A stretch of 64,000 nt of DNA from Shigella phage JK42: the sequence record MK962756. The stretch is one strand, 5' to 3'. How positions within the stretch are numbered: position 1 is the first letter of the stretch; each line of letters opens with the position of its first letter. The position numbers were made by a program, and so were the translations under genes. Of this stretch, positions 1 through 64,000 are shown piece by piece. The notes under the pieces are model-generated. The model had not been told where the DNA came from and did not search any database. It worked only from the letters and a program-made list of their open reading frames with translations.

Positions 1-2214
1 TTATTTGGCCGCTTCCACGGCCTTCATGAATTTAACGATTTGAGCGACCTGTTCTTTTGAAAGAGTACCACGTCGTCCCATGTAGTCTGACACAATATGA
101 TAATTGGTTTCGAATTCAATAACCATTTTATCATCATTATCGTAAGCATTATCTTTAAGCTTATCGAAAATTTTAGCACACAATTCTAACTTCTTATTCA
201 GGTCTGTATTAGTAGCACCTGCGAATCGATTCCATCCCCAACGATTATTTACTGTTGAGAGTTTTGCAAAGTCTTTACTGATTTCTTTGTTCTTAGAGCT
301 AAAATACTTACTAAGGAAGTTAAGCTCTTCATTACGAGTAATATGATTCAAATAAGGCTGTGCTCTACGACTTGGTGATACATACTCATCATAATCCACT
401 TTATCGATTAGCGTAATATAGTCATTAATTGATTTTTCGAACAAGCATTCTACTTCACCAAGTTTACGAACTTTCTTAGCAATCTGTGGACGAACTACAG
501 TGAACTCTTTAATACCTGACAAATCAGCAATACGGGTCAAGAAATTGGAGTCATAGTTCAACCAACCTTTATCTGCGTCAAGACATTCAGCATTAGAACG
601 ATTACGAACTATAGCATAACCTTGGATTTCATCAGCTTCACTCGCTGGAATAAAGAGATCTTCTGATACCCAAACATCGTTTTCATTCTTAAAGAACCGA
701 TGAGCACTCGGGGATTTAGGACGAGGCCCATTAGAACGAGTCTTGACTTCAATCCATGGCTTAACGATTTGTAAAAGCTCTGAAGTCTTGTACATGTTAA
801 TGTTGTCGCCATCAAAGATAACTTTAAGACGTTCCAGAAGTTTCATTGCATCTTCGTCTGTAGGGTCAACGAATAGTACGCTTTTACCAAAACCGCGTGG
901 AACTTTACCGGTTAATTTAACCTCGTCTTTAGACATTTCAATTGAATTAAGAGCTCGCATTAATGGAACGCGTCCCTTAACGTCGTCAATAACAATTTCA
1001 ACGTTTTTAATGTTAATGCCAATCAGACTGTTAATTGAAATAGTTGTCGATGAGCTACCACTTTCACGAATACGACGAAGACGAGGGGATTCAACGATAT
1101 CGTATACGACACCAAGATTACACCACTCAGGCCCCATTTTAAAACGTTTGTACAACTCAGAATAAGTTAGTTGTTCTTTAGAGTATTTCAGTGATTCAAT
1201 ATTAGACCCAGCCTTTTCCATGTATTTACGAGCGGTATAACCAAGAGAATCAATTTCACGGAACACATGACGCGGGTATTTACAATCAATCCATTTCTTA
1301 GAATCTTCAGCGAACAATTTAGCATCGATTTCTGCAACGCGTTTATGGATATTTGCTACTGTACGTTTATCAAATGACAATGCTTCACGAGACGGGGCTA
1401 CATCTAGTTCACCCATAGGGAATTTAATATAAGCTGTAGTGCATCGCGTCATCATCCATGTTTGTTCTTTAATAACACTTCCGATTGGATATACAATACC
1501 ACCATAAACAGCCATGATATTACCACGTTCACCCCATGGAGCTTCCTTGGCCAAATATACATCGTCAAATTCAGGAAAGTATTTAATATCTTTAACACCA
1601 CGAACTTCTGCAATATCACCTAGAGGACGCATAACATATGCAATTTCGGATGCGAACTTTTCAAAATCTTCCGGGTTAACCGGTACAACTACTTCTACAC
1701 CCGTACGGTCATCAGGGCCCATCTTATCTACAAAGGTTGGCTTAATTTGTGGACCCGTGTCATCTTGGTAGATTACGTAACCACGAACTTCACCGTTGTG
1801 ATAAGACGTAAGGTTAAACGTATCGGTATATGCTAGTGGAGCTTTAGAGCCGAGTCCGAATCCACCAATGAAATCGTTACTCGATGTTTTAGTTGAAGCA
1901 AAATATGAGTTATAGATTCCTGGCTCTTCATCATTACCTCGAATGGTGAAATCGCTCATACCAGGACCAAAGTCTCGAACTACAAAACGTGGGTCTAAAC
2001 GACCTGGAGCCTGAACAATAAACTTATCAGTGCAACCATTAAGAATTTGTCCATCAATACAGTTTGTGATTAATTCACGTACACAAGCCAATTCTTTGTT
2101 TGTATAAAGGTCATTAGACAAAATCTTATAAACTTTGCTATTGCCTTGAATAGTGAATGCTGTGCTTTTACCACCAGAACCAATAATCGTTTCTTTAGCC
2201 GTTTCAATAATCAT
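1..2214 (-). CDS. rIIA: rIIA membrane-associated protein (GHKL-type ATPase-like N-terminus)
   Basis: 737-aa complete ORF with stop at 1..3; N-terminal sequence and length match remembered T4 rIIA (725 aa); first gene of the canonical T4 map. Confidence 0.85.
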   Translation of the reverse strand: MIIETAKETIIGSGGKSTAFTIQGNSKVYKILSNDLYTNKELACVRELITNCIDGQILNGCTDKFIVQAPGRLDPRFVVRDFGPGMSDFTIRGNDEEPGIYNSYFASTKTSSNDFIGGFGLGSKAPLAYTDTFNLTSYHNGEVRGYVIYQDDTGPQIKPTFVDKMGPDDRTGVEVVVPVNPEDFEKFASEIAYVMRPLGDIAEVRGVKDIKYFPEFDDVYLAKEAPWGERGNIMAVYGGIVYPIGSVIKEQTWMMTRCTTAYIKFPMGELDVAPSREALSFDKRTVANIHKRVAEIDAKLFAEDSKKWIDCKYPRHVFREIDSLGYTARKYMEKAGSNIESLKYSKEQLTYSELYKRFKMGPEWCNLGVVYDIVESPRLRRIRESGSSSTTISINSLIGINIKNVEIVIDDVKGRVPLMRALNSIEMSKDEVKLTGKVPRGFGKSVLFVDPTDEDAMKLLERLKVIFDGDNINMYKTSELLQIVKPWIEVKTRSNGPRPKSPSAHRFFKNENDVWVSEDLFIPASEADEIQGYAIVRNRSNAECLDADKGWLNYDSNFLTRIADLSGIKEFTVVRPQIAKKVRKLGEVECLFEKSINDYITLIDKVDYDEYVSPSRRAQPYLNHITRNEELNFLSKYFSSKNKEISKDFAKLSTVNNRWGWNRFAGATNTDLNKKLELCAKIFDKLKDNAYDNDDKMVIEFETNYHIVSDYMGRRGTLSKEQVAQIVKFMKAVEAAK

Positions 2215-2226
2215 ATTTTTCTCTCA

Positions 2227-2427
2227 TCACAAGTTACGTTTAAAAATTTCTGCCACTTCGAGAAGTTCTTCTTTAGTAGCTGTATCGGTTTGTATTTTAT
2301 ATCGAATTTCTTTAAAGCGTTCTTTAAAGGACTCTGCTGACTCGATATCAAAAAATCTTTGGATAAGCCGGAATTCCCGGAGCACTGCTTTATCAAAAAG
2401 TTCCAAGTCCACGTTATATGTTCTCAT
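2227..2427 (-). CDS. small hypothetical protein at the rIIA.1 position
   Basis: 66-aa ORF directly downstream of rIIA on the same strand; assigned by position only. Confidence 0.45.
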   Translation of the reverse strand: MRTYNVDLELFDKAVLREFRLIQRFFDIESAESFKERFKEIRYKIQTDTATKEELLEVAEIFKRNL

Positions 2428-2452
2428 AATATTCTCTTCAGTAGATTCCTAG

Positions 2453-2503
2453 GGCACTATTACTAAAGACCATATAATCTATCATCTTATGTGTAATAGT
2501 GCC
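2453..2503. repeat. 11-bp perfect inverted repeat (GGCACTATTAC ... GTAATAGTGCC) with 29-nt A/T-rich loop
   Basis: Read directly: arms at 2453-2463 and 2493-2503; lies between the glycosyltransferase stop and the rIIA.1-like start. Confidence 0.4.
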
Positions 2504-2519
2504 TCAGGCTATTCAGGAT

Positions 2520-3620
2520 TTACGCTGTGAAGATTTTATCCCACATCGCAACAACTGCATCTCGGTTATACTTCTTCCATACTGCTTCAGCACGTTTAAC
2601 TCGAGCTTCGTATGTGTCAGTGAATTCTAATACAGCTTTTGTGTAAAGCGCAACTACTTCTTTCTTAGGAGTAGATGAATCAATTTCTACACGCACAGTA
2701 TCTGGGTCGTATTCAAATGTCGCATGAGGATAATCCTTAAAAACTAACTGGATTACAGGGACACCTTTAGAGATGGCTTCAATAGAACTATTCTCTACCG
2801 TACCTGTGTCAGGACAAGTATTAATAAGTGCTTTAGCTGTTTTAAGACGTTCCATGATTTCACTGTGTGGAGCATCAATAATAACAGGATATTTAGCCGG
2901 TGGCGCCCATTTGCTTGGACAGTATCCTGCACCATTTTCGCCTAGTGCTTTAATCGCTTCAAGAGCAACATCAGTACGACGCATTTTAGTGTCATAACGT
3001 TGTGCACTAATAATCAGATCCGTCGCCGGAAGAACTTCTGGCTTTTCAGTCAAACAAATAACCGGATAATCTTCGGCTTCAAACAACGGATTTGCTCGCC
3101 AATAATCATAATCAATTTTGTCAGTCAGACCTGAAGTCATATAACAATATTTACGTTCAAATTCACGGAAGGCTTTAGTAGGAGCATAACTCTTACCACC
3201 ATTCTTATGAATTTGAATAGTCTGGTCCCAAATTTGAACAATGCCACGAGATACCGGTTCAAATGGTGTTGCCATAAAATTCTTATGAACTTTAGAGAGA
3301 CCTGCGTCTTTAATTGCCTGAACGGTTAGTTTAGTCGGTTCCATAGTAACAACAAAATCGTATTCATGAATGCCGGCTAGTTCAACAATCTTACGAGCCA
3401 TAGTATAACTCATACCTAGACTGAATTTAGTCAGATGACCAACAGGATGATGATTAACCTTCCAATCACCAAATGTGTCATTATCAAAGCCGATATAATC
3501 AATATCAGCACCGATGGACACAAGATATTTCAACACATTTAAATGTACTGCTTCAAGACCACCTTGTACACGTTCTGGGTTAAATGGGACTGCGCGAGAT
3601 GGGATAAACATAACTTTCAT
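2520..3620 (-). CDS. GT-B fold glycosyltransferase (GT4-like); candidate DNA hmC sugar transferase
   Basis: 366 aa; N-terminus MKVMFIPSRAVPFNPERVQGGLEAVHLNVLKYL and C-terminal ...TGTVENSSIEAISKGVPVI resemble retaining GT-B enzymes; inserted between rIIA.1 and gene 39 where T4 has gene 60/mobA. Confidence 0.6.
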   Translation of the reverse strand: MKVMFIPSRAVPFNPERVQGGLEAVHLNVLKYLVSIGADIDYIGFDNDTFGDWKVNHHPVGHLTKFSLGMSYTMARKIVELAGIHEYDFVVTMEPTKLTVQAIKDAGLSKVHKNFMATPFEPVSRGIVQIWDQTIQIHKNGGKSYAPTKAFREFERKYCYMTSGLTDKIDYDYWRANPLFEAEDYPVICLTEKPEVLPATDLIISAQRYDTKMRRTDVALEAIKALGENGAGYCPSKWAPPAKYPVIIDAPHSEIMERLKTAKALINTCPDTGTVENSSIEAISKGVPVIQLVFKDYPHATFEYDPDTVRVEIDSSTPKKEVVALYTKAVLEFTDTYEARVKRAEAVWKKYNRDAVVAMWDKIFTA

Positions 3621-3646
3621 AATTAAGCCTTATTAAAATTAAAATG

Positions 3647-3664
3647 AAGCTCCCGAAGGAGCTT
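3647..3664 (-). terminator. hairpin AAGCTCC-CGAA-GGAGCTT followed on the minus strand by a U-rich tract
   Basis: 7-bp stem with 4-nt loop overlapping the gene 39 stop codon; minus-strand reading gives hairpin then CAUUUUAAUUUUAAU. Confidence 0.5.
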
Positions 3665-5480
3665 AGGACATCCATTCTTTACGAAGTTCTGAATCATCAC
3701 CCATCAACATTTCAAAGAGTTCTTTCCAATTTTCAGGAAGTTTAACTACGTCGTACACAGGGTTCTGAATCATTTCACGATATTCTGACTTTTCAAGGGA
3801 GCCTAATCCCTTGATGTATCTAATACTATGCTTAGGCAGTGTATCTTTAACTTCTTCATACTCAGCTACAGTATAAAACCATTTTTGAGTTTTGCCAATT
3901 TGTGCAATAATTACAGGTGTTTTAACAAAGCGAATACGTCCTTGTTCAAACAATTCAGGCCAATTACTAAAGAAAGCAAGCAAAGCCGGATAAATACTTC
4001 CAAGGCCGTCATGATCGGCATCGGTCATAATTGCAATATTACGGTAGTTCGTATTCTCTGCCTTTTCACCAAGAATAAGACCTGTGATAGCACAGATATC
4101 AAAGAGCTCTTTGTTCTTCATCATATCAGCATATGACATACCCCAGCTATTCATCACCTTACCACGTAATGGGAATCCACCGTGTAGTTCACGGTCACGA
4201 ACATCAATGAGATAACCAATTGCAGAATCACCTTCTGTTAAGAACAATGTCGTATCTGCATCTTTACCACATTGGTTAGCTTTAATATGCTTATGAACCT
4301 TAGCTTTAGTTGCCTTTTTAGCTGCTTTAGTTTCTGCAGCCTTTTCTGCCGCCAATTTACGAGCTAATGCTGCTTCAACAATAGGCATAATCAAGGCTTC
4401 GTTTTTAAGAAGTGCCTGAGCAATTTTCTTAGCATCTAATTGGATATGATTACGAATATCACCATACGTTGACGTTAAACGTTCTTTAGTCTGAGAATCA
4501 AAACGCATGTTGCTCATGTCTCTAATAAACATCAACATTGTGAGACATTCTTTAACACGAGCTTTAGTGACTTCAATACCCTTATATTTCTTTTTAATAC
4601 CGGGCAAAAGATGTTCGCAGATATCATCCATTACACATTCAACATGATGACCACCATTTTTAGTATGGATGTTATTCACATAAGTTAAATGACGGAAGCC
4701 ATCTGGTGATGTTGTGAATGCTATAGAGACTTTATCATTTTCTTGAATGATGTTATCTTCACCAAATTGTTTAGCAAATCGTTTAAAATTACCATCAACC
4801 TTTTTACCATTAAATGTGAACTTGATATCAGGATAAACGACTGCCAATGTTTGAAGTCTGTCTAAAGTAATATCTAAATAAATTTGAGATAAATTATGCT
4901 CTTCAAATGAAGAGAAATCAGGAGTGAAGATTACTTTAGTGCCTTTACATTTAGATTTCTTAGAAGACCATGATTTGTTTTCCATTCCGTTTGAACAGTT
5001 AACAGTGATTTCATTTTCGCCATCTGACGTGATGCCTGTAAACAACGTAGAGAAGATATTAGTTAAACTACTCCCGACGCCGTTCATACCACCAGTCTTG
5101 CGTTCAGAATCATCACCAAAGTTACCACCAGCCTTTGGAATAGTCCAGGCTGCTACAGGCCCAGGAATTTGTTCACCTGTTTGGTCGGTAACTAAACCTT
5201 GAGGAATACCACGTCCGTTATCTTCCACCGAAACTTGATTATTTTTAATTTGCACATCAATTTTATTTGCAAACTTAAATGATGTACGAATAGATTCATC
5301 AACCGAGTTGTCAATAATCTCATCGATTAATTTAACCAGACCAGGAACATATTCAACTTGTTGATATTTACCAAACAAAAAACGCTCATGTGCTTCTTTA
5401 GCAGAAGAACCAATATACATACCACTACGTTTCTTAATATGTTCTACATCTGACAATACCTTAATTTCATTTTTAATCAT
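3663..5480 (-). CDS. 39: DNA topoisomerase II large (ATPase, GyrB-like) subunit, fused 39/60 form
   Basis: 605 aa, GyrB-like sequence (…KKRSGMYIGSS…); the length fits the unsplit form of gp39 and no gene-60 bypass element is present. Confidence 0.9.
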   Translation of the reverse strand: MIKNEIKVLSDVEHIKKRSGMYIGSSAKEAHERFLFGKYQQVEYVPGLVKLIDEIIDNSVDESIRTSFKFANKIDVQIKNNQVSVEDNGRGIPQGLVTDQTGEQIPGPVAAWTIPKAGGNFGDDSERKTGGMNGVGSSLTNIFSTLFTGITSDGENEITVNCSNGMENKSWSSKKSKCKGTKVIFTPDFSSFEEHNLSQIYLDITLDRLQTLAVVYPDIKFTFNGKKVDGNFKRFAKQFGEDNIIQENDKVSIAFTTSPDGFRHLTYVNNIHTKNGGHHVECVMDDICEHLLPGIKKKYKGIEVTKARVKECLTMLMFIRDMSNMRFDSQTKERLTSTYGDIRNHIQLDAKKIAQALLKNEALIMPIVEAALARKLAAEKAAETKAAKKATKAKVHKHIKANQCGKDADTTLFLTEGDSAIGYLIDVRDRELHGGFPLRGKVMNSWGMSYADMMKNKELFDICAITGLILGEKAENTNYRNIAIMTDADHDGLGSIYPALLAFFSNWPELFEQGRIRFVKTPVIIAQIGKTQKWFYTVAEYEEVKDTLPKHSIRYIKGLGSLEKSEYREMIQNPVYDVVKLPENWKELFEMLMGDDSELRKEWMS

Positions 5481-5529
5481 GTTGTCTCCTCGTTATGAAG
5501 GTATTCTATCATCCGAAATCTAAAGCAAA

Positions 5530-5545
5530 AAGGGCCGAAGCCCTT
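5530..5545 (-). terminator. hairpin AAGGGC-CGAA-GCCCTT plus U tract
   Basis: 6-bp stem with 4-nt loop overlapping the stop of the 140-aa ORF; minus strand continues UUUUGCUUU. Confidence 0.5.
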
Positions 5546-5966
5546 ATTTAAATTTAATTTTCTGAAGTGCATCAATTGCAGCCAAACGCCCTTGTTCACT
5601 TTTAACTGTAATGACCACATCACCTGATACGATCACCGAACCATCAACAAATTCTATAGAGCCTTTTTTGAAATCTACGGCTGTATCTGATTCAGGAACT
5701 TCTTCAAAGAATTTAAATTCTGCACCGTAAATTAGAATATCACCTTGCATACTAATGATTGTACGTCCAGGTCCATCGGTTTCAGCGGCAATCATTGAAA
5801 CACCGTAACCAATCATCTCTTCCACAATAAAATCTTTGGACAATAAAGTAGTATGCAGATTAGTATTAAGACGTTTACCAGTCGTATTAAGAATTCTCAA
5901 GAAATTATCTTCCTGTCCTTTGATAATACGATATTTCTTACCAACTTCAAAACCTTTAAAAGACAT
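5544..5966 (-). CDS. hypothetical protein
   Basis: 140-aa ORF between terminator hairpin and coupled small ORF; no recognised motif. Confidence 0.5.
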   Translation of the reverse strand: MSFKGFEVGKKYRIIKGQEDNFLRILNTTGKRLNTNLHTTLLSKDFIVEEMIGYGVSMIAAETDGPGRTIISMQGDILIYGAEFKFFEEVPESDTAVDFKKGSIEFVDGSVIVSGDVVITVKSEQGRLAAIDALQKIKFK

Positions 5967-5968
5967 AA

Positions 5969-6148
5969 TTAACCCTTCTTAAGTAAGTCGTAAAAACCAC
6001 CGTTCACATGTTTAGGAGCAGAAACCCGACGAGTAGACAGACGATGACATTCAGGGCAAACATCGTTTTCTCGTTCAGAAATTCTTTTAATTTTTTCATA
6101 TTCATGACCACAATCTTCAGATTGACATTTATAGTCGTATAACGGCAT
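5969..6148 (-). CDS. small zinc-ribbon protein (FmdB-like CxxC...CxxC)
   Basis: Hand translation: [59 protein letters not shown]; start overlaps upstream stop (TAATG), stop abuts next ATG; below the ORF-track length cutoff. Confidence 0.5.
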   Translation of the reverse strand: MPLYDYKCQSEDCGHEYEKIKRISERENDVCPECHRLSTRRVSAPKHVNGGFYDLLKKG

Positions 6149-6579
6149 TATTGTTCCTTAAAATGTGCTTTCAACATTTGATATAAAGACCATGCCTGGT
6201 CGTTATTTTCGATAGTAATCTTCATCACAGGAAATTCAGACAATTCATCAAGTTCACCAGAATCTTGCTCTTCGGACGCTTGATATGGATTTCCAACTTC
6301 GTCAAAGAATTCTGCTTCATTCGTGGAGAGCCAGATAAAGTTTTCATCAAGGATATCACCACCTGTTGCGTATCCAACCATGCCGGTAGATGTCACAATT
6401 TTAGTAGGACGACCAAGATGGTCAACATCTAATACTTTAAATGGTTCCATGCCAAGACGTCGTGCATAAATCCCATTATCAGTGTGGTCTTTAATAAACT
6501 CTTCTTGGGCACGTTTATCTTTAAATTGGTACCATGAGTTAACGCGGAATTTATTAGCCATTAGTAAGTTTCCTTCCAA
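6148..6579 (-). CDS. hypothetical protein
   Basis: 143-aa ORF, acidic C-terminal half. Confidence 0.5.
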
Positions 6580-6833
6580 TAAGTTGTACCATTTTCAGTG
6601 ATTTCACGGAAGATACCATAGATAGGCATTTCATCACCGAGTTTTTCGTAAACGTAAACCACTTCAGTGTAGCATAAAAATTCGGTCCAGTTTTTCTGTA
6701 CAACAACTAAATCAGGATTAAACAGAACATCTTCAAACTCATCGATGTTTGAATCAGTAGTTACGTTTTTAATGATTTGACGTTTCATAATATTCTCCTC
6801 TTGTTTTGATATGTCTATAGTATCATAGACCAT
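6561..6833 (-). CDS. hypothetical protein
   Basis: 90-aa ORF in the gene chain. Confidence 0.45.
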
Positions 6834-6845
6834 AGTTGTTGTACA

Positions 6846-7370
6846 TCATTTTAGCAAAATAAAATCAACTTGTTCTGCTAATGAACGTCTGAACATTAAT
6901 TGACAACTTCCGAGTATGAAATCAGGTGCTTCATAGACCGCGATGTAGTATCCTTTAGCTTTCAAGAGTTCAACATCCACCTGGTCATCAAACCATGCAT
7001 AAACCGCGTCAACACTTTCAAATCCAAAATAGAACCCTTGAGCCCAATCTTCACTCAATTCAAATGTGTGCTCAATTCTATAGTATCTTAAGATATTTTG
7101 TTCAAGGAGTTTGTCTTCATTTACTGTAGGACGATTAGGGACATTATAGTTGTCGCCGTGATGGTAGAAGTTACCTGAGAGTATTCCATGCTTATCAAGG
7201 AACTCCCATGTTTCTTCAGAGTTGTCAGTGCCTGACCAACCGTACGGCGAGCGAGGTTCTTTATTCCAAGAGGTTTCCCAAATTCTGACGGCTTTACCGT
7301 CTTCGATAGCAATTCCGGGTAATGATTCACGTTGAGTACAAAAACTACGTTCTACGCGGTAAACTAACAT
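6846..7370 (-). CDS. hypothetical protein
   Basis: 174-aa ORF with an early-promoter-like element just upstream (7391-7426). Confidence 0.55.
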   Translation of the reverse strand: MLVYRVERSFCTQRESLPGIAIEDGKAVRIWETSWNKEPRSPYGWSGTDNSEETWEFLDKHGILSGNFYHHGDNYNVPNRPTVNEDKLLEQNILRYYRIEHTFELSEDWAQGFYFGFESVDAVYAWFDDQVDVELLKAKGYYIAVYEAPDFILGSCQLMFRRSLAEQVDFILLK

Positions 7371-7390
7371 ATTATTCTCCTCTGGTTGAT

Positions 7391-7426
7391 ATGGTTATAA
7401 TATCAAAACCAGAGGAGAAGTAAACT
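7391..7426 (-). promoter_or_regulatory. sigma70-type early promoter (GTTTAC -35; A/T -10)
   Basis: Plus strand shows ttataatatc ... gtaaac; minus strand reads GTTTAC, ~16-17 nt, TATTATAA; sits in the intergenic gap. Confidence 0.4.
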
Positions 7427-7429
7427 ACT

Positions 7430-7849
7430 TTATGCAAAAGATGCTTGGCTATATCCTTTGATTTGGAATTCAGGAACTACCATGAACTGTCCGGCGAAAA
7501 CGATGTTATAAAGCTTAACACCATCTTCAACCCATTGGTCTGAAATAAAACCAGCGACTTGATTCGTTGTCCATGGAGACCCATCAGTTGCGGCAGCAAT
7601 AGTAAATTCATGATCTTTTACAACTAAAACTGACCTGCACAGTTTCCATTTGAATGCTTTTTCTTCTGGTTCAATGAACTGACTTGAGACGTAACCAATG
7701 TTACCATTAACATCTCGAACTTTAACTTCGTTACGTCCAAAAACCGGATCACTCACAGAAAGAACTTCAACCAACTTCCCGGCAACTTTAGAGCGAGAAG
7801 CAACAGATACATATACGTAATCACCTGTAGAGAGATTTACAATATTCAT
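7430..7849 (-). CDS. hypothetical protein, tandem paralog A
   Basis: 139 aa; shares ASRSKxAGKLVEV, FKWxLC and GFISDQWVEDGxKLYNIVF with the adjacent ORF. Confidence 0.55.
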   Translation of the reverse strand: MNIVNLSTGDYVYVSVASRSKVAGKLVEVLSVSDPVFGRNEVKVRDVNGNIGYVSSQFIEPEEKAFKWKLCRSVLVVKDHEFTIAAATDGSPWTTNQVAGFISDQWVEDGVKLYNIVFAGQFMVVPEFQIKGYSQASFA

Positions 7850-7858
7850 AATAATTCC

Positions 7859-8320
7859 TTAAGCTTTACGAGGAGACACATAGCGAGTGATTTCAGATTC
7901 TTTAACAACTCGGAAGTCACCTAAGAATACGATATTGTATAACTTTTCACCATCTTCAACCCATTGGTCGCTAATGAAGCCACACATAGTATCAGTTTTG
8001 CTTGAACCGTATTCATCGATGAAGTCAAATTCTTTATCAGTCTGGAATTCAACACCTTTACACAAGGCCCATTTGAACTGTGTAGTAGGCTCAACGATAT
8101 CGCTTGAAGCAAAGTGGGCACTTACACGAGTTTCCAAGAATTTAGGACTTACATAGGCGAACTGAGTTTCAGTTTTTCCAGAACTAGGAATGATTCGAAC
8201 TTTAACTTCTTTAATACGGCCCATGCCATTAGTACGAAGTCCTACTACTTCAACCAGCTTTCCTGCAGCTTTAGAACGAGACGCTGTCGATACACGCTTA
8301 ATTTCACCAATATTAATCAT
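7859..8320 (-). CDS. hypothetical protein, tandem paralog B
   Basis: 153 aa; paralog of 7430..7849 (same conserved blocks). Confidence 0.55.
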   Translation of the reverse strand: MINIGEIKRVSTASRSKAAGKLVEVVGLRTNGMGRIKEVKVRIIPSSGKTETQFAYVSPKFLETRVSAHFASSDIVEPTTQFKWALCKGVEFQTDKEFDFIDEYGSSKTDTMCGFISDQWVEDGEKLYNIVFLGDFRVVKESEITRYVSPRKA

Positions 8321-8351
8321 ATTTTTTTCTCTCTTTGTTTAAGTTGAATTC

Positions 8352-8380
8352 ATTATACTCCATCCATCCTTGGTTGTAAA
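8352..8380 (-). promoter_or_regulatory. early promoter TTTACA-N17-TATAAT, copy 1 of a repeated 31-bp element
   Basis: Plus strand cattatactccatccatccttggttgtaaac; minus strand gives -35 TTTACA, 17-nt spacer, -10 TATAAT. Confidence 0.5.
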
Positions 8381-8386
8381 CCGGTT

Positions 8387-9064
8387 TTATCGCTGTTTTA
8401 CACTTAACGGGTCAGGATTCTCAGGGACATCTTCAAGGCCAAGCGCATAACGCTGAGCATATTTTAACATCAAAATATCTTTAGCACAATCATGAATACT
8501 ATCATGGGCAACGAATCCTTTTAGCGTACCCATCGGTAATGGACACATACTTAATCCTCGTGTCAACGAGTAAGCTTCGATTGCCGTACGAATATCACGT
8601 TGAGCCCAGAATTTAACCGGTTCTAATTTATCAGTATCAATATCTGGTTCAAGAACACCTTCATCACGATAGAGGTCACGAATCAAATCGACCAAGATCG
8701 GGAAGTCAAAGCTCATACCACGGCACCACATCTGTGATTTCCATTGGTCAACTTTATTAGCTCGACAATAATCTAAAAAGATTTTAATGCCTTCAAGCGT
8801 AGTGACATCGTCTTCAGACGGAGCCAGGTTTTTACGCGCTTCTGCTGACTGTTCTTTCCACCATTTCATAGTGGATTTAGCGAAAACTCGCTTCCCTTTC
8901 TGAGAAGCTAAATTAAATTTAATTCGCTTACCTCGTTGAACAAGTTCTTCAAATGATTCAACAACTTCAGGGTCGGAATTATATGCAATAACCGCAAGGT
9001 CAATAACAGCCGCTTTTGATGTATTGCCGAATGTTTCAAAATCTATAATAACATCAGTGCTCAT
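8387..9064 (-). CDS. dexA: exonuclease A (DEDDh 3'-5' exonuclease)
   Basis: 225 aa; N-terminal ...IIDFETFGN... exonuclease motif; size and position after dda as in T4. Confidence 0.8.
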   Translation of the reverse strand: MSTDVIIDFETFGNTSKAAVIDLAVIAYNSDPEVVESFEELVQRGKRIKFNLASQKGKRVFAKSTMKWWKEQSAEARKNLAPSEDDVTTLEGIKIFLDYCRANKVDQWKSQMWCRGMSFDFPILVDLIRDLYRDEGVLEPDIDTDKLEPVKFWAQRDIRTAIEAYSLTRGLSMCPLPMGTLKGFVAHDSIHDCAKDILMLKYAQRYALGLEDVPENPDPLSVKQR

Positions 9065-9073
9065 AATTTTCTC

Positions 9074-10387
9074 TCAAATAAAATGGACGTCAAAACGACC
9101 ACGAGTTGTGCCGACATACAATAACTGTTTAGCTAATTCTGAATCAGCATAATGGATACACGGTGTATAAACAAAGGCCGTGTCAACAGACATACCCTGG
9201 GCCTTATGGAAGGTTGATACTGGTAGTGCCTTCACCTTAGTGAACATACGTTTAGCATCCCAGAATTCGCTCCATGGAGCTTTACCGCCTTTATTCCAGA
9301 ATTTGTATGTTTCTGCGGTCTTAGCCAAAAACAAATTGAATTTATAAAGCTCTTCTTCAGAAGAAATAACCTTTATATCTTCGCGGATGTATTCTTCATC
9401 ATCCCCATATGTTTCTACTGTAAGATTCCAGTATCGTATCATATATTCGCCTGAAACACCACGTGCTTTAACGAATGTAGACGTTTCTACAGCATCTCGA
9501 ATACGAACGAATTGCCCATTATTGAAAAGCATTTCAGTCATATTTTTGCCATCTAGCTTGTACGTCTTAGTAAACGGCTCTTGTAGAACAATGACTTCGT
9601 CTTTAATAAATGGTTTTTCTGTTTCAAGAAGTTTTCGGCGAATAATTGAATTTAACTTGTCCACCGACTTATTTGTGAATGCCATCATTCGATTTTCGAA
9701 AAGGTCTTCAGGAGTTTTAACGACGTTAAAATAGTTCATCATATACGATTTAAGGTCTGTATATCCGTGAACACCGTGTCCATCAACTACTTTATCGTAA
9801 ATCCATTTGCCATTACGAATATCAGTCGCAACATCAATAATTGGTGCATTGCTACGTTTAACTTCTGTAAGGTTGCATTGCACGAAGTCTTTGTGAGTGA
9901 AGAAAGGACTTAGATATGCAGTTGATTCGCCTGGGTCTACCGGTCGAATCTGGCATCGGTCGCCGATTCCAATTACTGTGCACCATTTAGGGATACTAGC
10001 TAACATTATTTTAAACAGAGAACGGTCGCACATTGACGCTTCATCAAATAACAGTACACGACACAAGGCTAAGTCGGGAACCTTTTTCTGTTCAAACAAT
10101 ACGTTTTCTTCGTATGTAGTTGGGTTGATTTTAAGAATGCTATGAATAGTCGATGCTTCTTGACCTGCAAGTTTGCTTAGAACCTTTTTAGCAGCATGTG
10201 TAGGGGCTGCTAAAATAATACCTGATTCTCCGGCAGAAATAAGAGCTTCAACGATGAATCTAGTAAGGGTTGTTTTACCTGTACCAGCAGGCCCATTAAT
10301 AGTTACATGATGTTTCTTTTCTTTAATAGCGTTCATAACAACGTTGAAGGCGTTTTTCTGGCCTTCAGTCAAATCATCAAATGTCAT
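9074..10387 (-). CDS. dda: Dda DNA helicase (SF1B)
   Basis: 437 aa; MTFDDLTEGQKNAFNVVMNAIKEKKHHVTINGPAGTGKTT... matches remembered T4 Dda closely, including Walker A. Confidence 0.92.
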   Translation of the reverse strand: MTFDDLTEGQKNAFNVVMNAIKEKKHHVTINGPAGTGKTTLTRFIVEALISAGESGIILAAPTHAAKKVLSKLAGQEASTIHSILKINPTTYEENVLFEQKKVPDLALCRVLLFDEASMCDRSLFKIMLASIPKWCTVIGIGDRCQIRPVDPGESTAYLSPFFTHKDFVQCNLTEVKRSNAPIIDVATDIRNGKWIYDKVVDGHGVHGYTDLKSYMMNYFNVVKTPEDLFENRMMAFTNKSVDKLNSIIRRKLLETEKPFIKDEVIVLQEPFTKTYKLDGKNMTEMLFNNGQFVRIRDAVETSTFVKARGVSGEYMIRYWNLTVETYGDDEEYIREDIKVISSEEELYKFNLFLAKTAETYKFWNKGGKAPWSEFWDAKRMFTKVKALPVSTFHKAQGMSVDTAFVYTPCIHYADSELAKQLLYVGTTRGRFDVHFI

Positions 10388-10695
10388 CGTAAAGTCCCTG
10401 CAATTGGAATACTAACAATATGGCCTGTGTCCAGAATTCGTTGATACAATCTTTGCGTCTCCGCATCTAGTTTAACGTGTTTCATTTCAAGCTTATTAAA
10501 CCAGAACTTACGCGGAGTTTCGACCATTCTTAGAACTCCCATTTTTAAATCTGTTTTATACTGTGTTTTCAAAGTATCGAAAACTTTATCTGCAATATCC
10601 TTTCTAAAAAATACTGCAGGACGATGTTCATCAAGTGGAACTGGGACAGTAAATCCTTCCATATCTCGATAAACTATTGCATATACATAAACCAT
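10384..10695 (-). CDS. hypothetical protein at the dda.1 position
   Basis: 103-aa ORF overlapping the dda start by 4 nt. Confidence 0.5.
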   Translation of the reverse strand: MVYVYAIVYRDMEGFTVPVPLDEHRPAVFFRKDIADKVFDTLKTQYKTDLKMGVLRMVETPRKFWFNKLEMKHVKLDAETQRLYQRILDTGHIVSIPIAGTLR

Positions 10696-10697
10696 AA

Positions 10698-11444
10698 TTA
10701 ACCTTTAATCAGTTGGAATAATGATGCGCTAAGTGGTAAGCCACGTTTCAATTTTAATTTACCAATGAAACCAATCTTTTCAAAACGTTGCAGACCTTGG
10801 ATAACTTTATCATATGTATCGAAAAGCGATTCAGCGTCAGTTAATTTAGTTTTAGTTTTCCAGTCAGAGCCTTTAAGAAGAACGTTGAGTTTAGTAAGTT
10901 CATGGCCTTCTGCTTGATGTGAGCCATTAATGCGTGCTTTCAAAGCAACAATTCTAAGTTTAGATTCGTTAGATAAAGGTTGATTTTTCATCATGTTCGC
11001 CATATGCTTAACACGATTTTCACGTTTTGCTCGGATTTTTAAAATAGTATCATAAACCTTTTTAATTTGGGCCCATTTCTTCTCGTCGAGATTAAGTTTC
11101 TCTACTTTACAGGCAGAAGGATTAGCGATACGTCTTGCAACAGCGTCACGTTTCTCAATAAGTTCTTCTAATGTTAAATCAGAACGAGCCGTGTTATATT
11201 TTTTCTTAACCGGGATAACATTACCTTTAATGTAGCCGATATCGTTATTAAAACGTTCTAAGGATAATTTCTCACCTTCAACAGAGTTATTGAAAGATTC
11301 ACCTGAGTAAGCGCAGACCTTTTGATCAAGAATGTTTTTAAGGTAATTAAAGTCTAAGTTAAAATCCTTAGAGCGTCTCTTCGCAGAAGCTCTGGTGTGG
11401 TCAAGACGACGATTGATTTTGTTAATTTTATTATTTGATAACAT
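10698..11444 (-). CDS. srd: Srd-like protein (by position)
   Basis: 248 aa, basic and helical; position between dda.1 and modA as in T4; no motif-level confirmation. Confidence 0.45.
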   Translation of the reverse strand: MLSNNKINKINRRLDHTRASAKRRSKDFNLDFNYLKNILDQKVCAYSGESFNNSVEGEKLSLERFNNDIGYIKGNVIPVKKKYNTARSDLTLEELIEKRDAVARRIANPSACKVEKLNLDEKKWAQIKKVYDTILKIRAKRENRVKHMANMMKNQPLSNESKLRIVALKARINGSHQAEGHELTKLNVLLKGSDWKTKTKLTDAESLFDTYDKVIQGLQRFEKIGFIGKLKLKRGLPLSASLFQLIKG

Positions 11445-11597
11445 AATATTTTCCTCTGTCTTACGGACGTTAAGGTCATTTAGCTGATAAGCTTATAATA
11501 TCATGCCCTCAGGTAGTGTACACTCTTTTTTCGTAAAATGCTTTAATTTTTTATGTGTTATAATGGTTCTGAGTTCCATCCGGTTATTCCAATTCAG

Positions 11598-12206
11598 TCA
11601 GTAACTGACAATAGACAGATTCCAGATTGTATAACGTCCATCTTGAATAATAGAATCTACACGCAGTGTAGTCCCTATAGGGAGCATAAATTCACATTCG
11701 TCGGATATAAGTCTAGCATTAGACCGTCTTGTCGCTTCAGGGAAAGCTCCATTGAACTCACAAGATGGCGCAGCCAGAATCATGTTAAGCATATGTTCAC
11801 GGAAGTTGAAAGCAAATGGTGCATCTTTGATGCAGAACATATTAAATGTTCCGTAAAAATTATACGAAGCAAAGTTACGTGCTACACCGAACACTGGGCT
11901 GAAGCTCATTACTCTGTCAAATTTAATAATACTACCAATGCCTTTATCATCAAGTGTGGCCATAGTTTTCTTAGAGATTCCACGATACATTGTCTCAGGA
12001 ACAGAAGACGTCCAATTTCTACGAACGATTGAACTTAACTCCTGTTGAATACAGTCTGGCTTGTTTTCCATACACTGCCAAAGGATGCTTTGTTCATTAT
12101 CGTTGAATTGACTATCAATTTCGTACTGCAATACATCTTGATATTCGGGGTTTTGAGCACGACGAACCATTTCTTCAATTTCACACTCGTTATACGGCAT
12201 AAACAT
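11598..12206 (-). CDS. modA: ModA-like ADP-ribosyltransferase
   Basis: 202 aa; paralogous to the next ORF; T4 gene order srd-modA-modB; contains YRG ... S-rich ... E pattern. Confidence 0.6.
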   Translation of the reverse strand: MFMPYNECEIEEMVRRAQNPEYQDVLQYEIDSQFNDNEQSILWQCMENKPDCIQQELSSIVRRNWTSSVPETMYRGISKKTMATLDDKGIGSIIKFDRVMSFSPVFGVARNFASYNFYGTFNMFCIKDAPFAFNFREHMLNMILAAPSCEFNGAFPEATRRSNARLISDECEFMLPIGTTLRVDSIIQDGRYTIWNLSIVSY

Positions 12207-12263
12207 TTAGGTTTCTCCTGTGGTTGATAAAGGTATAATATCATCATCGGAAGAGTTTGTACA

Positions 12264-12845
12264 CTAAAAATTCAACATTTTCAAATGAATGATTTTGTAT
12301 AATCGAGATAAAGGGTCATATTCTAAGTCTTCAATTTCCACAATCTCAAATCGAGAGATGCCTGAGACCATGTACTCTTGTTCAGATTCAATCATATCTA
12401 GTACATCGATACGAGTTTCTTCCATAACATGCTTAGGGTTCTTTCCGGCGAGTACAATGTTAACCATATTTTGGTAGTAATCAAAAATGAATGGAGCATT
12501 CCTGAGACTAAGAATAGTGTACGTCTGATATTCCCATCTCCCGGAGAATTGACGAGCTGTACTGAAATCAGTTGTGAACGACGTTACTCGTCCAGGAGAC
12601 CAATGGCAACCAACAGAAAGAAGTGAAAGACGTTCTACTTCTTCTGGAGTTACACCCCGGTAGAGTTCTACTGGTACTGTAGAAGTCATATGCTTACGAA
12701 CAAGATGGTCTAATTCATAGTGGAAATCCGGGTCTTCCTTAGAATCGGTGCAAGCCCAGAGAATGTTTTGTTCTTGGCGGGTGAATTTACTATCAATAAG
12801 ATTTGTTAGATATTCACGTTCTTGAAGTTCAGATTGACATGTCAT
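12264..12845 (-). CDS. modB: ModB-like ADP-ribosyltransferase
   Basis: 193 aa; shares blocks with the modA-like ORF (QNILWxC, VPxxLYRG); early promoter upstream at ~12869-12906. Confidence 0.6.
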   Translation of the reverse strand: MTCQSELQEREYLTNLIDSKFTRQEQNILWACTDSKEDPDFHYELDHLVRKHMTSTVPVELYRGVTPEEVERLSLLSVGCHWSPGRVTSFTTDFSTARQFSGRWEYQTYTILSLRNAPFIFDYYQNMVNIVLAGKNPKHVMEETRIDVLDMIESEQEYMVSGISRFEIVEIEDLEYDPLSRLYKIIHLKMLNF

Positions 12846-13061
12846 GATAGACCTCCATTTAAAGATAAGCCTATCATAACACGAGAGGAGGGAATGTAAA
12901 CTACTTTTTAAGCTTTCCTACTAAAGGACCATCAGGACCAGGTTGTTCTAACATGAATAAGGATGCTTTAAAAAGCAATGTCAGCCCTTTCACCATTCGA
13001 TACCATGTCTCAAAGTCTTTTTCCTTGATTTCTAGTAAGAATTTCTCTTTCAATTTCTCTT

Positions 13062-13250
13062 TCATTTCCAAGGGCTCCATGGTGGAGGGTCATCATAATA
13101 AGAGGCGAGGTCTTTCAGGACATCTAATGGTAAACTAAAGCCATGACGCTGTATAATACTATCTAGTTCATCAACAAGTTCACTACGATGCACTTTAGGA
13201 GCCTCAACTTCAGGCTCGTCAAACATACTCATAAGGTCCATATTATTCAC
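13062..13250 (-). CDS. hypothetical acidic small protein
   Basis: 62-aa ORF ending ...PPPWSPWK. Confidence 0.4.
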   Translation of the reverse strand: MNNMDLMSMFDEPEVEAPKVHRSELVDELDSIIQRHGFSLPLDVLKDLASYYDDPPPWSPWK

Positions 13251-13707
13251 CTAAATAAAAACTAGGCTGCTCGGAGAATGTTTCTAGCGCTACACCTTTT
13301 GTCTTAAAAAATTTCCAAATAGCTCGTTGCAAATGGGTTAAATCTGCTAATGATGTAATAAAGTATTTTTTGGCAAAATACTTGTGGTCTCGCTTTTCAA
13401 ACAAGTCTAAACGCTTTTCAGGATTCGCATAAACGGCATTTTCTGTAGATTCATACCCTAAGTCCTTTATGCCTTCTTCAAGACTAAACGGAGAATTTTT
13501 AGAATGAGTAATAGCTCCAACTCGCTCTACACGAATTTTGTAACCTTTAGGAATCTGCAATTTGCAGAATTCTTCTACGATATATTGCGGATTATTTAGA
13601 CTTTTGTTAATGAGAATAGCTATTTCTAGTGGAGTCTTATCTTCTACTGGTATATGTTTAAACGACTTGGCTTCAAGCAAATACATTTTAAATAACATAG
13701 CATCCAT
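13243..13707 (-). CDS. hypothetical protein (mrh-region position)
   Basis: 154-aa ORF; positional guess only. Confidence 0.45.
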   Translation of the reverse strand: MDAMLFKMYLLEAKSFKHIPVEDKTPLEIAILINKSLNNPQYIVEEFCKLQIPKGYKIRVERVGAITHSKNSPFSLEEGIKDLGYESTENAVYANPEKRLDLFEKRDHKYFAKKYFITSLADLTHLQRAIWKFFKTKGVALETFSEQPSFYLGE

Positions 13708-13913
13708 TATAATTTCCTCGATGGTTCACCCATATAAAGTTTTACAATACGTTCGCCTTCATCTTCGACGAGCTTTTCTTCATGTTTCTGGAATTCTTTA
13801 GCCATATTCTCTTCAAGAACATCCAGCCAATCTTCTGGACCGACACCATCGTCCCAGCTTTTAAACCATTTAACTATCTTGTTCATTCGCAGCTCCCTGA
13901 GCTTGAACCACAA
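13707..13913 (-). CDS. hypothetical protein
   Basis: 68-aa ORF, start-stop coupled with neighbours. Confidence 0.4.
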   Translation of the reverse strand: MWFKLRELRMNKIVKWFKSWDDGVGPEDWLDVLEENMAKEFQKHEEKLVEDEGERIVKLYMGEPSRKL

Positions 13914-14096
13914 TCAGAATAACTTGACCCAGAATCACCAGGCCAAGACGATACGTATGAATGATTATAACTTGAAGAGCTTGAAGCATTAACCTGTTTT
14001 GTTTTTGGACGAACAACTTCTTCCATCATTCCGTCACCGATATATTCCCAACTTTTTTCGTGTGTATCAGGAATAGGCATCATACCTTCGCCTGGT

Positions 14097-14324
14097 TTAA
14101 CAGCAAACAACTTCTTCAGTATCGTAAGCATTAATTGTTCCTCGAACAAAACGAACACCACCGTCATCCCAGCGGATTTCGGCATTAAATTTGACGTCTT
14201 CACCATCCATCATGAATGAGTGTACGACTACATCATCGTAATATCCAAGACCGTATTTCAACGAAACTTCTTGAGCAATCAAAGCACCTAATGTGTTATT
14301 AGGTTTAATCCAACGATTTAACAT
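14097..14324 (-). CDS. hypothetical protein (shortened from ORF-track 14097..14432)
   Basis: Internal ATG at 14324..14322 is preceded by GAGGAG; the longer ORF would run through the soc terminator hairpin. Confidence 0.45.
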   Translation of the reverse strand: MLNRWIKPNNTLGALIAQEVSLKYGLGYYDDVVVHSFMMDGEDVKFNAEIRWDDGGVRFVRGTINAYDTEEVVCC

Positions 14325-14398
14325 ATTGTTCTCCTCTTGAGTAAGTAAGAATATCTTAACACAGTTTTTAGTGGTTGTAAACTGTAGAAACAAAAAAA

Positions 14399-14416
14399 GG
14401 AATCCCGAAGGATTCC
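14399..14416 (-). terminator. intrinsic terminator GGAATCC-CGAA-GGATTCC plus U7
   Basis: 7-bp stem, 4-nt loop, followed on the minus strand by UUUUUUU; 9 nt downstream of the soc stop. Confidence 0.65.
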
Positions 14417-14424
14417 TTGAATTA

Positions 14425-14661
14425 TTAACCACCTATTTGTGTAGGCGTAAACATTGCAGCATTCTTAGTTTTCCAGTCAGCTGCATCAGAAACTACAGTA
14501 GAATATGCCGCCTTTTCAGAAGGAAAGGTCTGATAATGAGAATCTGCAATCCGATGTTCGTTTGAATAAATTTCAAACGGTACAGAAACTTCCATACCTT
14601 TAACTTCTTTACCTTCACCAGCCGGACGTGTAAAGGTTTTGATATTAACGTAACCACCCAT
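14425..14661 (-). CDS. soc: small outer capsid protein Soc
   Basis: 78 aa; GYVNIKTF...HYQTFPSEKAAYSTV matches remembered T4 Soc. Confidence 0.8.
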   Translation of the reverse strand: MGGYVNIKTFTRPAGEGKEVKGMEVSVPFEIYSNEHRIADSHYQTFPSEKAAYSTVVSDAADWKTKNAAMFTPTQIGG

Positions 14662-14692
14662 AATTAACTCCTTTGTTGTTTAATTACAGGTG

Positions 14693-14700
14693 TATTTATA
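14693..14700 (-). promoter_or_regulatory. late promoter motif TATAAATA
   Basis: Plus-strand tatttata, i.e. TATAAATA on the minus strand, ~32 nt upstream of the soc ATG; soc is a late gene. Confidence 0.45.
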
Positions 14701-14706
14701 ACTTAA

Positions 14707-15228
14707 TCAGTAACCATTATCCTGACGTTCAAAGTTGTGTTGGTTTTTCAAGTAGTAAAGTTTAAAGATTTCTTCAGCCGAAAGACCTAGACCTTGGAAC
14801 ATATTTAGAACGAAATGCAGAATATCAATCATTTCAAATTTAATTTCAAGCTGGTCTTCAGGAGACAGTTCATCGATACGACGATTTCGATATTCAGCAT
14901 GTTGTGCCTTCCACGGCTTCCATACACTGCTGGCGGCTTTTTCACCATTGCTCATACCGCCAAGTGAAGTCAGCAGTTCACGGAATTCATCGTCAATATA
15001 ATCTTTCTGATTCCGCAGCCAATCAACAACATCACCAGCAGTGGCCAAATCATCAGGATGTTTGTTATGTTCAGGCTTGTCATTTGCCAGACGAACCTGT
15101 AAAGATTTCTGCATATCAAGCATTACCTGCAATGGGTCTTTATCTTCGTGAATCAGAGCATTAAAATAAGCTTCTTCTGCTTTATCAACACCAGAAATAA
15201 GTTGTGAACATTCGTTAAAGTGTGCCAT
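14707..15228 (-). CDS. 56: dCTPase/dCDPase (MazG-like dCTP pyrophosphatase)
   Basis: Matches remembered T4 gp56 (MAHFNEC...DPLQVMLDMQ...IDDEFRELLTSLG...YYLKN); start taken at the second ATG, the upstream in-frame ATG is part of an AAAGGA ribosome-binding context. Confidence 0.85.
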   Translation of the reverse strand: MAHFNECSQLISGVDKAEEAYFNALIHEDKDPLQVMLDMQKSLQVRLANDKPEHNKHPDDLATAGDVVDWLRNQKDYIDDEFRELLTSLGGMSNGEKAASSVWKPWKAQHAEYRNRRIDELSPEDQLEIKFEMIDILHFVLNMFQGLGLSAEEIFKLYYLKNQHNFERQDNGY

Positions 15229-15316
15229 TATTTTTCCTTTCAATTCAGTATAAGAGAGTTAATTCTACCATTAATTTTATAAAGCGTAATAAATAATAGG
15301 TAACTAAGGAGATATT

Positions 15317-15514
15317 ATGTTTAAACTTCCATCGTTAATCAACGCTATTAAAGGCAATAAAAAGAAAACTGCTATAGCTGCAATAGTTGTAGGTGGCATT
15401 ATTTCATGGAACTTCGGGATTGCACCGTTGTTAGTTGCCCATGGTGTTATGGTTCCTTCTGTTCCTTTGGATACTGTAGTTGATTTGGCCTTTGCTATTA
15501 TAGGGCTTGTTTAA
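15317..15514 (+). CDS. small hydrophobic (membrane) protein, plus strand
   Basis: 65 aa, largely hydrophobic; strong SD TAAGGAGA 6 nt upstream of ATG; convergent with gene 61, divergent from gene 56. Confidence 0.45.
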   Translation: MFKLPSLINAIKGNKKKTAIAAIVVGGIISWNFGIAPLLVAHGVMVPSVPLDTVVDLAFAIIGLV

Positions 15515-16533
15515 ATCTTCGAATAACGAGATAATCTCATTTTAGCATGCAACCCACTTGAAATATTCTGTTTCATATATTCTAAAATTTCTTGTGGTGT
15601 TGCATTTTCTTTCATTACCATATCATTCACATCCTTTGATCTCCATGGAGCTCGGTCCCAGAACATGACACGTTCGCCTGCATCAACTAATCGCTTCATG
15701 CGAGCTATAGTATCTGGATGCCTAGGTTCATTATCCATTACCCATACCCGACGTTCTTTAAATGGTACCACATCTAAATCTATCGAGCCGCCTGTAATAG
15801 CGATTGCATTGGGTATGAATAAACTATCAATAGGGCCTTCCATTACCCAGACGTCCCCTTCCTTAACACGTTCAACACCATAAATTTTTGTTGCAGACTC
15901 AAACGCTTTAATAGTGATATATTTCTGAGGAGCATCTTTACGAAGTGCACGTCCTTGGAATGACTCGGCCTTCCCATCTTTATTAAAAATAGGAATAACT
16001 AAACGTGGTTCGGGAATCTCTTTCTTATACGTACCAGGTTGAATCTTGTTGACCAATTTGGGCCATTCTAATGTGAACCATAATCTGTTCCACGATTCTT
16101 TAGGAATACACCGAGACTTAACATATTTCACAATAGGATGCTCTTCAGGCAACTTGTCCAGACGAGAACAAGACGGCAAAGAATTTATAGTCTTTTTCTC
16201 CGGTTCTGGTTTATGTTCATGAACCTTTTCAATCTTTGGTTCCATTCTAGCTTTTTCTTTACGAACTTCCATTAGATATTCGCGATAAAGCTCTTCATCA
16301 TACTCTTTTAAGTATCCGGAAATTGTATTGTGGTATTGACAGTTATAGCAATGTACATTACCAGGAGTACCACCGTAATACCATCCGCGGGCTTTCATTG
16401 CATCTGTCTGGGAGTCGCCACAAACTGGACAACGAAACGTTAATTTAAATGTGCTTGAATTATTGATTTGTCTAAAACGAGGGAGGTGAGAAAACGCACG
16501 ATAAGCAAATTCATTATCTATCCATTCAGCCAT
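15511..16533 (-). CDS. 61: DNA primase
   Basis: 340 aa; N-terminal zinc ribbon CPVCGD...CYNCQYH; matches T4 gp61 in length and position. Confidence 0.9.
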   Translation of the reverse strand: MAEWIDNEFAYRAFSHLPRFRQINNSSTFKLTFRCPVCGDSQTDAMKARGWYYGGTPGNVHCYNCQYHNTISGYLKEYDEELYREYLMEVRKEKARMEPKIEKVHEHKPEPEKKTINSLPSCSRLDKLPEEHPIVKYVKSRCIPKESWNRLWFTLEWPKLVNKIQPGTYKKEIPEPRLVIPIFNKDGKAESFQGRALRKDAPQKYITIKAFESATKIYGVERVKEGDVWVMEGPIDSLFIPNAIAITGGSIDLDVVPFKERRVWVMDNEPRHPDTIARMKRLVDAGERVMFWDRAPWRSKDVNDMVMKENATPQEILEYMKQNISSGLHAKMRLSRYSKI

Positions 16534-16572
16534 AGTATTCTCCAGAGGCCTTAAATTAATAAGGCCATCTTA

Positions 16573-17067
16573 TCACAACTTATTAATATTTACTTTAATT
16601 CGCTTTCTTTTCTTGGAAGGAATTTGTTCGGGACCTTTATTTACAATTGCACCTGTAGTAGTTCCTGATGCAATAGCTTGAGGGCTGCCACCTGAATCGC
16701 CAGCAACCATATCCTCAAATAAAGGGAGCTCTTTAAATATTTCTTTCTGTTGTTCTTCCGTAATGTTATAGCGTGAAGCTACAGCACTCCAGGCAGACAT
16801 CATTGAGGCCATTCCATTAAGACCTGGAACAGTGCTCATCATTCGCTTCATTGAACGAACTGAAGCATGAAAAGGTGTATAAGCCGCTTTCTCTTCAGGA
16901 GTAGAAGGACGTTTAAGAACACTTCCACGTTCATCGATGATTTTGGCTTCGTATGCTTTCCATTCGGTAAAAGGTTTTTGCATTAGTCGAATAAACTTAT
17001 ATGCGTAAACAGAATCTATTGCAGTGTTAATAATACCCATAGGTACCTCCTGAGTATATTTAATCAA
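16573..17067 (-). CDS. hypothetical protein (61.1 region)
   Basis: 164-aa ORF. Confidence 0.5.
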   Translation of the reverse strand: MIKYTQEVPMGIINTAIDSVYAYKFIRLMQKPFTEWKAYEAKIIDERGSVLKRPSTPEEKAAYTPFHASVRSMKRMMSTVPGLNGMASMMSAWSAVASRYNITEEQQKEIFKELPLFEDMVAGDSGGSPQAIASGTTTGAIVNKGPEQIPSKKRKRIKVNINKL

Positions 17068-17257
17068 TTACAAAGATTGCTTTGTCACCATTTATATCTG
17101 TGACTTCATATGTAGTGCCTTCATACTGTGGAATATTCCAAATTACACCATCATTAGCTTTTACGCTAATATGGCATTGGTGTTTTGAAACAACTTCATA
17201 ATCTTCAAAACTTGTAAAAACACTAATTTTAGAACCAGTGCAAATTGCAGTAGTCAT
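17060..17257 (-). CDS. hypothetical small protein
   Basis: 65-aa ORF. Confidence 0.4.
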   Translation of the reverse strand: MTTAICTGSKISVFTSFEDYEVVSKHQCHISVKANDGVIWNIPQYEGTTYEVTDINGDKAIFVID

Positions 17258-17258
17258 T

Positions 17259-17918
17259 TTAACCTCGATTCATAAATGCATTAAATATTTGGTCATCAAC
17301 AGAAATTTCTAATTCGACTTCAATTGCTTCAGCCTTTTCTTCAGGTGGTAATTCGTATCCACACACTACAATTTTTTCATCGATATCAAAATATATAGAA
17401 GCAATACGATTAATGTTATTTTCAGTTAAGTCCAAATCAACATCAACATCTTTTTGGCCTACACTTAGAGGATAACTAATACGGGTTATTTTATTATCTT
17501 TAACAAAGAGTCCACCAACATACTCTGTACTACGTTTGAAGTTTACACGTTTCCGAATTGAAAGATATGATACATCTTTACCGTGAGCTCGGCTCATAGG
17601 ACATAATGAATAGCTAGAATAAGAGATGTCAAATCCTACACCTTCAATATGAGCCAACGTGTCATGATTAAACCAATTATAATCATATGCCAAATCCATT
17701 ATATTGTAATATGTGAAAGGCACAGGATTAACATCATATGTTGTACCTTTAAAATCTGCCCAGGCAACGATTTCGTTATCTTTAACAATTACAAAAATTA
17801 CACCAATATGGTATCCGTTATTATTTTCATTCGGCGTTATATTATAACATTGTGCATTAGGAAATTTACCATATTTAAATGGCGCATTTTTGTGCATATA
17901 ATAAATCATATTATTCAC
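17259..17918 (-). CDS. hypothetical protein
   Basis: 219-aa ORF. Confidence 0.5.
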   Translation of the reverse strand: MNNMIYYMHKNAPFKYGKFPNAQCYNITPNENNNGYHIGVIFVIVKDNEIVAWADFKGTTYDVNPVPFTYYNIMDLAYDYNWFNHDTLAHIEGVGFDISYSSYSLCPMSRAHGKDVSYLSIRKRVNFKRSTEYVGGLFVKDNKITRISYPLSVGQKDVDVDLDLTENNINRIASIYFDIDEKIVVCGYELPPEEKAEAIEVELEISVDDQIFNAFMNRG

Positions 17919-18204
17919 CTGTGATTTCGGTTACGATATCTTTGTTATCGAAATTAGGGTCACAATACAAAACATAGTTGTACTGCATGATACCGCCAGA
18001 CTTAAGTTGTTCAACAACTTTATTAACCATATTAGGACGGTCTCGTTTAGTGATGTTCATGATATCAGAGAAGATTTGTTGTTCAACATCTTCTTGATTT
18101 GCAGTCATTGACCACTCACAGAGGTCTTTATCATAACCTGCCGTAACTGGAGCCGGTGCACATGATACTGCAAGTAAGATTGCTGCCAATGATAACTTTT
18201 TCAT
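17911..18204 (-). CDS. sp: Spackle periplasmic protein (superinfection exclusion / lysis inhibition)
   Basis: 97 aa with signal peptide; GYDKDLCEWSMTA...IMNI.KRDRP...LKSGG.MQYNYVLYCD matches remembered T4 Sp. Confidence 0.75.
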   Translation of the reverse strand: MKKLSLAAILLAVSCAPAPVTAGYDKDLCEWSMTANQEDVEQQIFSDIMNITKRDRPNMVNKVVEQLKSGGIMQYNYVLYCDPNFDNKDIVTEITGE

Positions 18205-18267
18205 TTTAACTCCTTAGTTGATTTGATAGGACTACTATACTATAGTCCATCTATAATGTAAACAAGT

Positions 18268-18516
18268 TTATTCTTTTTCGCGAATAATAATTACTTGTTG
18301 AGGCTGCTGAGCCGATTTCTTTTCGGCAACGATAGACCAAATTAAAGTTCCAATCCAACCAACCATCGTCCAGTTAAAGAGTAAAGATACAAAGAAGATT
18401 GCTGTTGTGCTTTTTGTGCCACGAATAAGTGCGATTACCCAAGGCAACATGTAAATGATGATTGAACCAATACCTGCGATTAAAACTGCTACTGAACTAG
18501 CTACGAATAATTCCAT
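18268..18516 (-). CDS. small membrane protein (two predicted TM helices)
   Basis: 82 aa, two long hydrophobic segments. Confidence 0.5.
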   Translation of the reverse strand: MELFVASSVAVLIAGIGSIIIYMLPWVIALIRGTKSTTAIFFVSLLFNWTMVGWIGTLIWSIVAEKKSAQQPQQVIIIREKE

Positions 18517-18577
18517 GTTAATTTCCTCTTGATTTGTTATGTTTATAGTATCTTGTTTTAACTTTGGTGTAAACCAA

Positions 18578-18946
18578 TTAATTAAATTTGTTTAAACGTT
18601 CAATACACTGGACGTAGTTATTCGCGATTTGTTTCTGGGTAGGCTCTTTACCAGTTGTTTCAACATAGCGAATGAATGCGATTTCAGTAGCCTGTAGACA
18701 ATGTTCTTTAACGCGTTGTTCTTTTGACAATGCTACGGTATCAGAGTCACGATAACGTTGAGCATGGGCATCAGCTTGAATCATTCGATTACCTACAGTA
18801 ACCGGGTCTTCCACTTCAACTTTAGGTTGGTCGTACTGTTTAACATTCGGATTGTAAATCAATTGGCCGACGTTATTAGGGATAAAGCCATGGGCACCAC
18901 ATCCGGTTAATCCAAACACCATTGCTAAAGCGATTAATTTTTTCAT
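18578..18946 (-). CDS. putative lipoprotein
   Basis: 122 aa; signal peptide with lipobox LTGC; early promoter upstream (18978-19014). Confidence 0.55.
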   Translation of the reverse strand: MKKLIALAMVFGLTGCGAHGFIPNNVGQLIYNPNVKQYDQPKVEVEDPVTVGNRMIQADAHAQRYRDSDTVALSKEQRVKEHCLQATEIAFIRYVETTGKEPTQKQIANNYVQCIERLNKFN

Positions 18947-19017
18947 TTCAATTTCCTCTGTAGTTGATAGAAAGATAGTAACACAGTATGTGGGGCTTGT
19001 AAACAGTTATTTTAAAA

Positions 19018-19206
19018 TTATCGAAAATCTGCTTCGAAAACTTTCTCGTCATTAACAAATGCTTTAACTAATGCTTTGTTCACTTCAGCAAGTTGTACCG
19101 TAACCCACTCGATTTCTTCGCGATCACCTGATAACATGATATCTTTAGTGAACATCTCACCGCTTTTAAACCAACCGATAAAAGTAACTTTAGTTAATTT
19201 GCTCAT
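19018..19206 (-). CDS. dmd: Dmd-like antitoxin (discriminator of mRNA degradation)
   Basis: ...VTFIGWFKSGEMFTKDIM...AEVNKALVKAF... resembles remembered T4 Dmd; start taken at the internal ATG overlapping the upstream stop (ATGA). Confidence 0.55.
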   Translation of the reverse strand: MSKLTKVTFIGWFKSGEMFTKDIMLSGDREEIEWVTVQLAEVNKALVKAFVNDEKVFEADFR

Positions 19207-19520
19207 ATTTCCTCGCAAAATGCCCATTCAGCGTGATAAACTGTAGCGCCTTTAGTATCATTCATTTGAACTACATCTACCGGAGAAATTACTCGATAGA
19301 GACGTGGTTCACCTCCATAAGAGCGTGCTGCTCGTCCTGCATAAATCTTTGCTAAACCGATATCTTCAGTAAAGAATACACGATCCAAGTTTTTCTTACG
19401 TCCAGTTTCAGACAGAACTCCTGTTTCTTCAGGAGGACAAAGCATGTTTTCGATGTTAGCTGAACTACTTGAACCGTGATAAAAAATCTTAAATTCTGCT
19501 TTACAATCGATGGTTTTCAT
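19203..19520 (-). CDS. hypothetical protein
   Basis: 105-aa ORF with early promoter upstream (~19543-19583). Confidence 0.45.
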   Translation of the reverse strand: MKTIDCKAEFKIFYHGSSSSANIENMLCPPEETGVLSETGRKKNLDRVFFTEDIGLAKIYAGRAARSYGGEPRLYRVISPVDVVQMNDTKGATVYHAEWAFCEEI

Positions 19521-19575
19521 TTTGTTCTCCAGTAGTTGATAGGTCTATAATAACACAACTACTGGAGAAGTAAAC

Positions 19576-19950
19576 TTAAAAACGTAATTTAGATATATCC
19601 GCGTTGATTTCGTTTTGGTTTGCGTCGTATGCAATTAAACGAACCGCTTTAGATGGGTCATTCAATGCATAGAAATGATGGAACATTGCTCGAACGATAT
19701 CACCATTTACGAGTTCTACCTGGATAGGAGAACCTTTTTCGAGTTGGAAATGTTCATAAGCTTTGATGGTTCGTAGATAATCAAGTTTTTGATTTCCAGC
19801 TCCAACTATTTGTACGATACGTTTGCCTGTGTTTTCCATACGAGATACAATAGTTTTAGGAGCAAGAATAACGTAGGTTGCCAGCGGAGAAACTACTTCA
19901 ACAGTTGTGTTTTCGGTGATTGCAGTAAAAATTGCTTGAGACATATTCAT
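19576..19950 (-). CDS. hypothetical protein
   Basis: 124-aa ORF with early promoter upstream (~19979-20010). Confidence 0.5.
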   Translation of the reverse strand: MNMSQAIFTAITENTTVEVVSPLATYVILAPKTIVSRMENTGKRIVQIVGAGNQKLDYLRTIKAYEHFQLEKGSPIQVELVNGDIVRAMFHHFYALNDPSKAVRLIAYDANQNEINADISKLRF

Positions 19951-20015
19951 AATGTTTTCCTCTTGGTTTGTGTAAGTACATCATATCATGCCTAGAGGAA
20001 GATGTAAACCCCGAA

Positions 20016-20033
20016 AGGAGACCGAAGTCTCCT
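20016..20033. terminator. hairpin AGGAGAC-CGAA-GTCTCCT; T-tract follows on the plus strand
   Basis: 7-bp stem; plus strand continues TTTTTATT (canonical for the plus orientation); minus strand continues UUCGGGGUUU (weaker); immediately 3' of gene 41. Confidence 0.4.
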
Positions 20034-20038
20034 TTTTA

Positions 20039-21481
20039 TTAAAATTTTAACTCATTGGCTAAGCTATCTAGGTCAGCACGTGTTGCTTTGGCTTTACCTA
20101 CGCGTTCCGTACGATTCACCTCTGCCTGACGCATCTGAGCACCTGCGTTTTCATTTACTGTGTTAGGTGTGTTCATGCCTTCTTGCTCAATCTCAACCCA
20201 TTTCTGATTGCCTTTACGTACACCCATCAGGAATTTATTCCACTTATTCTTATCGCCGTATCGTGATTTGATTTGTTTGATAAGTTGTTGTTCAGCTTGT
20301 GCAAGTTCTTCGGTTTCAATTACAGCCAACATGAAATCTGCCGTTGCTGGTAAACCTGCTGATTCTGCGATATCACTCATGTTCATGTCTGAAGCATCCC
20401 ATGCTGCACGTCCTACTTGAGCTGCAGTCCATAGAACTGTTTCAGATTCTACTGCTAATGCACGAAGTTCTTCTGCGATAGCTTTAACTAATGTGTAGCT
20501 ATTTTCAGTGTAAACTCTGATACGACAAGACCCACAAATACCTAAGTAATCAACCATGATTACAGATGGCACAAAGTTCTTCTTAAGTTTTAACTCATTA
20601 AGCAATGCACGGAATGTATTAGCATTAGCTCCGCCAGTAGGATACTGTTTAACTACTAAACGTCCTAATGTTGTTTTTGAACGCCATTTTTCCATCTTGG
20701 CTTTATATTCAGCATAAGATACGTTACCATCATCGATATCATCGAGTGATACGTCAAGCATGTTTGCATCTATACGCTTAGCACAAACTTCTTCAGCCAT
20801 TTCCATGGAAATATAAAGAACATTATGCCCTGTTTGAAGATAATCTGCAGCAAGTGAACAAAGGCCTAAAGATTTACCGACGTTAACACCAGCCATTAAA
20901 ACGTTTAGTGTACCGGTTTCAGCACCACCTTTAGTGATTTTATTCAAAATGTTTAATTTGAACGGGACCTTACGTGCTTTATTTAGATAAGAAAGCCAAC
21001 GTGCTTCATAGTCTTCCATCCAGTCATGCCCAACATAACTATCGAACGAAATTGAAAGTGCTTGACGCATAATATCAGGAATAGCTCCTACGTCAGGCAT
21101 TTTCTTGTTACGTTGTTCTGGAGGTAGTTCAGCATTAGACTGAATCTCAATGATTTTGGATGTAGCATTATACATCGCTTTTTGCTGGACATATTTCTCA
21201 GTTTCTTTAACCAACCATTCGTGGTCTTCAGGAGTATCAGCCAATTTTTCAATTAGGTCTGAAGTTCCTTTATATTCGGCTTCAGTTAAAGAACTGTTAT
21301 CTAAAGCCACCTTTAACGCATTGATAGATGGCATTGCATTATATTCGTTAACGTGGCTCTTTATAATTTTAAAGACATTTTTTGCCGGTCCACGCTCAAA
21401 ATACTCAGAATCCATATAAGGCCAGACCTTAGAAAAATAAGCCTGGTCGTATACTAGATGAGACAAAATAATTTCTACCAC
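20039..21481 (-). CDS. 41: replicative DNA helicase (DnaB-like)
   Basis: 480 aa; MVEIILSHLVYDQAYFSKVWPYMDSEYFE... matches remembered T4 gp41. Confidence 0.92.
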   Translation of the reverse strand: MVEIILSHLVYDQAYFSKVWPYMDSEYFERGPAKNVFKIIKSHVNEYNAMPSINALKVALDNSSLTEAEYKGTSDLIEKLADTPEDHEWLVKETEKYVQQKAMYNATSKIIEIQSNAELPPEQRNKKMPDVGAIPDIMRQALSISFDSYVGHDWMEDYEARWLSYLNKARKVPFKLNILNKITKGGAETGTLNVLMAGVNVGKSLGLCSLAADYLQTGHNVLYISMEMAEEVCAKRIDANMLDVSLDDIDDGNVSYAEYKAKMEKWRSKTTLGRLVVKQYPTGGANANTFRALLNELKLKKNFVPSVIMVDYLGICGSCRIRVYTENSYTLVKAIAEELRALAVESETVLWTAAQVGRAAWDASDMNMSDIAESAGLPATADFMLAVIETEELAQAEQQLIKQIKSRYGDKNKWNKFLMGVRKGNQKWVEIEQEGMNTPNTVNENAGAQMRQAEVNRTERVGKAKATRADLDSLANELKF

Positions 21482-21490
21482 GATAACTCC

Positions 21491-21853
21491 TTAAAAGAAT
21501 TTAAATTTTTTCTTGGTTCGTTCATTAAAAGCTTGTTGTACTTGCATTGTAACACATTTTTCAACGTGTGGTGCAAGTTCTGCTTTTCTGTCCTGGTCAA
21601 GAACTGCAAAGTCCATTACGATTTTACCATCAACCCAGTCTAGTTTTGTAATATAGACTATATGATGGGAACCGTCTTCAAGTGTAATCAGAATCTCTTG
21701 AATGACATTTTCCATTGCTGAACGGATAATTTTAAGAGATTCATTAAACACTCGTTCTTTGCGAATGTCTTCCCCTTCCGAAGAAGGGGATTCATCAACG
21801 ATTTCTAGATTTAAATCATCGAGATTATTCATCGAAATCTTCCATTTCGTCAA
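21491..21853 (-). CDS. 40: gp40-like protein (by position)
   Basis: 120 aa between 41 and uvsX as in T4; no motif confirmation. Confidence 0.45.
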   Translation of the reverse strand: MTKWKISMNNLDDLNLEIVDESPSSEGEDIRKERVFNESLKIIRSAMENVIQEILITLEDGSHHIVYITKLDWVDGKIVMDFAVLDQDRKAELAPHVEKCVTMQVQQAFNERTKKKFKFF

Positions 21854-22997
21854 GGTCGTTTTCTATATCTGCTGCAGATGGAGCATCAGAAGTTTTAACC
21901 GGAACTTTAGTTGTTGCTTTGCAATTAATAAGGTCGTTAACAGCGTCATCAACTTCTTTAATAGAAGAGATAGCACCTAGTTTATATTTAGTTTCAATTG
22001 CATCTCGGAAAGGTTTGTGTTTAAACAAAGGTCCCCAGAATTCTACACAATCAGTAGCTTTAGCACGCCATGATTTCTCTTCACGAATCATTTCACCTGT
22101 TTCTTCGTCAAGGAATTCACGAGCATACCACCCAGCTTTAGGCTTAACTACAAAACCAATTTCAGTTGCCATTTCTAACAAGCCACTGAATGGGTCGATA
22201 CCACCATCAAAATTAACTGTGATTGGGAAAGTAGATTTCTCTTTAACTGTACGAGATTTTTCTGCTTTCAGTGTGAAATCGTACCCAGTCAATTCTGTAC
22301 CTTCTTTAACCTGACGTTTAGAGATAAAGAATACAGTGTTAGCCGAGTAAAGAATACCTGTACCACCGCCCATAATCTCTTTAGGATACAATCCGCCGAT
22401 TTCCATTGCTGTATGGTTAATTGCAACACACGGAATATCTTTAATAGTCAGATAAGGAGTCACAATGCGGAACAAAGATTTAAGTGCCTTAGCACGAGAC
22501 ATATCACCTACAACTTTCTCGTTCAACGCATCTTCGGTTTCTTTCTTAGATGCAGTATTACCGATTGAATCGATAAAGATAATAACTTTATCACCGCGTT
22601 CAATCGCGTCAAGCTGATTAGTCATATCAACTTTAAGTTGTTCGACAGATTGAATCGGAGTATGAACTACACGGTCTAAATCAACACCCATTGAACGAAA
22701 ATAAGATTCTGAAGCACCGAATTCTGAGTCATAAAACAAACAGATTGCATCTTTATATTTCTTCATATATGCTGCAACCATGGTCAGCCCAAACAATGTT
22801 TTAAAGTGTTTAGAAGGAGCAGCAAAAATAGTTAAGCCTGATTGCAACCCGGCATTCAGTGCACCACCTAGTGCAATATTCAACATCGGAATACGAGTAG
22901 GGACTTCATCACGATTATTAAACAGCTTAGACTTAGTCAAGTCTGCAGTCATTTTAGAAGTAGAAGCTTTAATCAGACGAGATTTTAAATCAGACAT
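21825..22997 (-). CDS. uvsX: UvsX recombinase (RecA-like)
   Basis: 390 aa; MSDLKSRLIKASTSK... and ...GWYAREFLDEETGEMIREEKSWRAK... match remembered T4 UvsX. Confidence 0.92.
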   Translation of the reverse strand: MSDLKSRLIKASTSKMTADLTKSKLFNNRDEVPTRIPMLNIALGGALNAGLQSGLTIFAAPSKHFKTLFGLTMVAAYMKKYKDAICLFYDSEFGASESYFRSMGVDLDRVVHTPIQSVEQLKVDMTNQLDAIERGDKVIIFIDSIGNTASKKETEDALNEKVVGDMSRAKALKSLFRIVTPYLTIKDIPCVAINHTAMEIGGLYPKEIMGGGTGILYSANTVFFISKRQVKEGTELTGYDFTLKAEKSRTVKEKSTFPITVNFDGGIDPFSGLLEMATEIGFVVKPKAGWYAREFLDEETGEMIREEKSWRAKATDCVEFWGPLFKHKPFRDAIETKYKLGAISSIKEVDDAVNDLINCKATTKVPVKTSDAPSAADIENDLDEMEDFDE

Positions 22998-23095
22998 TGT
23001 ATTTTTCCATAGGCATCATTATATTTTACTCATGTTTAAAAGATAAGATGATTATATACTAAGGGTTATACAGCATTTAAAACTTTAAATGGCTC

Positions 23096-23644
23096 TTAAC
23101 GAGCCCATTTGATAATTTCTGTAATCAAATAATTACGTTCGCTTGCATTAAATCCTATAACTTTGTTAGCACCATCATGATTAAGTAATTGATACGTTTG
23201 GATTTTGTTATGAATTGCAAACTCTTCAAAATGTGAAATGACTGTATTAAAACCGAATGAAGACAAAGTAATAAGGTCGTCTTCAAAACTTTCAGTCATT
23301 TCGTTACGTGTTAAAATAATTGTGAACACATCATGGTTTTGGCAAAGACGAACATAGTCCTGTTCATAAACGTCAAGAATCGAGTCCGCATCTTGTCGAA
23401 TACGTCCATAAACCCAGTTACTAATATATCCACGGTCTAACAGATAAATCTTAGTAGGGTCTAAATAATTCAACATCGTTTCGAAACAGCCAACTTCATT
23501 TCGAGACTTAACATCGAAACGTCCATCAACTGTTCGTTTAGGGAAATCAATCTTTACATATCTTTCACTAATTTCCATTATGTCATTAATGAAAGTTGTT
23601 TTACCAGCATTATCCGGGCCATCTACTAAAATAATTTTAGCCAT
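23096..23644 (-). CDS. P-loop nucleotide/nucleoside kinase-like protein
   Basis: 182 aa; Walker A ILVDGPDNAGKTT in the thymidylate-kinase/deoxynucleoside-kinase style; occupies the T4 beta-gt locus. Confidence 0.5.
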   Translation of the reverse strand: MAKIILVDGPDNAGKTTFINDIMEISERYVKIDFPKRTVDGRFDVKSRNEVGCFETMLNYLDPTKIYLLDRGYISNWVYGRIRQDADSILDVYEQDYVRLCQNHDVFTIILTRNEMTESFEDDLITLSSFGFNTVISHFEEFAIHNKIQTYQLLNHDGANKVIGFNASERNYLITEIIKWAR

Positions 23645-23645
23645 T

Positions 23646-24545
23646 TTATTCCTCGATTACGACATCTTCATATTTAGGTATATTATACGGCGAAGAAATT
23701 AAAGCATTAAAGTAGATGAACTCACCAAGACCTGGATGGAATACTTCTTCAGGATTTTCGAAATATTGAATTTTCGGACGTCCTTTAAGAATTTGATAGT
23801 ACTCAGTTTTAGTTGGTTTAAAAATTCGAATCAGCGCTTCTTCAGGATACTTATTTCTGTCGAAGCTATTATTTGGATCGGTTATATAAAGCGGTTGACC
23901 TAATTGAATTGCGCATTCAACAACTTGTTCAAAACGATAGCATGGGTCACTAATTCGAAATGGATGAAAAATACCATCTAGATGAATAGGAGCCAAATCA
24001 CCTACAAGACGCTGCATGATGGAAGGACGTATAACTTTCTGCGTTACGATAATCTTATTACCATCTGCACCAGCGTTAACCAGCACTTCTTTTTGACGTT
24101 CATTCAACACAGTAGTTTGAAGTGAACGATTAACCGACAACATATCGGTTTTTAAGAATTCGTCAATATAAAAACGTGGTTTATTAGGGTCTGCAGTGAT
24201 ATTGAAATTGAATTCCACATCAAAAGCGCCGTCATATCCAGTGATATCTGTGATTAGAAAATCACAATCATAATAAGCAATTAATGAATCAACCACAAAT
24301 TCATTTTCAGACCAGAAATATTTACGAGTGTTATACGCGTTATCTTTATACCATAATGGAACAAACTTAAATTCTGGAAAAAGACGTTCGCATTCTTTAA
24401 TATCAGATGCATTACGTGGATATGTAATCACATCACCCGGATTAGCACGGTGCAAATGAAGTTGGAAGTTGCCATCCTTAAGGATAGCATACTGTCCAGT
24501 TTCATAAGACCGCATACTCAAGATAGGTACGCGGAAAATAGCCAT
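23646..24545 (-). CDS. hypothetical protein (beta-gt positional replacement)
   Basis: 299-aa ORF between the kinase-like gene and gene 42; no recognisable motif. Confidence 0.5.
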   Translation of the reverse strand: MAIFRVPILSMRSYETGQYAILKDGNFQLHLHRANPGDVITYPRNASDIKECERLFPEFKFVPLWYKDNAYNTRKYFWSENEFVVDSLIAYYDCDFLITDITGYDGAFDVEFNFNITADPNKPRFYIDEFLKTDMLSVNRSLQTTVLNERQKEVLVNAGADGNKIIVTQKVIRPSIMQRLVGDLAPIHLDGIFHPFRISDPCYRFEQVVECAIQLGQPLYITDPNNSFDRNKYPEEALIRIFKPTKTEYYQILKGRPKIQYFENPEEVFHPGLGEFIYFNALISSPYNIPKYEDVVIEE

Positions 24546-25261
24546 TAGTCAAGGAATCCTTTAACATAATCAAAATCACGTTCAAACACATGGGCACTTA
24601 CCATGGTATGAGTATAATCACCAACTTCTACACCACATTCATTAGCGATATAATGAAGTAATTTTCCTTGGAGATAAAAATCCAACTGCATAACAACAGC
24701 ACAGTTCTGAGAACGCATATGACAGTGGGTATAAAGCTTACCATCACGAATATAATAAGTCACTGAGTCAGTACATGGATATTCAAGCGTTTCGTCCGAA
24801 TCAAGCAAAGCCTGATCAGAACTTTCTAGAATTTGGAACACAACTCTTCGAGAGTTAGGCTTCTCTTTAAGTTCTTTTAGAAGAGCTGGTAATTGAGCCG
24901 CAATGCGAGGACCATAGAAAGTGTTGAAGTTCGCCGGCAAAACATCTGATTTTGGTTTAGAAATAAATTTAGCGACATTAGGATATGCCTTAAACGCTTC
25001 TTCTGCGTTGGTACCACCAGAAATCATAAACTTCCAGAAGTCTTCGGCATATTCATAAGAGATGCGGTTAATACGTGGGTCGGTCATTTTGAATGATGAT
25101 GGAGTGTCAACAACTACTGTCATAGACCCAATTTCATTACAACGTCCAATACGAGAATCAGTTACGAATTCCGGGTTTTCTAAAATTTCACGATTGACTG
25201 CTTTAAATGCGGTTTGAAAATCTGCGGCTTTGATATATTTCATTGTGTTATGTTTTCCCAT
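24545..25261 (-). CDS. 42: dCMP hydroxymethylase (thymidylate-synthase fold)
   Basis: 238 aa; SRRVVFQIL...YPCTDS...YIRDGKLY...HMRSQN aligns by eye with the T4 gp42 / thymidylate synthase active-site region. Confidence 0.7.
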   Translation of the reverse strand: MGKHNTMKYIKAADFQTAFKAVNREILENPEFVTDSRIGRCNEIGSMTVVVDTPSSFKMTDPRINRISYEYAEDFWKFMISGGTNAEEAFKAYPNVAKFISKPKSDVLPANFNTFYGPRIAAQLPALLKELKEKPNSRRVVFQILESSDQALLDSDETLEYPCTDSVTYYIRDGKLYTHCHMRSQNCAVVMQLDFYLQGKLLHYIANECGVEVGDYTHTMVSAHVFERDFDYVKGFLD

Positions 25262-25302
25262 GTTTACCTCAATACAATTATTATATACTCAATTCGTAAA
25301 GC

Positions 25303-25542
25303 TTATTTGAATTTCTTGGCAATGTTGATATAACGTAAAGCTTCAGCATCGATACTTCCAAGAACACTATGAAGAAATGCATCAGCGTAGTATTCCAATT
25401 GAACAGGTTCTTTAATCACTTTAGCCGCTTTAGTTTCAAACAGGCCCATCAGGGCCTTTTTAAGAATTTGTTCATTAGTGTTCAGTTTCATAGTCAAAAT
25501 CTCTTCATTAAGTTGGTGGTTAAAAGTTTTTCTAGAAATCAT
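25303..25542 (-). CDS. hypothetical small protein
   Basis: 79-aa ORF. Confidence 0.4.
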   Translation of the reverse strand: MISRKTFNHQLNEEILTMKLNTNEQILKKALMGLFETKAAKVIKEPVQLEYYADAFLHSVLGSIDAEALRYINIAKKFK

Positions 25543-26714
25543 TCCGGGTACCTCAAAGCGTCATCAGAGTTAGTTATATCAATAATAGATATAGAGTTTT
25601 CTGCTAACCCGTTTTTAGATAATTGACGTTTATAATATCTTTCACAATATGTACACGTCGTCCCGCAGATTTCATTAGCACAATCGAAATCTGGATGTCT
25701 GAACCACCTTTTTTCTAAAAAGCCATCTAACAAAGAGGTTTCAATATTTACTGTATGTGAAAACTCAGTTTCGTTTTCAAGAGTGAAAATAGTCTCTAAA
25801 GGCTTCCACAGTTCTAACAAATTACCTTCAAACTTTTCAGAAGCGTATGCTTCAAGAACTTTCAAAATGTAGTCTGTGCTACCTGTACGTCCTGAAACTT
25901 TGAATTGAGTGATACCAATATCATTATAAAGTTTCAAATCTTGAGGACGAACAAAACGAGTTCTCAGCCAGTTAAATGGGTCTGTATCACGAGCTTTAAT
26001 GCAGTGTTGCATTGGATATCCATTTAAGGATTTAGCATCATCAGCGGTAACATCAGTACTATGGAAAATATAGCAAGAGTCACGATAGCTACAATGTGTT
26101 GTATACCCTTTACCAGCATTAGAACAGAACTCATTTACAAGAACTTCAAATATTATATTGTTCTTATTGCAAAACTCTGCTGCACGCTTCAGGAAAGAAA
26201 CTGAACGGTTCTTATGAATTCCACAGCAGACCTTTTTGATATTATATTGGTCATGCAAGTATTTGATTTGAGTTACAGCATCGACATGTAGAATTGTTGA
26301 AACTTCAATCTCAATGTCTTTATTGACTTCACGAACAATTTCCATAACAACAGGGTTAGCGATAGTAATACGCCATACGCCTATTGACCAAAGATACTGA
26401 ACATAATCCTGAATAGCTTTCTTCTTCCACTCAACTAGTTCTCTTTTTGAACCAGGATTTATCGTGTTGAGTGTATAGTTAAAGCAAATACCTAATTCGT
26501 TACAACGTTTAACGTAATCTTCTAACATCTTTTTGTCAACGTCAGGAAGCCTAAAATCAGGTCTGGCTGCTACAAAAGCCATTTCTCTTGTAGAGCCGTA
26601 TACTTCGTTTATCAAGCTATTAGGATAAGTTTTATTGAGCTCTACGATTTTATCAAGAAGAGCTAAATCAAAATTCGTTCCGATTTTAAAAGTATTCATT
26701 TTTTTGCATCTCAC
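25539..26714 (-). CDS. Cys-rich protein with C-terminal CX4CX3CX2C cluster (possible Fe-S enzyme)
   Basis: 391 aa; ...FCSNAGKGYTTHCSYRDSCYIFH... and ...DFDCANEICGTTCTYCERYY... ; the CGTTCTYC segment fits the CX3CX2C pattern with an aromatic residue before the last Cys. Confidence 0.45.
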   Translation of the reverse strand: MRCKKMNTFKIGTNFDLALLDKIVELNKTYPNSLINEVYGSTREMAFVAARPDFRLPDVDKKMLEDYVKRCNELGICFNYTLNTINPGSKRELVEWKKKAIQDYVQYLWSIGVWRITIANPVVMEIVREVNKDIEIEVSTILHVDAVTQIKYLHDQYNIKKVCCGIHKNRSVSFLKRAAEFCNKNNIIFEVLVNEFCSNAGKGYTTHCSYRDSCYIFHSTDVTADDAKSLNGYPMQHCIKARDTDPFNWLRTRFVRPQDLKLYNDIGITQFKVSGRTGSTDYILKVLEAYASEKFEGNLLELWKPLETIFTLENETEFSHTVNIETSLLDGFLEKRWFRHPDFDCANEICGTTCTYCERYYKRQLSKNGLAENSISIIDITNSDDALRYPE

Positions 26715-26755
26715 GTTAATTGATGCGATGGTTTTTGCAGGTCTTACTTAAATTA

Positions 26756-27157
26756 TTATAGATTTGGTTTATATGATTTAAATGTTTCGAATTCGCCTTT
26801 ATTCATAAGAGCTTTGAATTCATCAGGACGCATAGCTTTGTCGTCGATAATCCAATCATATACTGGTTTATGTGTTAGCAAATTATGGTACTTCAAACCA
26901 ATGTTTTCCAAGTTCTGAATCAGACTTGGGAGAATGTCAATTGCTATACGACCAGGACCTACTGACTTCATACCACGAGCAGTGTAAAGCGTTATGGTAT
27001 GCCCTGCATCATACAGGGCATTAATGGCAGACACCATTTCGACGTCTGGTTTGAAGTTCACGTAATCACGATTGTTATTCCATTCCGTGATGCAATCATC
27101 GACATCAAAACAAAGATTAAGCATGTTTTCTACACGGTGCATTAGATTCGTTCCCAT
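26756..27157 (-). CDS. HAD-superfamily phosphatase-like protein
   Basis: 133 aa; motif I-like FDVDDCIT, later T, K and IIDDK acidic motif. Confidence 0.5.
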   Translation of the reverse strand: MGTNLMHRVENMLNLCFDVDDCITEWNNNRDYVNFKPDVEMVSAINALYDAGHTITLYTARGMKSVGPGRIAIDILPSLIQNLENIGLKYHNLLTHKPVYDWIIDDKAMRPDEFKALMNKGEFETFKSYKPNL

Positions 27158-28827
27158 TGATGAGTGATATCGCCACCGATTGGACGATAGGAAACACCAG
27201 TTTCTTTATCAGTTAGTACCCATTTACCAGGATTTTTTGTAATCAGAGTAGCCGTTACAGGTTCTGCTACGTCATAACTAATAGAGCCGTCCTGAAGTAC
27301 ACGGCCCATGTTACGTAATTGCTTAGTCAGAAGTTCCATACCTTTATAATATGCGGCTACCGCTTTAAGTGGATTATTCTTGAAATAACCACCTAATGCA
27401 ATCCAGATAATTGCCACTGCCAAATGATGATACTCGTTAAACGAACTCATCTTTCCATATTTGTAAACTAATGGATTGATGTTAATAGTCACATTACAAG
27501 TTGTTTCATCAATAGTAAACTGCCCCCAGGTCGGATTAGCATTGAATTCATCATAACCTGAAACAGCATAAAGCACTTTAGCTTCATCATACAATTTTGG
27601 CCCGTAAATCTTGGTTTCGCCAAAATATCCACGAGGGTCGATAAACTTGACTTCGCCGTTATCAGTAATCATAGTATTACTGAAGTTCGGGTCACCATGA
27701 ATAACAGAGTACTGTCCCTGAGAACGGTTATGATAACGAATAAGGTGTTCTAAAGCTTGTTTCAGCATTGGCTTCAGACGTCCAATCTTAGTGTAGTTCA
27801 CATGTGTGATTTTACCAAATGAATCAATCAATGGTTGAATGCTTTCACAACGATCAATAACTTTCGTATAGAATTCTTTAGTGAAATCACGACGAACAGT
27901 TTCAGGACTTACAAAATAAGTGTCTGTGCTGAATTTCAGTGCATCTAAAATTGCATCAATAATTTGTGGACGAGCAAGACTTGATTTTGATTTAATATAT
28001 TCAAATGCCGGCTTACCTTTAATGCGTTCCATTTCAAAGTTATTTTCATTAACAGAAACTAACTGAGGAACTGAATCTGATTTCACTTTCAAATACCACG
28101 AAATCTCATCTTTCTGAAGAGCTCGACCATGTTCGGTTAATGCGAATTTAGTTACAGTTTCTTCGCCAATTTCAACTGCATTAAAACTACGATTAAGTTC
28201 ACGAACTTCATGAGCCTTTTCAAGTTTAGGCATATCACCTAAATCAATTATATTCATAAGCTCTGATTTATTGAATGCGCTGCCGTAAAGGAATTCTACG
28301 AAATCACGTCCTTTGCAGTATTCATGAATTTCCTCATCGGTAGAACCCATATAGAATTCCCAGTCTTTGAACTGATAAATTCCTACAACATTACCACCTG
28401 TTGAACCTACGTTAGTGATATTTTCACCGTCGAAATTATATCGACATTCGTCACCCTTAACATAGATTGCGTTAACATTCCAAGACCATGAACCAAAATC
28501 AGGAATAATATCACACCAGTTAACAATTACATTATGGCCGTCTAAATCTTTGTGTAATTTAGCAAGAGCATAAGCAGAACCATACGCTTCATCAACTGTA
28601 CGAATAGTCACATTGAACCCTTCTTGCTCACAATAAGCTCGAACAGTTTCAGCAAATTTTGAATGAACTACTACAATAATTTCATCTGCGCCAAGGTCAG
28701 AATAAATTGTATACAAATTGCTCAGAATAGTGTCTTGTTTATAATTAACAAGCACCTTAGGAATATGATGCGTTATTGGATACAAACGAGTTGCCAGTCC
28801 AGCACCAAGAATAACAGCTTTTTTCAT
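27142..28827 (-). CDS. bifunctional sugar-1-phosphate nucleotidyltransferase (N-term) / APH-fold anomeric sugar kinase (C-term)
   Basis: 561 aa; N-term MKKAVILGAGLATRLYPITHHIPKVLV resembles RmlA/MurU-type NTases; C-term ...VIHGDPNFSNTMITDNGEVKFIDPRGYFG is the HGDxxxxN...D kinase motif of APH/choline-kinase/AmgK-type kinases. Confidence 0.7.
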   Translation of the reverse strand: MKKAVILGAGLATRLYPITHHIPKVLVNYKQDTILSNLYTIYSDLGADEIIVVVHSKFAETVRAYCEQEGFNVTIRTVDEAYGSAYALAKLHKDLDGHNVIVNWCDIIPDFGSWSWNVNAIYVKGDECRYNFDGENITNVGSTGGNVVGIYQFKDWEFYMGSTDEEIHEYCKGRDFVEFLYGSAFNKSELMNIIDLGDMPKLEKAHEVRELNRSFNAVEIGEETVTKFALTEHGRALQKDEISWYLKVKSDSVPQLVSVNENNFEMERIKGKPAFEYIKSKSSLARPQIIDAILDALKFSTDTYFVSPETVRRDFTKEFYTKVIDRCESIQPLIDSFGKITHVNYTKIGRLKPMLKQALEHLIRYHNRSQGQYSVIHGDPNFSNTMITDNGEVKFIDPRGYFGETKIYGPKLYDEAKVLYAVSGYDEFNANPTWGQFTIDETTCNVTININPLVYKYGKMSSFNEYHHLAVAIIWIALGGYFKNNPLKAVAAYYKGMELLTKQLRNMGRVLQDGSISYDVAEPVTATLITKNPGKWVLTDKETGVSYRPIGGDITHQWERI

Positions 28828-28868
28828 GTTGAAGTCCTCATTGGTAAGTAGGAGTATTGTACACTATT

Positions 28869-29012
28869 CTAGTTAAAGCATTCATACTTTGCTTGTAGTC
28901 CAATCATAATCCATCCAATTACAAGTGTTGGAATCATTACCGGAGCCGTTAAGCTCCAGTAGATAGTCATGACAAGCATCAATAGTAAAAGTCCTATTGT
29001 TATTGCTTTCAT
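28869..29012 (-). CDS. small predicted membrane protein
   Basis: Hand translation: MKAITIGLLLLMLVMTIYWSLTAPVMIPTLVIGWIMIGLQAKYECFN (47 aa); start overlaps the SIS gene stop (ATGA); below the ORF-track cutoff. Confidence 0.3.
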   Translation of the reverse strand: MKAITIGLLLLMLVMTIYWSLTAPVMIPTLVIGWIMIGLQAKYECFN

Positions 29013-29644
29013 TGTTCGCCTCGTAACATGGCACCTAGTGCACCGCCTGGATGGAACTTAAGGAAATCATTAGAGGTAAATCCACGTTCAGACGAAAGGT
29101 TGATAGCAAACGTATCGATAAGTGCTAACAACAATGTAGTGGACATCGTCGGAGCTAAAGAGTTCTCGTCAACTTCTACCGCGATACCGGTGCAGAACGT
29201 ATAATCAAAAAGAGCTTCGTATTCTTGTGGAATGTCAGGGTTACAATGTAACAGAATCTGTTTAACCTGAGGACGAATCATACGAAGATGTTTAGCAACA
29301 CCTATCATTTCTTCAGTTTTACCAGAACGACTAATATGAATCAACACGTCATTAGGCGCAATAAATCCTGCGTCACCATGAGAATAATGCCCGGTGTTCA
29401 AATACATGCTAGGAATACCTAGTGAAGCAAAAGTCTCGGAAGCTTTAGTTGCGATATTAGCATTCTTACCAACACCTGTAATAATTACCCGGCTTTCATA
29501 ATTACTAAGTCCAGGGCGTCGAAGAGTTTCTAGAATAGCATTATAACGAGCAGGGTTTTGACTAATTACTTTAGCCATAGTGGCAAGAGATGAAGCTTGT
29601 TTTACGATTGCGTCAATAGCGATAGTAATAGGAGTAGTTTTCAT
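29009..29644 (-). CDS. SIS-domain sugar-phosphate isomerase, KdsD/GutQ-like (arabinose-5-phosphate isomerase) without CBS domains
   Basis: 211 aa; VIITGVGKNANIATKASETFASLGIPSMYLNTGHYSHGDAGFIAPNDVLIHISRSGKTEE aligns with the remembered KdsD SIS core (GMGKSGHIGKK...HGDLGMV...ISNSGES). Confidence 0.7.
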   Translation of the reverse strand: MKTTPITIAIDAIVKQASSLATMAKVISQNPARYNAILETLRRPGLSNYESRVIITGVGKNANIATKASETFASLGIPSMYLNTGHYSHGDAGFIAPNDVLIHISRSGKTEEMIGVAKHLRMIRPQVKQILLHCNPDIPQEYEALFDYTFCTGIAVEVDENSLAPTMSTTLLLALIDTFAINLSSERGFTSNDFLKFHPGGALGAMLRGEQ

Positions 29645-29684
29645 ATTTCTCTCATTTAATTAGTTGGCCGTCCTTGGCATTATA

Positions 29685-30114
29685 TCAAAAATCAAACATA
29701 TCGAACAGAGATGCTTTCTTCTCGTAATCGAGTTTAGCTGCTGATGTGAATCCTTCAAGTGGTTTAATAAATGTCTTCTCAAGGAGAACAGTGTAGTCCA
29801 TCCAATGAAGTACATCGTCTTTAATTAAATCTGTGATTTCAGTACCAGAAGGCCATGCGATACATTTATCACCGAATGGGTTTCCTTCACGTAAAGGCAG
29901 AACATATACTTTTTCACCTTCTACAACTTGTGGTGCATCAATATTACCTTTGATAGCTCGGTTATATGTCAGAATTCCACGTATATGGAACGGGCATTTA
30001 GGACCCGGGAATCCACCTACGTCGTATTTAGCAATGTTATTCGCAGAAGATACCGACGCGATGCTAATATAATTCAATTGACGGAATTCTTTTTCAAACT
30101 CTTTAAAATATTCT
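29685..30114 (-). pseudogene. detached 3' segment of gene 43 encoding the polymerase C-terminal region and clamp-binding tail
   Basis: In the polymerase frame this segment encodes ...EGFTSAAKLDYEKKASLFDMFDF, the expected gp43 C-terminus; separated from the main ORF by the duplication. Confidence 0.6.
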
Positions 30115-30502
30115 ACTTCATTGGATGGCTGATGTGAATCCTTCAAGTGGTTTAATAAATGTCTTCTCAAGGAGAACAGTGTAGTCCATCCAATGAAGTA
30201 CATCGTCTTTAATTAAATCTGTGATTTCAGTACCAGAAGGCCATGCGATACATTTATCACCGAATGGGTTTCCTTCACGTAAAGGCAGAACATATACTTT
30301 TTCACCTTCTACAACTTGTGGTGCATCAATATTACCTTTGATAGCTCGGTTATATGTCAGAATTCCACGAATATGGAACGGGCATTTAGGACCCGGGAAT
30401 CCACCTACGTCGTATTTAGCAATGTTATTCGCAGAAGATACCGACGCGATGCTAATATAATTCAATTGACGGAATTCTTTTTCAAACTCTTTAAAATATT
30501 CT
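29740..30502. repeat. 375-bp direct repeat, two copies (29740-30114 and 30128-30502), joined by a 13-bp spacer
   Basis: Read directly: copies identical except one mismatch (t/a near 29986/30374); the spacer acttcattggatg is the reverse complement of catccaatgaagt found inside the repeat; period 388 bp is not a multiple of 3. Confidence 0.9.
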
Positions 30503-32784
30503 TGTAATGATTCTTCACCTTCTTGAAGCATACGACGAATACATTCTTTAAGAGCTTTCTGTACTGCTTTAGGGGTCGAAGATTTCTGAGTCTCTAGACC
30601 CATGATTTTGAGTTTAGGCTCAGCGTATCTGGTTCCTTCCATATCCCACACGTTTAATGCATAACGTTTCTTACCAGTCCAGAATCCACCAATACCTTTA
30701 GAACCGAGCGGAGGACCAGCGATAGCTTCTCGGTCCATGAACATTAAGTGTTGTTTATTGTTCATGTATTCACACATTTCACGGAAACCTTTATCAATAG
30801 CTGGTTCCATACGTTCACGAGCGAACTTATCTAAGAAGTCTACCCAATGGTTGGTATCACGGAATTTAGATTCACCAACCTTATCAATAATTTTATCTGC
30901 AGATACGTAAATGGAGTCTGTATCACCATATAGAACGAAAGCTTCACCTTCTGTACCACAAACTTCATTCAGATATTCATTAACTTTACGTTCAATCCAC
31001 TGTAAAGCCATTTGTCCGAATGTTGTGATTGCAGTAGCATTACGCAAATCATAATAACGGAACCAAACGTTGCCAAGTGCACCATAAAGTGAGTTGATAA
31101 GCAATTTACGGTTAATTTGTGCGGTCATACCTGCAACTTCAGTACGTTGAGCTCTAAACAACATTTCATTAAGAGATTTAGCAGACAACTTTTTAATCTT
31201 TTCTTTAATCTCATCACTGAAGTCGAAACGATAATCAACATCTAATGGTTCGTCAACAGAAAGATTAGGATTATGCAATGCCTCTTTAATTATTTCGCCG
31301 TTACGTTGAGCCGCAAGCATGTAACCTTTATGTTCTTTACGTTGATTAAAGACCTTAGTGATTTCAGTTGGAACTACACCATCACGGTCTTTATAATACA
31401 TCATGCCGTTAGGAGAGCAACTGTACACATCTGAAGGACGTTCAGCGATTGCGTTAATATAATCATGCAGTGGAGCTACTTTAAACGTTCCTGCTATTGT
31501 TTCCGGGCTAATATTCACTTGGCGAATAATACTTGGATACAGAGATGTAAGGTCGAAACTCATTACATATTTGTATCGATTTGGAATAGGTTCCTTAACA
31601 AAAGCGCCAGGATAAGGTTGAACCGGGTGAGAACGACCTTGTGGAATCACCTTGTTTTGTTCTTTAAGGCTATTAAAAATAATAGCATCCCAAGTTTTAA
31701 TTGGACTGAACACAGATTGAATCTGAATTTTAGCATAATAACCCATGTCCAAGCTCAAGTTGATGAACTGACGCTTAGAATCAATTTGCAATACACGATA
31801 CACGTCGATAATGTTATAAGAAATATATCGTTGGTGATTGCTTTCACGAAGCTTAGAAATAGGGCCGTCATATTTCAGTTTACCAACGTTCAATTCAAAT
31901 TCTGAAATGTAATCCAGAGAATACGACGGTTGATTGGTAAAAGAGAATTTTTTGTAAAGGTCAATGTAATCAAGAACAGAGATACCGAACAATGTAATGA
32001 TTTCACGAGAACCATACATGTTTTCGATAACTTTAACACGAGTTTTACGATGTGGCGATAAACGTTTCGCAGTAGATTCGCCAAAAATATTCTTGATTCG
32101 GTTATACACATATGGAATATCAAATGACTCAACGTTCCATCCAGTCAAAATGACAGGAGTTTTCTGTTGCCAGAAGTTGAGATATTCCATCAACAATTCT
32201 TTTTCGTTATCGAACGGCATATAAATGATTTTATCGATAATTTCAGATGGAACTTCATCACCGCCTTGTTCTTGAAGCTTAGCAGCGATTTCAATAGACC
32301 ATTCTTCTACATTACCATATGGAGAATTCAATAGATCAAATACGTAGAACCTGTCGTCAATTGAGTCATAATGGGTGATAGCATCAATCGGATGTTTTGC
32401 TTGTGACGGCTCAGGGAACCCATCCGGAGATGTTACTTCGATGTCGAAGTTAGCCACACGAATTTTTGTATGGTCGTATTTGATTTCATAGTTATAAGTG
32501 TCAGACAAATACGCCAATTTGAAATCGTCCATGCCAAGTGCTTCAAGTCCGATATCTTCCATGCGTTTAATCCATTGGGAGGCATCACGCATATTAGCGA
32601 ACAGCTTACGAGTACACGGCTTACCGTAGATATCGAAATATTTCGTAGCCTGACTTTCTGGACAATGAGCAAACAGTGATGGTTTATATTCTACTTCACG
32701 AGTACGTTCACGGCCATTAGAATCGATGTAACGTTCAAAAATTGAATCACCAATCTGTTCAACCGTTAAGTAAAATTCTTTCAT
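30118..32784 (-). CDS. 43: DNA polymerase (family B), C-terminally truncated by the duplication frameshift
   Basis: 888 aa; MKEFYLTVEQIGDSIFERYIDSNGRERTREVEYKP... matches remembered T4/RB69 gp43; the ORF ends ...EGFTSAIQ instead of the clamp-binding tail. Confidence 0.9.
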   Translation of the reverse strand: MKEFYLTVEQIGDSIFERYIDSNGRERTREVEYKPSLFAHCPESQATKYFDIYGKPCTRKLFANMRDASQWIKRMEDIGLEALGMDDFKLAYLSDTYNYEIKYDHTKIRVANFDIEVTSPDGFPEPSQAKHPIDAITHYDSIDDRFYVFDLLNSPYGNVEEWSIEIAAKLQEQGGDEVPSEIIDKIIYMPFDNEKELLMEYLNFWQQKTPVILTGWNVESFDIPYVYNRIKNIFGESTAKRLSPHRKTRVKVIENMYGSREIITLFGISVLDYIDLYKKFSFTNQPSYSLDYISEFELNVGKLKYDGPISKLRESNHQRYISYNIIDVYRVLQIDSKRQFINLSLDMGYYAKIQIQSVFSPIKTWDAIIFNSLKEQNKVIPQGRSHPVQPYPGAFVKEPIPNRYKYVMSFDLTSLYPSIIRQVNISPETIAGTFKVAPLHDYINAIAERPSDVYSCSPNGMMYYKDRDGVVPTEITKVFNQRKEHKGYMLAAQRNGEIIKEALHNPNLSVDEPLDVDYRFDFSDEIKEKIKKLSAKSLNEMLFRAQRTEVAGMTAQINRKLLINSLYGALGNVWFRYYDLRNATAITTFGQMALQWIERKVNEYLNEVCGTEGEAFVLYGDTDSIYVSADKIIDKVGESKFRDTNHWVDFLDKFARERMEPAIDKGFREMCEYMNNKQHLMFMDREAIAGPPLGSKGIGGFWTGKKRYALNVWDMEGTRYAEPKLKIMGLETQKSSTPKAVQKALKECIRRMLQEGEESLQEYFKEFEKEFRQLNYISIASVSSANNIAKYDVGGFPGPKCPFHIRGILTYNRAIKGNIDAPQVVEGEKVYVLPLREGNPFGDKCIAWPSGTEITDLIKDDVLHWMDYTVLLEKTFIKPLEGFTSAIQ

Positions 32785-32865
32785 TTAATTTCCTTTAGAC
32801 GAGTTATTGTCTTTTGTTTGTTGATGAACTTATTATACTCCAAATGGGACCGAAGTCCCATTGCT

Positions 32866-33243
32866 TTAATTACCAATTGTATATTTTGCTTTCAAAGTCC
32901 AGTCATCTTTCTGTTTAAAAGATATAACACGGAAGTTATTAGTCAGGCCAAACAGATCTTCACGAGCAGAGTCTTCAATAACAATCAAGCCCCAGTCTTC
33001 AAGCAACTGAGCAATCGAATCACGTCGTTGGTAGTCTTCACCATCAATATCAACCTGACGTCCGTCCATACGCAACATTTCTTTAAAGTGGACGATGTAG
33101 TATTTACCTTGCTTTTGGAGGATATGACAGGACTGATAAAGAACTTTATCCTTGTTATTAGCGATGCCCATACGGGTCAAAGTCTCTTTGACTTTCAGAA
33201 AATCTTCAGGGTTCTTCAATTTAATTTCAATCATTTTTACCAT
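32866..33243 (-). CDS. regA: RegA translational repressor
   Basis: 125 aa; ...[35 protein letters not shown]...[11 protein letters not shown]... matches remembered T4 RegA. Confidence 0.9.
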
Positions 33244-33800
33244 TCCAATGCTAATTTTTTAAATTGTTTTTGTTCTTTCACATTTTTTGTAACTTCTTTG
33301 AGAAACTCATCAGTGACCATGGCCTTCAGTTCTTTAAGGACTATTGGCAACTTGTTATTTTTTTCAAGGAGCCGCTTATACTCGGTAGCATCATTCATGT
33401 TGATTGTGTAATGTTTCATCAACAGTTTGATAACTAGTAACTCTGAAGTGTCTTCAACTAGTTTAGCCCATTTAGAGAATCGACGACCACGCGGAATTGC
33501 AGCCATCATATAGTTGAAGTGCGCTTCATCACTTAATTCAGAACCGACTAAGTTCATCATGTAAACAGCTGGCATACATTCCGGGAACTGGGATAATGAG
33601 TTCTCAACCATAAATTTTGAGTAGTCGACCTGAGCAATTGACATAGATTTCTTTTCATTAATAGCATTAATGATTTTAAAGAATTCATTCTCAGGTTTTT
33701 CTTTAAACATATCAGCACATTTTTGAATCGCATCAGCGTCATTAGACTTCCATGCAATTTGGTGCTCGTTAAGCTGGACGTCATCATCGAATAAGTTCAT
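33237..33800 (-). CDS. 62: clamp loader small subunit
   Basis: 187 aa, same length as T4 gp62; position between regA and 44. Confidence 0.8.
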
Positions 33801-33801
33801 A

Positions 33802-34764
33802 TTATTTCCAAGTTAGTTCGCAGGTCAGTTGAAGAAGCATATACATAACATGTAATTCAATATTACTTGCTAATCCATGAAACTTATTATTTTCGCCTGC
33901 AATTTCATAAAGCGAAATAATACTTTTACCTGGTGCAACTTTGTCATAACACTCAGAAACTAATTTATCGATGAACCATGAATAATCTGCGGCATATTTT
34001 GGAGCTAATGCACGAAGCTGTTTGATATCTTTGTTCTTCATTGCTTCGATAACATCAGAGACTGTGCCACGGTCATTAGTTACGATAGACAAAATACCCG
34101 CATCAAGAACACCTTTAGATGAGTACTGGTCTAATTGGCCAATTGTACGACGAAAGTCCGGGAAGTTCTTTTTAACCAGAGCTGCAACAACTTTCATATC
34201 AGCGATTTCGATATTTTCGTTCTTACAGATTTCAACCATGCGATGAATCATTTTCTTCATCATTGAGATTTTATCTTCTTCGGTTGGACGTCCGAATTCG
34301 ATAACTCGACAACGACTACGTAACGGTTCGATAATTCCATCGATGTTGTTGGCAGTAATAATAATAGAACAGTTACTAGAGAATTCTTCCATGAATGTAC
34401 GAAGGTGACGTTGTGATTCGGCGAGGCCACTACGGTCAAATTCATCAATAACAATAACTTTAGGCTTGCCTTCCATTGAGACTGAACGAGCGAATGCAGT
34501 TAACGGACCACGCACAAAATCAATCTTACAATCAGAACCGTTGACGAACATCATTTCGGCATTGATATCATTACATAATGCTTTTGCTACGGTTGTTTTA
34601 CCTGTACCAGGAGATGGAGAGTGTAAAATAATATGAGGAAGTTTTCCTTTAGATACTAAAGACTTGAATGTTTCATGGTCATACGCAGGCAGAATACATT
34701 CGTCAATGGAAGAAGGACGATATTTCTGTTCTAGAATGTGTTCTTTGGAATTGATAGTAATCAT
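33802..34764 (-). CDS. 44: clamp loader AAA+ ATPase subunit
   Basis: 320 aa; Walker [11 protein letters not shown]; Walker B VIVIDEFD; position. Confidence 0.9.
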
Positions 34765-34839
34765 GTAATTTTCCTCATTATCATTAAACTGGAGGATTTC
34801 TCCTCCATAATCGTATCACAATAAACGTAAAGCTTTGAC

Positions 34840-35526
34840 TTAGAAGTCGTGAGTAGAATCGGCTTCCATCGCAATAACATAACTTACTTGAGAGCTTTCA
34901 AACTTAGCTGCAACTTTATCACCAGCTCCCCACAACATTACTTTATAGTTACCTGGCTGGATTTTCATATTAGCCATATTGATTACGAAGTTAAAGTTAT
35001 TAGAACCGTCATAATCAGTAAGAGTCAAAGAATACTTAGGACGAGTTAGTCCGGAATCTTCAACTTTATTATAGCCATTGATAACAATTTTACCATCTTT
35101 ATTTGTAATAGCAATTGTATCAATCTGAAGTCCACGTGAAACTCGAAGCAATTGTTGAAGGTCTTCAGCTTTAATTTCAGTAATCACAGAAGCCACTGGG
35201 AATTGAATTGGCTTATTAGGAAAAACAATGGTGCTCTTGTCAGCGGCAGGCCAATAAACTGTGGAACGTGTATCTGCAATTTTAATATTGCCATCAGTAT
35301 GCATTGAAATTTCGGCATCATCAGACACTAGACTCAAAATGCTTAAGAAGCTATTCAAATCATAAAGTGCTACGTCAAAATCAATTTCATCAGAGATATT
35401 TGCTTCCGCATAAGTGGTGCCATTAACTGCACGAGTCATAATAAATTTACCTTGACTCAGCAGAATGCCAGAGTTAATAGAGGCAAAGTTTTTCAGAATA
35501 GCGATAGTATCTTTAGACAGTTTCAT
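34840..35526 (-). CDS. 45: sliding clamp
   Basis: MKLSKDTIAILKNFASINSGILL... matches remembered T4 gp45; start taken at the second ATG. Confidence 0.88.
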   Translation of the reverse strand: MKLSKDTIAILKNFASINSGILLSQGKFIMTRAVNGTTYAEANISDEIDFDVALYDLNSFLSILSLVSDDAEISMHTDGNIKIADTRSTVYWPAADKSTIVFPNKPIQFPVASVITEIKAEDLQQLLRVSRGLQIDTIAITNKDGKIVINGYNKVEDSGLTRPKYSLTLTDYDGSNNFNFVINMANMKIQPGNYKVMLWGAGDKVAAKFESSQVSYVIAMEADSTHDF

Positions 35527-35568
35527 TTTATTTCCTTTCAAGACAATTCAAAGTTTATAACAAATTTA

Positions 35569-35985
35569 TTATGCAGCAACCATCTGCTTTTTAATAGCTT
35601 CAGGCAGTGATTCAATATATTCTGGAATTTTAGAAGCAACAATTTCGCCAGCTGCAATTAGTTGTTCGTCGGCATCAACACAGTAAAAATCTTCAAGGCG
35701 TTCAGAACCGTCTTTATCAAGAACGATTTTAGCACCTGCTTCGATAGAATCTTTATAGTGCTTACGCATCAAATGAATCCACATATCCGACACATCGTTA
35801 TCAATAAAACCATAAATCATAAAACGAGTTTCTTGTGGCAAAGATTGGAGTTTTTTAGCACTTGCGTCATCACAATGCAGGACCCATGCTTTACGAACAC
35901 GATTATGGTTATGCGGGTTAGCGTCAGTACGGATAGAAGTAACTTTCAGATCAGCAGCGGTAAAACCTTTAGCAGTAGTAAACAT
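35569..35985 (-). CDS. rpbA: RpbA-like RNA polymerase-binding protein (by position)
   Basis: 138-aa ORF between 45 and 46. Confidence 0.45.
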   Translation of the reverse strand: MFTTAKGFTAADLKVTSIRTDANPHNHNRVRKAWVLHCDDASAKKLQSLPQETRFMIYGFIDNDVSDMWIHLMRKHYKDSIEAGAKIVLDKDGSERLEDFYCVDADEQLIAAGEIVASKIPEYIESLPEAIKKQMVAA

Positions 35986-35997
35986 ATTATTTCTCTC

Positions 35998-36198
35998 TTA
36001 TTCGTAGAAGTCGGTAACTGTCCATGCGGAATTGCGATTAGACATTATTTTATTATACTCATCTTTAAAAGCAGATTTGAGCATTTGTTCAGTGACAATA
36101 TGTTCTTCACCTGAAAACGTATTGGTCAAAACATATTTTTTAATTTCAGGGACAACGAGAAGATGTTGTCCAGTTGAATACTCCATGTTGTTCTCCAT
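35998..36198 (-). CDS. hypothetical small protein
   Basis: 66-aa ORF. Confidence 0.4.
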   Translation of the reverse strand: MENNMEYSTGQHLLVVPEIKKYVLTNTFSGEEHIVTEQMLKSAFKDEYNKIMSNRNSAWTVTDFYE

Positions 36199-36240
36199 TT
36201 AATTTGATGTGGTCATTATAACCACATCGTGTTAAAGCGT

Positions 36241-37929
36241 TTATGAAACAGTCATTACAGTAAATCGTCCAACTTTGCTCATTTGCAAATGTTGTCCATA
36301 ACGTTGAGGGTCATGGTCCCTATGAGAAATAATGAACACGTTAGTATTTTGTAAACTTCCAAGAATGGTATCTATAGCCTTAACAGCTTCAGAATCAACT
36401 GCCCCATCAAAAACCTCATCAAGAATCAGAGTGTTGATTTTAACACCAGAGACCTTTTCAGCAATATCTCGCCATGTAAACAACAACGCGATATCAATGC
36501 GTGCTTTTTCACCTTGACTAAATGAAGCATAACTAAAATCTTCACGACCACGTGATTTTATAGATTCATTGAATTCTTCATCAATAGAAAACACGTAATC
36601 GGCTTCCATAATTTTAAGATAATGGTTAATCTGCTTGTTGAACAGAGGCACATATTTTTTAATGATAGCACCTTTAATACCAGAATCTTTTAACATATCT
36701 GTGATAATACCACGATGGTATTTTTCAAGAACGATATCCGATTTTGTTTTAATGATTTTATCAAGTTCTTTTTGAAGCAAAGCTATCTCATCGGCATGGT
36801 CGATAAATTCTGCTGAGGCTTGCTCTATTGCAGCTTTAACTTTCTTAGCTTTATCAATAGTGGCAATCATTGCTTGTTTCTTGGTACGAATATCAGATGC
36901 AAGGTCCTGCTTAGTCTTAACATTAGCTCTATATTCATCAACTAGGACACTCAGGTTATCTCTGTGACATGTAAGTTGCTCGAATGAGTGATTACATTCG
37001 TGAAGCTTATCGGTAATCTTAGAGACAATAGGGTCACCCTGGTGCAACTGTGATGCGCAAGTAGGACATGTACCGCCATCGTGATACATCTTAATAACTT
37101 TGTTGTATGAGTCGATTTTAGATTTAATCAAGAATGCTTCTTGTCCTATCTTGTTGAATGCCTCAGTAGGGTCTTCATCAAGAACGATATTAAGTAGTCG
37201 CTCATTAGCTTCTTCGATTTCTGCTTTTAATGAACGAGCTTCTTTGGCTAGGTCGTCATACATATTCTGTAGACGCGCTACATTATCACCAGATAATTTC
37301 TTTTGACGTTCGATATTCTCGTTATAAATCTTAATTTGTTGGATAACACCATCTTTCTTAGCATCGAGAACTTGTCCCTGGGAATTAAGTTCTCGAACTT
37401 GAGACTTATTGATTTTATCCATTTCAGCGAGTGTGCCGACTTCTAAAAGGTCTTCGACAAGTTTTCTACGAGCAGGGGTGCTAAGAGCCATGAAAGGGGT
37501 ATACCCTGCCGTCCCAAGCACAACGATCTGTTTAAAAGACGCGTATGACATTCCGATGCTACGTTCAAATTCTTCTTGGAAGTCACGACTGCTGGCAGAT
37601 TCATCGAGACGAACACCGTCAACGGAGATTTCGAAAATATTGGGCTTTTGGCCGCGTCTAATGAAGTATTTTTTATCATCGAATTCCATCCAAAGCTCAA
37701 CTAAGAGCTCTTTCTTGTTCGTGCTATTAATGATTTGTCCTTTCTTAACATCACGAAATGGTTTACCGAAAAGTCCGAAAGTAATGGCTTCTAACATCGT
37801 AGATTTACCACCGCCATTTTTACCAGTGATTAATGTCTTTTGGACTTTATCTAATTGGATATCAATAGGATTCCCACCTACCGACATGATGTTTTGATAA
37901 CGAACACGATTTAATTTAAATGATTTCAT
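36241..37929 (-). CDS. 46: recombination endonuclease subunit (Rad50/SbcC-like ATPase)
   Basis: 562 aa; Walker A GKNGGGKST, coiled-coil middle, CPTC zinc hook, C-terminal ABC signature region. Confidence 0.88.
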   Translation of the reverse strand: MKSFKLNRVRYQNIMSVGGNPIDIQLDKVQKTLITGKNGGGKSTMLEAITFGLFGKPFRDVKKGQIINSTNKKELLVELWMEFDDKKYFIRRGQKPNIFEISVDGVRLDESASSRDFQEEFERSIGMSYASFKQIVVLGTAGYTPFMALSTPARRKLVEDLLEVGTLAEMDKINKSQVRELNSQGQVLDAKKDGVIQQIKIYNENIERQKKLSGDNVARLQNMYDDLAKEARSLKAEIEEANERLLNIVLDEDPTEAFNKIGQEAFLIKSKIDSYNKVIKMYHDGGTCPTCASQLHQGDPIVSKITDKLHECNHSFEQLTCHRDNLSVLVDEYRANVKTKQDLASDIRTKKQAMIATIDKAKKVKAAIEQASAEFIDHADEIALLQKELDKIIKTKSDIVLEKYHRGIITDMLKDSGIKGAIIKKYVPLFNKQINHYLKIMEADYVFSIDEEFNESIKSRGREDFSYASFSQGEKARIDIALLFTWRDIAEKVSGVKINTLILDEVFDGAVDSEAVKAIDTILGSLQNTNVFIISHRDHDPQRYGQHLQMSKVGRFTVMTVS

Positions 37930-38180
37930 ATGTATTCTCTTCGAATGAAGTCCTCTACATATTTTAACATGTCATCTCTATCAGCAAAATATTCATCTAG
38001 TTCCGCATACATAACAACACCTGGTGCATACTCGCAAGTAACATACATTGTTCCAAAGAAACGAGGAGTTGATTCCTCGTAATTCTCAGTCCATTCAACG
38101 ATACCAATATAACCGTCACCAATACTAAATTCATGACGATGGATTTCATAATCAGTCTTCGCCATTATACGCATCCTCAA
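37926..38180 (-). CDS. hypothetical small protein
   Basis: 84-aa ORF. Confidence 0.4.
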   Translation of the reverse strand: MRMRIMAKTDYEIHRHEFSIGDGYIGIVEWTENYEESTPRFFGTMYVTCEYAPGVVMYAELDEYFADRDDMLKYVEDFIRREYI

Positions 38181-38409
38181 TACACGCTTCAGCCATTTTA
38201 AGAATAGAGCCGGGAGTATCGTTGTCCATTATATTAAAGCTAAATTCAATAGCCCAGTCGGTGCAGACATGAACTGCTTTAACTTCATTGCCTTCAACGC
38301 GTAATGGCTCAATCCAATACTTGATAGTGTTCTCGAATCCATCATCGTCTTTAACGTCCATTTCAACTTCAAGTCCAAGCCCAGCATTATTAAATTCATC
38401 TAAAGTCAT
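38152..38409 (-). CDS. hypothetical small acidic protein
   Basis: 85-aa ORF. Confidence 0.4.
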   Translation of the reverse strand: MTLDEFNNAGLGLEVEMDVKDDDGFENTIKYWIEPLRVEGNEVKAVHVCTDWAIEFSFNIMDNDTPGSILKMAEACIEDAYNGED

Positions 38410-39425
38410 TGTGTTGCCTCAATATAAAGTTCGTTGGAATATTTGACCAGCGCTTCTCTGTCTTCGTCTGAGATATCTGGAATCGCGTCAATATATTCTT
38501 TAATGATATCTTGAAGTGATTTAATCTCGATTTCCTGGTCATCATCAGATTCAACACTGTTATCAACTTTAGAAACCATACGAAGAGAGTGAACTACTTT
38601 TTCAAGTTCAGATTCAAACTTAGTCAACTCTGAATCAATTTCTGATACTATAACACGTACGGCTAGATTAGTATAATCAGAATAATTAATTTTGCCTTTA
38701 AACGGATAAGTGATTCGTCGATGCCATGTTGTTTCATTAGGAATAAATTCCATACGTTCAACATCAGTGTCAAATACCCAGAATCCGCGTGGGTCGTTCT
38801 CATCGCCTGCAGTAAGGGTCCATGGTGTCCCAATATATTTGACGTTAGCAGCTTCAGAGATTGTGTGGAAGTGGCCGGACCAGACTTGTTTATAGGTCTT
38901 TAAGAAATCAGGTTCAAGCCCATGAGACTTCATTCCTTTATAGAAATAAAAGCCATTCAGTTCCCAGTGCCCAACACAATACGCTGCGGAAGAAGTCTTG
39001 ATGTGCTCTAAGATTTCACCTGTATTTTCTTCACACATCCATGGAACGATATCAATCAGACATCCGTCAAAATCTACAGTAGTTGGATGTTCATAAATAG
39101 TAAAGTTTTCAAATTGAGTTAACAATTCAGAAACAGTGTTAGGTGTTATTGTATTCTTAAACGCCATGTCATGGTTTCCTATCGTGACATGAACGTGAAT
39201 GCCTGCTTTAGAAATCATATCAACGATTTCACGATTGAATTCCATTGTACGATGTGTTATTGCTTTACGGACGTCAAACCAATCACCGTACTGAATCCAA
39301 GTTTTAATCCCGTGTTTCTTAGAGTATTCAATTGCTTGACGAATACCATCACGTTGAATATCTTGAACCCATGGGTCGTCTTGTTTGACTCCGATATGGA
39401 AGTCGCCTAAGTGCAAAATTTTCAT
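38406..39425 (-). CDS. 47: recombination endonuclease subunit (Mre11/SbcD-like)
   Basis: 339 aa; MKILHLGDFHIGVK... phosphoesterase motifs GDWFD, GNHD; matches remembered T4 gp47. Confidence 0.9.
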   Translation of the reverse strand: MKILHLGDFHIGVKQDDPWVQDIQRDGIRQAIEYSKKHGIKTWIQYGDWFDVRKAITHRTMEFNREIVDMISKAGIHVHVTIGNHDMAFKNTITPNTVSELLTQFENFTIYEHPTTVDFDGCLIDIVPWMCEENTGEILEHIKTSSAAYCVGHWELNGFYFYKGMKSHGLEPDFLKTYKQVWSGHFHTISEAANVKYIGTPWTLTAGDENDPRGFWVFDTDVERMEFIPNETTWHRRITYPFKGKINYSDYTNLAVRVIVSEIDSELTKFESELEKVVHSLRMVSKVDNSVESDDDQEIEIKSLQDIIKEYIDAIPDISDEDREALVKYSNELYIEATQ

Positions 39426-39477
39426 ATTATTTCCTCATTAGTTAATTCATTTTATCATCCATTTATAAAGCAAAAAA

Positions 39478-39495
39478 GGAACTCCGAAGAGTTCC
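39478..39495 (-). terminator. intrinsic terminator GGAACTC-CGAA-GAGTTCC plus U6
   Basis: 7-bp stem; minus strand continues UUUUUUGCU. Confidence 0.55.
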
Positions 39496-39668
39496 TATCC
39501 ACATAGTACACCGTACAGAGGCTCATTTGAACTTTTAAATCGAATGGGCTTGTATGTAATAGTTCCTTCGGCTTTAGCTTTATCATAAGACTCTTTAAAA
39601 CGTCTCATTCTTTCTGCTTTGCCTTTACGGATTTTATCGAAATTTTCAGAAGTCGGGATGTTCGTCAT
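39495..39668 (-). CDS. small hypothetical protein
   Basis: Hand translation: MTNIPTSENFDKIRKGKAERMRRFKESYDKAKAEGTITYKPIRFKSSNEPLYGVLCG (57 aa); stop abuts the terminator. Confidence 0.3.
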   Translation of the reverse strand: MTNIPTSENFDKIRKGKAERMRRFKESYDKAKAEGTITYKPIRFKSSNEPLYGVLCG

Positions 39669-39707
39669 GCATAAGCACCTCTCAGAAAATACCTAAATCG
39701 ATTTCTC

Positions 39708-39914
39708 TCATCGTTTCCACCATTTCTTAACTTGAAATGAATCGACCCATACGAGTTGTTTTGGGTCTGCCTTTACAATAGGCGGACAAATTTCTGTAAT
39801 AGAACCGTCGTGATATTCCTTTTCAGAAATTTTAACGCAAAGAGGACCACTCAATTTAAGGGTGAACCCTGCGTTCAGCTTCAGACGTTTAAACTTTGTT
39901 TGAACTAGCGCCAT
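39708..39914 (-). CDS. hypothetical small protein
   Basis: ORF-track 39708..39929 shortened to an internal ATG to avoid overlap. Confidence 0.35.
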   Translation of the reverse strand: MALVQTKFKRLKLNAGFTLKLSGPLCVKISEKEYHDGSITEICPPIVKADPKQLVWVDSFQVKKWWKR

Positions 39915-40212
39915 TAATGATGTCCTCAATAGCCTGACGAGTAGTAATCCACTGGATTTTAATTAACTTGTCATTATATGGTTGTCGTAGAATATCCCGA
40001 GATTTCTTAATAGCATATTCATAAGCTTCGAAGTTGTTTTGAATTGCTGCTTCTTGAGCATGAGCATAAAGACGGTTTAGTTCAAAACGATTCTTTTTAA
40101 GAATCTTTTCAGATTTTTTACGTGCTTCAGCTTCATTTTTCTTTTGGATTTCTTGTAGCATTTTAGCTACTGCATCTTCTGCTTCTTTATTTTCAATAAT
40201 CTCGGTAGTCAT
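39889..40212 (-). CDS. hypothetical protein
   Basis: 107-aa ORF, Lys/Glu-rich. Confidence 0.45.
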   Translation of the reverse strand: MTTEIIENKEAEDAVAKMLQEIQKKNEAEARKKSEKILKKNRFELNRLYAHAQEAAIQNNFEAYEYAIKKSRDILRQPYNDKLIKIQWITTRQAIEDIINGASSNKV

Positions 40213-40213
40213 A

Positions 40214-40423
40214 TTATCTCATTAAATTAAAATAAAAACGTCCGTCCTCTTCAATACAGAACTCGTACTCAACCGGGGTCCCATTTATCGAAAATGACAC
40301 GTCATGTGGGTTCAAAGGGTCGATGTCAAAATTAATTTTAAATTCTCGACCCAACAGTTTTACCAAATAAGGGATTGCTTCGTCAAAAGGTTCTTCTAAG
40401 TAGTTAGAGATGTCAATTGTCAT
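40214..40423 (-). CDS. hypothetical small protein
   Basis: ORF-track 40214..40507 shortened to an internal ATG near the gene 55 stop. Confidence 0.35.
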
Positions 40424-40970
40424 CCTCATATAAAAAATCCAAACTAGGCGAATCGCTAACAACTTCCTTCTTTTCAGCCCCAGGAGCTTTATAAGCGGAT
40501 TCTTCATAATGCGTCATTTTATCGTAGATGTCTTGAATAAACGTTTCATCTACCAACGCTACCATATCATCGTCATGACTGTCGTAGACATTATGAACGA
40601 AGTAACTATATTTCTTTGCAACTTCCTTACGTTCTTTTTTGATACGTTGGACAAAAGCATTAAAACAAGCTCGAGTTATGTATGCATGTGGGTTATTGTA
40701 CTTAGTTTCGTCGAAATTATGAAGTCCCTTAATAGAGGCTTCAATCCCATCTGCAATCATCTCCTGCTTCCAAGACTGGGTATATCCTGAAAAGTTGAAA
40801 CGTTTGGACAGGCCTTCGGCGATAAGCATAATTGCTAAACCGATGGTATCATTCTGACGAATAATTTTGTTTGGGTCTTTATTATTTAAGAGCTCCTTTT
40901 TCCACTCGATTATAGCGGCGAGAAGCTCTTTATTATTCACATAGTTATTTTTAGGTTTTTGTTCAGTCAT
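40413..40970 (-). CDS. 55: late-transcription sigma factor
   Basis: ...[74 protein letters not shown]... matches remembered T4 gp55 nearly residue for residue; start set at the Met aligning with the T4 start. Confidence 0.88.
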
Positions 40971-41042
40971 AAGTACCTCTTGGCTCAATTCATAGGTCTA
41001 TTATATCATAATATTTAGAGACCTATCTTAAAGCACGAGATA

Positions 41043-41312
41043 CTATCGGAGCAAACAATAAGCCTGAAACACTTTTTCCATTAAACGTTTGAACTCATGG
41101 ATATCGATATAAAGCTCAGTAAGACCGGCATTATAAAGAAAATCTAAAAAGTTCTCATGTGTTTCGTTATAGTCGCCTTCGTTTAATTGAGATACATGAG
41201 TTTCCCAAAAACCAACACCTTTAACGAATGGAAAATACGTGACTTTCATGTATTCGTCAACATAAAATTCGCCCAGCTTTTCTTCAGTTATACTGATTCG
41301 AGTTAATTTCAT
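41043..41312 (-). CDS. hypothetical small protein
   Basis: 89-aa ORF. Confidence 0.4.
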   Translation of the reverse strand: MKLTRISITEEKLGEFYVDEYMKVTYFPFVKGVGFWETHVSQLNEGDYNETHENFLDFLYNAGLTELYIDIHEFKRLMEKVFQAYCLLR

Positions 41313-41536
41313 TCTAGTTCCTTTGCTGCTTCAAGAGCAGCATCCAGCGAATCAAATTGGTCAACGAAATCAATATTCAACGCATCGTCAACCGTAGCAT
41401 ATAACCACCATTGTTTGAATTCGTATTCTAGAATAAATCCAGGACCTTCAATCTGAGGAAGACCTAGACTATTTGTACCAACTTCGTAACCAGCTAGACG
41501 CAGGTCATTAATCAAAGTTTCTGTTAATACGCTCAT
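41309..41536 (-). CDS. hypothetical small acidic protein
   Basis: 75-aa ORF. Confidence 0.4.
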   Translation of the reverse strand: MSVLTETLINDLRLAGYEVGTNSLGLPQIEGPGFILEYEFKQWWLYATVDDALNIDFVDQFDSLDAALEAAKELE

Positions 41537-41913
41537 TTTACCGCCTTAACAATTTTAAGGTCAACGAATTTTTTCTTACGTTGATTTTTCATACGACGGA
41601 TAGTCTTTTCAGAGATTTCATGTTTCTGATAAGCTTTAGATTCAACACCAAATGCAGCAACGTCAAATTCAGAAAGAATATATTGTACTAGAATTTCACG
41701 AATAGAATTACGTCCAATTTTCTGGTTGTGTTTTTGCATGATTTCATAAAGACGGAATTCCCATGCGTCAAGAACTTGAGGAGTAACAATATTGCCAGAT
41801 TCCAGAAGAGCAACAACTTTATCGAAAGCGAAAGAATTAACTACGTTTTTGATTTTAGTAGACATATTATTTTCCTCGGTTATTTTATTATCCAACGAGA
41901 GAATTATACTCAT
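41533..41913 (-). CDS. hypothetical protein
   Basis: 126-aa ORF, basic C-terminus. Confidence 0.45.
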   Translation of the reverse strand: MSIILSLDNKITEENNMSTKIKNVVNSFAFDKVVALLESGNIVTPQVLDAWEFRLYEIMQKHNQKIGRNSIREILVQYILSEFDVAAFGVESKAYQKHEISEKTIRRMKNQRKKKFVDLKIVKAVK

Positions 41914-41931
41914 CTCTCAAGAGTTTGTATA

Positions 41932-42171
41932 CTATTTTTTAAGCATGAAAAGTAAGTAATTTGTATCACGTGGAGTAATATCAACACCCATATCAAAGAT
42001 GCCTTTATAGATTGGGTATTTGTTTTCGGTTGTATCGAAGCTGAAACTATTTCCATCACATCTAACAGTAATAGCATCTGTTAAAATGTCATACTCAATC
42101 CTAACAATTGAATCCCCAATTTTAACGTCGAGGTGTTTTTTGAATTTGATAAAATCTAATTCTTGGGCCAT
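41932..42171 (-). CDS. hypothetical small protein
   Basis: 79-aa ORF. Confidence 0.4.
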   Translation of the reverse strand: MAQELDFIKFKKHLDVKIGDSIVRIEYDILTDAITVRCDGNSFSFDTTENKYPIYKGIFDMGVDITPRDTNYLLFMLKK

Positions 42172-42234
42172 GATATTTTCCTCATTTTAAGACGATAGGA
42201 AGTCATGTTATTATCTTCCTATCGTTGTACATTA

Positions 42235-42447
42235 TTAACCGAACTTTTTAGCGCCTTTCCAGCCTTCGTACATAACTGCGCAAGTCAATAGCACGGCATG
42301 TTGGCATTCTTTGTATTTGTAAATCCAGAACCAGCGTAAAAAGTCTTCATCCTCAACACCGTTGAGTTTCATATTGGCAAAGAATTCGGCACGTTCTTCA
42401 CGAAGCTTTTGCGATAACATAGATTCAGGATTCATTTTGTGTTCCAC
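42235..42447 (-). CDS. hypothetical small protein
   Basis: 70-aa ORF. Confidence 0.4.
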   Translation of the reverse strand: MEHKMNPESMLSQKLREERAEFFANMKLNGVEDEDFLRWFWIYKYKECQHAVLLTCAVMYEGWKGAKKFG

Positions 42448-42566
42448 GCCCCATTTTCATCGATGAACTTAATCCAGTCATTTACAGACCATTTAGTTGT
42501 ATCACCCTTTGGATTAACATTTAAAGTATATAATCCCTGCTTAAAAAGCATTCGTTTGATATTCAT
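42432..42566 (-). CDS. hypothetical small protein
   Basis: ORF-track 42432..42659 shortened to the internal ATG at 42566, which has GAGGA upstream. Confidence 0.3.
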   Translation of the reverse strand: MNIKRMLFKQGLYTLNVNPKGDTTKWSVNDWIKFIDENGAWNTK

Positions 42567-42573
42567 AATTTCC

Positions 42574-42867
42574 TCAACTGTAACGATAACATTCGTTAGC
42601 TTTACGTTTGGCTTCAGTATGAGAAGTATTATAATCATACTCTTCTTTACTGTAAACATCTTTTTTCAACTTACGAACTTCTTTGCGGAGTTGTCGATTC
42701 ATTTCGTTCTTGACTTCAGAATCAACGCCTTTCATACGTTTCCATTTATCTGAGCGGAAGATGTTTTCAACCATGTCTTTGTGGCTAACACCGTCAGGAG
42801 CTTTACGCTTACCAAAATAGTCGTAATCGCGAACTTTCAAATCTTTACGACGATATGTTTTACCCAT
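42574..42867 (-). CDS. hypothetical basic protein
   Basis: 97-aa ORF, Lys/Arg-rich. Confidence 0.4.
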   Translation of the reverse strand: MGKTYRRKDLKVRDYDYFGKRKAPDGVSHKDMVENIFRSDKWKRMKGVDSEVKNEMNRQLRKEVRKLKKDVYSKEEYDYNTSHTEAKRKANECYRYS

Positions 42868-42874
42868 AAGTACC

Positions 42875-43123
42875 TCAGAGGTTGATTGATACGATGCGTT
42901 TGATAAAATTCACTTCACTTACTGAAAGGTCTTTAAGACCGATTGATTCTAAACGCTGAGTAAGCGTCAACATCGGGATATAATCCCAATGAGTTTTATT
43001 TGCTTGATAAGTACGAACGCCATTAGCAATTTCAACATGCAAATCGGAAATGGTAATGAATACCGGATGCTCGTCGTTAACTTTAAGGGTTAGAACAACC
43101 TTCTTTGAATCTAAACTAATCAT
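42875..43123 (-). CDS. hypothetical small protein
   Basis: 82-aa ORF. Confidence 0.4.
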   Translation of the reverse strand: MISLDSKKVVLTLKVNDEHPVFITISDLHVEIANGVRTYQANKTHWDYIPMLTLTQRLESIGLKDLSVSEVNFIKRIVSINL

Positions 43124-43302
43124 GGCTTAATTTCCTTCGCAATTGAACAGAAGATACCACGGTCACAAAGCATTTCACCAATTTCTGGATATTTGATTGA
43201 ACGGTACCAAACATCCAGGCTTGAAACTCTGGTTATCTGTACGGCATTACCATTGACAGAATAGTACTGGTCAACCTTAATTTCTTTATCTTCAATTGTC
43301 AT
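43120..43302 (-). CDS. hypothetical small protein
   Basis: 60-aa ORF. Confidence 0.4.
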   Translation of the reverse strand: MTIEDKEIKVDQYYSVNGNAVQITRVSSLDVWYRSIKYPEIGEMLCDRGIFCSIAKEIKP

Positions 43303-43453
43303 TTTATTTTCCTCTATAGTAGATGGTTTATAATCTTAACACATTTATTGAGGATGTAAACTGTTTTATGAAAATATTTTTTGATTTGAGAGGGGCACAA
43401 GGAGGTAGTGAAGTGAAGATTCCAATGGATTATATTAGAAATGAGATAAAGAA

Positions 43454-43472
43454 GACCAGGCGGCACCTGGTC
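43454..43472 (-). terminator. hairpin GACCAGG-CGGCA-CCTGGTC
   Basis: 7-bp stem overlapping the stop of the nrdH-like gene; a moderately U-rich tract follows on the minus strand. Confidence 0.4.
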
Positions 43473-43797
43473 AATCTTCTATGATATCAGAGTCATATCC
43501 TAATGAAATCAAGGACTTTTTAAACTCTGCAATATTCTTTTGTTTCTTATCATTTAAAAATATGACAGGATAACGAATATTAAGTGAAGTGAATCCTGCA
43601 CGTTTAGCAAGAGATACGATTAAAGGACGGTCATATTCAATCTTACCATTATTAGTGAGGACTTTATAAAATGTATAAGGAGCATTGAGCTCCTTTAAAA
43701 GTTTTGTAACAGTATAACATCCTGGACAACGTCCAACTTCTTCAGGGATGCCATAAATTTCAATCTTGTTCTTTAAGTTCGAGTTTTGTTCCACGAG
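43471..43797 (-). CDS. nrdH: glutaredoxin-like protein (CPGC redox motif)
   Basis: Contains IEIYGIPEEVGRCPGCYTV...; position upstream of nrdG/nrdD as for T4 nrdH; probable GTG start at ~43797 with AAGGA upstream. Confidence 0.5.
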   Translation of the reverse strand, partial: LVEQNSNLKNKIEIYGIPEEVGRCPGCYTVTKLLKELNAPYTFYKVLTNNGKIEYDRPLIVSLAKRAGFTSLNIRYPVIFLNDKKQKNIAEFKKSLISLGYDSDIIED

Positions 43798-44077
43798 AAA
43801 TAATTCCTTGGTAAGCCCAATAAGGAGGATTAACAGAATCCTCACCAGAGTTTTCTTCAGGAAAATAAACCTGGATAACGAAGCCGGATTCATCAAAGGT
43901 AAAATAAACCGTAGGCAGTTCACCTAACAAATCGGCACGAGCGTTGATTTCTTCGAGGTCTTGTTCACGTCCAGCCCAGAAGCTTGGGTTCAGACTACAT
44001 TCATAGAAATAATAGTCATTACCGAACATATCAAAACCATTCCAACTCTCTACTACATACCGCTCAAAACTAATCAT
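43760..44077 (-). CDS. hypothetical protein
   Basis: 105-aa ORF. Confidence 0.45.
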   Translation of the reverse strand: MISFERYVVESWNGFDMFGNDYYFYECSLNPSFWAGREQDLEEINARADLLGELPTVYFTFDESGFVIQVYFPEENSGEDSVNPPYWAYQGIISRGTKLELKEQD

Positions 44078-44079
44078 AA

Positions 44080-44295
44080 TTAAGCCTTTTTATCAAGAAC
44101 AGAATTCAGTTTATTAGTAATTTTGTCCAAACGTTCATTGAATTCGCTGGAGGATAAACCCTTTTCTGGAGAAATTAAACTAATCACGAAAAATACACCA
44201 GTAAAAGGAATAAGAAAAATAGCTCCAACTGCCATAAACAAAAAGAACGTTACAGTTGTAAGAAAATCAGCTAAACCTTTACGAAATTTGTACAT
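44080..44295 (-). CDS. small membrane protein
   Basis: 71 aa with a long hydrophobic segment. Confidence 0.45.
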   Translation of the reverse strand: MYKFRKGLADFLTTVTFFLFMAVGAIFLIPFTGVFFVISLISPEKGLSSSEFNERLDKITNKLNSVLDKKA

Positions 44296-44405
44296 ATTTA
44301 CCCTTAATTAACTAAGCATTGATAATCATTAAACTATATTGCGAATAAAATTCTGGACCAAAACGAAAAATCATATCATTTATAGTATCCATAATGTAAT
44401 TCAAT

Positions 44406-44876
44406 TTAATCATGTTTCCACACCCCATCGGTATTTGACCAAAGTCGCTGATTATCTGATCCTCGCCACAGCTTTTTAGTCGGAAGATTTTTCTCATACT
44501 TCCCATCAATAATAACATCAACATATTTAAGCATTTCTAGTTGTTTAATATCTTCAAACTTATATCCTGTCCACAACCAAATGCTTTTATTGGGATAAAG
44601 ATTTTTTACTGTTTGAGCAATGCAATGAATAACATCTCGGTTATCAGGATAGAGAGGGTCACCTCCGGTTATAGTTAATCCTTCTATATAATCATTATTC
44701 AAACATTCAATTAACTGTTCTAGTGTTTCACCAGTGAATGGAACACCATTTCTAGCATTCCATGTTGATTTATTATAACACCCTTCGCATTTATGCAAAC
44801 AACCCGTAACGAAAAGAACGACCCTGCATCCAGGGCCATTCACAAAATCGCAAGGATAAAATCTATCATAATTCAT
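44406..44876 (-). CDS. nrdG: anaerobic ribonucleotide reductase activating protein (radical SAM)
   Basis: 156 aa; Cys cluster CLHKCEGCYN and overall NrdG-like sequence. Confidence 0.88.
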   Translation of the reverse strand: MNYDRFYPCDFVNGPGCRVVLFVTGCLHKCEGCYNKSTWNARNGVPFTGETLEQLIECLNNDYIEGLTITGGDPLYPDNRDVIHCIAQTVKNLYPNKSIWLWTGYKFEDIKQLEMLKYVDVIIDGKYEKNLPTKKLWRGSDNQRLWSNTDGVWKHD

Positions 44877-46690
44877 TGGTGTTTAACCCTATGCATGATT
44901 TCTTTATTTTTACCGAGATTAAATCCGCGTTCGTTCGGATTTCCCAAATAACCACATGTTCTTCTTATTGTGTTCATCTTTTTAGGATCAGTTTCTCCAC
45001 AAATAGAACAAACAAATCCGTTTTCAGTAGGAGTCATTTCATGGGTACTTCCACATGTAAAACATTTATCCACTGGCATATTAACACCAAAATAATCTAA
45101 ATGTTGTGCAGCATAATCCCAGACGGCCTCAAGTCCCTTTAAATTGTTTTTCATATCTGGAAGTTCAACATAAGAAATGTGACCACCTGTCGCTATGAAA
45201 TGATATGGCGCTTCACGAGAAATCTTTTCAAACGGAGTAATATTTTCTTCTACTGAAACATGGAAACTATTAGTGTACCAACCTTTATCAGTAACATCCT
45301 TTACACTTCCATATTTTTCTGTATCAAGTTTACAGAAGCGGTAACAAAGGTTTTCAGCAGGAGTAGAATACAAACTAAAAGCAAATCCAGTTCTTTCGGA
45401 CCACTGTTTAAGATGAGCATTCATTTTAGTTAAAATTTCTTGCCCAATATCACGACCGACAAGAATATTCAATTCGTGAATACCAATGTATCCTAAAGAC
45501 ACTGAACTTCTACCGTTTTTAAATAACTCAATTATGTCGTCATCAGGTTTAAGACGAACCCCGAATGCACCTTCTTGGTAAAGAATAGGAGCAACAGTCG
45601 CTTTAACTCCTTTTAAGGAACTAATTCTACACATCAAAGCTTCAAAACACAGATCCATTCGTTCATTGAACAATTCGATAAATTTCTGTTCATTGAACTG
45701 TGTTCCAATATAAGAATCTAGCGCAATACGAGGAAGATTTAATGTTACAACACCGAGATTATTACGTCCATCAAGAATTTCATTACCAGTCGAATCTTTC
45801 CATACGCTCAAGAAACTACGGCAACCCATCGGAGAAACAGGAACTGAAGAACCGGTAATAGCTTTATTATTCTTAACCGAAATAATGTCAGGATACATTC
45901 TTTTGCTTGCACATTCTAACGCAAGTTGTTTAATATCATAGTTTGGATCATCTTTATAAAGATTAACACCTTCTTCAACAAACATAACAAGTTTAGGAAA
46001 AATAGGAGTTATTCCATCACGACCAAGACCTTTAATGCGGTTTTTAAGAATTGCCTTCTGAATCATTCGTTCAGTCCAGTCAGTTCCCGTACCAAATGTA
46101 ATTGTTACAAAAGGCGTTTGTCCGTTTGAACTAAAGAGAGTATTTACTTCGTATTCATAAGCTTGGAATGCGTCATAGACATCTTTTTCTGTTTTAGATT
46201 GAGCATAATTCAACGCATCAGCGATTTGCCATTTTTCTGCATCTTCAACATGTTTAGCGTATGTGCGTTTAACATAAGGAGAAAGAACTTTATCTACATT
46301 CGCAAATGTAGTTCCGCCATACTGGTGTGAAGCAACTTGTGCGGTAATTTGTGCCATAATTGCAGTAGCAACACCAATCGATTTAGGCGTTTCAATTTGA
46401 GCATTGCCTAATTTAAATCCGTTCTCAAGCATTCCCTTTAAATCTACTAAACAGCAATTAGTAAAAGGCAATGATATACTGTAATCTAAATCGTGAAAAT
46501 GAATTAACCCGGCATTATGAGCATTTACAATATGGCTCGGAAGAATACTACAAGCGATATGTTTAGAAACAATACCGGCCATTAAATCTCTTTTTGTTGG
46601 AAAGACACGAGAATCTTTGTTGGCATTTTCGGTATTTAATTCTTTATCTTTATTTGAAATAAAATTTAAAACATCTTTCTCTAAAGACAT
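44873..46690 (-). CDS. nrdD: anaerobic ribonucleoside-triphosphate reductase
   Basis: 605 aa; C-terminal zinc ribbon CFTCGSTHEMTPTENGFVCSICG and glycyl-radical region RTCGYLG; uninterrupted (no intron). Confidence 0.9.
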   Translation of the reverse strand: MSLEKDVLNFISNKDKELNTENANKDSRVFPTKRDLMAGIVSKHIACSILPSHIVNAHNAGLIHFHDLDYSISLPFTNCCLVDLKGMLENGFKLGNAQIETPKSIGVATAIMAQITAQVASHQYGGTTFANVDKVLSPYVKRTYAKHVEDAEKWQIADALNYAQSKTEKDVYDAFQAYEYEVNTLFSSNGQTPFVTITFGTGTDWTERMIQKAILKNRIKGLGRDGITPIFPKLVMFVEEGVNLYKDDPNYDIKQLALECASKRMYPDIISVKNNKAITGSSVPVSPMGCRSFLSVWKDSTGNEILDGRNNLGVVTLNLPRIALDSYIGTQFNEQKFIELFNERMDLCFEALMCRISSLKGVKATVAPILYQEGAFGVRLKPDDDIIELFKNGRSSVSLGYIGIHELNILVGRDIGQEILTKMNAHLKQWSERTGFAFSLYSTPAENLCYRFCKLDTEKYGSVKDVTDKGWYTNSFHVSVEENITPFEKISREAPYHFIATGGHISYVELPDMKNNLKGLEAVWDYAAQHLDYFGVNMPVDKCFTCGSTHEMTPTENGFVCSICGETDPKKMNTIRRTCGYLGNPNERGFNLGKNKEIMHRVKHQ

Positions 46691-47502
46691 AATTCTAATT
46701 TATCCTTTTGAAATTCTTCGTCTAAATATGGGTTCCAACCCATTTTAAACCTTTTGATGAAATTATCAATTCTAAATTTCGGTAAGTTTAAATCCGCAAA
46801 AATAGATGATTTACTTTTAAAATCTGGACCTAAATAATCATATAAAATTTCTGCGTATTTTAACCATAATATATAAGTACCAGATTTAATTGCTCTCGGA
46901 GTTTTCCAAGGTTTTACGCCGTACATCGGATTTCCACTTCCTTTATGCCTGATAGAAGATGAAATTCCAATTTTAATTTTAGCTTCCTTTGTGTGCGAAA
47001 ATCCATGATGTGGATTTTCTTTCCAGTATTTTTTAGAAGCTTCTGATATTTTCTTTCTGGCTAAATTAGTATGATGCTTTCCATAAAATCCATGATTTTT
47101 ACCTTTATTACGATTTCTTTTAATCATGGTTATTGATTGCTTTTCTCTAGTTTCTTTAGAAGGAGAAACACCGTACGTTGTAAATTGACCATTAGCATAT
47201 GCTAAATTAAAATACTCTTTATTCCATATATCTTTTTCTATATTCTTTTGAAATTCAGCTTCAATGCTAGTTATTTGTTCATCTCCGACTAATTGAAAAT
47301 ATAATATTTCAACTTTCGGTGTTTCTTTCAACAGAGCTTTTTGAAATTCGGAAGATGACGAAGACGAATAATAAAATTTACCATTTTTATCAATAATATT
47401 CGTTCCGTCAAAAGTGCAATTGGTTTTACTTCCAATATAATAATATGGCGGGGTTTTAGCATTAATTCTACTAATAAATGATAGTTTATATACTACATTC
47501 AT
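46681..47502 (-). mobile_element. free-standing GIY-YIG homing endonuclease (Seg-like)
   Basis: 273 aa; N-terminal VYKL...YYIGSKT GIY-YIG-type motif, basic C-terminal region; wedged between 49 and nrdD, overlapping both. Confidence 0.55.
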
Positions 47503-47972
47503 TTTAAACTCTTTCTAAGCTGCTTTTTGAATGAAGCTATTAATTGTGTTTTAGTATCAGATTCATTATATTCAAATCCTCTTTGAAGCATCTCAGCCAT
47601 CATTTCCTCTTTACCTAGTCTTGAGAACTCTTTAGTTTTGTCTGGAACAAAATTAGGATGGATATTATTATCAGAATAATCTTGTTTCAAATAAGCAAGA
47701 AGAGATTCAAGCCATTCGAGGTAGTCGACATCACGACCTTTAAGACCAGAACGGTTGAACTTATGCTTCATTTGGCCTTCTGCTGCGTTGCACAGATTAC
47801 AGAGTAACCCACGAACTCTACCTGCTTTTGGCCCGTTTAATTCGTGGTCGTGGTCAAGATGGTTACCTTGAACATCAGGGTCTAATTCACGGTGGCAAAT
47901 AGGACACTTACCATTCTGTGCATCATAAAATTTTTGTTTTTCTTCTTTATATTTTGCGCCTGATAATAACAT
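47499..47972 (-). CDS. 49: endonuclease VII (Holliday junction resolvase)
   Basis: 157 aa; MLLSGAKYKEEKQKFYDAQNGKCPIC...HLDHDHELNGPKAGRVRGLLCNLCNAAEG... matches remembered T4 gp49. Confidence 0.92.
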   Translation of the reverse strand: MLLSGAKYKEEKQKFYDAQNGKCPICHRELDPDVQGNHLDHDHELNGPKAGRVRGLLCNLCNAAEGQMKHKFNRSGLKGRDVDYLEWLESLLAYLKQDYSDNNIHPNFVPDKTKEFSRLGKEEMMAEMLQRGFEYNESDTKTQLIASFKKQLRKSLK

Positions 47973-48007
47973 GATAAACCCTTACCTTAAATAGATAAGG
48001 GTATTTA

Positions 48008-48433
48008 TTAACTTAAACGTCTTTCTAAATATTCAATGTATTCTGCGGCTGCTTGCATCAGGTTACCTTCATAGCCGTCGTTATTTTCTTGTCCGGCTAA
48101 TTTAGCTAATGCATAAGAAATTCGTTCACCTTCGAATTCACCAAGTTTACTACCTAGCACATCCGAAATATCAGCCGAATCAATTTCTTCAAGTTCATCT
48201 ATTGAATGTGATTCCCAGAAGCACCAAAGAGAAGTATCACGGTCATAGATGCAAAGTTTCTCACCAGTGTTCAACATCACTTCAATAATGCCATGGTCGC
48301 CATAACCATCTTCGGTCGTAGTACCAATTACCTTGATGATTGTATCTTTCTTTAATTCAGGAAACTTATCTTGGAGTTCTTCGTCATCTTTAACAATCTT
48401 GAACCACTTACCACGTGTGTCAGAAATATTCAT
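48008..48433 (-). CDS. hypothetical acidic protein
   Basis: 141-aa ORF. Confidence 0.5.
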   Translation of the reverse strand: MNISDTRGKWFKIVKDDEELQDKFPELKKDTIIKVIGTTTEDGYGDHGIIEVMLNTGEKLCIYDRDTSLWCFWESHSIDELEEIDSADISDVLGSKLGEFEGERISYALAKLAGQENNDGYEGNLMQAAAEYIEYLERRLS

Positions 48434-48434
48434 A

Positions 48435-48632
48435 TCAATATCCTCTATAAAAGTTGCGATGCGTGCGTTTCGCTTTGCGAAGCTGACGTTTAGTTGGTCG
48501 AACCGTAAATGGTCGTCCGGAGAAAAAATTTGGTTCAGTTTTAATCAACACATACCAATCGTGTTCGCCACTTTTTAATAAACGGTATAACAATTTAACT
48601 TGCATAATAATCTCTTCCCATTTCCAAATCAA
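48435..48632 (-). CDS. hypothetical small basic protein
   Basis: 65-aa ORF. Confidence 0.35.
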   Translation of the reverse strand: MIWKWEEIIMQVKLLYRLLKSGEHDWYVLIKTEPNFFSGRPFTVRPTKRQLRKAKRTHRNFYRGY

Positions 48633-48733
48633 TCATATCGTTTACTGTAGGTTCATCATAACACGTTTCTTCGTCGTTGTAAACTGTTTCGACGTCTGGC
48701 TCGACTGTCTCCCATCGAGCCGAATACCATGGC

Positions 48734-49090
48734 TTAACCCCGGAGTTTATTGAGCTCTTCATAATCAATCCAGGATTCTAGCCCTGACGGCAGGTCACAT
48801 TCAATGTTCCACAGAAGCTCTTCAATGGCTTGCAGGCGATTATATTCTTCAACGGTAATGGTAACCATTGGTGCAACCGGTTCTGCCTTTTTAACCATCA
48901 TGTCGTTCATCAGGACGTAAAGGTCATCACGAACGACAGTGTCGTTCCATCCCCATGATTTGGCTTCGTAAGCTAATGATGAAGGGAGCACATTTAAAAC
49001 TTCAATAATAGTTGGAGCATCAGGACCAAGTTCATTGGCACAAACTTCGTATACATCTTGGAAATCTTTAAGATTTAATGAATATGTCAT
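48734..49090 (-). CDS. hypothetical protein
   Basis: 118-aa ORF. Confidence 0.45.
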   Translation of the reverse strand: MTYSLNLKDFQDVYEVCANELGPDAPTIIEVLNVLPSSLAYEAKSWGWNDTVVRDDLYVLMNDMMVKKAEPVAPMVTITVEEYNRLQAIEELLWNIECDLPSGLESWIDYEELNKLRG

Positions 49091-49108
49091 TTAAAATTTT
49101 CTCGCAGG

Positions 49109-49405
49109 TTATTGTTCTACCCATGAACAAGAGACTTCAAAATCAGGACCACCGTATTCCCAGTGATATTCACCAACAGGAATCCAGTCACCGTGCTCGT
49201 TTTCTTCATAGTCCTCAGGCTCAAGGCCAACGAATCGCCATTGGACACCGATGATTCGATTACCCATCATTACTCGAAATTCGCCCCATGGATTATCTAT
49301 AGCATACTGAATATCGTTCTTGGCACGAGAGCACATTTCTTGATATAATAAAGCTTCTAATTCACCCTGGTCATAAGGGCCAGGGAAAGTTAAATCAATA
49401 CTCAT
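49109..49405 (-). CDS. hypothetical protein
   Basis: 98-aa ORF. Confidence 0.45.
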   Translation of the reverse strand: MSIDLTFPGPYDQGELEALLYQEMCSRAKNDIQYAIDNPWGEFRVMMGNRIIGVQWRFVGLEPEDYEENEHGDWIPVGEYHWEYGGPDFEVSCSWVEQ

Positions 49406-49665
49406 TTAAAATATTCTCGTAGTTGGTCAAATCCACCAATGTGACTTCCGTCAGGAGCAAACACCTGAGGCATAGTCAATCCAACTTGTGATTCACGTCC
49501 AAGCTTAACCAGAAGCTCAGTAATTTTCTCATCATCGAACACACCTTTTTCCGGCATAACATTAATGAATTCGAATGGTTGTTTCTTAACAGTCAGCAAT
49601 CGTTTCGCATTATCACAATAAATGCATTTATGAATAGTAGAGTCATACCCGTACACTTTAAACAT
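49402..49665 (-). CDS. nrdC: thioredoxin/glutaredoxin
   Basis: MFKVYGYDSTIHKCIYCDNAKRLLTVKKQPFEFINVMPEKGVFDDEKI... matches remembered T4 NrdC; start at the second ATG. Confidence 0.85.
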   Translation of the reverse strand: MFKVYGYDSTIHKCIYCDNAKRLLTVKKQPFEFINVMPEKGVFDDEKITELLVKLGRESQVGLTMPQVFAPDGSHIGGFDQLREYFK

Positions 49666-50071
49666 TATTTTTCCTTTCATCGATTAAATATGCAATGCCA
49701 AATACAATACATGTAATAAAACCTGTGATACAGATAGAAACCAACAATACTGTACCAAAGAACCAAATCAAGTTATCTTTGGTAGTTTGTTTGATATCCA
49801 TCTCACGAATTTCTATAGCTATCGTATCACCTTTATTCAGAAGAGTATAAAACGACGGTGATACACGCCTGTCAAAAACTCGTCCTTGCTCATCTTTATA
49901 GACTGCAATAAATTCTAATTTAGAATATTTTCCTGTAGATTGACCTGAGATTAATTCCACTACCTCCACAGGAATTACTTTAGTTTCCATGTAAGTATTC
50001 TGGCTGTTCCAAATGAATGGAATAATAGCAAAAACTAAAGCTGTGATAAAACAACGAAGGCTATATCTCAT
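49658..50071 (-). CDS. membrane protein (two TM segments)
   Basis: 137 aa; N- and C-terminal hydrophobic helices. Confidence 0.45.
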   Translation of the reverse strand: MRYSLRCFITALVFAIIPFIWNSQNTYMETKVIPVEVVELISGQSTGKYSKLEFIAVYKDEQGRVFDRRVSPSFYTLLNKGDTIAIEIREMDIKQTTKDNLIWFFGTVLLVSICITGFITCIVFGIAYLIDERKNNV

Positions 50072-50376
50072 TATAATGTTCTCTCAAATTTGTGGAAGCA
50101 TTTACGGCATTTCAATTTCAAGTTATCACTGGTCCAGTTAACCAGTTGGACTTGGATAGTTCCACATTCCGGGCATGGATGTTTTGCTGCCGATTTGGCA
50201 GCATTTTCACGTCGTTCAACCATTTTCATTATTTCGTTCCATGCTGGAGGAACAAACTCTTCTTCACCGTGGATTTTATCTCGCTGAACAAATTCAATCT
50301 TTGAACTATCATCAATAAACTTAACCAAGCCATGATTAGTGCTCATATCAATATCCTCTAAAAGACGTAGTTTCAT
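50071..50376 (-). CDS. zinc-ribbon protein
   Basis: 101 aa; C-terminal CPECG...CRKC. Confidence 0.45.
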   Translation of the reverse strand: MKLRLLEDIDMSTNHGLVKFIDDSSKIEFVQRDKIHGEEEFVPPAWNEIMKMVERRENAAKSAAKHPCPECGTIQVQLVNWTSDNLKLKCRKCFHKFERTL

Positions 50377-51326
50377 TATAACACCTCAATGGCATTTCGT
50401 AAACCATCCGCTTTCGCATTCAGAGCTTTTAACGATTTAGTTTGTTCTGCAATCTGGGCTTCGACTTCTTTCAGACGAGATTTGAGATATTCGCGTTCTT
50501 CTCTTAAGTTATCAACTTTTTCTGCTTTAGGCTCTTTAATAGGCTTAGGCTTATACTCGTTAGGGTTCTTCAACTTAATTTGAATGCGAGAACTGTATAA
50601 CATTGAACCATTATCTTCGGTTTCATCATACATTTCTACCACGTCCATGATTCTTAACATCATGCGAAGTTTATAAGACAGCGAACGAATGGTTTTATTG
50701 TGCTTCTTAATTTCTTCAGCTTTCATGGTGCCGAGATTACGTGAGTAATAATAAGGAACCTGAATATCAATTGATAATGATGCGGTACCATTACCGGTTG
50801 GTTTGAACACTGCAGTAACCCAATCTTTAGCATGAACTGTATTTGTACGATCATCGCCGCCTGTGAATAATTTACGAGAATGTTTAAAAAGCATATTCAC
50901 TTGGTTATTGAATTCACAAGCAAATTTATCAGCAAATTTAGTTTCAGGAATGGTAGTTAACCAATCAGCCAAATGAGTCTTTTTAACATCATTAACAATA
51001 GTGAATTCAACCAAATCGGTTTTAGATGTCACAGATTTAATAAAGCTCGGCTTCATAAAGTTTTTAATGTTATCGCGAGCTACAGTAGAAGATAATAAAC
51101 GAGAACGTTTGAACCATTGAAGCAGTGTCCCTAATGAATGAGAATATGCATTTTGAGTATCTTTACAGATATGATTTTCTTGGCCTATGTATGTACCAAA
51201 ATCTCGAAGAATACCACTTACTACATCTCGGTGTGGAACATCAAATCCTAGTACACCAGAAGCACGTTGGGCATGAACGTTAGCGATAAGGCCTGCAAAG
51301 TATTCAATGTAATGTGAACGTGTCAT
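50376..51326 (-). CDS. hypothetical protein with C-terminal coiled coil
   Basis: 316 aa; C-terminus ...REEREYLKSRLKEVEAQIAEQTKSLKALNAKADGLRNAIEVL; driven by repeated promoter copy 2. Confidence 0.5.
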   Translation of the reverse strand: MTRSHYIEYFAGLIANVHAQRASGVLGFDVPHRDVVSGILRDFGTYIGQENHICKDTQNAYSHSLGTLLQWFKRSRLLSSTVARDNIKNFMKPSFIKSVTSKTDLVEFTIVNDVKKTHLADWLTTIPETKFADKFACEFNNQVNMLFKHSRKLFTGGDDRTNTVHAKDWVTAVFKPTGNGTASLSIDIQVPYYYSRNLGTMKAEEIKKHNKTIRSLSYKLRMMLRIMDVVEMYDETEDNGSMLYSSRIQIKLKNPNEYKPKPIKEPKAEKVDNLREEREYLKSRLKEVEAQIAEQTKSLKALNAKADGLRNAIEVL

Positions 51327-51355
51327 AATATTTTCCTCTCGTTAAGATAAATTCA

Positions 51356-51384
51356 TTATACTCCAACCATCCTTGGTTGTAAAC
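51356..51384 (-). promoter_or_regulatory. early promoter TTTACA-N17-TATAAT, copy 2 of the repeated element
   Basis: Plus strand attatactccaaccatccttggttgtaaa; spacer contains the inverted repeat CAACCA-TCCT-TGGTTG. Confidence 0.5.
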
Positions 51385-51388
51385 TGAT

Positions 51389-52348
51389 TTATGATTTTAA
51401 CGCATTCATTGCGTTAAAAAGTTTAGAATACTGCAACTGGAGATTCGTTACAACACTTTGAGCATCACGAAGCTTAGCTTGTGCTTTGTCAAGTTCAACA
51501 GACAGTTGGTCCATAGTGGCCTTGATTTGATTGTAATGGTAATCTTCGACCGGAAGAAGGTCATTAGAAACATTTAGTTTTACTGCAGACAGTTTGCACA
51601 CATTTGGCAAACCTTTAAACATTGATTTACCCGAAGTAGAATAAGCACTTAGGACTTCGGCCTGTTCAATTGGGGTCCCAGTAAGCGATGCTTCAAACAA
51701 TGCATTTTCCTTTTTAAGATTTTGATAGTATTCAGAGTCTTTGTGCCACCACGGCGCAGGAACCTTTTTACCAATAGATACACGAGCCTGGATAGCGATA
51801 TTGCCCTTATTCTTGATAGGGTCGATAATATTAAGCTCACGAGAATAAATTGCTTTAATCTGGTGAATATTATCACCTAAAACTTCCAACGCTTGGTGGA
51901 ATACACGAGCAACGTTATCATTCTTAGGTTTATACGTGAGAGTGAACTCGTTCTCACTGATAACCATGATTTCCAACTTATCGTAAGTATATTTCAAATG
52001 TTTCATGTTAATTGCTTGAGGACGAATACGAGAAGCAATGGCCATCAGATTGTTAAGGTTATTCCGGAACTGCTTAGCGAAATATTGTCCTTCACCGCCA
52101 ATACAAAAATTACGAAGTTTCTGTTTGGCCAATAAACGGCTGAACTCGCCATTTTTAATGAACTCTTTAACGGGTGTGTTAGTAACGCATTCAAATTGAG
52201 TAAACTTACGAGAAGTAATCCCATAATATGAACAGATTTCCTCAATCTCTTCAGGAGTCTTTACAGGCATACGGATAGGATTAGGTCCTGGAGTATATGC
52301 GTTCGAGGTAAATTCTTTGATAAGTTCTCTACGTGTAATAAAAGCCAT
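51389..52348 (-). CDS. hypothetical protein with C-terminal coiled coil
   Basis: 319 aa; C-terminus ...LSVELDKAQAKLRDAQSVVTNLQLQYSKLFNAMNALKS; driven by repeated promoter copy 3. Confidence 0.5.
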   Translation of the reverse strand: MAFITRRELIKEFTSNAYTPGPNPIRMPVKTPEEIEEICSYYGITSRKFTQFECVTNTPVKEFIKNGEFSRLLAKQKLRNFCIGGEGQYFAKQFRNNLNNLMAIASRIRPQAINMKHLKYTYDKLEIMVISENEFTLTYKPKNDNVARVFHQALEVLGDNIHQIKAIYSRELNIIDPIKNKGNIAIQARVSIGKKVPAPWWHKDSEYYQNLKKENALFEASLTGTPIEQAEVLSAYSTSGKSMFKGLPNVCKLSAVKLNVSNDLLPVEDYHYNQIKATMDQLSVELDKAQAKLRDAQSVVTNLQLQYSKLFNAMNALKS

Positions 52349-52374
52349 TTTATATTCCTCATGTTGAAAAATTT

Positions 52375-52403
52375 ATTATACTCCAACCATCCTTGGTTGT
52401 ACA
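52375..52403 (-). promoter_or_regulatory. early promoter TGTACA-N17-TATAAT, copy 3 of the repeated element
   Basis: Plus strand attatactccaaccatccttggttgtaca; identical spacer palindrome. Confidence 0.45.
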
Positions 52404-53399
52404 TCATTCCTTAAGAAGTTTTACTACCTGAATAAGATTAGCTCGTTCTGTTTTATTTTTACCATTTAAGCCTGCTAATCGTGAGATTTCATCGTCAGTC
52501 TGTTGAATAGTTACATTAAGTTCGTTAATCAAAGCTTCAAAGTATTTGATTTGCTCAGCATGTTTTGATTCAAATTTCTGAACCGGAATAACGTCTTGGT
52601 TCAGTTCATCAATAAGGTCTTTAAGAGCATCTTCTTGGTTGATATCATATTCAACTTCTTTTATTTCTTCAACGAGCTCGTCTTTATATCTAACGTCTTT
52701 TAGTCCTGGAGCTGGTCCTGAAATCTCTTCTTTAAGAGTACAAACATACCCAATACGGTATCCAACGCCGTCTCGCTTGATATCAACTTCGTCGATAAAT
52801 CCACAATGTTTAAGTCCAGAGCCGATTATGTCAAAATATCCTTGACGTCGTCCTTCAAACGTTACACGAACTACTAAGACGGTTTTGCCACCGACCTTTT
52901 GAAGCTCACATTTATAAAAGTTTGTTGAACCTGAATAACATGGATGAGTTTTAAAGTTCATCTGACGATCTAGGCCCATTTGTAAACGTGCTGTTACGGC
53001 CATAAAACGTGTTTGGTTCTCGTTAAGATGAGCAACAATCCATTTCAAAGGCATTTTACCCTGTTCACGGCCGAACAAATCAGTACGTCCTAGATTACGC
53101 AGGATGTTGTTAGAGTTAATCATCGACAGAACGTTAAGTTTATTCAGCGCGCTGAAGATTCCATCAGCCATTGATTTTCCATAACCTTTACACGCTTTAA
53201 TAAGTGCTCGCGGCAGATTAGTATAGATTTCAGACGGCATATGAAAATCAAATTTACTAGTCAGTAATTGATGAACTTGGATAGCAATTTGCTCATAATT
53301 AAGTGCTCTGCGATCGTTATGGTCTTTAAACCATACTTTAATCTGTGAAGCACATAAACCGTTAATTTCATGTTTTACCGCATCAGATGTAATGCTCAT
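52404..53399 (-). CDS. hypothetical protein with C-terminal coiled coil
   Basis: 331 aa; C-terminal heptad-like region. Confidence 0.5.
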   Translation of the reverse strand: MSITSDAVKHEINGLCASQIKVWFKDHNDRRALNYEQIAIQVHQLLTSKFDFHMPSEIYTNLPRALIKACKGYGKSMADGIFSALNKLNVLSMINSNNILRNLGRTDLFGREQGKMPLKWIVAHLNENQTRFMAVTARLQMGLDRQMNFKTHPCYSGSTNFYKCELQKVGGKTVLVVRVTFEGRRQGYFDIIGSGLKHCGFIDEVDIKRDGVGYRIGYVCTLKEEISGPAPGLKDVRYKDELVEEIKEVEYDINQEDALKDLIDELNQDVIPVQKFESKHAEQIKYFEALINELNVTIQQTDDEISRLAGLNGKNKTERANLIQVVKLLKE

Positions 53400-53461
53400 A
53401 ACTATTTCCTCAGATTGAATTGGAACTCAAAACCATTATAACCCGTCCTTGGGTAAAGCGT

Positions 53462-53989
53462 TTATGCGTGAACCGTCTTTAAACGTTCTTCAAATTTCCG
53501 AAGAGTACTAATACGTTCTGCTTTCTGTTTTGTATAGTTTGCAATACGTTCTGAAGTGAGAGCGTATCGTTCGTTTACTGTTTCTTTCATGAAGTCAGGG
53601 ATTTCACGAGAAGCTTTAATTTCATCAAACTTATCGAGTACTGCCTGGTCTTCAGCAATTAAATTTTCGTACATCTCGATATCTTTCTTGATGAAGTCGA
53701 TATCTTCCTGGGTTACTTTGGATAAACGAGATGCTTTATCCTTTTTGTACTGCTCGTTAGTTTCACGAGACCAGAATAATGTACGTTTTTTGTTAGTGTT
53801 TTTGTAGACTTCCACAATTCCAACTGAATCGATGATAACAATCCAATTCCAGCGAGATTTGAAAATCTGACCTCCGTCCACGGTAATCTCGTTACCATAA
53901 GCAATGTCATTAAAGAACTTACTTTGTGCTTCAGATTTAAATTTACCGTCGTTATAATTTACCAGGTTGAAAATATCTTTAGCGTTCAT
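53462..53989 (-). CDS. hypothetical protein
   Basis: 175-aa ORF; early promoter upstream at ~54011-54045. Confidence 0.5.
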   Translation of the reverse strand: MNAKDIFNLVNYNDGKFKSEAQSKFFNDIAYGNEITVDGGQIFKSRWNWIVIIDSVGIVEVYKNTNKKRTLFWSRETNEQYKKDKASRLSKVTQEDIDFIKKDIEMYENLIAEDQAVLDKFDEIKASREIPDFMKETVNERYALTSERIANYTKQKAERISTLRKFEERLKTVHA

Positions 53990-54047
53990 GTTTTACCTCC
54001 AGTAGTTGATAGGTCTATAATAACATAACCATAGACCTTGTAAACAA

Positions 54048-54335
54048 CTAAAAGAAACTTTTTTCGGTATTTTTTCCACTGAACCAAACAGACTTCGGGA
54101 TTTTTTGTAATTTTTCAGATTTAAGTTTCTCTTCCTGTTCTTTCTTATATACACCCTTGTCGTACTGGAGCATCTCTATGGCATTCTTTTGCAAACGATC
54201 TAAGGTAATTAAGGCTTTAGTTTTTCCTTTCAAGGAAGAATCCTGGCGAACCTCCTCGCTATATTGCATTGTAGAACTAACCATACGATGAGCATAGAGT
54301 TCGACTGCGGCTTTAATTTTTTGCATAAAATCCAT
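54048..54335 (-). CDS. hypothetical small protein
   Basis: 95-aa ORF. Confidence 0.4.
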   Translation of the reverse strand: MDFMQKIKAAVELYAHRMVSSTMQYSEEVRQDSSLKGKTKALITLDRLQKNAIEMLQYDKGVYKKEQEEKLKSEKLQKIPKSVWFSGKNTEKSFF

Positions 54336-54472
54336 AACATATCCTCTTTGATTTGTACATCATTATTTTAAATATTTCTATGCCCTCAGTAGGTTCCTGG
54401 TGTCCTTCTTTGAGGTAAGCCATATGATTATTCATCTTTATGGCTTTTGTTACCTCAGAACTTCCTATAAGC

Positions 54473-55474
54473 TTATTTCAGTAAAGTTACTTCAGAGATT
54501 TCCTCCCAACCATCTTTATCAGTTGAAATAAAATCTGCTACATAAAGAGCCGTACGTAATGATACATTGCGAAGACGAGATACGTTAGCCTTCATCCAGG
54601 ACAATGCTTTATACGTTTCTGCATCCGTCAGACCACGTTTCTGCATCATGTCAGTAGATAATATTACATCTTCAACTCGAACCATAATCTCTTCATTAGA
54701 GTGTACTCCAAGGTCGAGATACACTGAACGAGATACTAAAGCTTGAAGATGTGGAGCAAGTTTCGAACCCCGTTCTAACTCTTTATCGATATCAACGTTT
54801 GTAATGAAAACGATAGTACCTTCAAACTCAAATTCTTTATCAATACCCTTATCCTCGAGATAAGATGACGCAGTGCTCCAACAAACTTTGCGTTTATCTC
54901 CGGTATCTAATGCTGCTTTAAGAAGGTTCAGGATGTCCATATCTGAGAATACGTCAACGTCATCGATTAAGAGAACGCTGTCTGCATCACGGTTGAGCCA
55001 AAGTTGTTCGTAAAGGCCAATACCAGAGATTTTACCATTAATGCTTTTGTATTTGATGAAACCATTATCATTAGCATTATTAAGTGCTTTATCCAGAGAA
55101 TACGTCTTACCAATACCAGCTGCACCTGAAATAATGAGTGAACGAATTTTGCCATCGATAATACCATTCGTCATCATGTTCATTACTTTAAAGCGTTTGT
55201 TGATACGGGTTTTCATATCTTCAGTGCTTTCAACAACTGCAACTGGTGATGTCTCAACTCCTTCCGTTACGATGTCTGATTTGAAGACCCATACTCCACG
55301 TTCAGAACCATCAATAATAACGAAAATTTTACCATCACCTAAGTGGGAACATTCAGGATTAAGCTTTGCCGGGAACCATGTCTTTGTGGCAACATAAGAA
55401 CCAGAGATTTCGTTATTACGATAGATACCTTTTTTGATTTGAACGTTGAACATTTTATTCTCCAATTTACTCAT
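54473..55474 (-). CDS. P-loop ATPase (AAA-like)
   Basis: 333 aa; Walker A GAAGIGKT, Walker B-like VLLIDDVD. Confidence 0.55.
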   Translation of the reverse strand: MSKLENKMFNVQIKKGIYRNNEISGSYVATKTWFPAKLNPECSHLGDGKIFVIIDGSERGVWVFKSDIVTEGVETSPVAVVESTEDMKTRINKRFKVMNMMTNGIIDGKIRSLIISGAAGIGKTYSLDKALNNANDNGFIKYKSINGKISGIGLYEQLWLNRDADSVLLIDDVDVFSDMDILNLLKAALDTGDKRKVCWSTASSYLEDKGIDKEFEFEGTIVFITNVDIDKELERGSKLAPHLQALVSRSVYLDLGVHSNEEIMVRVEDVILSTDMMQKRGLTDAETYKALSWMKANVSRLRNVSLRTALYVADFISTDKDGWEEISEVTLLK

Positions 55475-55552
55475 TTCGTTTCGATAGGTCTATAATAACA
55501 TATCCTAAAAGCATGTACACTACTTTTTTTAAAAATATTTTAACCCCCTAAA

Positions 55553-55568
55553 GGGACCCGAAGGTCCC
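55553..55568 (-). terminator. hairpin GGGACC-CGAA-GGTCCC
   Basis: 6-bp GC-rich stem 6 nt past the stop of 55574..55840; weak U tract. Confidence 0.4.
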
Positions 55569-55573
55569 CGCAT

Positions 55574-55840
55574 TTACTTATCGCACTTAGCAACATAATT
55601 AGGCATATCACAGAATACGGAGCGAGTAACTATTCGTCCCTTTGACCATGCTTCAGTTGCTTGTCCGGCCGTGCTATTAATATAGCTTGATTTGATATTC
55701 TCAATACCCTGAGAATGTGATGCATTTACCGAACCGTTGGAAGGCCCAGAAGACTGGTTACCACCAGCTCCTGTACCTGTGGTAGCACCAACAGAGAATG
55801 CCATCATTACTGCGAATAAACCAATTACTAATTTTTTCAT
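55574..55840 (-). CDS. secreted small protein (signal peptide)
   Basis: 88 aa; N-terminal MKKLVIGLFAVMMAFSVGA; TATAAATA late motif ~33 nt upstream. Confidence 0.5.
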   Translation of the reverse strand: MKKLVIGLFAVMMAFSVGATTGTGAGGNQSSGPSNGSVNASHSQGIENIKSSYINSTAGQATEAWSKGRIVTRSVFCDMPNYVAKCDK

Positions 55841-55871
55841 ATTTACCTCAAGTTAAGAGTTATTTATCTAC

Positions 55872-56861
55872 TTATTTATAGTAAGAATTATGATTTTCGA
55901 GATAGACTTGCTCAAGGAAATCATCCCAGAAACTCATATCTACTTTTTGTTGCATACCGTTCTTAGCGGCTTGTTCTGACGCATGTTCAACTTGGTCAAC
56001 GATATCTTCTAGGAATTCTTGTACAGTTTTAAACGTATGTTTACCAAGCTTAACATCGAGAATAAATGGAGCATCCTGAAGTGGGTAAACCAGGTCGCCG
56101 GTTTTGTAAATTTCCAATAATTGAAGTCCACCACGACATGCATGACTCAATGCTTTCCAGTCAATACCTTCGTTGGCTTCTGCCTTACGAGCACGTTCGC
56201 CATAGTTCTCTTCCAGTTTAACCAGGATGGCATTGAACTCTTTATTGGTTAACGTATCTTGGAATTTACGGTCTAACAGATTATAGAATGTTTGCTTACC
56301 TGTTTTCTCGTTTTCGGTTTCAACCCACGAAGCAAATTCACCTACGGGCAGAACATTCTTCATATGTGATAAACGAATTACTGCACCATTATCAAAGTAT
56401 TGTCCCCATTCATTAGAACGTTTAAGGGCTTGACGAAGAACAGCCAGTCGAGAACCCTTAACACCGTATTTAGAAGCTTGCTTACGGACATACCCTAAAT
56501 AAGATTTCATGTTAGTGGTATAGAAACGAGACCTGTTATCTTGAATATACTTCCATACATCAGGCAAATCAGATTTAACTACTAGACTTTGTGGAGTGTG
56601 AAGCATATCTAATGCGACGGTTTCACCATCCGCAGCTAGTTTAAAGAAATATTTGAGACTATACAACTCATGGTCCACGTCGTCTTTTGTGTTCTTAGAA
56701 GATGTGTTATTCGTGTTCTTGCTCATGTGTTCTTTAACGTTACCGGTCAAGATATCACGAGCATGAGGGACATAAATTTCTTTAAAATCGACATCAGATT
56801 CAGGAGTAGACGTTCCATAAAGGTGGCTACCAAAGTAGCCTTTCATAATTGTTTTCATCAT
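55872..56861 (-). CDS. polymerase-beta-type nucleotidyltransferase-fold protein
   Basis: 329 aa; N-terminal ...GYFGSHLYGTSTPESDVDF... fits the GS-x9-13-DxD minimal NTase motif; helical C-terminal domain. Confidence 0.5.
   Translation of the reverse strand: MMKTIMKGYFGSHLYGTSTPESDVDFKEIYVPHARDILTGNVKEHMSKNTNNTSSKNTKDDVDHELYSLKYFFKLAADGETVALDMLHTPQSLVVKSDLPDVWKYIQDNRSRFYTTNMKSYLGYVRKQASKYGVKGSRLAVLRQALKRSNEWGQYFDNGAVIRLSHMKNVLPVGEFASWVETENEKTGKQTFYNLLDRKFQDTLTNKEFNAILVKLEENYGERARKAEANEGIDWKALSHACRGGLQLLEIYKTGDLVYPLQDAPFILDVKLGKHTFKTVQEFLEDIVDQVEHASEQAAKNGMQQKVDMSFWDDFLEQVYLENHNSYYK
55873..55880 (-). promoter_or_regulatory. late promoter motif TATAAATA
   Basis: Plus-strand tatttata upstream of the secreted-protein gene. 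Confidence 0.4.
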
Positions 56862-57331
56862 TTAGCCTTATATTCAAGAGTAGGACAGACTTTTTCTTTA
56901 CGAGCTTTAAGGTATTCACCTATTAATGATTTCTTACGTTCAATAGGCTCAAGTCCATTTTTAATTCGTTCTTGGTTTTGCGCAATGAGCTCAATTTCTT
57001 TATAATATTTTCTGTCGTTATATTTGTCTAACAGCCAAGACGGACCAATTACTAACCCTGTAGCAATAAAAGCCATGACTGCTACAATTAAAATGCCTAC
57101 ACCAATTGAGGCCGGAACTAATGTCCATAGACTGCTAAAAACAAAGAATTTAGTTAAAATTTCCTGGCCAATAATTGTGACTGCTGCTAAAATCGCAAAT
57201 CCAATAATTGAAACAGCCAATACCGGGATTAACGTTTTCCAAAAATAAGCACACAACGTTTTCGGGCGATTCCATGTACTATTGAACGCGGCATAAATTT
57301 TAAAGTGCCAAGAGTTTTCATTGATAATCAT
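56858..57331 (-). CDS. membrane protein (multiple TM segments)
   Basis: 157 aa with several long hydrophobic stretches. Confidence 0.5.
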   Translation of the reverse strand: MIINENSWHFKIYAAFNSTWNRPKTLCAYFWKTLIPVLAVSIIGFAILAAVTIIGQEILTKFFVFSSLWTLVPASIGVGILIVAVMAFIATGLVIGPSWLLDKYNDRKYYKEIELIAQNQERIKNGLEPIERKKSLIGEYLKARKEKVCPTLEYKAK

Positions 57332-57340
57332 AATAATTCC

Positions 57341-57871
57341 TTATTTCAAAGTTGGGATAATAGAATCGAGATAAGCTTTAAGAGCAACTGCTTCATCTTT
57401 GTCTAATGTAATGATATGCTGACGAAGGTCATCAATTTGGCGAATAACTACGACATCACCGTCTTCATAAGAAGGATTAACGCCTAGGACTGTTGTATAG
57501 TCAGGGCGGTCCTGATTTGTAATAAAAGCATTACGGCATTTAGCCCATTGAAGTTTGGCCTTTTTGGCAGTTTCAGATTCTATGAATTCTTTCACCTTAG
57601 TGACGAATGTTTTCCAATTATTGATAGAAAGGCATTCATCTTCTGTTTCGATATTAACCCCACTATAAAGACCGTGATAAAAACGAACTTGAAGGTCTTC
57701 ATCAATGTTAATTACAGATGCATGGCCGGGCGGATTGAGTTTCAAAATCTTGTCCAGTTCCATAGGAAGAATAGTAACAGCATCATCTTCTTGTGTCAGA
57801 ACGTAAGCATAACCACGTTTTTCGATACATAAATCGCCAAACAACTCGGTTGTTTCAATTACAGTTTTCAT
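57341..57871 (-). CDS. hypothetical protein
   Basis: ORF-track 57341..57883 trimmed to the first ATG (the track start is TTG). Confidence 0.5.
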   Translation of the reverse strand: MKTVIETTELFGDLCIEKRGYAYVLTQEDDAVTILPMELDKILKLNPPGHASVINIDEDLQVRFYHGLYSGVNIETEDECLSINNWKTFVTKVKEFIESETAKKAKLQWAKCRNAFITNQDRPDYTTVLGVNPSYEDGDVVVIRQIDDLRQHIITLDKDEAVALKAYLDSIIPTLK

Positions 57872-57872
57872 A

Positions 57873-58052
57873 TTATTCACCAATTAAAGTTTCAACAAAA
57901 TTCACCAAAGCATTCTGGCAAGCGTCAACCTGATTTTCATAAAAATCTCCGTTATCATTTACCGCATGATAAGCTACATCATTCAAATCTGAATCAGCTT
58001 CACGTAAGTCACGGATAAGGTCCATCAATTTATTAGCTTGTTCACGGGTCAT
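57873..58052 (-). CDS. small hypothetical acidic protein
   Basis: Hand translation: MTREQANKLMDLIRDLREADSDLNDVAYHAVNDNGDFYENQVDACQNALVNFVETLIGE (59 aa); coupled to the upstream small ORF by ATGA. Confidence 0.3.
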   Translation of the reverse strand: MTREQANKLMDLIRDLREADSDLNDVAYHAVNDNGDFYENQVDACQNALVNFVETLIGE

Positions 58053-58159
58053 TTTACCATACTCGTTTCAATAAGATTCACTATGCCGTTTACCATGTTA
58101 TAAGTAAACATCGGATAATTGTATTGTACTACAACATAAGCGATAAGCAAAAGTTTCAT
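58049..58159 (-). CDS. small hydrophobic peptide
   Basis: Hand translation: MKLLLIAYVVVQYNYPMFTYNMVNGIVNLIETSMVK (36 aa); GGAGA 5 nt upstream; early promoter at ~58171-58210. Confidence 0.3.
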   Translation of the reverse strand: MKLLLIAYVVVQYNYPMFTYNMVNGIVNLIETSMVK

Positions 58160-58216
58160 TTTGTTCTCCGTTTGTTTTGATAGGACTACTATAACATAGT
58201 CCTACCAAGATGTAAA

Positions 58217-58450
58217 CTACCGATTGTGTTTTAAATGTTGATAAAGTTCTTCAACTTGTTTAGGGTCCAAAACAATTAAGTCATTTTCTTGACGAAGATA
58301 AATCCATCCCTTATCCCCAGGGCCATTTTTACAAAACATCACCACCATATCATCATCTTCAGCGCTTTCAGGTAAAAGTTCAAGTACACCGTCTTCAGAT
58401 TTTCCAGTATAATCGTAAAGCATAATATCCTCACATAATCTCGTTAACAT
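58217..58450 (-). CDS. hypothetical small protein
   Basis: 77-aa ORF. Confidence 0.4.
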   Translation of the reverse strand: MLTRLCEDIMLYDYTGKSEDGVLELLPESAEDDDMVVMFCKNGPGDKGWIYLRQENDLIVLDPKQVEELYQHLKHNR

Positions 58451-58679
58451 ACATTTGCAATTCGGTGTGGGCTTCGGCCATCTTTTTCATAGCTCTGTTA
58501 ATGTCGATGTCTCCATCTTCGCAACCATGAGCATTTTCCCAATCAGATACCGCATTAGCGTACTCTTCAATCAAAAACATTAACTTAGAAATTTTTTCTT
58601 TACGTGACATAACGTTCTCCTCTAGTAAGTAAGGTTTACTATAACACAACCTGAGGAGAAGTAAACTGATAGATGCCAA
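58431..58679 (-). CDS. hypothetical small protein
   Basis: 82-aa ORF; early promoter at ~58631-58669. Confidence 0.4.
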   Translation of the reverse strand: MASISLLLLRLCYSKPYLLEENVMSRKEKISKLMFLIEEYANAVSDWENAHGCEDGDIDINRAMKKMAEAHTELQMYVNEIM

Positions 58680-58680
58680 A

Positions 58681-58704
58681 AAGCCCCGACCTTTCGGAAG
58701 GGGC
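58681..58704 (-). terminator. intrinsic terminator AGCCCC-(12-nt loop)-GGGGCT plus U5
   Basis: 6-bp GC stem; minus strand continues UUUUUGG; immediately after the stop of 58704..59015. Confidence 0.55.
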
Positions 58705-59015
58705 TAGTAAATTAGATAGATGTAGGCTCTAATTTTATTTTCATGAACTCGGCAAATTGTCTGGCAGTTTTTAATGCCTTGTTCATGACATTCAAATGCA
58801 TCATCACAGGGACTATTTTTGTAATGCTTTGCCATATACTTATAGAATTTTTCAGAATTCTCGACATTTTGAATTTCAAACAAAGTATATACGTTTTTAA
58901 TCCCTGATTCCATAAAGTTATCAAAATATGGGTCAATATGCGCAGTACCAACGATAGGAGTTGTTGCTGCAAAAAACCCCAGCATCGCTATGACAGCTAT
59001 CGCTCTTAAGGCCAT
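58704..59015 (-). CDS. secreted Cys-containing small protein
   Basis: 103 aa; signal peptide MALRAIAVIAMLGFFAATTPIVGTA; four Cys in the mature part. Confidence 0.5.
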   Translation of the reverse strand: MALRAIAVIAMLGFFAATTPIVGTAHIDPYFDNFMESGIKNVYTLFEIQNVENSEKFYKYMAKHYKNSPCDDAFECHEQGIKNCQTICRVHENKIRAYIYLIY

Positions 59016-59027
59016 ATAGGCCTCCTG

Positions 59028-59240
59028 TTAATTTTGGCCAGTATTTATTTTTCGCCTTTGGACGGCCTTAACATCTGCGAGGTATTTTTCCAGCTTGCGC
59101 TTGCGTGTATAATCAGCTTTAGAACCAGTTTGACGGATATCCTCGTTTAAATGAGAAATAGAATGTCCTAATTCTCTTCGGATTTCATCTAATTGGGTTA
59201 CAGTAAGATTACGAAGTTGTCTTTCGTTTAATTGCTGCAT
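59028..59240 (-). CDS. hypothetical small basic protein
   Basis: 70-aa ORF; TATAAATA late motif at 59265-59272. Confidence 0.45.
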
Positions 59241-59264
59241 ATATACCTCTTGGTTAGATATTAG

Positions 59265-59272
59265 TATTTATA
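59265..59272 (-). promoter_or_regulatory. late promoter motif TATAAATA
   Basis: Plus-strand tatttata ~25 nt upstream of the 59240 start; overlaps the tk stop. Confidence 0.4.
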
Positions 59273-59849
59273 ACAACCCTGTCAAATCATTCCAATGCTT
59301 CCGGCATAATGACACATATCTATCGGTATCACCAATTTCAATTTGACTGCCATCTGTAATTGGAAGTCCGTCTTCCGTGACTCTAGCTACCATTGTGGCC
59401 TTTTTACCACAATGACAGACACCTTTAAGTTCAACAAGCTTATCGGCAATAGCCATTAATGCTTGAGAACCTTCAAATAGATTACCTTTAAAATCTGTTC
59501 GTAGTCCATATGCCATTACCGGCACATTGTACACGTCAACAATACGACTAAGTTGATACACCTTTTCAGTAGTTAAGAACTGAGCTTCGTCAACAAATAC
59601 ACAATGAATATCCTTTTGTGCTGCAGCCCATTTATAAAATTCAAAGATATCCATGTCTTTTGTAATTATATTGGCATCCTGACGAATACCAATACGAGAG
59701 ACTATTTCACCTTTTGAATCGCGAGTATCAATAGCCGGTTTAAGAACTAATACACCCATGCCACGTTCTTTATAGTTATGTGCAGCAGTAAGTAATGAAG
59801 CAGACTTACCAGCGTTCATAGCGGCATAGGTAAAAATTAAACTAGCCAT
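59268..59849 (-). CDS. tk: thymidine kinase
   Basis: 193 aa; Walker A AAMNAGKS, zinc ribbon CHCGKKA...CRKHW; typical type II TK. Confidence 0.9.
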   Translation of the reverse strand: MASLIFTYAAMNAGKSASLLTAAHNYKERGMGVLVLKPAIDTRDSKGEIVSRIGIRQDANIITKDMDIFEFYKWAAAQKDIHCVFVDEAQFLTTEKVYQLSRIVDVYNVPVMAYGLRTDFKGNLFEGSQALMAIADKLVELKGVCHCGKKATMVARVTEDGLPITDGSQIEIGDTDRYVSLCRKHWNDLTGLL

Positions 59850-59858
59850 AAGAGTCCC

Positions 59859-60041
59859 TTATAGTGAATTCACATAGTCAATGAGTTCTTGTTCTTTCCT
59901 GTCAAATGATTCCAACAATGCTTGATATTCTTCGTCCGTCAAAGGAGCATATTCATCGTACGCATTGGTGGCTGCTTGCTCATCCAATAGGTCATGGATA
60001 AGTTCGAACAGTTTAGTTTTCTCTTCTTTAGTCAATTTCAT
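59859..60041 (-). CDS. hypothetical small acidic protein
   Basis: 60-aa ORF. Confidence 0.4.
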   Translation of the reverse strand: MKLTKEEKTKLFELIHDLLDEQAATNAYDEYAPLTDEEYQALLESFDRKEQELIDYVNSL

Positions 60042-60265
60042 TTAGGTTCACCTTCTTTAACGAAATCTGGGTAAGGGTAAAATCCTGAGTAAAACCCTTC
60101 ACCTTTATGATTGCTACAACCTTTGTTCGAACAGTAACACCAATAATCAAAATCACAAGCCATTTCGTCATTGCATAAAGCAAAAACTACAGGCCATTCG
60201 CATTTTTCGCATTTAGCACCTGTAAGAATTTTTGTTTGACTCATAGCCATGTCACCTTTAAGCAA
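60038..60265 (-). CDS. small Cys-rich (zinc-binding?) protein
   Basis: 75 aa; CEKCEW...C...C...CYC...C cluster. Confidence 0.4.
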   Translation of the reverse strand: MLKGDMAMSQTKILTGAKCEKCEWPVVFALCNDEMACDFDYWCYCSNKGCSNHKGEGFYSGFYPYPDFVKEGEPK

Positions 60266-60468
60266 TATTCTTCTACATGTTGTTTACGGCCTTTCTTATC
60301 AATAAAGGTATATTCAACGAATGTTCCGATGTAGTCTTTATCTACATCATGTGGACTATTAATTGGACATTTAGTACGACAAATGCGTTCCCATTGACGA
60401 ATAATTACTGCCTTATTCTTTGGATCGTATGGATGTGGATAATGTATATTCATAATAACGGTTCCCAA
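60241..60468 (-). CDS. hypothetical small protein
   Basis: 75-aa ORF. Confidence 0.4.
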   Translation of the reverse strand: MGTVIMNIHYPHPYDPKNKAVIIRQWERICRTKCPINSPHDVDKDYIGTFVEYTFIDKKGRKQHVEEYCLKVTWL

Positions 60469-60947
60469 TCAACAATCACAATTTCTAGTTTAGTAGAATA
60501 CGTATCTAAAATCTCTTCGATGACATCCCAGTTTCCACCACCAATACCTGCACCAATTCTTGGCATATAAATTACAGGCTTTATTATCTTATTCTTTCCG
60601 AATTCATTTAATTCTATTATACAATTCATTAAAGCAGAGTACTCAAAATTAGGTCCCGGCTCAAACTGTGTATAAAGATTAAAGCAATAAGCTTTATGGG
60701 TCTTAAAATATTTTTCATAAACCGAATAAGTCCCGAGTTTAGACTTGTCTCCGAATTCGGTTTGAAGTTTATCGGCTTCTAAAATTTTTGGATAAGCCTT
60801 TGCTAATTGGCCTGCTACACCGGCGCCCATTGTATGAAAACAATTACACCCATGAGCAATATTATTACCTTTAGAAAACAGGGCGACAATATCGCCCTTG
60901 ATATAGTTTTTAATCACTTGCTGCAAGTCCTCTATTATAAGAGTCAA
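60450..60947 (-). CDS. macro-domain protein (ADP-ribose binding/processing)
   Basis: 165 aa; NIAHGCNCFHTMGAGVAGQL fits the macrodomain N-x6-GGGVA-type motif; later IGAGIGGG glycine-rich loop. Confidence 0.65.
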   Translation of the reverse strand: MTLIIEDLQQVIKNYIKGDIVALFSKGNNIAHGCNCFHTMGAGVAGQLAKAYPKILEADKLQTEFGDKSKLGTYSVYEKYFKTHKAYCFNLYTQFEPGPNFEYSALMNCIIELNEFGKNKIIKPVIYMPRIGAGIGGGNWDVIEEILDTYSTKLEIVIVDWEPLL

Positions 60948-61257
60948 CTAGACGGTCCACCATAGAATTGCATGCTGCCTTATCTTTAGGTTCCGCCACC
61001 GAGCATTCTAATATTTGCCATTTTTTATAGTATCTTTTAATTAAGGTAGACGCCTTGAACCTACTAGACGCCCCGTCTTTTTCTCCGTCTTTATACGCAT
61101 ATAACAATTTTTGTGAAAAATCTACTTTACACTCTTGACTTTTACCACAGTAATCAGACGCCGTTCTGTTTGTATACTCCGTTACATCAGTATATGTAGT
61201 ATTAGCAAGAGCGTTAAATGAAACCAAGCCAACTATTAAAGCCAACATTTTGGTCAT
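60910..61257 (-). CDS. secreted Cys-containing protein
   Basis: 115 aa; signal peptide MTKMLALIVGLVSFNALA. Confidence 0.45.
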   Translation of the reverse strand: MTKMLALIVGLVSFNALANTTYTDVTEYTNRTASDYCGKSQECKVDFSQKLLYAYKDGEKDGASSRFKASTLIKRYYKKWQILECSVAEPKDKAACNSMVDRLVDSYNRGLAASD

Positions 61258-61796
61258 TCTTTTATTTCCAGTAGTTTATTTGATTTAAGGTAATTAGCCT
61301 TTTCTAGGACTTCAGAAGCATATTTACTTCCGGCACTTGTCTTCCATCCCGCATTATATGAGGATATAGCTTTTCTTATATCCCCGTTATGTATATTTAA
61401 CCAATAAGAAAATTCGATATAAGCCCATCTGGCTGAATTAGACCGCTTAGATAGCATTTTCTTAATTTGGGCATCAGTCATATTATAACCAAGCTGGTTA
61501 ATTCTTGCCCTCATTGTCGGTAGATAATTTTGGAACATTCCATACGCATGGTGACCTTTCTTATCTTTAAGATTAATACCGGCAGATGATTCCTGCCATA
61601 GTATTGCGGCCATTATGTATCCAAGTCCTTTCTTATGCATATTTTCATGCGTTTTAAATTTTCCATCCTTAGAAAACTGTTCCCCAAACTGATAAGCATA
61701 ATTCAAGTTATCGAGTTGGACATTACTAAAAGTATGCTCGGAGCTATGTGCTGATAATGAAAGAGCAAATAGACCAGCGAGTAGTGCTTTTCTCAT
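61254..61796 (-). CDS. secreted lytic-transglycosylase-like protein
   Basis: 180 aa; signal peptide; ...IMAAILWQESS...AYGMFQ resembles the SLT-domain catalytic ES and GLMQ-type motifs. Confidence 0.5.
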   Translation of the reverse strand: MRKALLAGLFALSLSAHSSEHTFSNVQLDNLNYAYQFGEQFSKDGKFKTHENMHKKGLGYIMAAILWQESSAGINLKDKKGHHAYGMFQNYLPTMRARINQLGYNMTDAQIKKMLSKRSNSARWAYIEFSYWLNIHNGDIRKAISSYNAGWKTSAGSKYASEVLEKANYLKSNKLLEIKE

Positions 61797-61804
61797 GTTT
61801 ACCT

Positions 61805-62263
61805 CTAGATTTTAATCACTGCTTTAGAAGCTTTTCCTGGTAGTCGTTTGTTGTTAATAATAGCCATTCTGCATTGAAGAGTCTTCATTTTGAATGCCGG
61901 ATTTTCGCGACAAACTGTAAGTCCTAACCAAAGATTTCCATCAGTTATTTCTAAACGACCCGGGCGATATTCGACACCTTCGACAAAATCTTCATCAACA
62001 TCTGGACGTGCCGGCATTGATAAAAATTCTGCAACTTCTTTAACATGATTTTTTACTTTATGAAATAATTCAAAAACGTAATTCTCATCTATTTCTCTCT
62101 GGATGGCACGATCTAAGAGATGTTGAGAATACTTGATATGAAAGCCTGGTAGTCCAAGAGACTTTGCAGCATCTTTTATACCGGCATTTATTTTGCGGAA
62201 CTCCGTTTCAAAGATTCGACGGAGTTTATTACGGCGGATAAAAACGTCTGAATTGATAGTCAT
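61805..62263 (-). CDS. regB: RegB site-specific endoribonuclease
   Basis: 152 aa; MTINSDVFIRRNKLRR...HIKYSQHLLDRAIQREIDENYVFELFHK...RLEITDGNLWLG...QCRMAIIN..RLPGKASKAVIK matches remembered T4 RegB. Confidence 0.9.
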   Translation of the reverse strand: MTINSDVFIRRNKLRRIFETEFRKINAGIKDAAKSLGLPGFHIKYSQHLLDRAIQREIDENYVFELFHKVKNHVKEVAEFLSMPARPDVDEDFVEGVEYRPGRLEITDGNLWLGLTVCRENPAFKMKTLQCRMAIINNKRLPGKASKAVIKI

Positions 62264-62324
62264 TTTGATTTCTCCTCTAGTTGACAGGTCTATAGTAACA
62301 CAACTAGAGGAGAAGTAAACTACT

Positions 62325-62540
62325 TTATTGATAAAATGGAGTTAAAGCCCAAGATTCTTTAGATACCATATTGGCGAAATGCCTCATCTCTTCGATTTGG
62401 CGTCGACGCTGGTCAGCATAGTCTTCTTCGCCTTCTTCCTTACAATCTTCAAGGTCTTCTTCAAGATACTTTAAGTATTCACTACAAATTTTGTTGACCT
62501 TTTCTTGAAAGTCCAATAACCCAGTAATAGTAGAAGCCAT
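62325..62540 (-). CDS. hypothetical small acidic protein
   Basis: 71-aa ORF. Confidence 0.4.
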   Translation of the reverse strand: MASTITGLLDFQEKVNKICSEYLKYLEEDLEDCKEEGEEDYADQRRRQIEEMRHFANMVSKESWALTPFYQ

Positions 62541-62806
62541 TAGTATTTTTCCTCAGGTCGAAATACTGCACGACACGCCCACATGCTGGCTTCTTTTAGA
62601 TGTTGCTTAGCATACTTAAGAGCCTGCACTGCATCCATATCTTCTTTGGTTTGTTGCTCTGTTTCATTTTCTTTCAAGATATATGCTTCTTCAATCAGAG
62701 CATCAAACAACAATCCAAGACGGACTTCTGCATCTTTAATAGCGTTCACTTTACCGATTTTATCATCGGTATGCGGCTTGTAGCCTTTGATGTCTTCAAT
62801 CGACAT
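62540..62806 (-). CDS. hypothetical protein
   Basis: ORF-track 62540..62974 shortened to the internal ATG at 62806, which has GAGGA upstream. Confidence 0.4.
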   Translation of the reverse strand: MSIEDIKGYKPHTDDKIGKVNAIKDAEVRLGLLFDALIEEAYILKENETEQQTKEDMDAVQALKYAKQHLKEASMWACRAVFRPEEKY

Positions 62807-63020
62807 AAGGAATTTCCTCATCGGTGGCAAGGTCATATTCGACCAATTGGATAGGCTCATTAATACCATATCCACGTACAGTGATATCAGTTGTCGGATA
62901 GTTTCCAGTAATATCACCCATTCTAAATGATTCAATGAATGATTGCTCGCCTGAGCAACTAAACCAGGCGGCAAAACATTTTAAAACATCTTCAGACCCT
63001 TCTATAATCAATTTAGCCAT
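62796..63020 (-). CDS. hypothetical small acidic protein
   Basis: 74-aa ORF. Confidence 0.4.
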   Translation of the reverse strand: MAKLIIEGSEDVLKCFAAWFSCSGEQSFIESFRMGDITGNYPTTDITVRGYGINEPIQLVEYDLATDEEIPYVD

Positions 63021-63382
63021 TATAGACTCTCAGTAAAGGTACGAGCGATAACGTCGCGCTGCTGTTCTGGAGTCAGAGAGTTAAAGCGAACTGCATAACC
63101 GGATACACGGATGGTCAGCTGCGGATATTTTTCTGGATGCTTAACTGCATCTTCTAGAGTTTCACGACGCAGAACGTTAACGTTCAGATGTTGACCACCT
63201 TCAATTTTAACTTTAGGGTGATGTTCAATTTCAATTTCACGGGCATGCAAACCGTAGAAAATTTCCGGGTCTACAATAGCGTCTTCTTTAAAAGTCTTAG
63301 AGACAATAATCCGGGCTTGAGTACCGTCTTCAAAATAAATAGTGCCTTTGTGTGTGCCTTCAAGAATTTGATATGCTTTCAT
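63020..63382 (-). CDS. autonomous glycyl-radical cofactor (GrcA/YfiD-like)
   Basis: 120 aa; C-terminal ...[16 protein letters not shown]... is the glycyl-radical signature (RVSGY). Confidence 0.7.
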
Positions 63383-63388
63383 ATAACC

Positions 63389-63687
63389 TCAATTAGAAAA
63401 TAAATTTATCCAAGTTTTTTCTTTAATCAAAAATGGGTCGGAATTAAACGCCATTAAACTTTGAGTGATTAATCCCTTAAATGGCCCATCAATAAATTCC
63501 ATTTTGAAATGTGGAATACTAGTCATCAGTCGTGCATTAGGAGCAGTACAAAGAACCTGCTGACCTGCGAACGGACCTTTAGTCAAACGATATCGTTTAG
63601 GTTTAAAATGGTAAATCTCATAATTTTCTACAAGAGCCCTTTTATTGCATACCGGGCTATTATAACAATATTCAAAAACTTCAATAG
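63389..63687 (-). CDS. hypothetical protein
   Basis: ORF-track 63389..63760 shortened to the ATG overlapping the upstream stop (ATGATGA). Confidence 0.4.
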
Positions 63688-64000
63688 TGGTCATCATTGC
63701 ATTCCAATCACAAAAAATTGAGGACGAGCAATACCGCCGTTGCAATATTTGCTTTTGCAACAGTGTTGGACTGTTTTAATATGTACATTGTAAATCTTAT
63801 CCATATCAGGAGCTTTAATAGGCTCGTCAATTATATACAGAATACGAGAAAGCGTTAATCCACGGAATTTAGAACCTTCATTGCCAATAAAACTACGAAC
63901 AGAATCAGTAAATAAACGGAATCGAATATCGTCGCTAGAATAACGAGAAAATTCTTTTTCAATGTTGCCAGCAGAAATTTTAGCATAAGCTGAAGTATTA
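63682..64000 (-). CDS. hypothetical protein, 5'-truncated by the window edge
   Basis: Open minus-strand frame from the window end to a TGA at 63682-63684; C-terminus ...HCCKSKYCNGGIARPQFFVIGMQ. Confidence 0.4.

What the first reader, a model, noticed from the sequence alone, without database searches (positions are those of the whole stretch)
60910..61796. Two secreted proteins including a lytic-transglycosylase-like protein, expressed from the early region
Both ORFs have clear signal peptides; the 180-aa one carries SLT-like motifs (WQESS, GMFQ). A periplasmic murein-remodelling enzyme separate from the endolysin could act in superinfection exclusion, lysis timing or cell-wall remodelling during infection.
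Basis: partly seen in the sequence, partly recalled or inferred. Interest (0 to 1): 0.35.

Follow-up and report, generated by a model that had tools for sequence, protein, structure and literature searches.

The report
T4 vs.1/vs: two exported phage proteins
These are the T4-type early genes vs.1 and vs: vs.1 encodes a predicted exported cell-wall-cutting enzyme, as already suggested in the literature, and vs also looks exported, which conflicts with its annotation as a modifier of a cytoplasmic tRNA synthetase.

Summary
On the minus strand, 61254-61796 (180 aa) and 60910-61257 (115 aa) are real, conserved genes of a T4-like phage closest to Mosigvirus. They are orthologues of T4 vs.1 and vs.

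Both start with Sec-type signal peptides, kept in 43/44 and 36/37 diverse homologues.

Vs.1 has all three family-1 lytic-transglycosylase motifs: E69-S, GMFQ and SYNAG, each with invariant residues. A confident AlphaFold model has GH23 enzymes as its best PDB matches. Its SLT likeness was already published for T4 in 2003 and 2006, so this part is known but untested biochemically.

The 115-aa protein is the gene annotated everywhere as "valyl-tRNA synthetase modifier". Three features point to the periplasm:
- a conserved signal peptide, replaced by a lipobox in one distant homologue;
- four invariant cysteines;
- a predicted four-helix bundle with no known relatives.

In 31 of 32 loci from several genera, vs overlaps or abuts the 3' end of vs.1. 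In published T4 transposon data, vs and vs.1 mutants share a fitness defect that is worse in minimal medium.

My best reading is a co-exported enzyme-plus-partner pair acting on host peptidoglycan before lysis. The pairing is inferred, and the conflict with the synthetase story is unresolved.

The parts
61254..61796 (-). vs.1 orthologue: 180-aa precursor of a predicted periplasmic GH23 / family-1 lytic-transglycosylase-like enzyme. The mature protein is about 162 aa, 18.7 kDa, pI 9.6.
   Evidence: ORF. 83% identical to T4/RB32 vs.1. phrog_600 at 3.7e-67. Pfam SLT at E 1.3e-3, 18.8 bits, below the 21.3 cut-off. AlphaFold pLDDT 92, pTM 0.84. Foldseek best matches are all GH23 or lysozyme-like.
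61743..61796 (-). Signal peptide of Vs.1 (aa 1-18, MRKALLAGLFALSLSAHS). Predicted cleavage is after AHS.
   Evidence: Hydropathy and site pattern. Conserved in 43/44 relatives.
61584..61598 (-). Motif I, WQESS. The codon of the predicted catalytic Glu69 is at 61590-61592.
   Evidence: E69 and S71 are invariant. E69 lies at the C-terminal end of helix 59-70 in the model. It aligns with E478 (ARQES) of E. coli Slt70.
61530..61541 (-). Motif II, GMFQ, equivalent to GLMQ of Slt70.
   Evidence: G86 and Q89 are invariant. Aligned to GLMQ of Slt70.
61347..61361 (-). Motif III, SYNAG, equivalent to AYNxG of family-1 lytic transglycosylases.
   Evidence: Y147, N148 and G150 are invariant. Present in essentially every homologue.
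60910..61257 (-). vs orthologue: 115-aa precursor of a small, predicted periplasmic, disulfide-stapled four-helix protein. It is annotated in databases as 'valyl-tRNA synthetase modifier'. The mature protein is 97 aa, 11.0 kDa.
   Evidence: phrog_1256 at 1.8e-35. Annotations in related phages. Four invariant Cys at 37, 43, 85 and 96, and an invariant C-terminal SMVDRLVDSYNRGL. AlphaFold pLDDT 86.6 with helices 20-37, 41-64, 69-85 and 90-114. No structural or sequence relatives outside its own phage family.
61204..61257 (-). Signal peptide of Vs (aa 1-18, MTKMLALIVGLVSFNALA). Predicted cleavage is at ALA|NT.
   Evidence: Low pLDDT (<55) over residues 1-19 in the model. A lipobox variant occurs in homologue P0165.
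61254..61257 (-). ATGA overlap of the vs.1 stop and the vs start, suggesting translational coupling.
   Evidence: Sequence. The gap between vs.1 and vs is -8 to 0 nt in 31 of 32 related loci.
61805..62263 (-). regB endoribonuclease gene, immediately upstream in the same transcription unit.
   Evidence: Pfam REGB_T4 at 3.5e-69. Only 8 nt lie between the regB stop and the vs.1 start.
62292..62320 (-). T4-early-type promoter-like site GTTTAC-N17-TACTAT upstream of regB. It is the probable source of the regB-vs.1-vs transcript.
   Evidence: Read from the sequence. The consensus is from my own knowledge of T4 early promoters. The T4 orthologues are early transcripts.
60880..60898 (-). G+C-rich hairpin followed by a U-run, 12 nt after the vs stop and inside the 5' end of tk.4. 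It may be a partial terminator or RNA end that closes the regB-vs.1-vs unit.
   Evidence: Terminator scan. Fold of -13.8 kcal/mol with z -1.7, so not exceptional. Annotated as a terminator in phage NBG1.

Best explanation
The two ORFs are the T4-type early genes vs.1 and vs. They form a conserved, translationally coupled pair, and both products are exported by the Sec pathway into the periplasm of the infected cell.

Mature Vs.1 (about 18.7 kDa) is a single-domain GH23 enzyme of the lytic-transglycosylase type. Glu69 acts as the sole acid/base catalyst and cleaves the MurNAc-GlcNAc bonds of host peptidoglycan, giving 1,6-anhydro-MurNAc ends. Because it is made early and carries its own export signal, it does not need the holin. 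It acts on the sacculus during the latent period as a limited remodelling or recycling activity, not as the lysis enzyme.

Mature Vs (11 kDa) is a four-helix bundle held by two hairpin-stapling disulfides, C37-C43 and C85-C96. It works in the same compartment, most likely as a partner of Vs.1 that regulates, inhibits or targets it. The pair improves phage yield, especially in poor medium.

Status of each step:
- Shown here: gene identity, conservation, signal-peptide architecture, catalytic motifs, fold, and synteny.
- Taken from T4 literature: early expression, detected proteins, fitness phenotypes.
- Inferred: actual export, enzymatic activity, disulfide pairing, the Vs-Vs.1 partnership, and the physiological role.
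For: Identity: 99.4% DNA identity to Mosigvirus-type phages. The gene order regB-vs.1-vs-tk.4 matches T4/RB32.

Export: Sec-type N-termini are conserved in 43/44 and 36/37 relatives while their sequence drifts. One Vs homologue has a lipobox. Four Cys are invariant in Vs. The hydrophobic cores are only 11-13 residues, too short for a membrane anchor.

Enzyme: invariant E-S, G-x-x-Q and YNxG motifs. AlphaFold pLDDT 92. Foldseek top hits are the GH23 chitinase 3w6e, MltD, phi29 gp13, Slt, Slt70 and phi6 P5, with probability 0.97-1.0 and TM-score 0.45-0.6. Profile alignment puts E69 on Slt70 E478 and GMFQ on GLMQ. No conserved second acidic residue is present, as in transglycosylases rather than goose-type lysozymes.

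Pairing: vs directly follows vs.1 with a gap of -8 to 0 nt in 31/32 loci from Tequatrovirus, Mosigvirus, Dhakavirus, Marfavirus and others. The pair persists in an Acinetobacter phage where regB and tk.4 are not the neighbours.

T4 data: both are early RNAs and both proteins are detected. In the HIDEN-SEQ LB control, insertion read means are 26.6 (vs) and 22.6 (vs.1), against 179-652 for regB, tk.4 and vs.3. In M9, vs falls by log2 -2.19 (adjusted p 0) and vs.1 by -0.87 (p 0.0055, adjusted 0.155). N-terminally His-tagged full-length T4 Vs goes to inclusion bodies in the cytoplasm.
Against: - No enzymatic, localisation or interaction data exist for either protein in the literature I could search.
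- The Pfam SLT score of this protein is below the curated cut-off (18.8 against 21.3 bits). Sequence searches against the PDB are not significant.
- Foldseek E-values are only about 1e-2 and TM-scores are moderate.
- Overlapping stops and starts are the rule in T4 early regions (vs and tk.4 also overlap), so the ATGA alone is weak evidence of a functional pair.
- Many phages (Ackermannviridae, Felixounavirus, Aeromonas CC2, Vibrio K440) have a Vs.1 homologue without any Vs neighbour, so Vs.1 does not need Vs.
- The vs.1 effect in M9 is not significant after correction and could be polar on vs.
- Classical T4 genetics and biochemistry (Neidhardt, Marchin and co-workers; cited from my own knowledge and through PMC8076793 and the HIDEN-SEQ preprint) ascribe to gene vs a roughly 10-kDa factor that binds cytoplasmic valyl-tRNA synthetase in vivo. 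I could not check how that genetic locus was tied to this ORF.
Confidence: 0.55

Rival explanations
1. Vs is what the databases say. It is a cytoplasmic factor (tau) that binds host valyl-tRNA synthetase. Its adjacency to vs.1 is only the tight packing of T4 early genes. The hydrophobic N-terminus is either not used for export during infection or exports only part of the pool.
For: Universal annotation of this ORF. Classical work cited in PMC8076793. The strongest M9-specific depletion in T4 is vs, which fits an amino-acid or translation role. The mature size of 11.0 kDa is close to the roughly 10 kDa I recall for purified tau (the tau size is from memory). Overlapping genes are common in this region.
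Against: A signal peptide with a nearly invariant -1 Ala, a lipobox in one homologue, and four invariant cysteines placed at two helix-hairpin turns all point to an oxidising, extracytoplasmic location. A mature size matching tau would itself imply cleavage by signal peptidase, which means export. The vs.1-vs pairing survives in lineages where the other neighbours change. The vs.1 mutants share the fitness defect.
Confidence: 0.3
2. Vs.1 is an accessory lysis enzyme. It waits in the periplasm and contributes to wall destruction or lysis timing at the end of infection, alongside the e lysozyme, rather than remodelling the wall earlier.
For: GH23 fold and motifs. rI, the lysis-inhibition gene, lies about 2 kb away (58704-59015). 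In an Acinetobacter phage the vs.1-vs pair sits right next to rI among other exported proteins.
Against: It is an early transcript with its own signal peptide, so it is not holin-gated. vs.1 is non-essential in T4, and insertions in gene e are almost absent from the same library, so e carries the lysis function. No lysis phenotype is reported.
Confidence: 0.15
3. Vs.1 is not a peptidoglycan transglycosylase. It is either a hydrolytic lysozyme or chitinase-like GH23 enzyme acting on another glycan, or a catalytically silent wall-binding protein.
For: The best structural match is a GH23 chitinase (3w6e). The only sequence-profile hits in the PDB are goose-type lysozymes at E about 0.4. The Pfam SLT score is sub-threshold.
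Against: The catalytic Glu and all three transglycosylase motifs are invariant. There is no conserved second carboxylate of the kind used by goose-type lysozymes or the GH23 chitinase. Peptidoglycan is the only obvious GlcNAc-containing polymer in the E. coli periplasm (established knowledge).
Confidence: 0.1
4. The N-terminal hydrophobic segments are uncleaved membrane anchors or signal-anchor-release domains, as in T4 RI or SAR endolysins, rather than cleaved signal peptides.
For: T4 uses such a domain in RI, encoded nearby at 58704-59015, with a 22-residue hydrophobic stretch. No cleavage-site predictor could be run.
Against: The hydrophobic cores are only 11-13 residues and are followed by conserved small residues at -3 and -1. 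These are typical of cleaved Sec signals and too short to span the membrane.
Confidence: 0.1

Closest known systems
Bacteriophage T4 Vs.1 (UniProt P13311; phrog_600)
   Same: Orthologue: 83% identical over 178 of 180 residues. It has the same length, signal peptide, motifs and position between regB and vs. A marginal SLT match is reported for all T4-like orthologues (PMC1524935).
   Different: Nothing of substance. This is the Mosigvirus-type allele. Function is untested in either phage.
Family-1 lytic transglycosylases / GH23 (E. coli Slt70 catalytic domain, MltD, P. aeruginosa Slt)
   Same: Lysozyme-like helical fold. The catalytic Glu lies at the end of a helix in an E-S motif. GLMQ-type and AYNxG-type motifs are present, and there is no second catalytic carboxylate.
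   Different: Very divergent: 13-20% identity, Pfam below threshold, and no significant PDB sequence hit. It is a single small domain without the superhelical, LysM or lipoprotein modules of the cellular enzymes, and it is encoded by a lytic phage and made early.
'Specialised' small exported transglycosylases of secretion and conjugation systems (VirB1, P19 of plasmid R1, IpgF/EtgA) - comparison from my own knowledge, not tested here
   Same: About 170-200 aa, with a Sec signal and a single GH23 domain. They make local openings in the sacculus without lysing the cell.
   Different: Those enzymes are tied to assembly of an envelope-spanning machine. No such machine is known to be built by T4-like phages during the latent period. 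Homology beyond the shared GH23 fold was not established.
Phage transglycosylases used for entry or lysis (lambda R, phi6 P5, phi29 gp13, T7 gp16)
   Same: Same fold class. phi6 P5 and phi29 gp13 are among the Foldseek hits.
   Different: Those are virion parts or holin-dependent endolysins. Vs.1 is an early, self-exported, non-essential protein.
T4 Spackle (Sp), present in this window at 17911-18204 (-)
   Same: A small Sec-exported, cysteine-containing phage protein that binds and inhibits a lysozyme-fold enzyme (the gp5 lysozyme domain) in the periplasm. That function is established knowledge. It is the best analogue for the role proposed for Vs.
   Different: Not homologous to Vs (hhalign probability 4%). 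The Spackle structures did not appear among the Foldseek hits of the Vs model. Spackle acts on an incoming phage's enzyme, not on a co-expressed one.
T4 Vs / 'tau' valyl-tRNA synthetase modifier (UniProt P13310; phrog_1256; PF26829)
   Same: Orthologue by sequence (67-70% identity) and by position.
   Different: The described activity is cytoplasmic. The sequence features of the whole family are those of an exported disulfide protein. The link between the activity and this ORF could not be verified here.

Membership tests
Family-1 lytic transglycosylase / GH23 (Pfam SLT, PF01464) | Lysozyme-like alpha-helical fold | tested here: met
   AlphaFold model with pLDDT 92 and pTM 0.84. The 23 best Foldseek PDB hits are GH23 or lysozyme-fold enzymes, with probability up to 1.0 and TM-score 0.45-0.62.
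Family-1 lytic transglycosylase / GH23 (Pfam SLT, PF01464) | Catalytic Glu in an E-S motif at the C-terminal end of a helix | tested here: met
   W-Q-E69-S-S. E69 and S71 are invariant in 44 sequences. The helix spans 59-70. E69 aligns to Slt70 E478.
Family-1 lytic transglycosylase / GH23 (Pfam SLT, PF01464) | Motif II G-L-M-Q and motif III A-Y-N-x-G | tested here: met
   GMFQ 86-89 and SYNAG 146-150. G86, Q89, Y147, N148 and G150 are invariant.
Family-1 lytic transglycosylase / GH23 (Pfam SLT, PF01464) | Score above the curated Pfam gathering threshold | tested here: not met
   18.8 bits against a cut-off of 21.3, E 1.3e-3. Several orthologues do carry a precomputed PF01464 hit.
Family-1 lytic transglycosylase / GH23 (Pfam SLT, PF01464) | Non-hydrolytic cleavage of peptidoglycan giving 1,6-anhydro-MurNAc | not testable with these tools
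   Needs purified protein and muropeptide analysis. No report was found.
Sec-exported (periplasmic) proteins - both ORFs | Positive n-region, uncharged hydrophobic core of 7-15 residues, small residues at -3 and -1 | tested here: met
   Conserved in 43/44 and 36/37 relatives. The -1 Ala of Vs is nearly invariant. No trained predictor was available.
Sec-exported (periplasmic) proteins - both ORFs | Demonstrated cleavage and periplasmic location | not testable with these tools
   Requires fractionation, reporter fusions or N-terminal proteomics.
T4 Vs (valyl-tRNA synthetase modifier) family, phrog_1256 / PF26829 | Sequence membership and position next to vs.1 and tk.4 | tested here: met
   phrog_1256 at 1.8e-35. 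67-70% identity to T4-type Vs. Synteny.
T4 Vs (valyl-tRNA synthetase modifier) family, phrog_1256 / PF26829 | Binding to and modification of host valyl-tRNA synthetase in the cytoplasm | not testable with these tools
   The sequence features argue against a purely cytoplasmic protein.
Periplasmic lysozyme-inhibitor families (LprI/DUF1311, Spackle) - considered for Vs | Detectable sequence or fold similarity | tested here: not met
   The DUF1311 structure 3gi7 appears only at rank 43, with E 5.2 and TM-score 0.2. No Pfam hit in any of 37 members. Spackle hhalign probability is 4%.

The most novel reading that the evidence does not exclude
The ORF that all databases call 'valyl-tRNA synthetase modifier' is in fact a periplasmic, disulfide-bonded four-helix protein of a fold with no known relatives. 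It works with the co-translated transglycosylase Vs.1 as a phage enzyme-plus-regulator module that remodels or recycles the host wall during the latent period. This module underlies the minimal-medium fitness defect of T4 vs mutants. In that case either the classical synthetase-modifier activity belongs to another ORF, or Vs is a dual-compartment protein.
Probability: 0.25. Interest if true: 0.6.

Novelty: already known. Interest (0 to 1): 0.38.

Why it matters
Vs.1 would be a third peptidoglycan-active enzyme of T4-type phages, besides the gp5 and e lysozymes. It would be the only one delivered to the wall early by the host's own export machinery. It is conserved in more than 2,000 phage genomes of several families, and nobody has tested it.

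Gene vs has a 50-year-old functional label and now a clear phenotype: it is the strongest minimal-medium-specific defect in T4. Its sequence says the protein leaves the cytoplasm. Settling where Vs goes would either correct a long-standing annotation that has been copied into hundreds of genomes, or reveal an unusual dual-location protein. The experiments needed are simple. For the scan itself, the finding is a correct reading of two already catalogued genes.

Tried and rejected
- Sequence searches of both proteins and of the Vs.1 profile against PDB chains gave nothing significant.
- Vs was tested against Pfam (37 members), NCBIfam, the PDB and BFVD by fold, and 1.84 billion protein representatives by profile. 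Only its own narrow phage family came back.
- Vs as a member of the LprI/DUF1311 lysozyme-inhibitor family: the only trace is a rank-43 Foldseek hit with TM-score 0.2. Rejected.
- Vs related to T4 RI or Spackle: hhalign probabilities 0.5% and 4%. Rejected.
- SAR or anchor reading of the N-termini: the hydrophobic cores are too short.
- Rfam scan of 58500-64000 found nothing.
- The hairpin after vs is not statistically unusual (z -1.7).
- The primary T4 papers that tie the vs locus to this ORF were not held (Miller 2003; Müller & Marchin 1975) or not found by search (Valerie 1986; Müller & Marchin 1977). That link is therefore unverified.
- A complex prediction for Vs.1 with Vs, or Vs with ValRS, was not possible with the tools.
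Full report
**What is there.**
- The window is a T4-like phage genome segment. The 1.9-kb stretch around the finding is 99.4% identical to Escherichia phage APCEc01 and Shigella phage JK45, and 98.8% identical to phage NBG1, which is classified in the genus Mosigvirus.
- On the minus strand the genes run regB (61805-62263), a 180-aa ORF (61254-61796), a 115-aa ORF (60910-61257), the macro-domain gene tk.4, small tk.x ORFs, and tk (59268-59849).
- This is the order regB, vs.1, vs, tk.4 ... tk of T4-type phages as annotated in RB32.
- The 180-aa protein is 83% identical to T4/RB32 Vs.1 and belongs to phrog_600.
- The 115-aa protein belongs to phrog_1256, 'valyl tRNA synthetase modifier', and is 67-70% identical to T4-type Vs.
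- The opposite strand holds only short ORFs of 30-52 aa, and no Rfam family matches between 58500 and 64000.

**Signal peptides.**
- Vs.1 begins MRKALLAGLFALSLSAHS|SEH and Vs begins MTKMLALIVGLVSFNALA|NTT. Each has a basic n-region, an uncharged hydrophobic core of 11-13 residues, and small residues at -3 and -1.
- SignalP was not available, so I used conservation as the test. The same architecture is present in 43 of 44 diverse Vs.1 relatives and 36 of 37 Vs relatives. The two exceptions are a Vs start truncated by gene calling and a Vs.1 relative with a lysine inside the hydrophobic core. Among ATG-started ORFs of 60 aa or more in the window, 16 of 157 show it, and that set includes known exported proteins.
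- The signal regions are less conserved than the mature parts (32% against 56%; 40% against 53%), as expected for signal peptides.
- The -1 Ala of Vs is nearly invariant. One distant Vs homologue has a lipoprotein box instead (MKKLFVLLIVFALSGC).
- The cores are too short for a membrane anchor or a signal-anchor-release domain like that of RI, encoded nearby.

**Vs.1 as a lytic transglycosylase.**
- Pfam SLT matches at E 1.3e-3, but at 18.8 bits it is below the curated 21.3-bit cut-off. PDB sequence searches are not significant.
- In an alignment of 44 relatives down to 40% identity, the invariant residues are exactly those of the three family-1 motifs: E69 and S71 (WQESS), G86 and Q89 (GMFQ), and Y147, N148 and G150 (SYNAG).
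- The AlphaFold model is confident (pLDDT 92, pTM 0.84). It puts E69 at the C-terminal end of helix 59-70.
- Its best PDB neighbours are all GH23 or lysozyme-fold enzymes: the Ralstonia GH23 chitinase, MltD, phi29 gp13, Slt of P. aeruginosa, Slt70 of E. coli and phi6 P5. Probabilities reach 1.0, but E-values are modest (about 1e-2) and TM-scores are 0.45-0.62.
- A profile alignment to the Slt70 catalytic domain is weak (E 0.06). It nevertheless places WQESS on ARQES (E478) and GMFQ on GLMQ.
- No second conserved carboxylate is present. That fits the single-Glu transglycosylase mechanism better than a goose-type lysozyme.
- This agrees with the published marginal SLT match for T4 vs.1 and its orthologues (PMC1524935, which cites the 2003 T4 genome review). 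I found no experimental study.

**Vs.**
- The family is narrow. An exhaustive profile search of 1.84 billion representatives returned eight proteins, all about 50-120 aa and of phage type.
- All full-length members keep the signal peptide, four cysteines (37, 43, 85, 96) and a C-terminal SMVDRLVDSYNRGL block.
- The model (pLDDT 86.6) is a four-helix bundle with an unstructured signal region. Each cysteine pair brackets a helix-helix turn, C37/C43 between helices 1 and 2 and C85/C96 between helices 3 and 4. I read this as two stapling disulfides, but that is an inference because I could not inspect the coordinates.
- No PDB or viral-model neighbour exists outside its own family, and no Pfam or NCBIfam family matches.
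- It is not related to RI or Spackle.

**The pair.**
- The vs.1 stop overlaps the vs start (ATGA).
- In 27 IMG/VR loci and five annotated phages, vs lies directly 3' of vs.1 with a gap of -8 to 0 nt in 31 of 32 cases. In Pseudotevenvirus IME-CF2 one small ORF intervenes.
- In an Acinetobacter phage a very divergent Vs still overlaps the end of vs.1 and keeps its signal peptide, four Cys and the same C-terminal flavour. There the other neighbours differ: no regB or tk.4, and two further signal-bearing ORFs and rI follow.
- Conversely, Ackermannviridae, Felixounavirus, Aeromonas CC2 and a Vibrio phage have a signal-bearing Vs.1 homologue and no Vs.
- Vs.1 is found in about 2,050 phage records and Vs in about 800.

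**Expression and phenotype, from T4 data.**
- A T4-early-type promoter-like site, GTTTAC-N17-TACTAT, lies upstream of regB (62292-62320, minus strand). Only 8 nt separate regB from vs.1.
- A hairpin plus U-run follows vs by 12 nt. It is annotated as a terminator in phage NBG1.
- In T4, vs and vs.1 are early RNAs whose proteins are detected in the 'middle' protein class (supplement of PMC9697503).
- In the T4 HIDEN-SEQ transposon library both genes are non-essential.
- In liquid LB their insertion read means (26.6 and 22.6) are about ten-fold below those of regB (179), tk.4 (290) and vs.3 (652).
- In M9-glucose, vs is the strongest depleted gene (log2 -2.19, adjusted p 0). vs.1 moves the same way (-0.87, p 0.0055, adjusted 0.155). 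Polarity of vs.1 insertions on vs cannot be excluded.
- Full-length T4 Vs with an N-terminal His tag is insoluble in the cytoplasm. That is compatible with, but not specific for, an export-dependent disulfide protein.

**Interpretation.**
- The best-supported reading is that both proteins are exported.
- Vs.1 is a small GH23 lytic-transglycosylase-type enzyme. It reaches host peptidoglycan early and independently of the holin.
- Vs acts in the same compartment, plausibly as its partner. The partnership, the enzymatic activity and the physiological role are inferences.

**The main conflict.**
- Vs carries the classical label of a factor that binds cytoplasmic valyl-tRNA synthetase. I could not reach the primary papers that tie that locus to this ORF.
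- The predicted mature T4-type Vs is 11.05 kDa and the precursor is 13.06 kDa. My recollection is that the purified factor was about 10 kDa. If that is right, it fits the processed form, which would itself imply export.
- I therefore keep 'Vs is the cytoplasmic modifier as annotated' as a serious rival (0.3) and flag the conflict as unresolved.

**Novelty and verdict.**
- The finding is a correct observation of two genes that are already catalogued, and the transglycosylase prediction is already published. As a discovery it is 'already known'.
- The residual value lies in two untested points. One is an early, self-exported wall enzyme conserved in thousands of phages. The other is the mismatch between the sequence of Vs and its textbook function, now testable against a clean minimal-medium phenotype.

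Noticed in passing
window 60450-60947 (-), probable true start GTG at 60917: This is tk.4, a macro-domain protein (Pfam Macro at 1.7e-6; phrog_335 'phosphatase'). The longest ORF starts at a TTG inside vs. By comparison with RB32 (155 aa) the start is probably the GTG at 60917, which overlaps the vs stop. The HIDEN-SEQ preprint describes a T4 factor that removes ADP-ribose from DNA to counter a toxin. I did not check whether that factor is tk.4.
   Followed up: partly
window 62272-62312 (-): A 12-bp inverted repeat, CTCCTCTAGTTG ... CAACTAGAGGAG, brackets the -10 element of the regB promoter. It would pair the regB Shine-Dalgarno sequence GGAG, the RegB cleavage motif, into a stem in any read-through transcript from upstream.
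   Followed up: no
window 17911-18204 (-) and 18268-18516 (-): These are Spackle (periplasmic inhibitor of the gp5 lysozyme, phrog_1586 at 2.9e-42) and Imm (superinfection immunity, phrog_1039). The window therefore carries another exported small protein that targets a lysozyme-fold enzyme.
   Followed up: partly
window 18578-18946 (-) and 55574-55840 (-): Two more small ORFs have export signals and no known function. One is a 122-aa predicted lipoprotein (MKKLIALAMVFGLTGC, phrog_1754). The other is an 88-aa protein with a Sec-type signal and a Gly/Ser-rich mature N-terminus (phrog_2243).
   Followed up: partly
L004 1393-1650 and L037 2393-2650 (Escherichia phage vB_EcoM_005): A natural Vs variant of 85 aa has an internal deletion that removes the first cysteine pair and helix 2, while keeping the signal peptide and the C-terminal block. 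It is either a decaying copy or evidence that the C-terminal half is the functional core.
   Followed up: no
L005 1774-2770 (Acinetobacter phage AB2I3): Here the vs.1-vs pair is followed directly by two further ORFs with N-terminal hydrophobic signals and then by rI. Together they form a small cluster of envelope-directed genes.
   Followed up: no
L006, L007, L008, L010 (Kuttervirus SS9, Felixounavirus DE7, Aeromonas CC2, Vibrio K440): Vs.1 homologues in phages that lack Vs carry 2-4 cysteines of their own, and some are mis-annotated as 'RegB' or 'lysozyme'. The Vs-associated Vs.1 proteins of this window and of T4 have none.
   Followed up: no
T4 HIDEN-SEQ table, Data S8: regB insertions are enriched in M9 (log2 +1.17, p 0.049, not significant after correction), opposite to vs.1 and vs just downstream. 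This argues somewhat against simple polarity from upstream insertions.
   Followed up: no

Follow-up and report, generated by a model that had tools for sequence, protein, structure and literature searches.

Two small proteins, YfiD (GrcA) of Escherichia coli and Y06I (~14 kDa) of phage T4, are reported to restore pyruvate formate-lyase (PFL) that has been cleaved by O2 (Wagner et al. 2001, PMID 11444864, work from Knappe's group, as summarized in PMC8683613). According to that summary, the PFL-activating enzyme installs a glycyl radical on the small protein and a complex with the cleaved PFL forms; YfiD and Y06I are there termed the only validated spare-part proteins. In YfiD, residues 1 to 60 are disordered and aid cPFL binding and activation, and residues 61 to 127 adopt the fold of PflB residues 693 to 759 and bear the radical (PMC8683613). 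It is further speculated there that other glycyl-radical enzymes may be repaired by proteins resembling GrcA. A Gly_radical match in the vs.6 product was recorded for six of six T4-like genomes, with a guess at a role in nucleotide metabolism (Nolan et al. 2006, PMC1524935). As T4 encodes one small (~14 kDa) glycyl-radical protein, we infer that Y06I is the vs.6 product. The gene, its family, and its biochemistry are thus already known, having been published from 2001 on, and annotations of the gene appear in many phage genome records. In the literature searched, no in vivo benefit or phenotype of vs.6 was found for any phage.

Here, we examine vs.6 of Shigella phage JK42 within a 64,000-nucleotide stretch of its genome (record MK962756; the whole of this stretch is hereafter the window). 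An earlier note, made from the letters of the window, had placed in it a 120-aa gene for a GrcA-like protein with a glycyl-radical signature, which could serve as a spare glycyl-radical domain for oxygen-damaged PFL. The coordinates given for the gene were exact and agree with the ORF listing, in which it is read from the minus strand (Table 1).

Table 1. Positions, in window coordinates, of vs.6, its subregions and signals, and the other genes discussed
Feature	Coordinates	Strand	Remarks
vs.6 (phage grcA) CDS	63020..63382	minus	120 aa, ATG start, TAA stop; single ORF in the ORF listing
Glycyl-radical motif (13 residues)	63071..63109	minus	Residues 92-104
Gly95 radical glycine codon (GGT)	63098..63100	minus	Candidate radical site within the 13-residue motif
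Shine-Dalgarno sequence (GAGG) of vs.6	63387..63390	minus	Overlaps the TGA stop of vs.7; read from the sequence
Phage-specific 5' half of vs.6	63205..63382	minus	~50% nt identity to E. coli grcA; window-like GC
Host-like core tract, structured glycyl-radical domain	63030..63204	minus	Gene nt 179-353; 4/175 nt differences from E. coli grcA
Last 7 coding nt of vs.6	63023..63029	minus	Gene nt 354-360; phage-specific synonymous differences at nt 354, 357, and 360
nrdD, anaerobic ribonucleotide reductase	44873..46690	minus	605 aa; Pfam NRDD 3e-171, Gly_radical 1.2e-25
nrdG, radical-SAM activase of NrdD	44406..44876	minus	156 aa; Pfam Fer4_12 4.3e-48, Radical_SAM 1.3e-7
Gene 49, endonuclease VII	47499..47972		Adjoins the NUMOD3 ORF

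Over the 1.5 kb surrounding vs.6, identity was 99.9% to Escherichia phage vB_Eco_NicPhage and 97.7% to RB69 (Mosigvirus, T-even), and the window reads as that of an RB69-like T-even phage. The gene order vs.8-vs.7-vs.6-vs.5-vs.4-regB matches that of RB69 and T4, with regB (Pfam REGB_T4, 3.5e-69) and a vs.4/Acb2-type gene lying just downstream. The window protein matched PHROG 1209 (phrog_1209) over its entire length (1.3e-62, residues 1 to 120) and was identical to RB69 Vs.6 at 115 of 120 residues and to the equally long T4 Vs.6 (NP_049730.1) at 113 of 120 (94%). The same position between vs.7 and vs.5, together with the 94 to 96% amino acid identity, marks the window gene as the ortholog of T4 vs.6, and the RefSeq name of both the RB69 and the T4 ortholog is "autonomous glycyl radical cofactor GrcA." Six of the seven substitutions that separate the window protein from T4 Vs.6 are N-terminal (T21I, A35S, I36F, H54P, H55Q, K57T); at position 73, the window protein and E. 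coli have Arg, whereas T4 Vs.6 has His.

Homologs of vs.6 are widespread, with 1,588 phage records returned by tblastn, many of which already carry a GrcA annotation. The T4-like phages among them infect Escherichia, Shigella, Klebsiella, Enterobacter, Citrobacter, Cronobacter, Yersinia, and Aeromonas; T5-like phages of Escherichia and Salmonella were found in the same search.

Translationally, vs.6 is tied to its neighbors. In addition to a Shine-Dalgarno sequence that overlaps the end of vs.7, its stop codon shares bases with the start of vs.5 (TAATG). A promoter and terminator scan of positions 61700 to 64000 gave counts not above the shuffled expectation and no signal specific to vs.6, and vs.6 appears to belong to a long, translationally coupled unit on the minus strand. 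The ORF at 62540..62974 (minus strand), the second gene downstream of vs.6, matched Pfam Acb2_Tad1_hairpin (1.4e-17) and is by homology the vs.4 ortholog, predicted to encode an Acb2-type anti-CBASS cyclic-nucleotide sponge. RB69 vs.4 measures 267 nt, and the listed 144-aa ORF, which begins at a TTG, is therefore probably too long, the real vs.4 gene probably spanning ~62540..62806.

By sequence, the window gene encodes an autonomous glycyl-radical cofactor of the GrcA/YfiD type. The protein is of the small stand-alone form, 120 aa in which a C-terminal glycyl-radical domain is the only domain recognized: Gly_radical was its sole Pfam match (E = 2e-18, 67 bits against a cut-off of 22 bits, residues 60 to 101), and the 13-residue signature that the earlier note had pointed to is present within it and just beyond, at the position listed in Table 1. 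Among PDB entries, the best match was E. coli GrcA (6OWR, E = 3.5e-42) and the next was the C terminus of PflB (residues 693 to 759, E = 6.7e-27); with 50 of 67 residues identical, this PflB segment, with its beta strand, radical loop, and C-terminal helix, is found duplicated in the C-terminal domain of the vs.6 protein. Like the Pfam match, these two are far too strong to be due to chance. Residues 60 to 120 are identical at all 61 positions to residues 67 to 127 of E. coli GrcA, the structured domain of 6OWR. Alignment with E. coli GrcA/YfiD had been proposed as a check, with absence of the conserved glycine motif as the outcome that would speak against a GrcA-like protein. The motif is present and aligned, Gly95 falling opposite G102 of GrcA and G734 of PflB in the conserved loop RVSGYAV, and the loops around G734 of E. 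coli PflB and G102 of GrcA are identical to it.

The top-scoring NCBIfam equivalog was TIGR04365 (spare_glycyl, 9.1e-47), for which the vs.6 protein scored 158.5 bits and so fell below the curated cut-off of 170, a shortfall that traces to its divergent N-terminal half. In view of the biochemistry reported for T4 Y06I, we ascribe this score to where the threshold lies and do not count it against function. The score does mark a real difference from the host, in that the phage N-terminal half forms a lineage of its own. Only weak homology connects the two: the halves are of similar length, that of vs.6 being 7 residues shorter than that of E. coli GrcA, they have scattered residues in common, and the TIGR04365 alignment begins at residue 18, pointing to a weak but real relationship with the host N terminus. 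Among the homologs collected, T5-like (Demerecviridae) GrcA proteins start with MKAYQNLKSG, T4-like ones with MKAYQILEG, and those of the host with MITGIQITKA; a phage-type N terminus thus seems common to unrelated phage families and distinct from the host's.

E. coli GrcA (YfiD, 6OWR) is likewise a stand-alone ~14-kDa glycyl-radical protein, but it is encoded by the host's own regulated gene, whereas vs.6 is expressed from a phage gene cluster. Unlike the radical domain of PflB (PDB 2PFL, 1H16), the vs.6 protein comes without the catalytic barrel and Cys418/Cys419 and would act only in trans, on a damaged PflB. GrcA2 and GrcA3 (NCBIfam NF008341 and NF038360) share the radical domain with it (95 to 107 bits) but are proteins of ~80 aa that lack the N-terminal half, and the vs.6 protein scores well under their cut-offs (145 and 158).

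The function put forward in the earlier note, a spare domain for oxygen-damaged PFL, is supported by the identity of the C-terminal 61 residues to E. coli GrcA and the 94% identity to T4 Vs.6, and we regard it as very probable that the vs.6 protein is a spare part that repairs the host's enzyme. These two identities, the latter for the whole protein and the former for its working domain, are the grounds on which the mechanism described for Y06I and YfiD is transferred to the window protein, and the window allele would be expected to behave like that of T4. The phage would produce the protein during infection, with host genes shut off, from the vs/regB cluster, in which the coupling is seen in the sequence and the timing is suggested by T4 gene order. 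The protein would dock onto host PflB that oxygen has cut at Gly734, in the C-terminal radical domain, and the host radical-SAM activase PflA would install a radical on Gly95. Residues 60 to 120 would then replace PflB residues ~693 to 759, the radical would be passed to Cys419 of PflB, and conversion of pyruvate into acetyl-CoA plus formate, with the ATP derived from it, would resume in microaerobic or oxygen-pulsed cells. The presumed benefit is that acetyl-CoA, formate, and ATP would be kept up in oxygen-exposed fermenting cells once induction of host genes is no longer possible.

Because YfiD's N-terminal half matters for cPFL binding and activation, the divergent half of the vs.6 protein could confer kinetics or a choice of partner different from those of YfiD. 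Carried further, the same radical chemistry might serve a different or broader job, such as rescue of other host enzymes of the PFL type, TdcE among them, or a decoy action that ties up PflA or cleaved PflB; host fermentation would then be redirected, and the phage-specific N-terminal half would set specificity. Such a role would fit the control of binding and activation by this half in YfiD, the N-terminal outline (MKAYQ.L..G) common to unrelated T4-like and T5-like phages, the score under the GrcA equivalog cut-off, and the speculation in PMC8683613 that other glycyl-radical enzymes are repaired. We nevertheless consider it improbable, given that the T4 ortholog, as equated with Y06I, is reported in that source to have restored PFL activity in vitro, that the catalytic half is identical to host GrcA, as a true replacement part requires, and that there is no evidence of inhibition. 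Repair of host PFL remains the preferred reading.

The earlier note had also described the gene as lying alongside nrdD and nrdG. Both genes are indeed present in the window, on the same strand as vs.6, but 16,329 bp and dozens of genes separate nrdD from vs.6, so that there is no physical or operon link between them in this phage. A functional link was weighed as well, namely, that the vs.6 protein might be a spare radical domain for the phage's own NrdD or have some other role in nucleotide metabolism. NrdD, too, is cut at its glycine by O2, and both proteins match Pfam Gly_radical. In Aeromonas phage phiAS5 (NC_014636.1), moreover, a 125-aa GrcA-like gene (nucleotides 301 to 678 of the segment retrieved) with a 13-residue glycyl-radical signature and 42% identity to the window protein shares 4 nt with the end of nrdG and stands ahead of nrdC and nrdH, i.e., it lies truly inside an anaerobic reductase cluster; a role in nucleotide metabolism is also what was proposed in PMC1524935. 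Against this, BLASTP found no similarity between the vs.6 protein and the window NrdD (E = 9.1), the radical site of NrdD is RRTCG580YLG and not RVSGYAV, the vs.6 domain has 100% identity to host GrcA and 75% to PflB, the two genes are 16.3 kb apart in the window, and T4 Y06I, as summarized in PMC8683613, works with PFL and PFL-activase. A nucleotide-metabolism role of this kind is therefore highly unlikely, and on the lack of sequence similarity and the different radical site, the idea of a spare part for NrdD was rejected.

The arrangement in phiAS5 indicates that an "anaerobic module" exists elsewhere, which fits the ecological reading advanced in the earlier note without proving it; adaptation to anaerobic or microaerobic infection, such as in the gut, is a reasonable inference. 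Between gene 49 and nrdD, the window carries a 273-aa ORF with a NUMOD3 match (46681..47502, minus strand; 5.3e-8) that looks like a free-standing homing endonuclease inserted beside the anaerobic reductase genes.

At the nucleotide level, vs.6 has the makeup of a mosaic, in which a phage-specific 5' half is joined to a host-like 3' core. The last 186 nt were identical to E. coli grcA at 178 positions, and all differences were synonymous; the preceding 177 nt showed background identity. A codon-aware alignment with a maximum chi-square scan placed the breakpoint after gene nucleotide 178 (codon 60; 63205/63204), with 50% identity on the 5' side versus 96% on the 3' side, and none of 2,000 permutations reached the observed value. 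T4 and RB69 have the same breakpoint, which corresponds to E. coli residue 66/67, near the boundary between disordered and structured regions of YfiD at residue 60/61. Base composition shifts across it as well: GC is 0.37 in the 5' half, the same as the window average (0.37), with GC3 (0.29) like that of the rest of the window, and rises to 0.46 in the 3' half.

Within the 175-nt core, the differences from E. coli grcA numbered four in the window, all of them synonymous and all GC to AT, two in RB69, and one in T4, the range across related phages being 0 to 4. Of the other genera in the panel shown, Citrobacter comes nearest, with 14 of 175 positions different from E. coli, and Salmonella differs at 29 of 175. 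Enterobacterales with the same 61 GrcA residues are only 80 to 92% identical to E. coli in this segment of DNA, and constraint at the protein level alone therefore cannot explain the identity of the core. GC-to-AT changes account for most of the phage-specific substitutions, the expected course for sequence of host origin that decays within an AT-rich phage genome. Every phage allele examined has its differences from E. coli clustered at gene nucleotides 354, 357, 358, and 360, which suggests that the exchanged patch probably ends inside vs.6, within the last 7 to 10 nt before the stop. In ~638 phage records, the 3' end is 95 to 99.5% identical to E. coli grcA. No description of the mosaic structure was found in the searchable literature, and the identity at the DNA level may have been noted elsewhere.

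A 3' half with near identity to E. coli DNA and a host-like GC could also be read as functionless host DNA that the phage acquired by recombination. This can be given almost no credence. No full-length homolog examined, across several phage families, has an interrupted reading frame, 1,588 phage records contain a homolog, and the domain has accumulated synonymous changes yet not one amino acid change relative to E. coli. The gene is preceded by a ribosome-binding site of its own and shows translational coupling to its neighbors, its phage-type 5' half is conserved across genera, and the T4 protein, again as equated with Y06I, is active according to the account of Wagner et al. in PMC8683613.

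How the core came to match the host was addressed by comparison of nine T-even alleles, of which four were of Mosigvirus type (the window, RB69, and two others) and five of T4 type (T4 and four others). Fixed differences between the two types numbered 10 in the 5' 178 nt, 0 in the 175-nt core, and 1 in the tail (Fisher p = 0.0017). Divergence within each type was similar in both halves of the gene, indicating that the core is not simply slow to mutate. One allele of each type (L098, Mosigvirus type; L100, T4 type) had a core identical to that of E. coli grcA, which puts the E. coli sequence at the center of a star of phage alleles. Together with the Klebsiella phage alleles described next, these results favor a more recent history for the core tract than for the 5' half.

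Alleles from Klebsiella phages bear on the same question. That of Klebsiella phage KMI12 (Jiaodavirus) has the same phage-type 5' half, with 72% nucleotide identity to the window, joined to a core that is closest to K. pneumoniae grcA (10 differences in 175 nt versus 22 from E. coli). Of the 22 sites that separate the two hosts, 16 have the Klebsiella state and 4 the E. coli state in KMI12, and its BLAST identity over nucleotides 4 to 176 was 94.8% to K. pneumoniae and 87% to E. coli. The core of a Jiaodavirus-type allele from IMG/VR (L123, IMGVR_UViG_2974754850_000001) differed from K. pneumoniae at 6 of 175 positions and from E. coli at 23; no other phage allele seen came nearer to K. pneumoniae grcA. 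The comparison covers these two Klebsiella-type alleles and one K. pneumoniae sequence, and the match to the host (6 to 10 of 175) is looser than that of the T-even core to E. coli. The vs.6 match in L123 spans 359 nt, a length not divisible by three, and yielded only a 243-nt ORF fragment; the irregular length may reflect a frameshift or a sequencing error.

The grcA sequences of K. pneumoniae and A. caviae used here were taken from chromosome-sized PLSDB records. Several PLSDB "plasmids" of 4 to 5 Mb (CP125156.1, NZ_AP026896.1, and three others) are evidently whole chromosomes, an example being a K. pneumoniae "plasmid unnamed2" of 5.37 Mb. Among IMG/VR contigs labeled viral, one contains an entire host-type grcA (MITGIQI...), with the Yersinia gene as its nearest match in the panel, and 12 contain the 3' end of pflB; probably, these sequences are flanking host DNA included at the margins of prophage calls and do not belong to phages.

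The Klebsiella-type tract, together with the 10 versus 0 fixed differences among T-even phages, suggests repeated conversion from host to phage. The catalytic half would have been reset again and again to the grcA of the current host by short-patch gene conversion in the course of infection, with crossovers inside the ~185-nt homologous tract; Escherichia-type tracts in Tequatrovirus and Mosigvirus and Klebsiella-type tracts in Jiaodavirus would in this manner have come to sit on a common, independently evolving N-terminal half. We rate the chances of this account as about even. A single capture of the T-even core tract, followed by its spread from phage to phage, would also give zero fixed differences.

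The conversion pattern was seen only in T-even phages of E. coli and, less tightly, in Jiaodavirus-type alleles of Klebsiella. The alleles of T5-like phages, Slopekvirus, Pseudotevenvirus, Karamvirus, Krischvirus, and Aeromonas phages had no near-identical host gene in the panel (at least 25 differences in 175 nt), and the T5-like 3' halves were not close to any host gene in it (at least 40 of 175). Tequatroviruses propagated on Yersinia or Citrobacter retained the E. coli-type tract, which implies that the tract goes with the lineage of the phage and its principal host rather than with the host of isolation.

A parallel may be drawn with the psbA genes of cyanophages, which are reported (Zeidner et al. 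2005; Sullivan et al. 2006) to be mosaics of host and phage sequence produced by exchange of segments within the gene. In that system, a host metabolic gene carried by a phage exchanges segments with the host's copy, which is the likeness to vs.6. The gene, the hosts, and the phage group are different, however, and in vs.6 only the functional half of a very small gene takes part in the exchange, which brings that half to near identity with the host.

If the repeated conversion is real, and is selected and not neutral, the spare part would thereby stay an exact match for the PflB and PflA of the host. The mosaic would in any event be a very clean, small natural case of host-to-phage gene conversion and is possibly worth a short follow-up. 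As to the gene itself, vs.6 is a good textbook case of a repair part for a host fermentation enzyme borne by a lytic phage and, together with nrdD and nrdG, fits a view of T-even phages as equipped for oxygen-poor, fluctuating habitats such as the gut.
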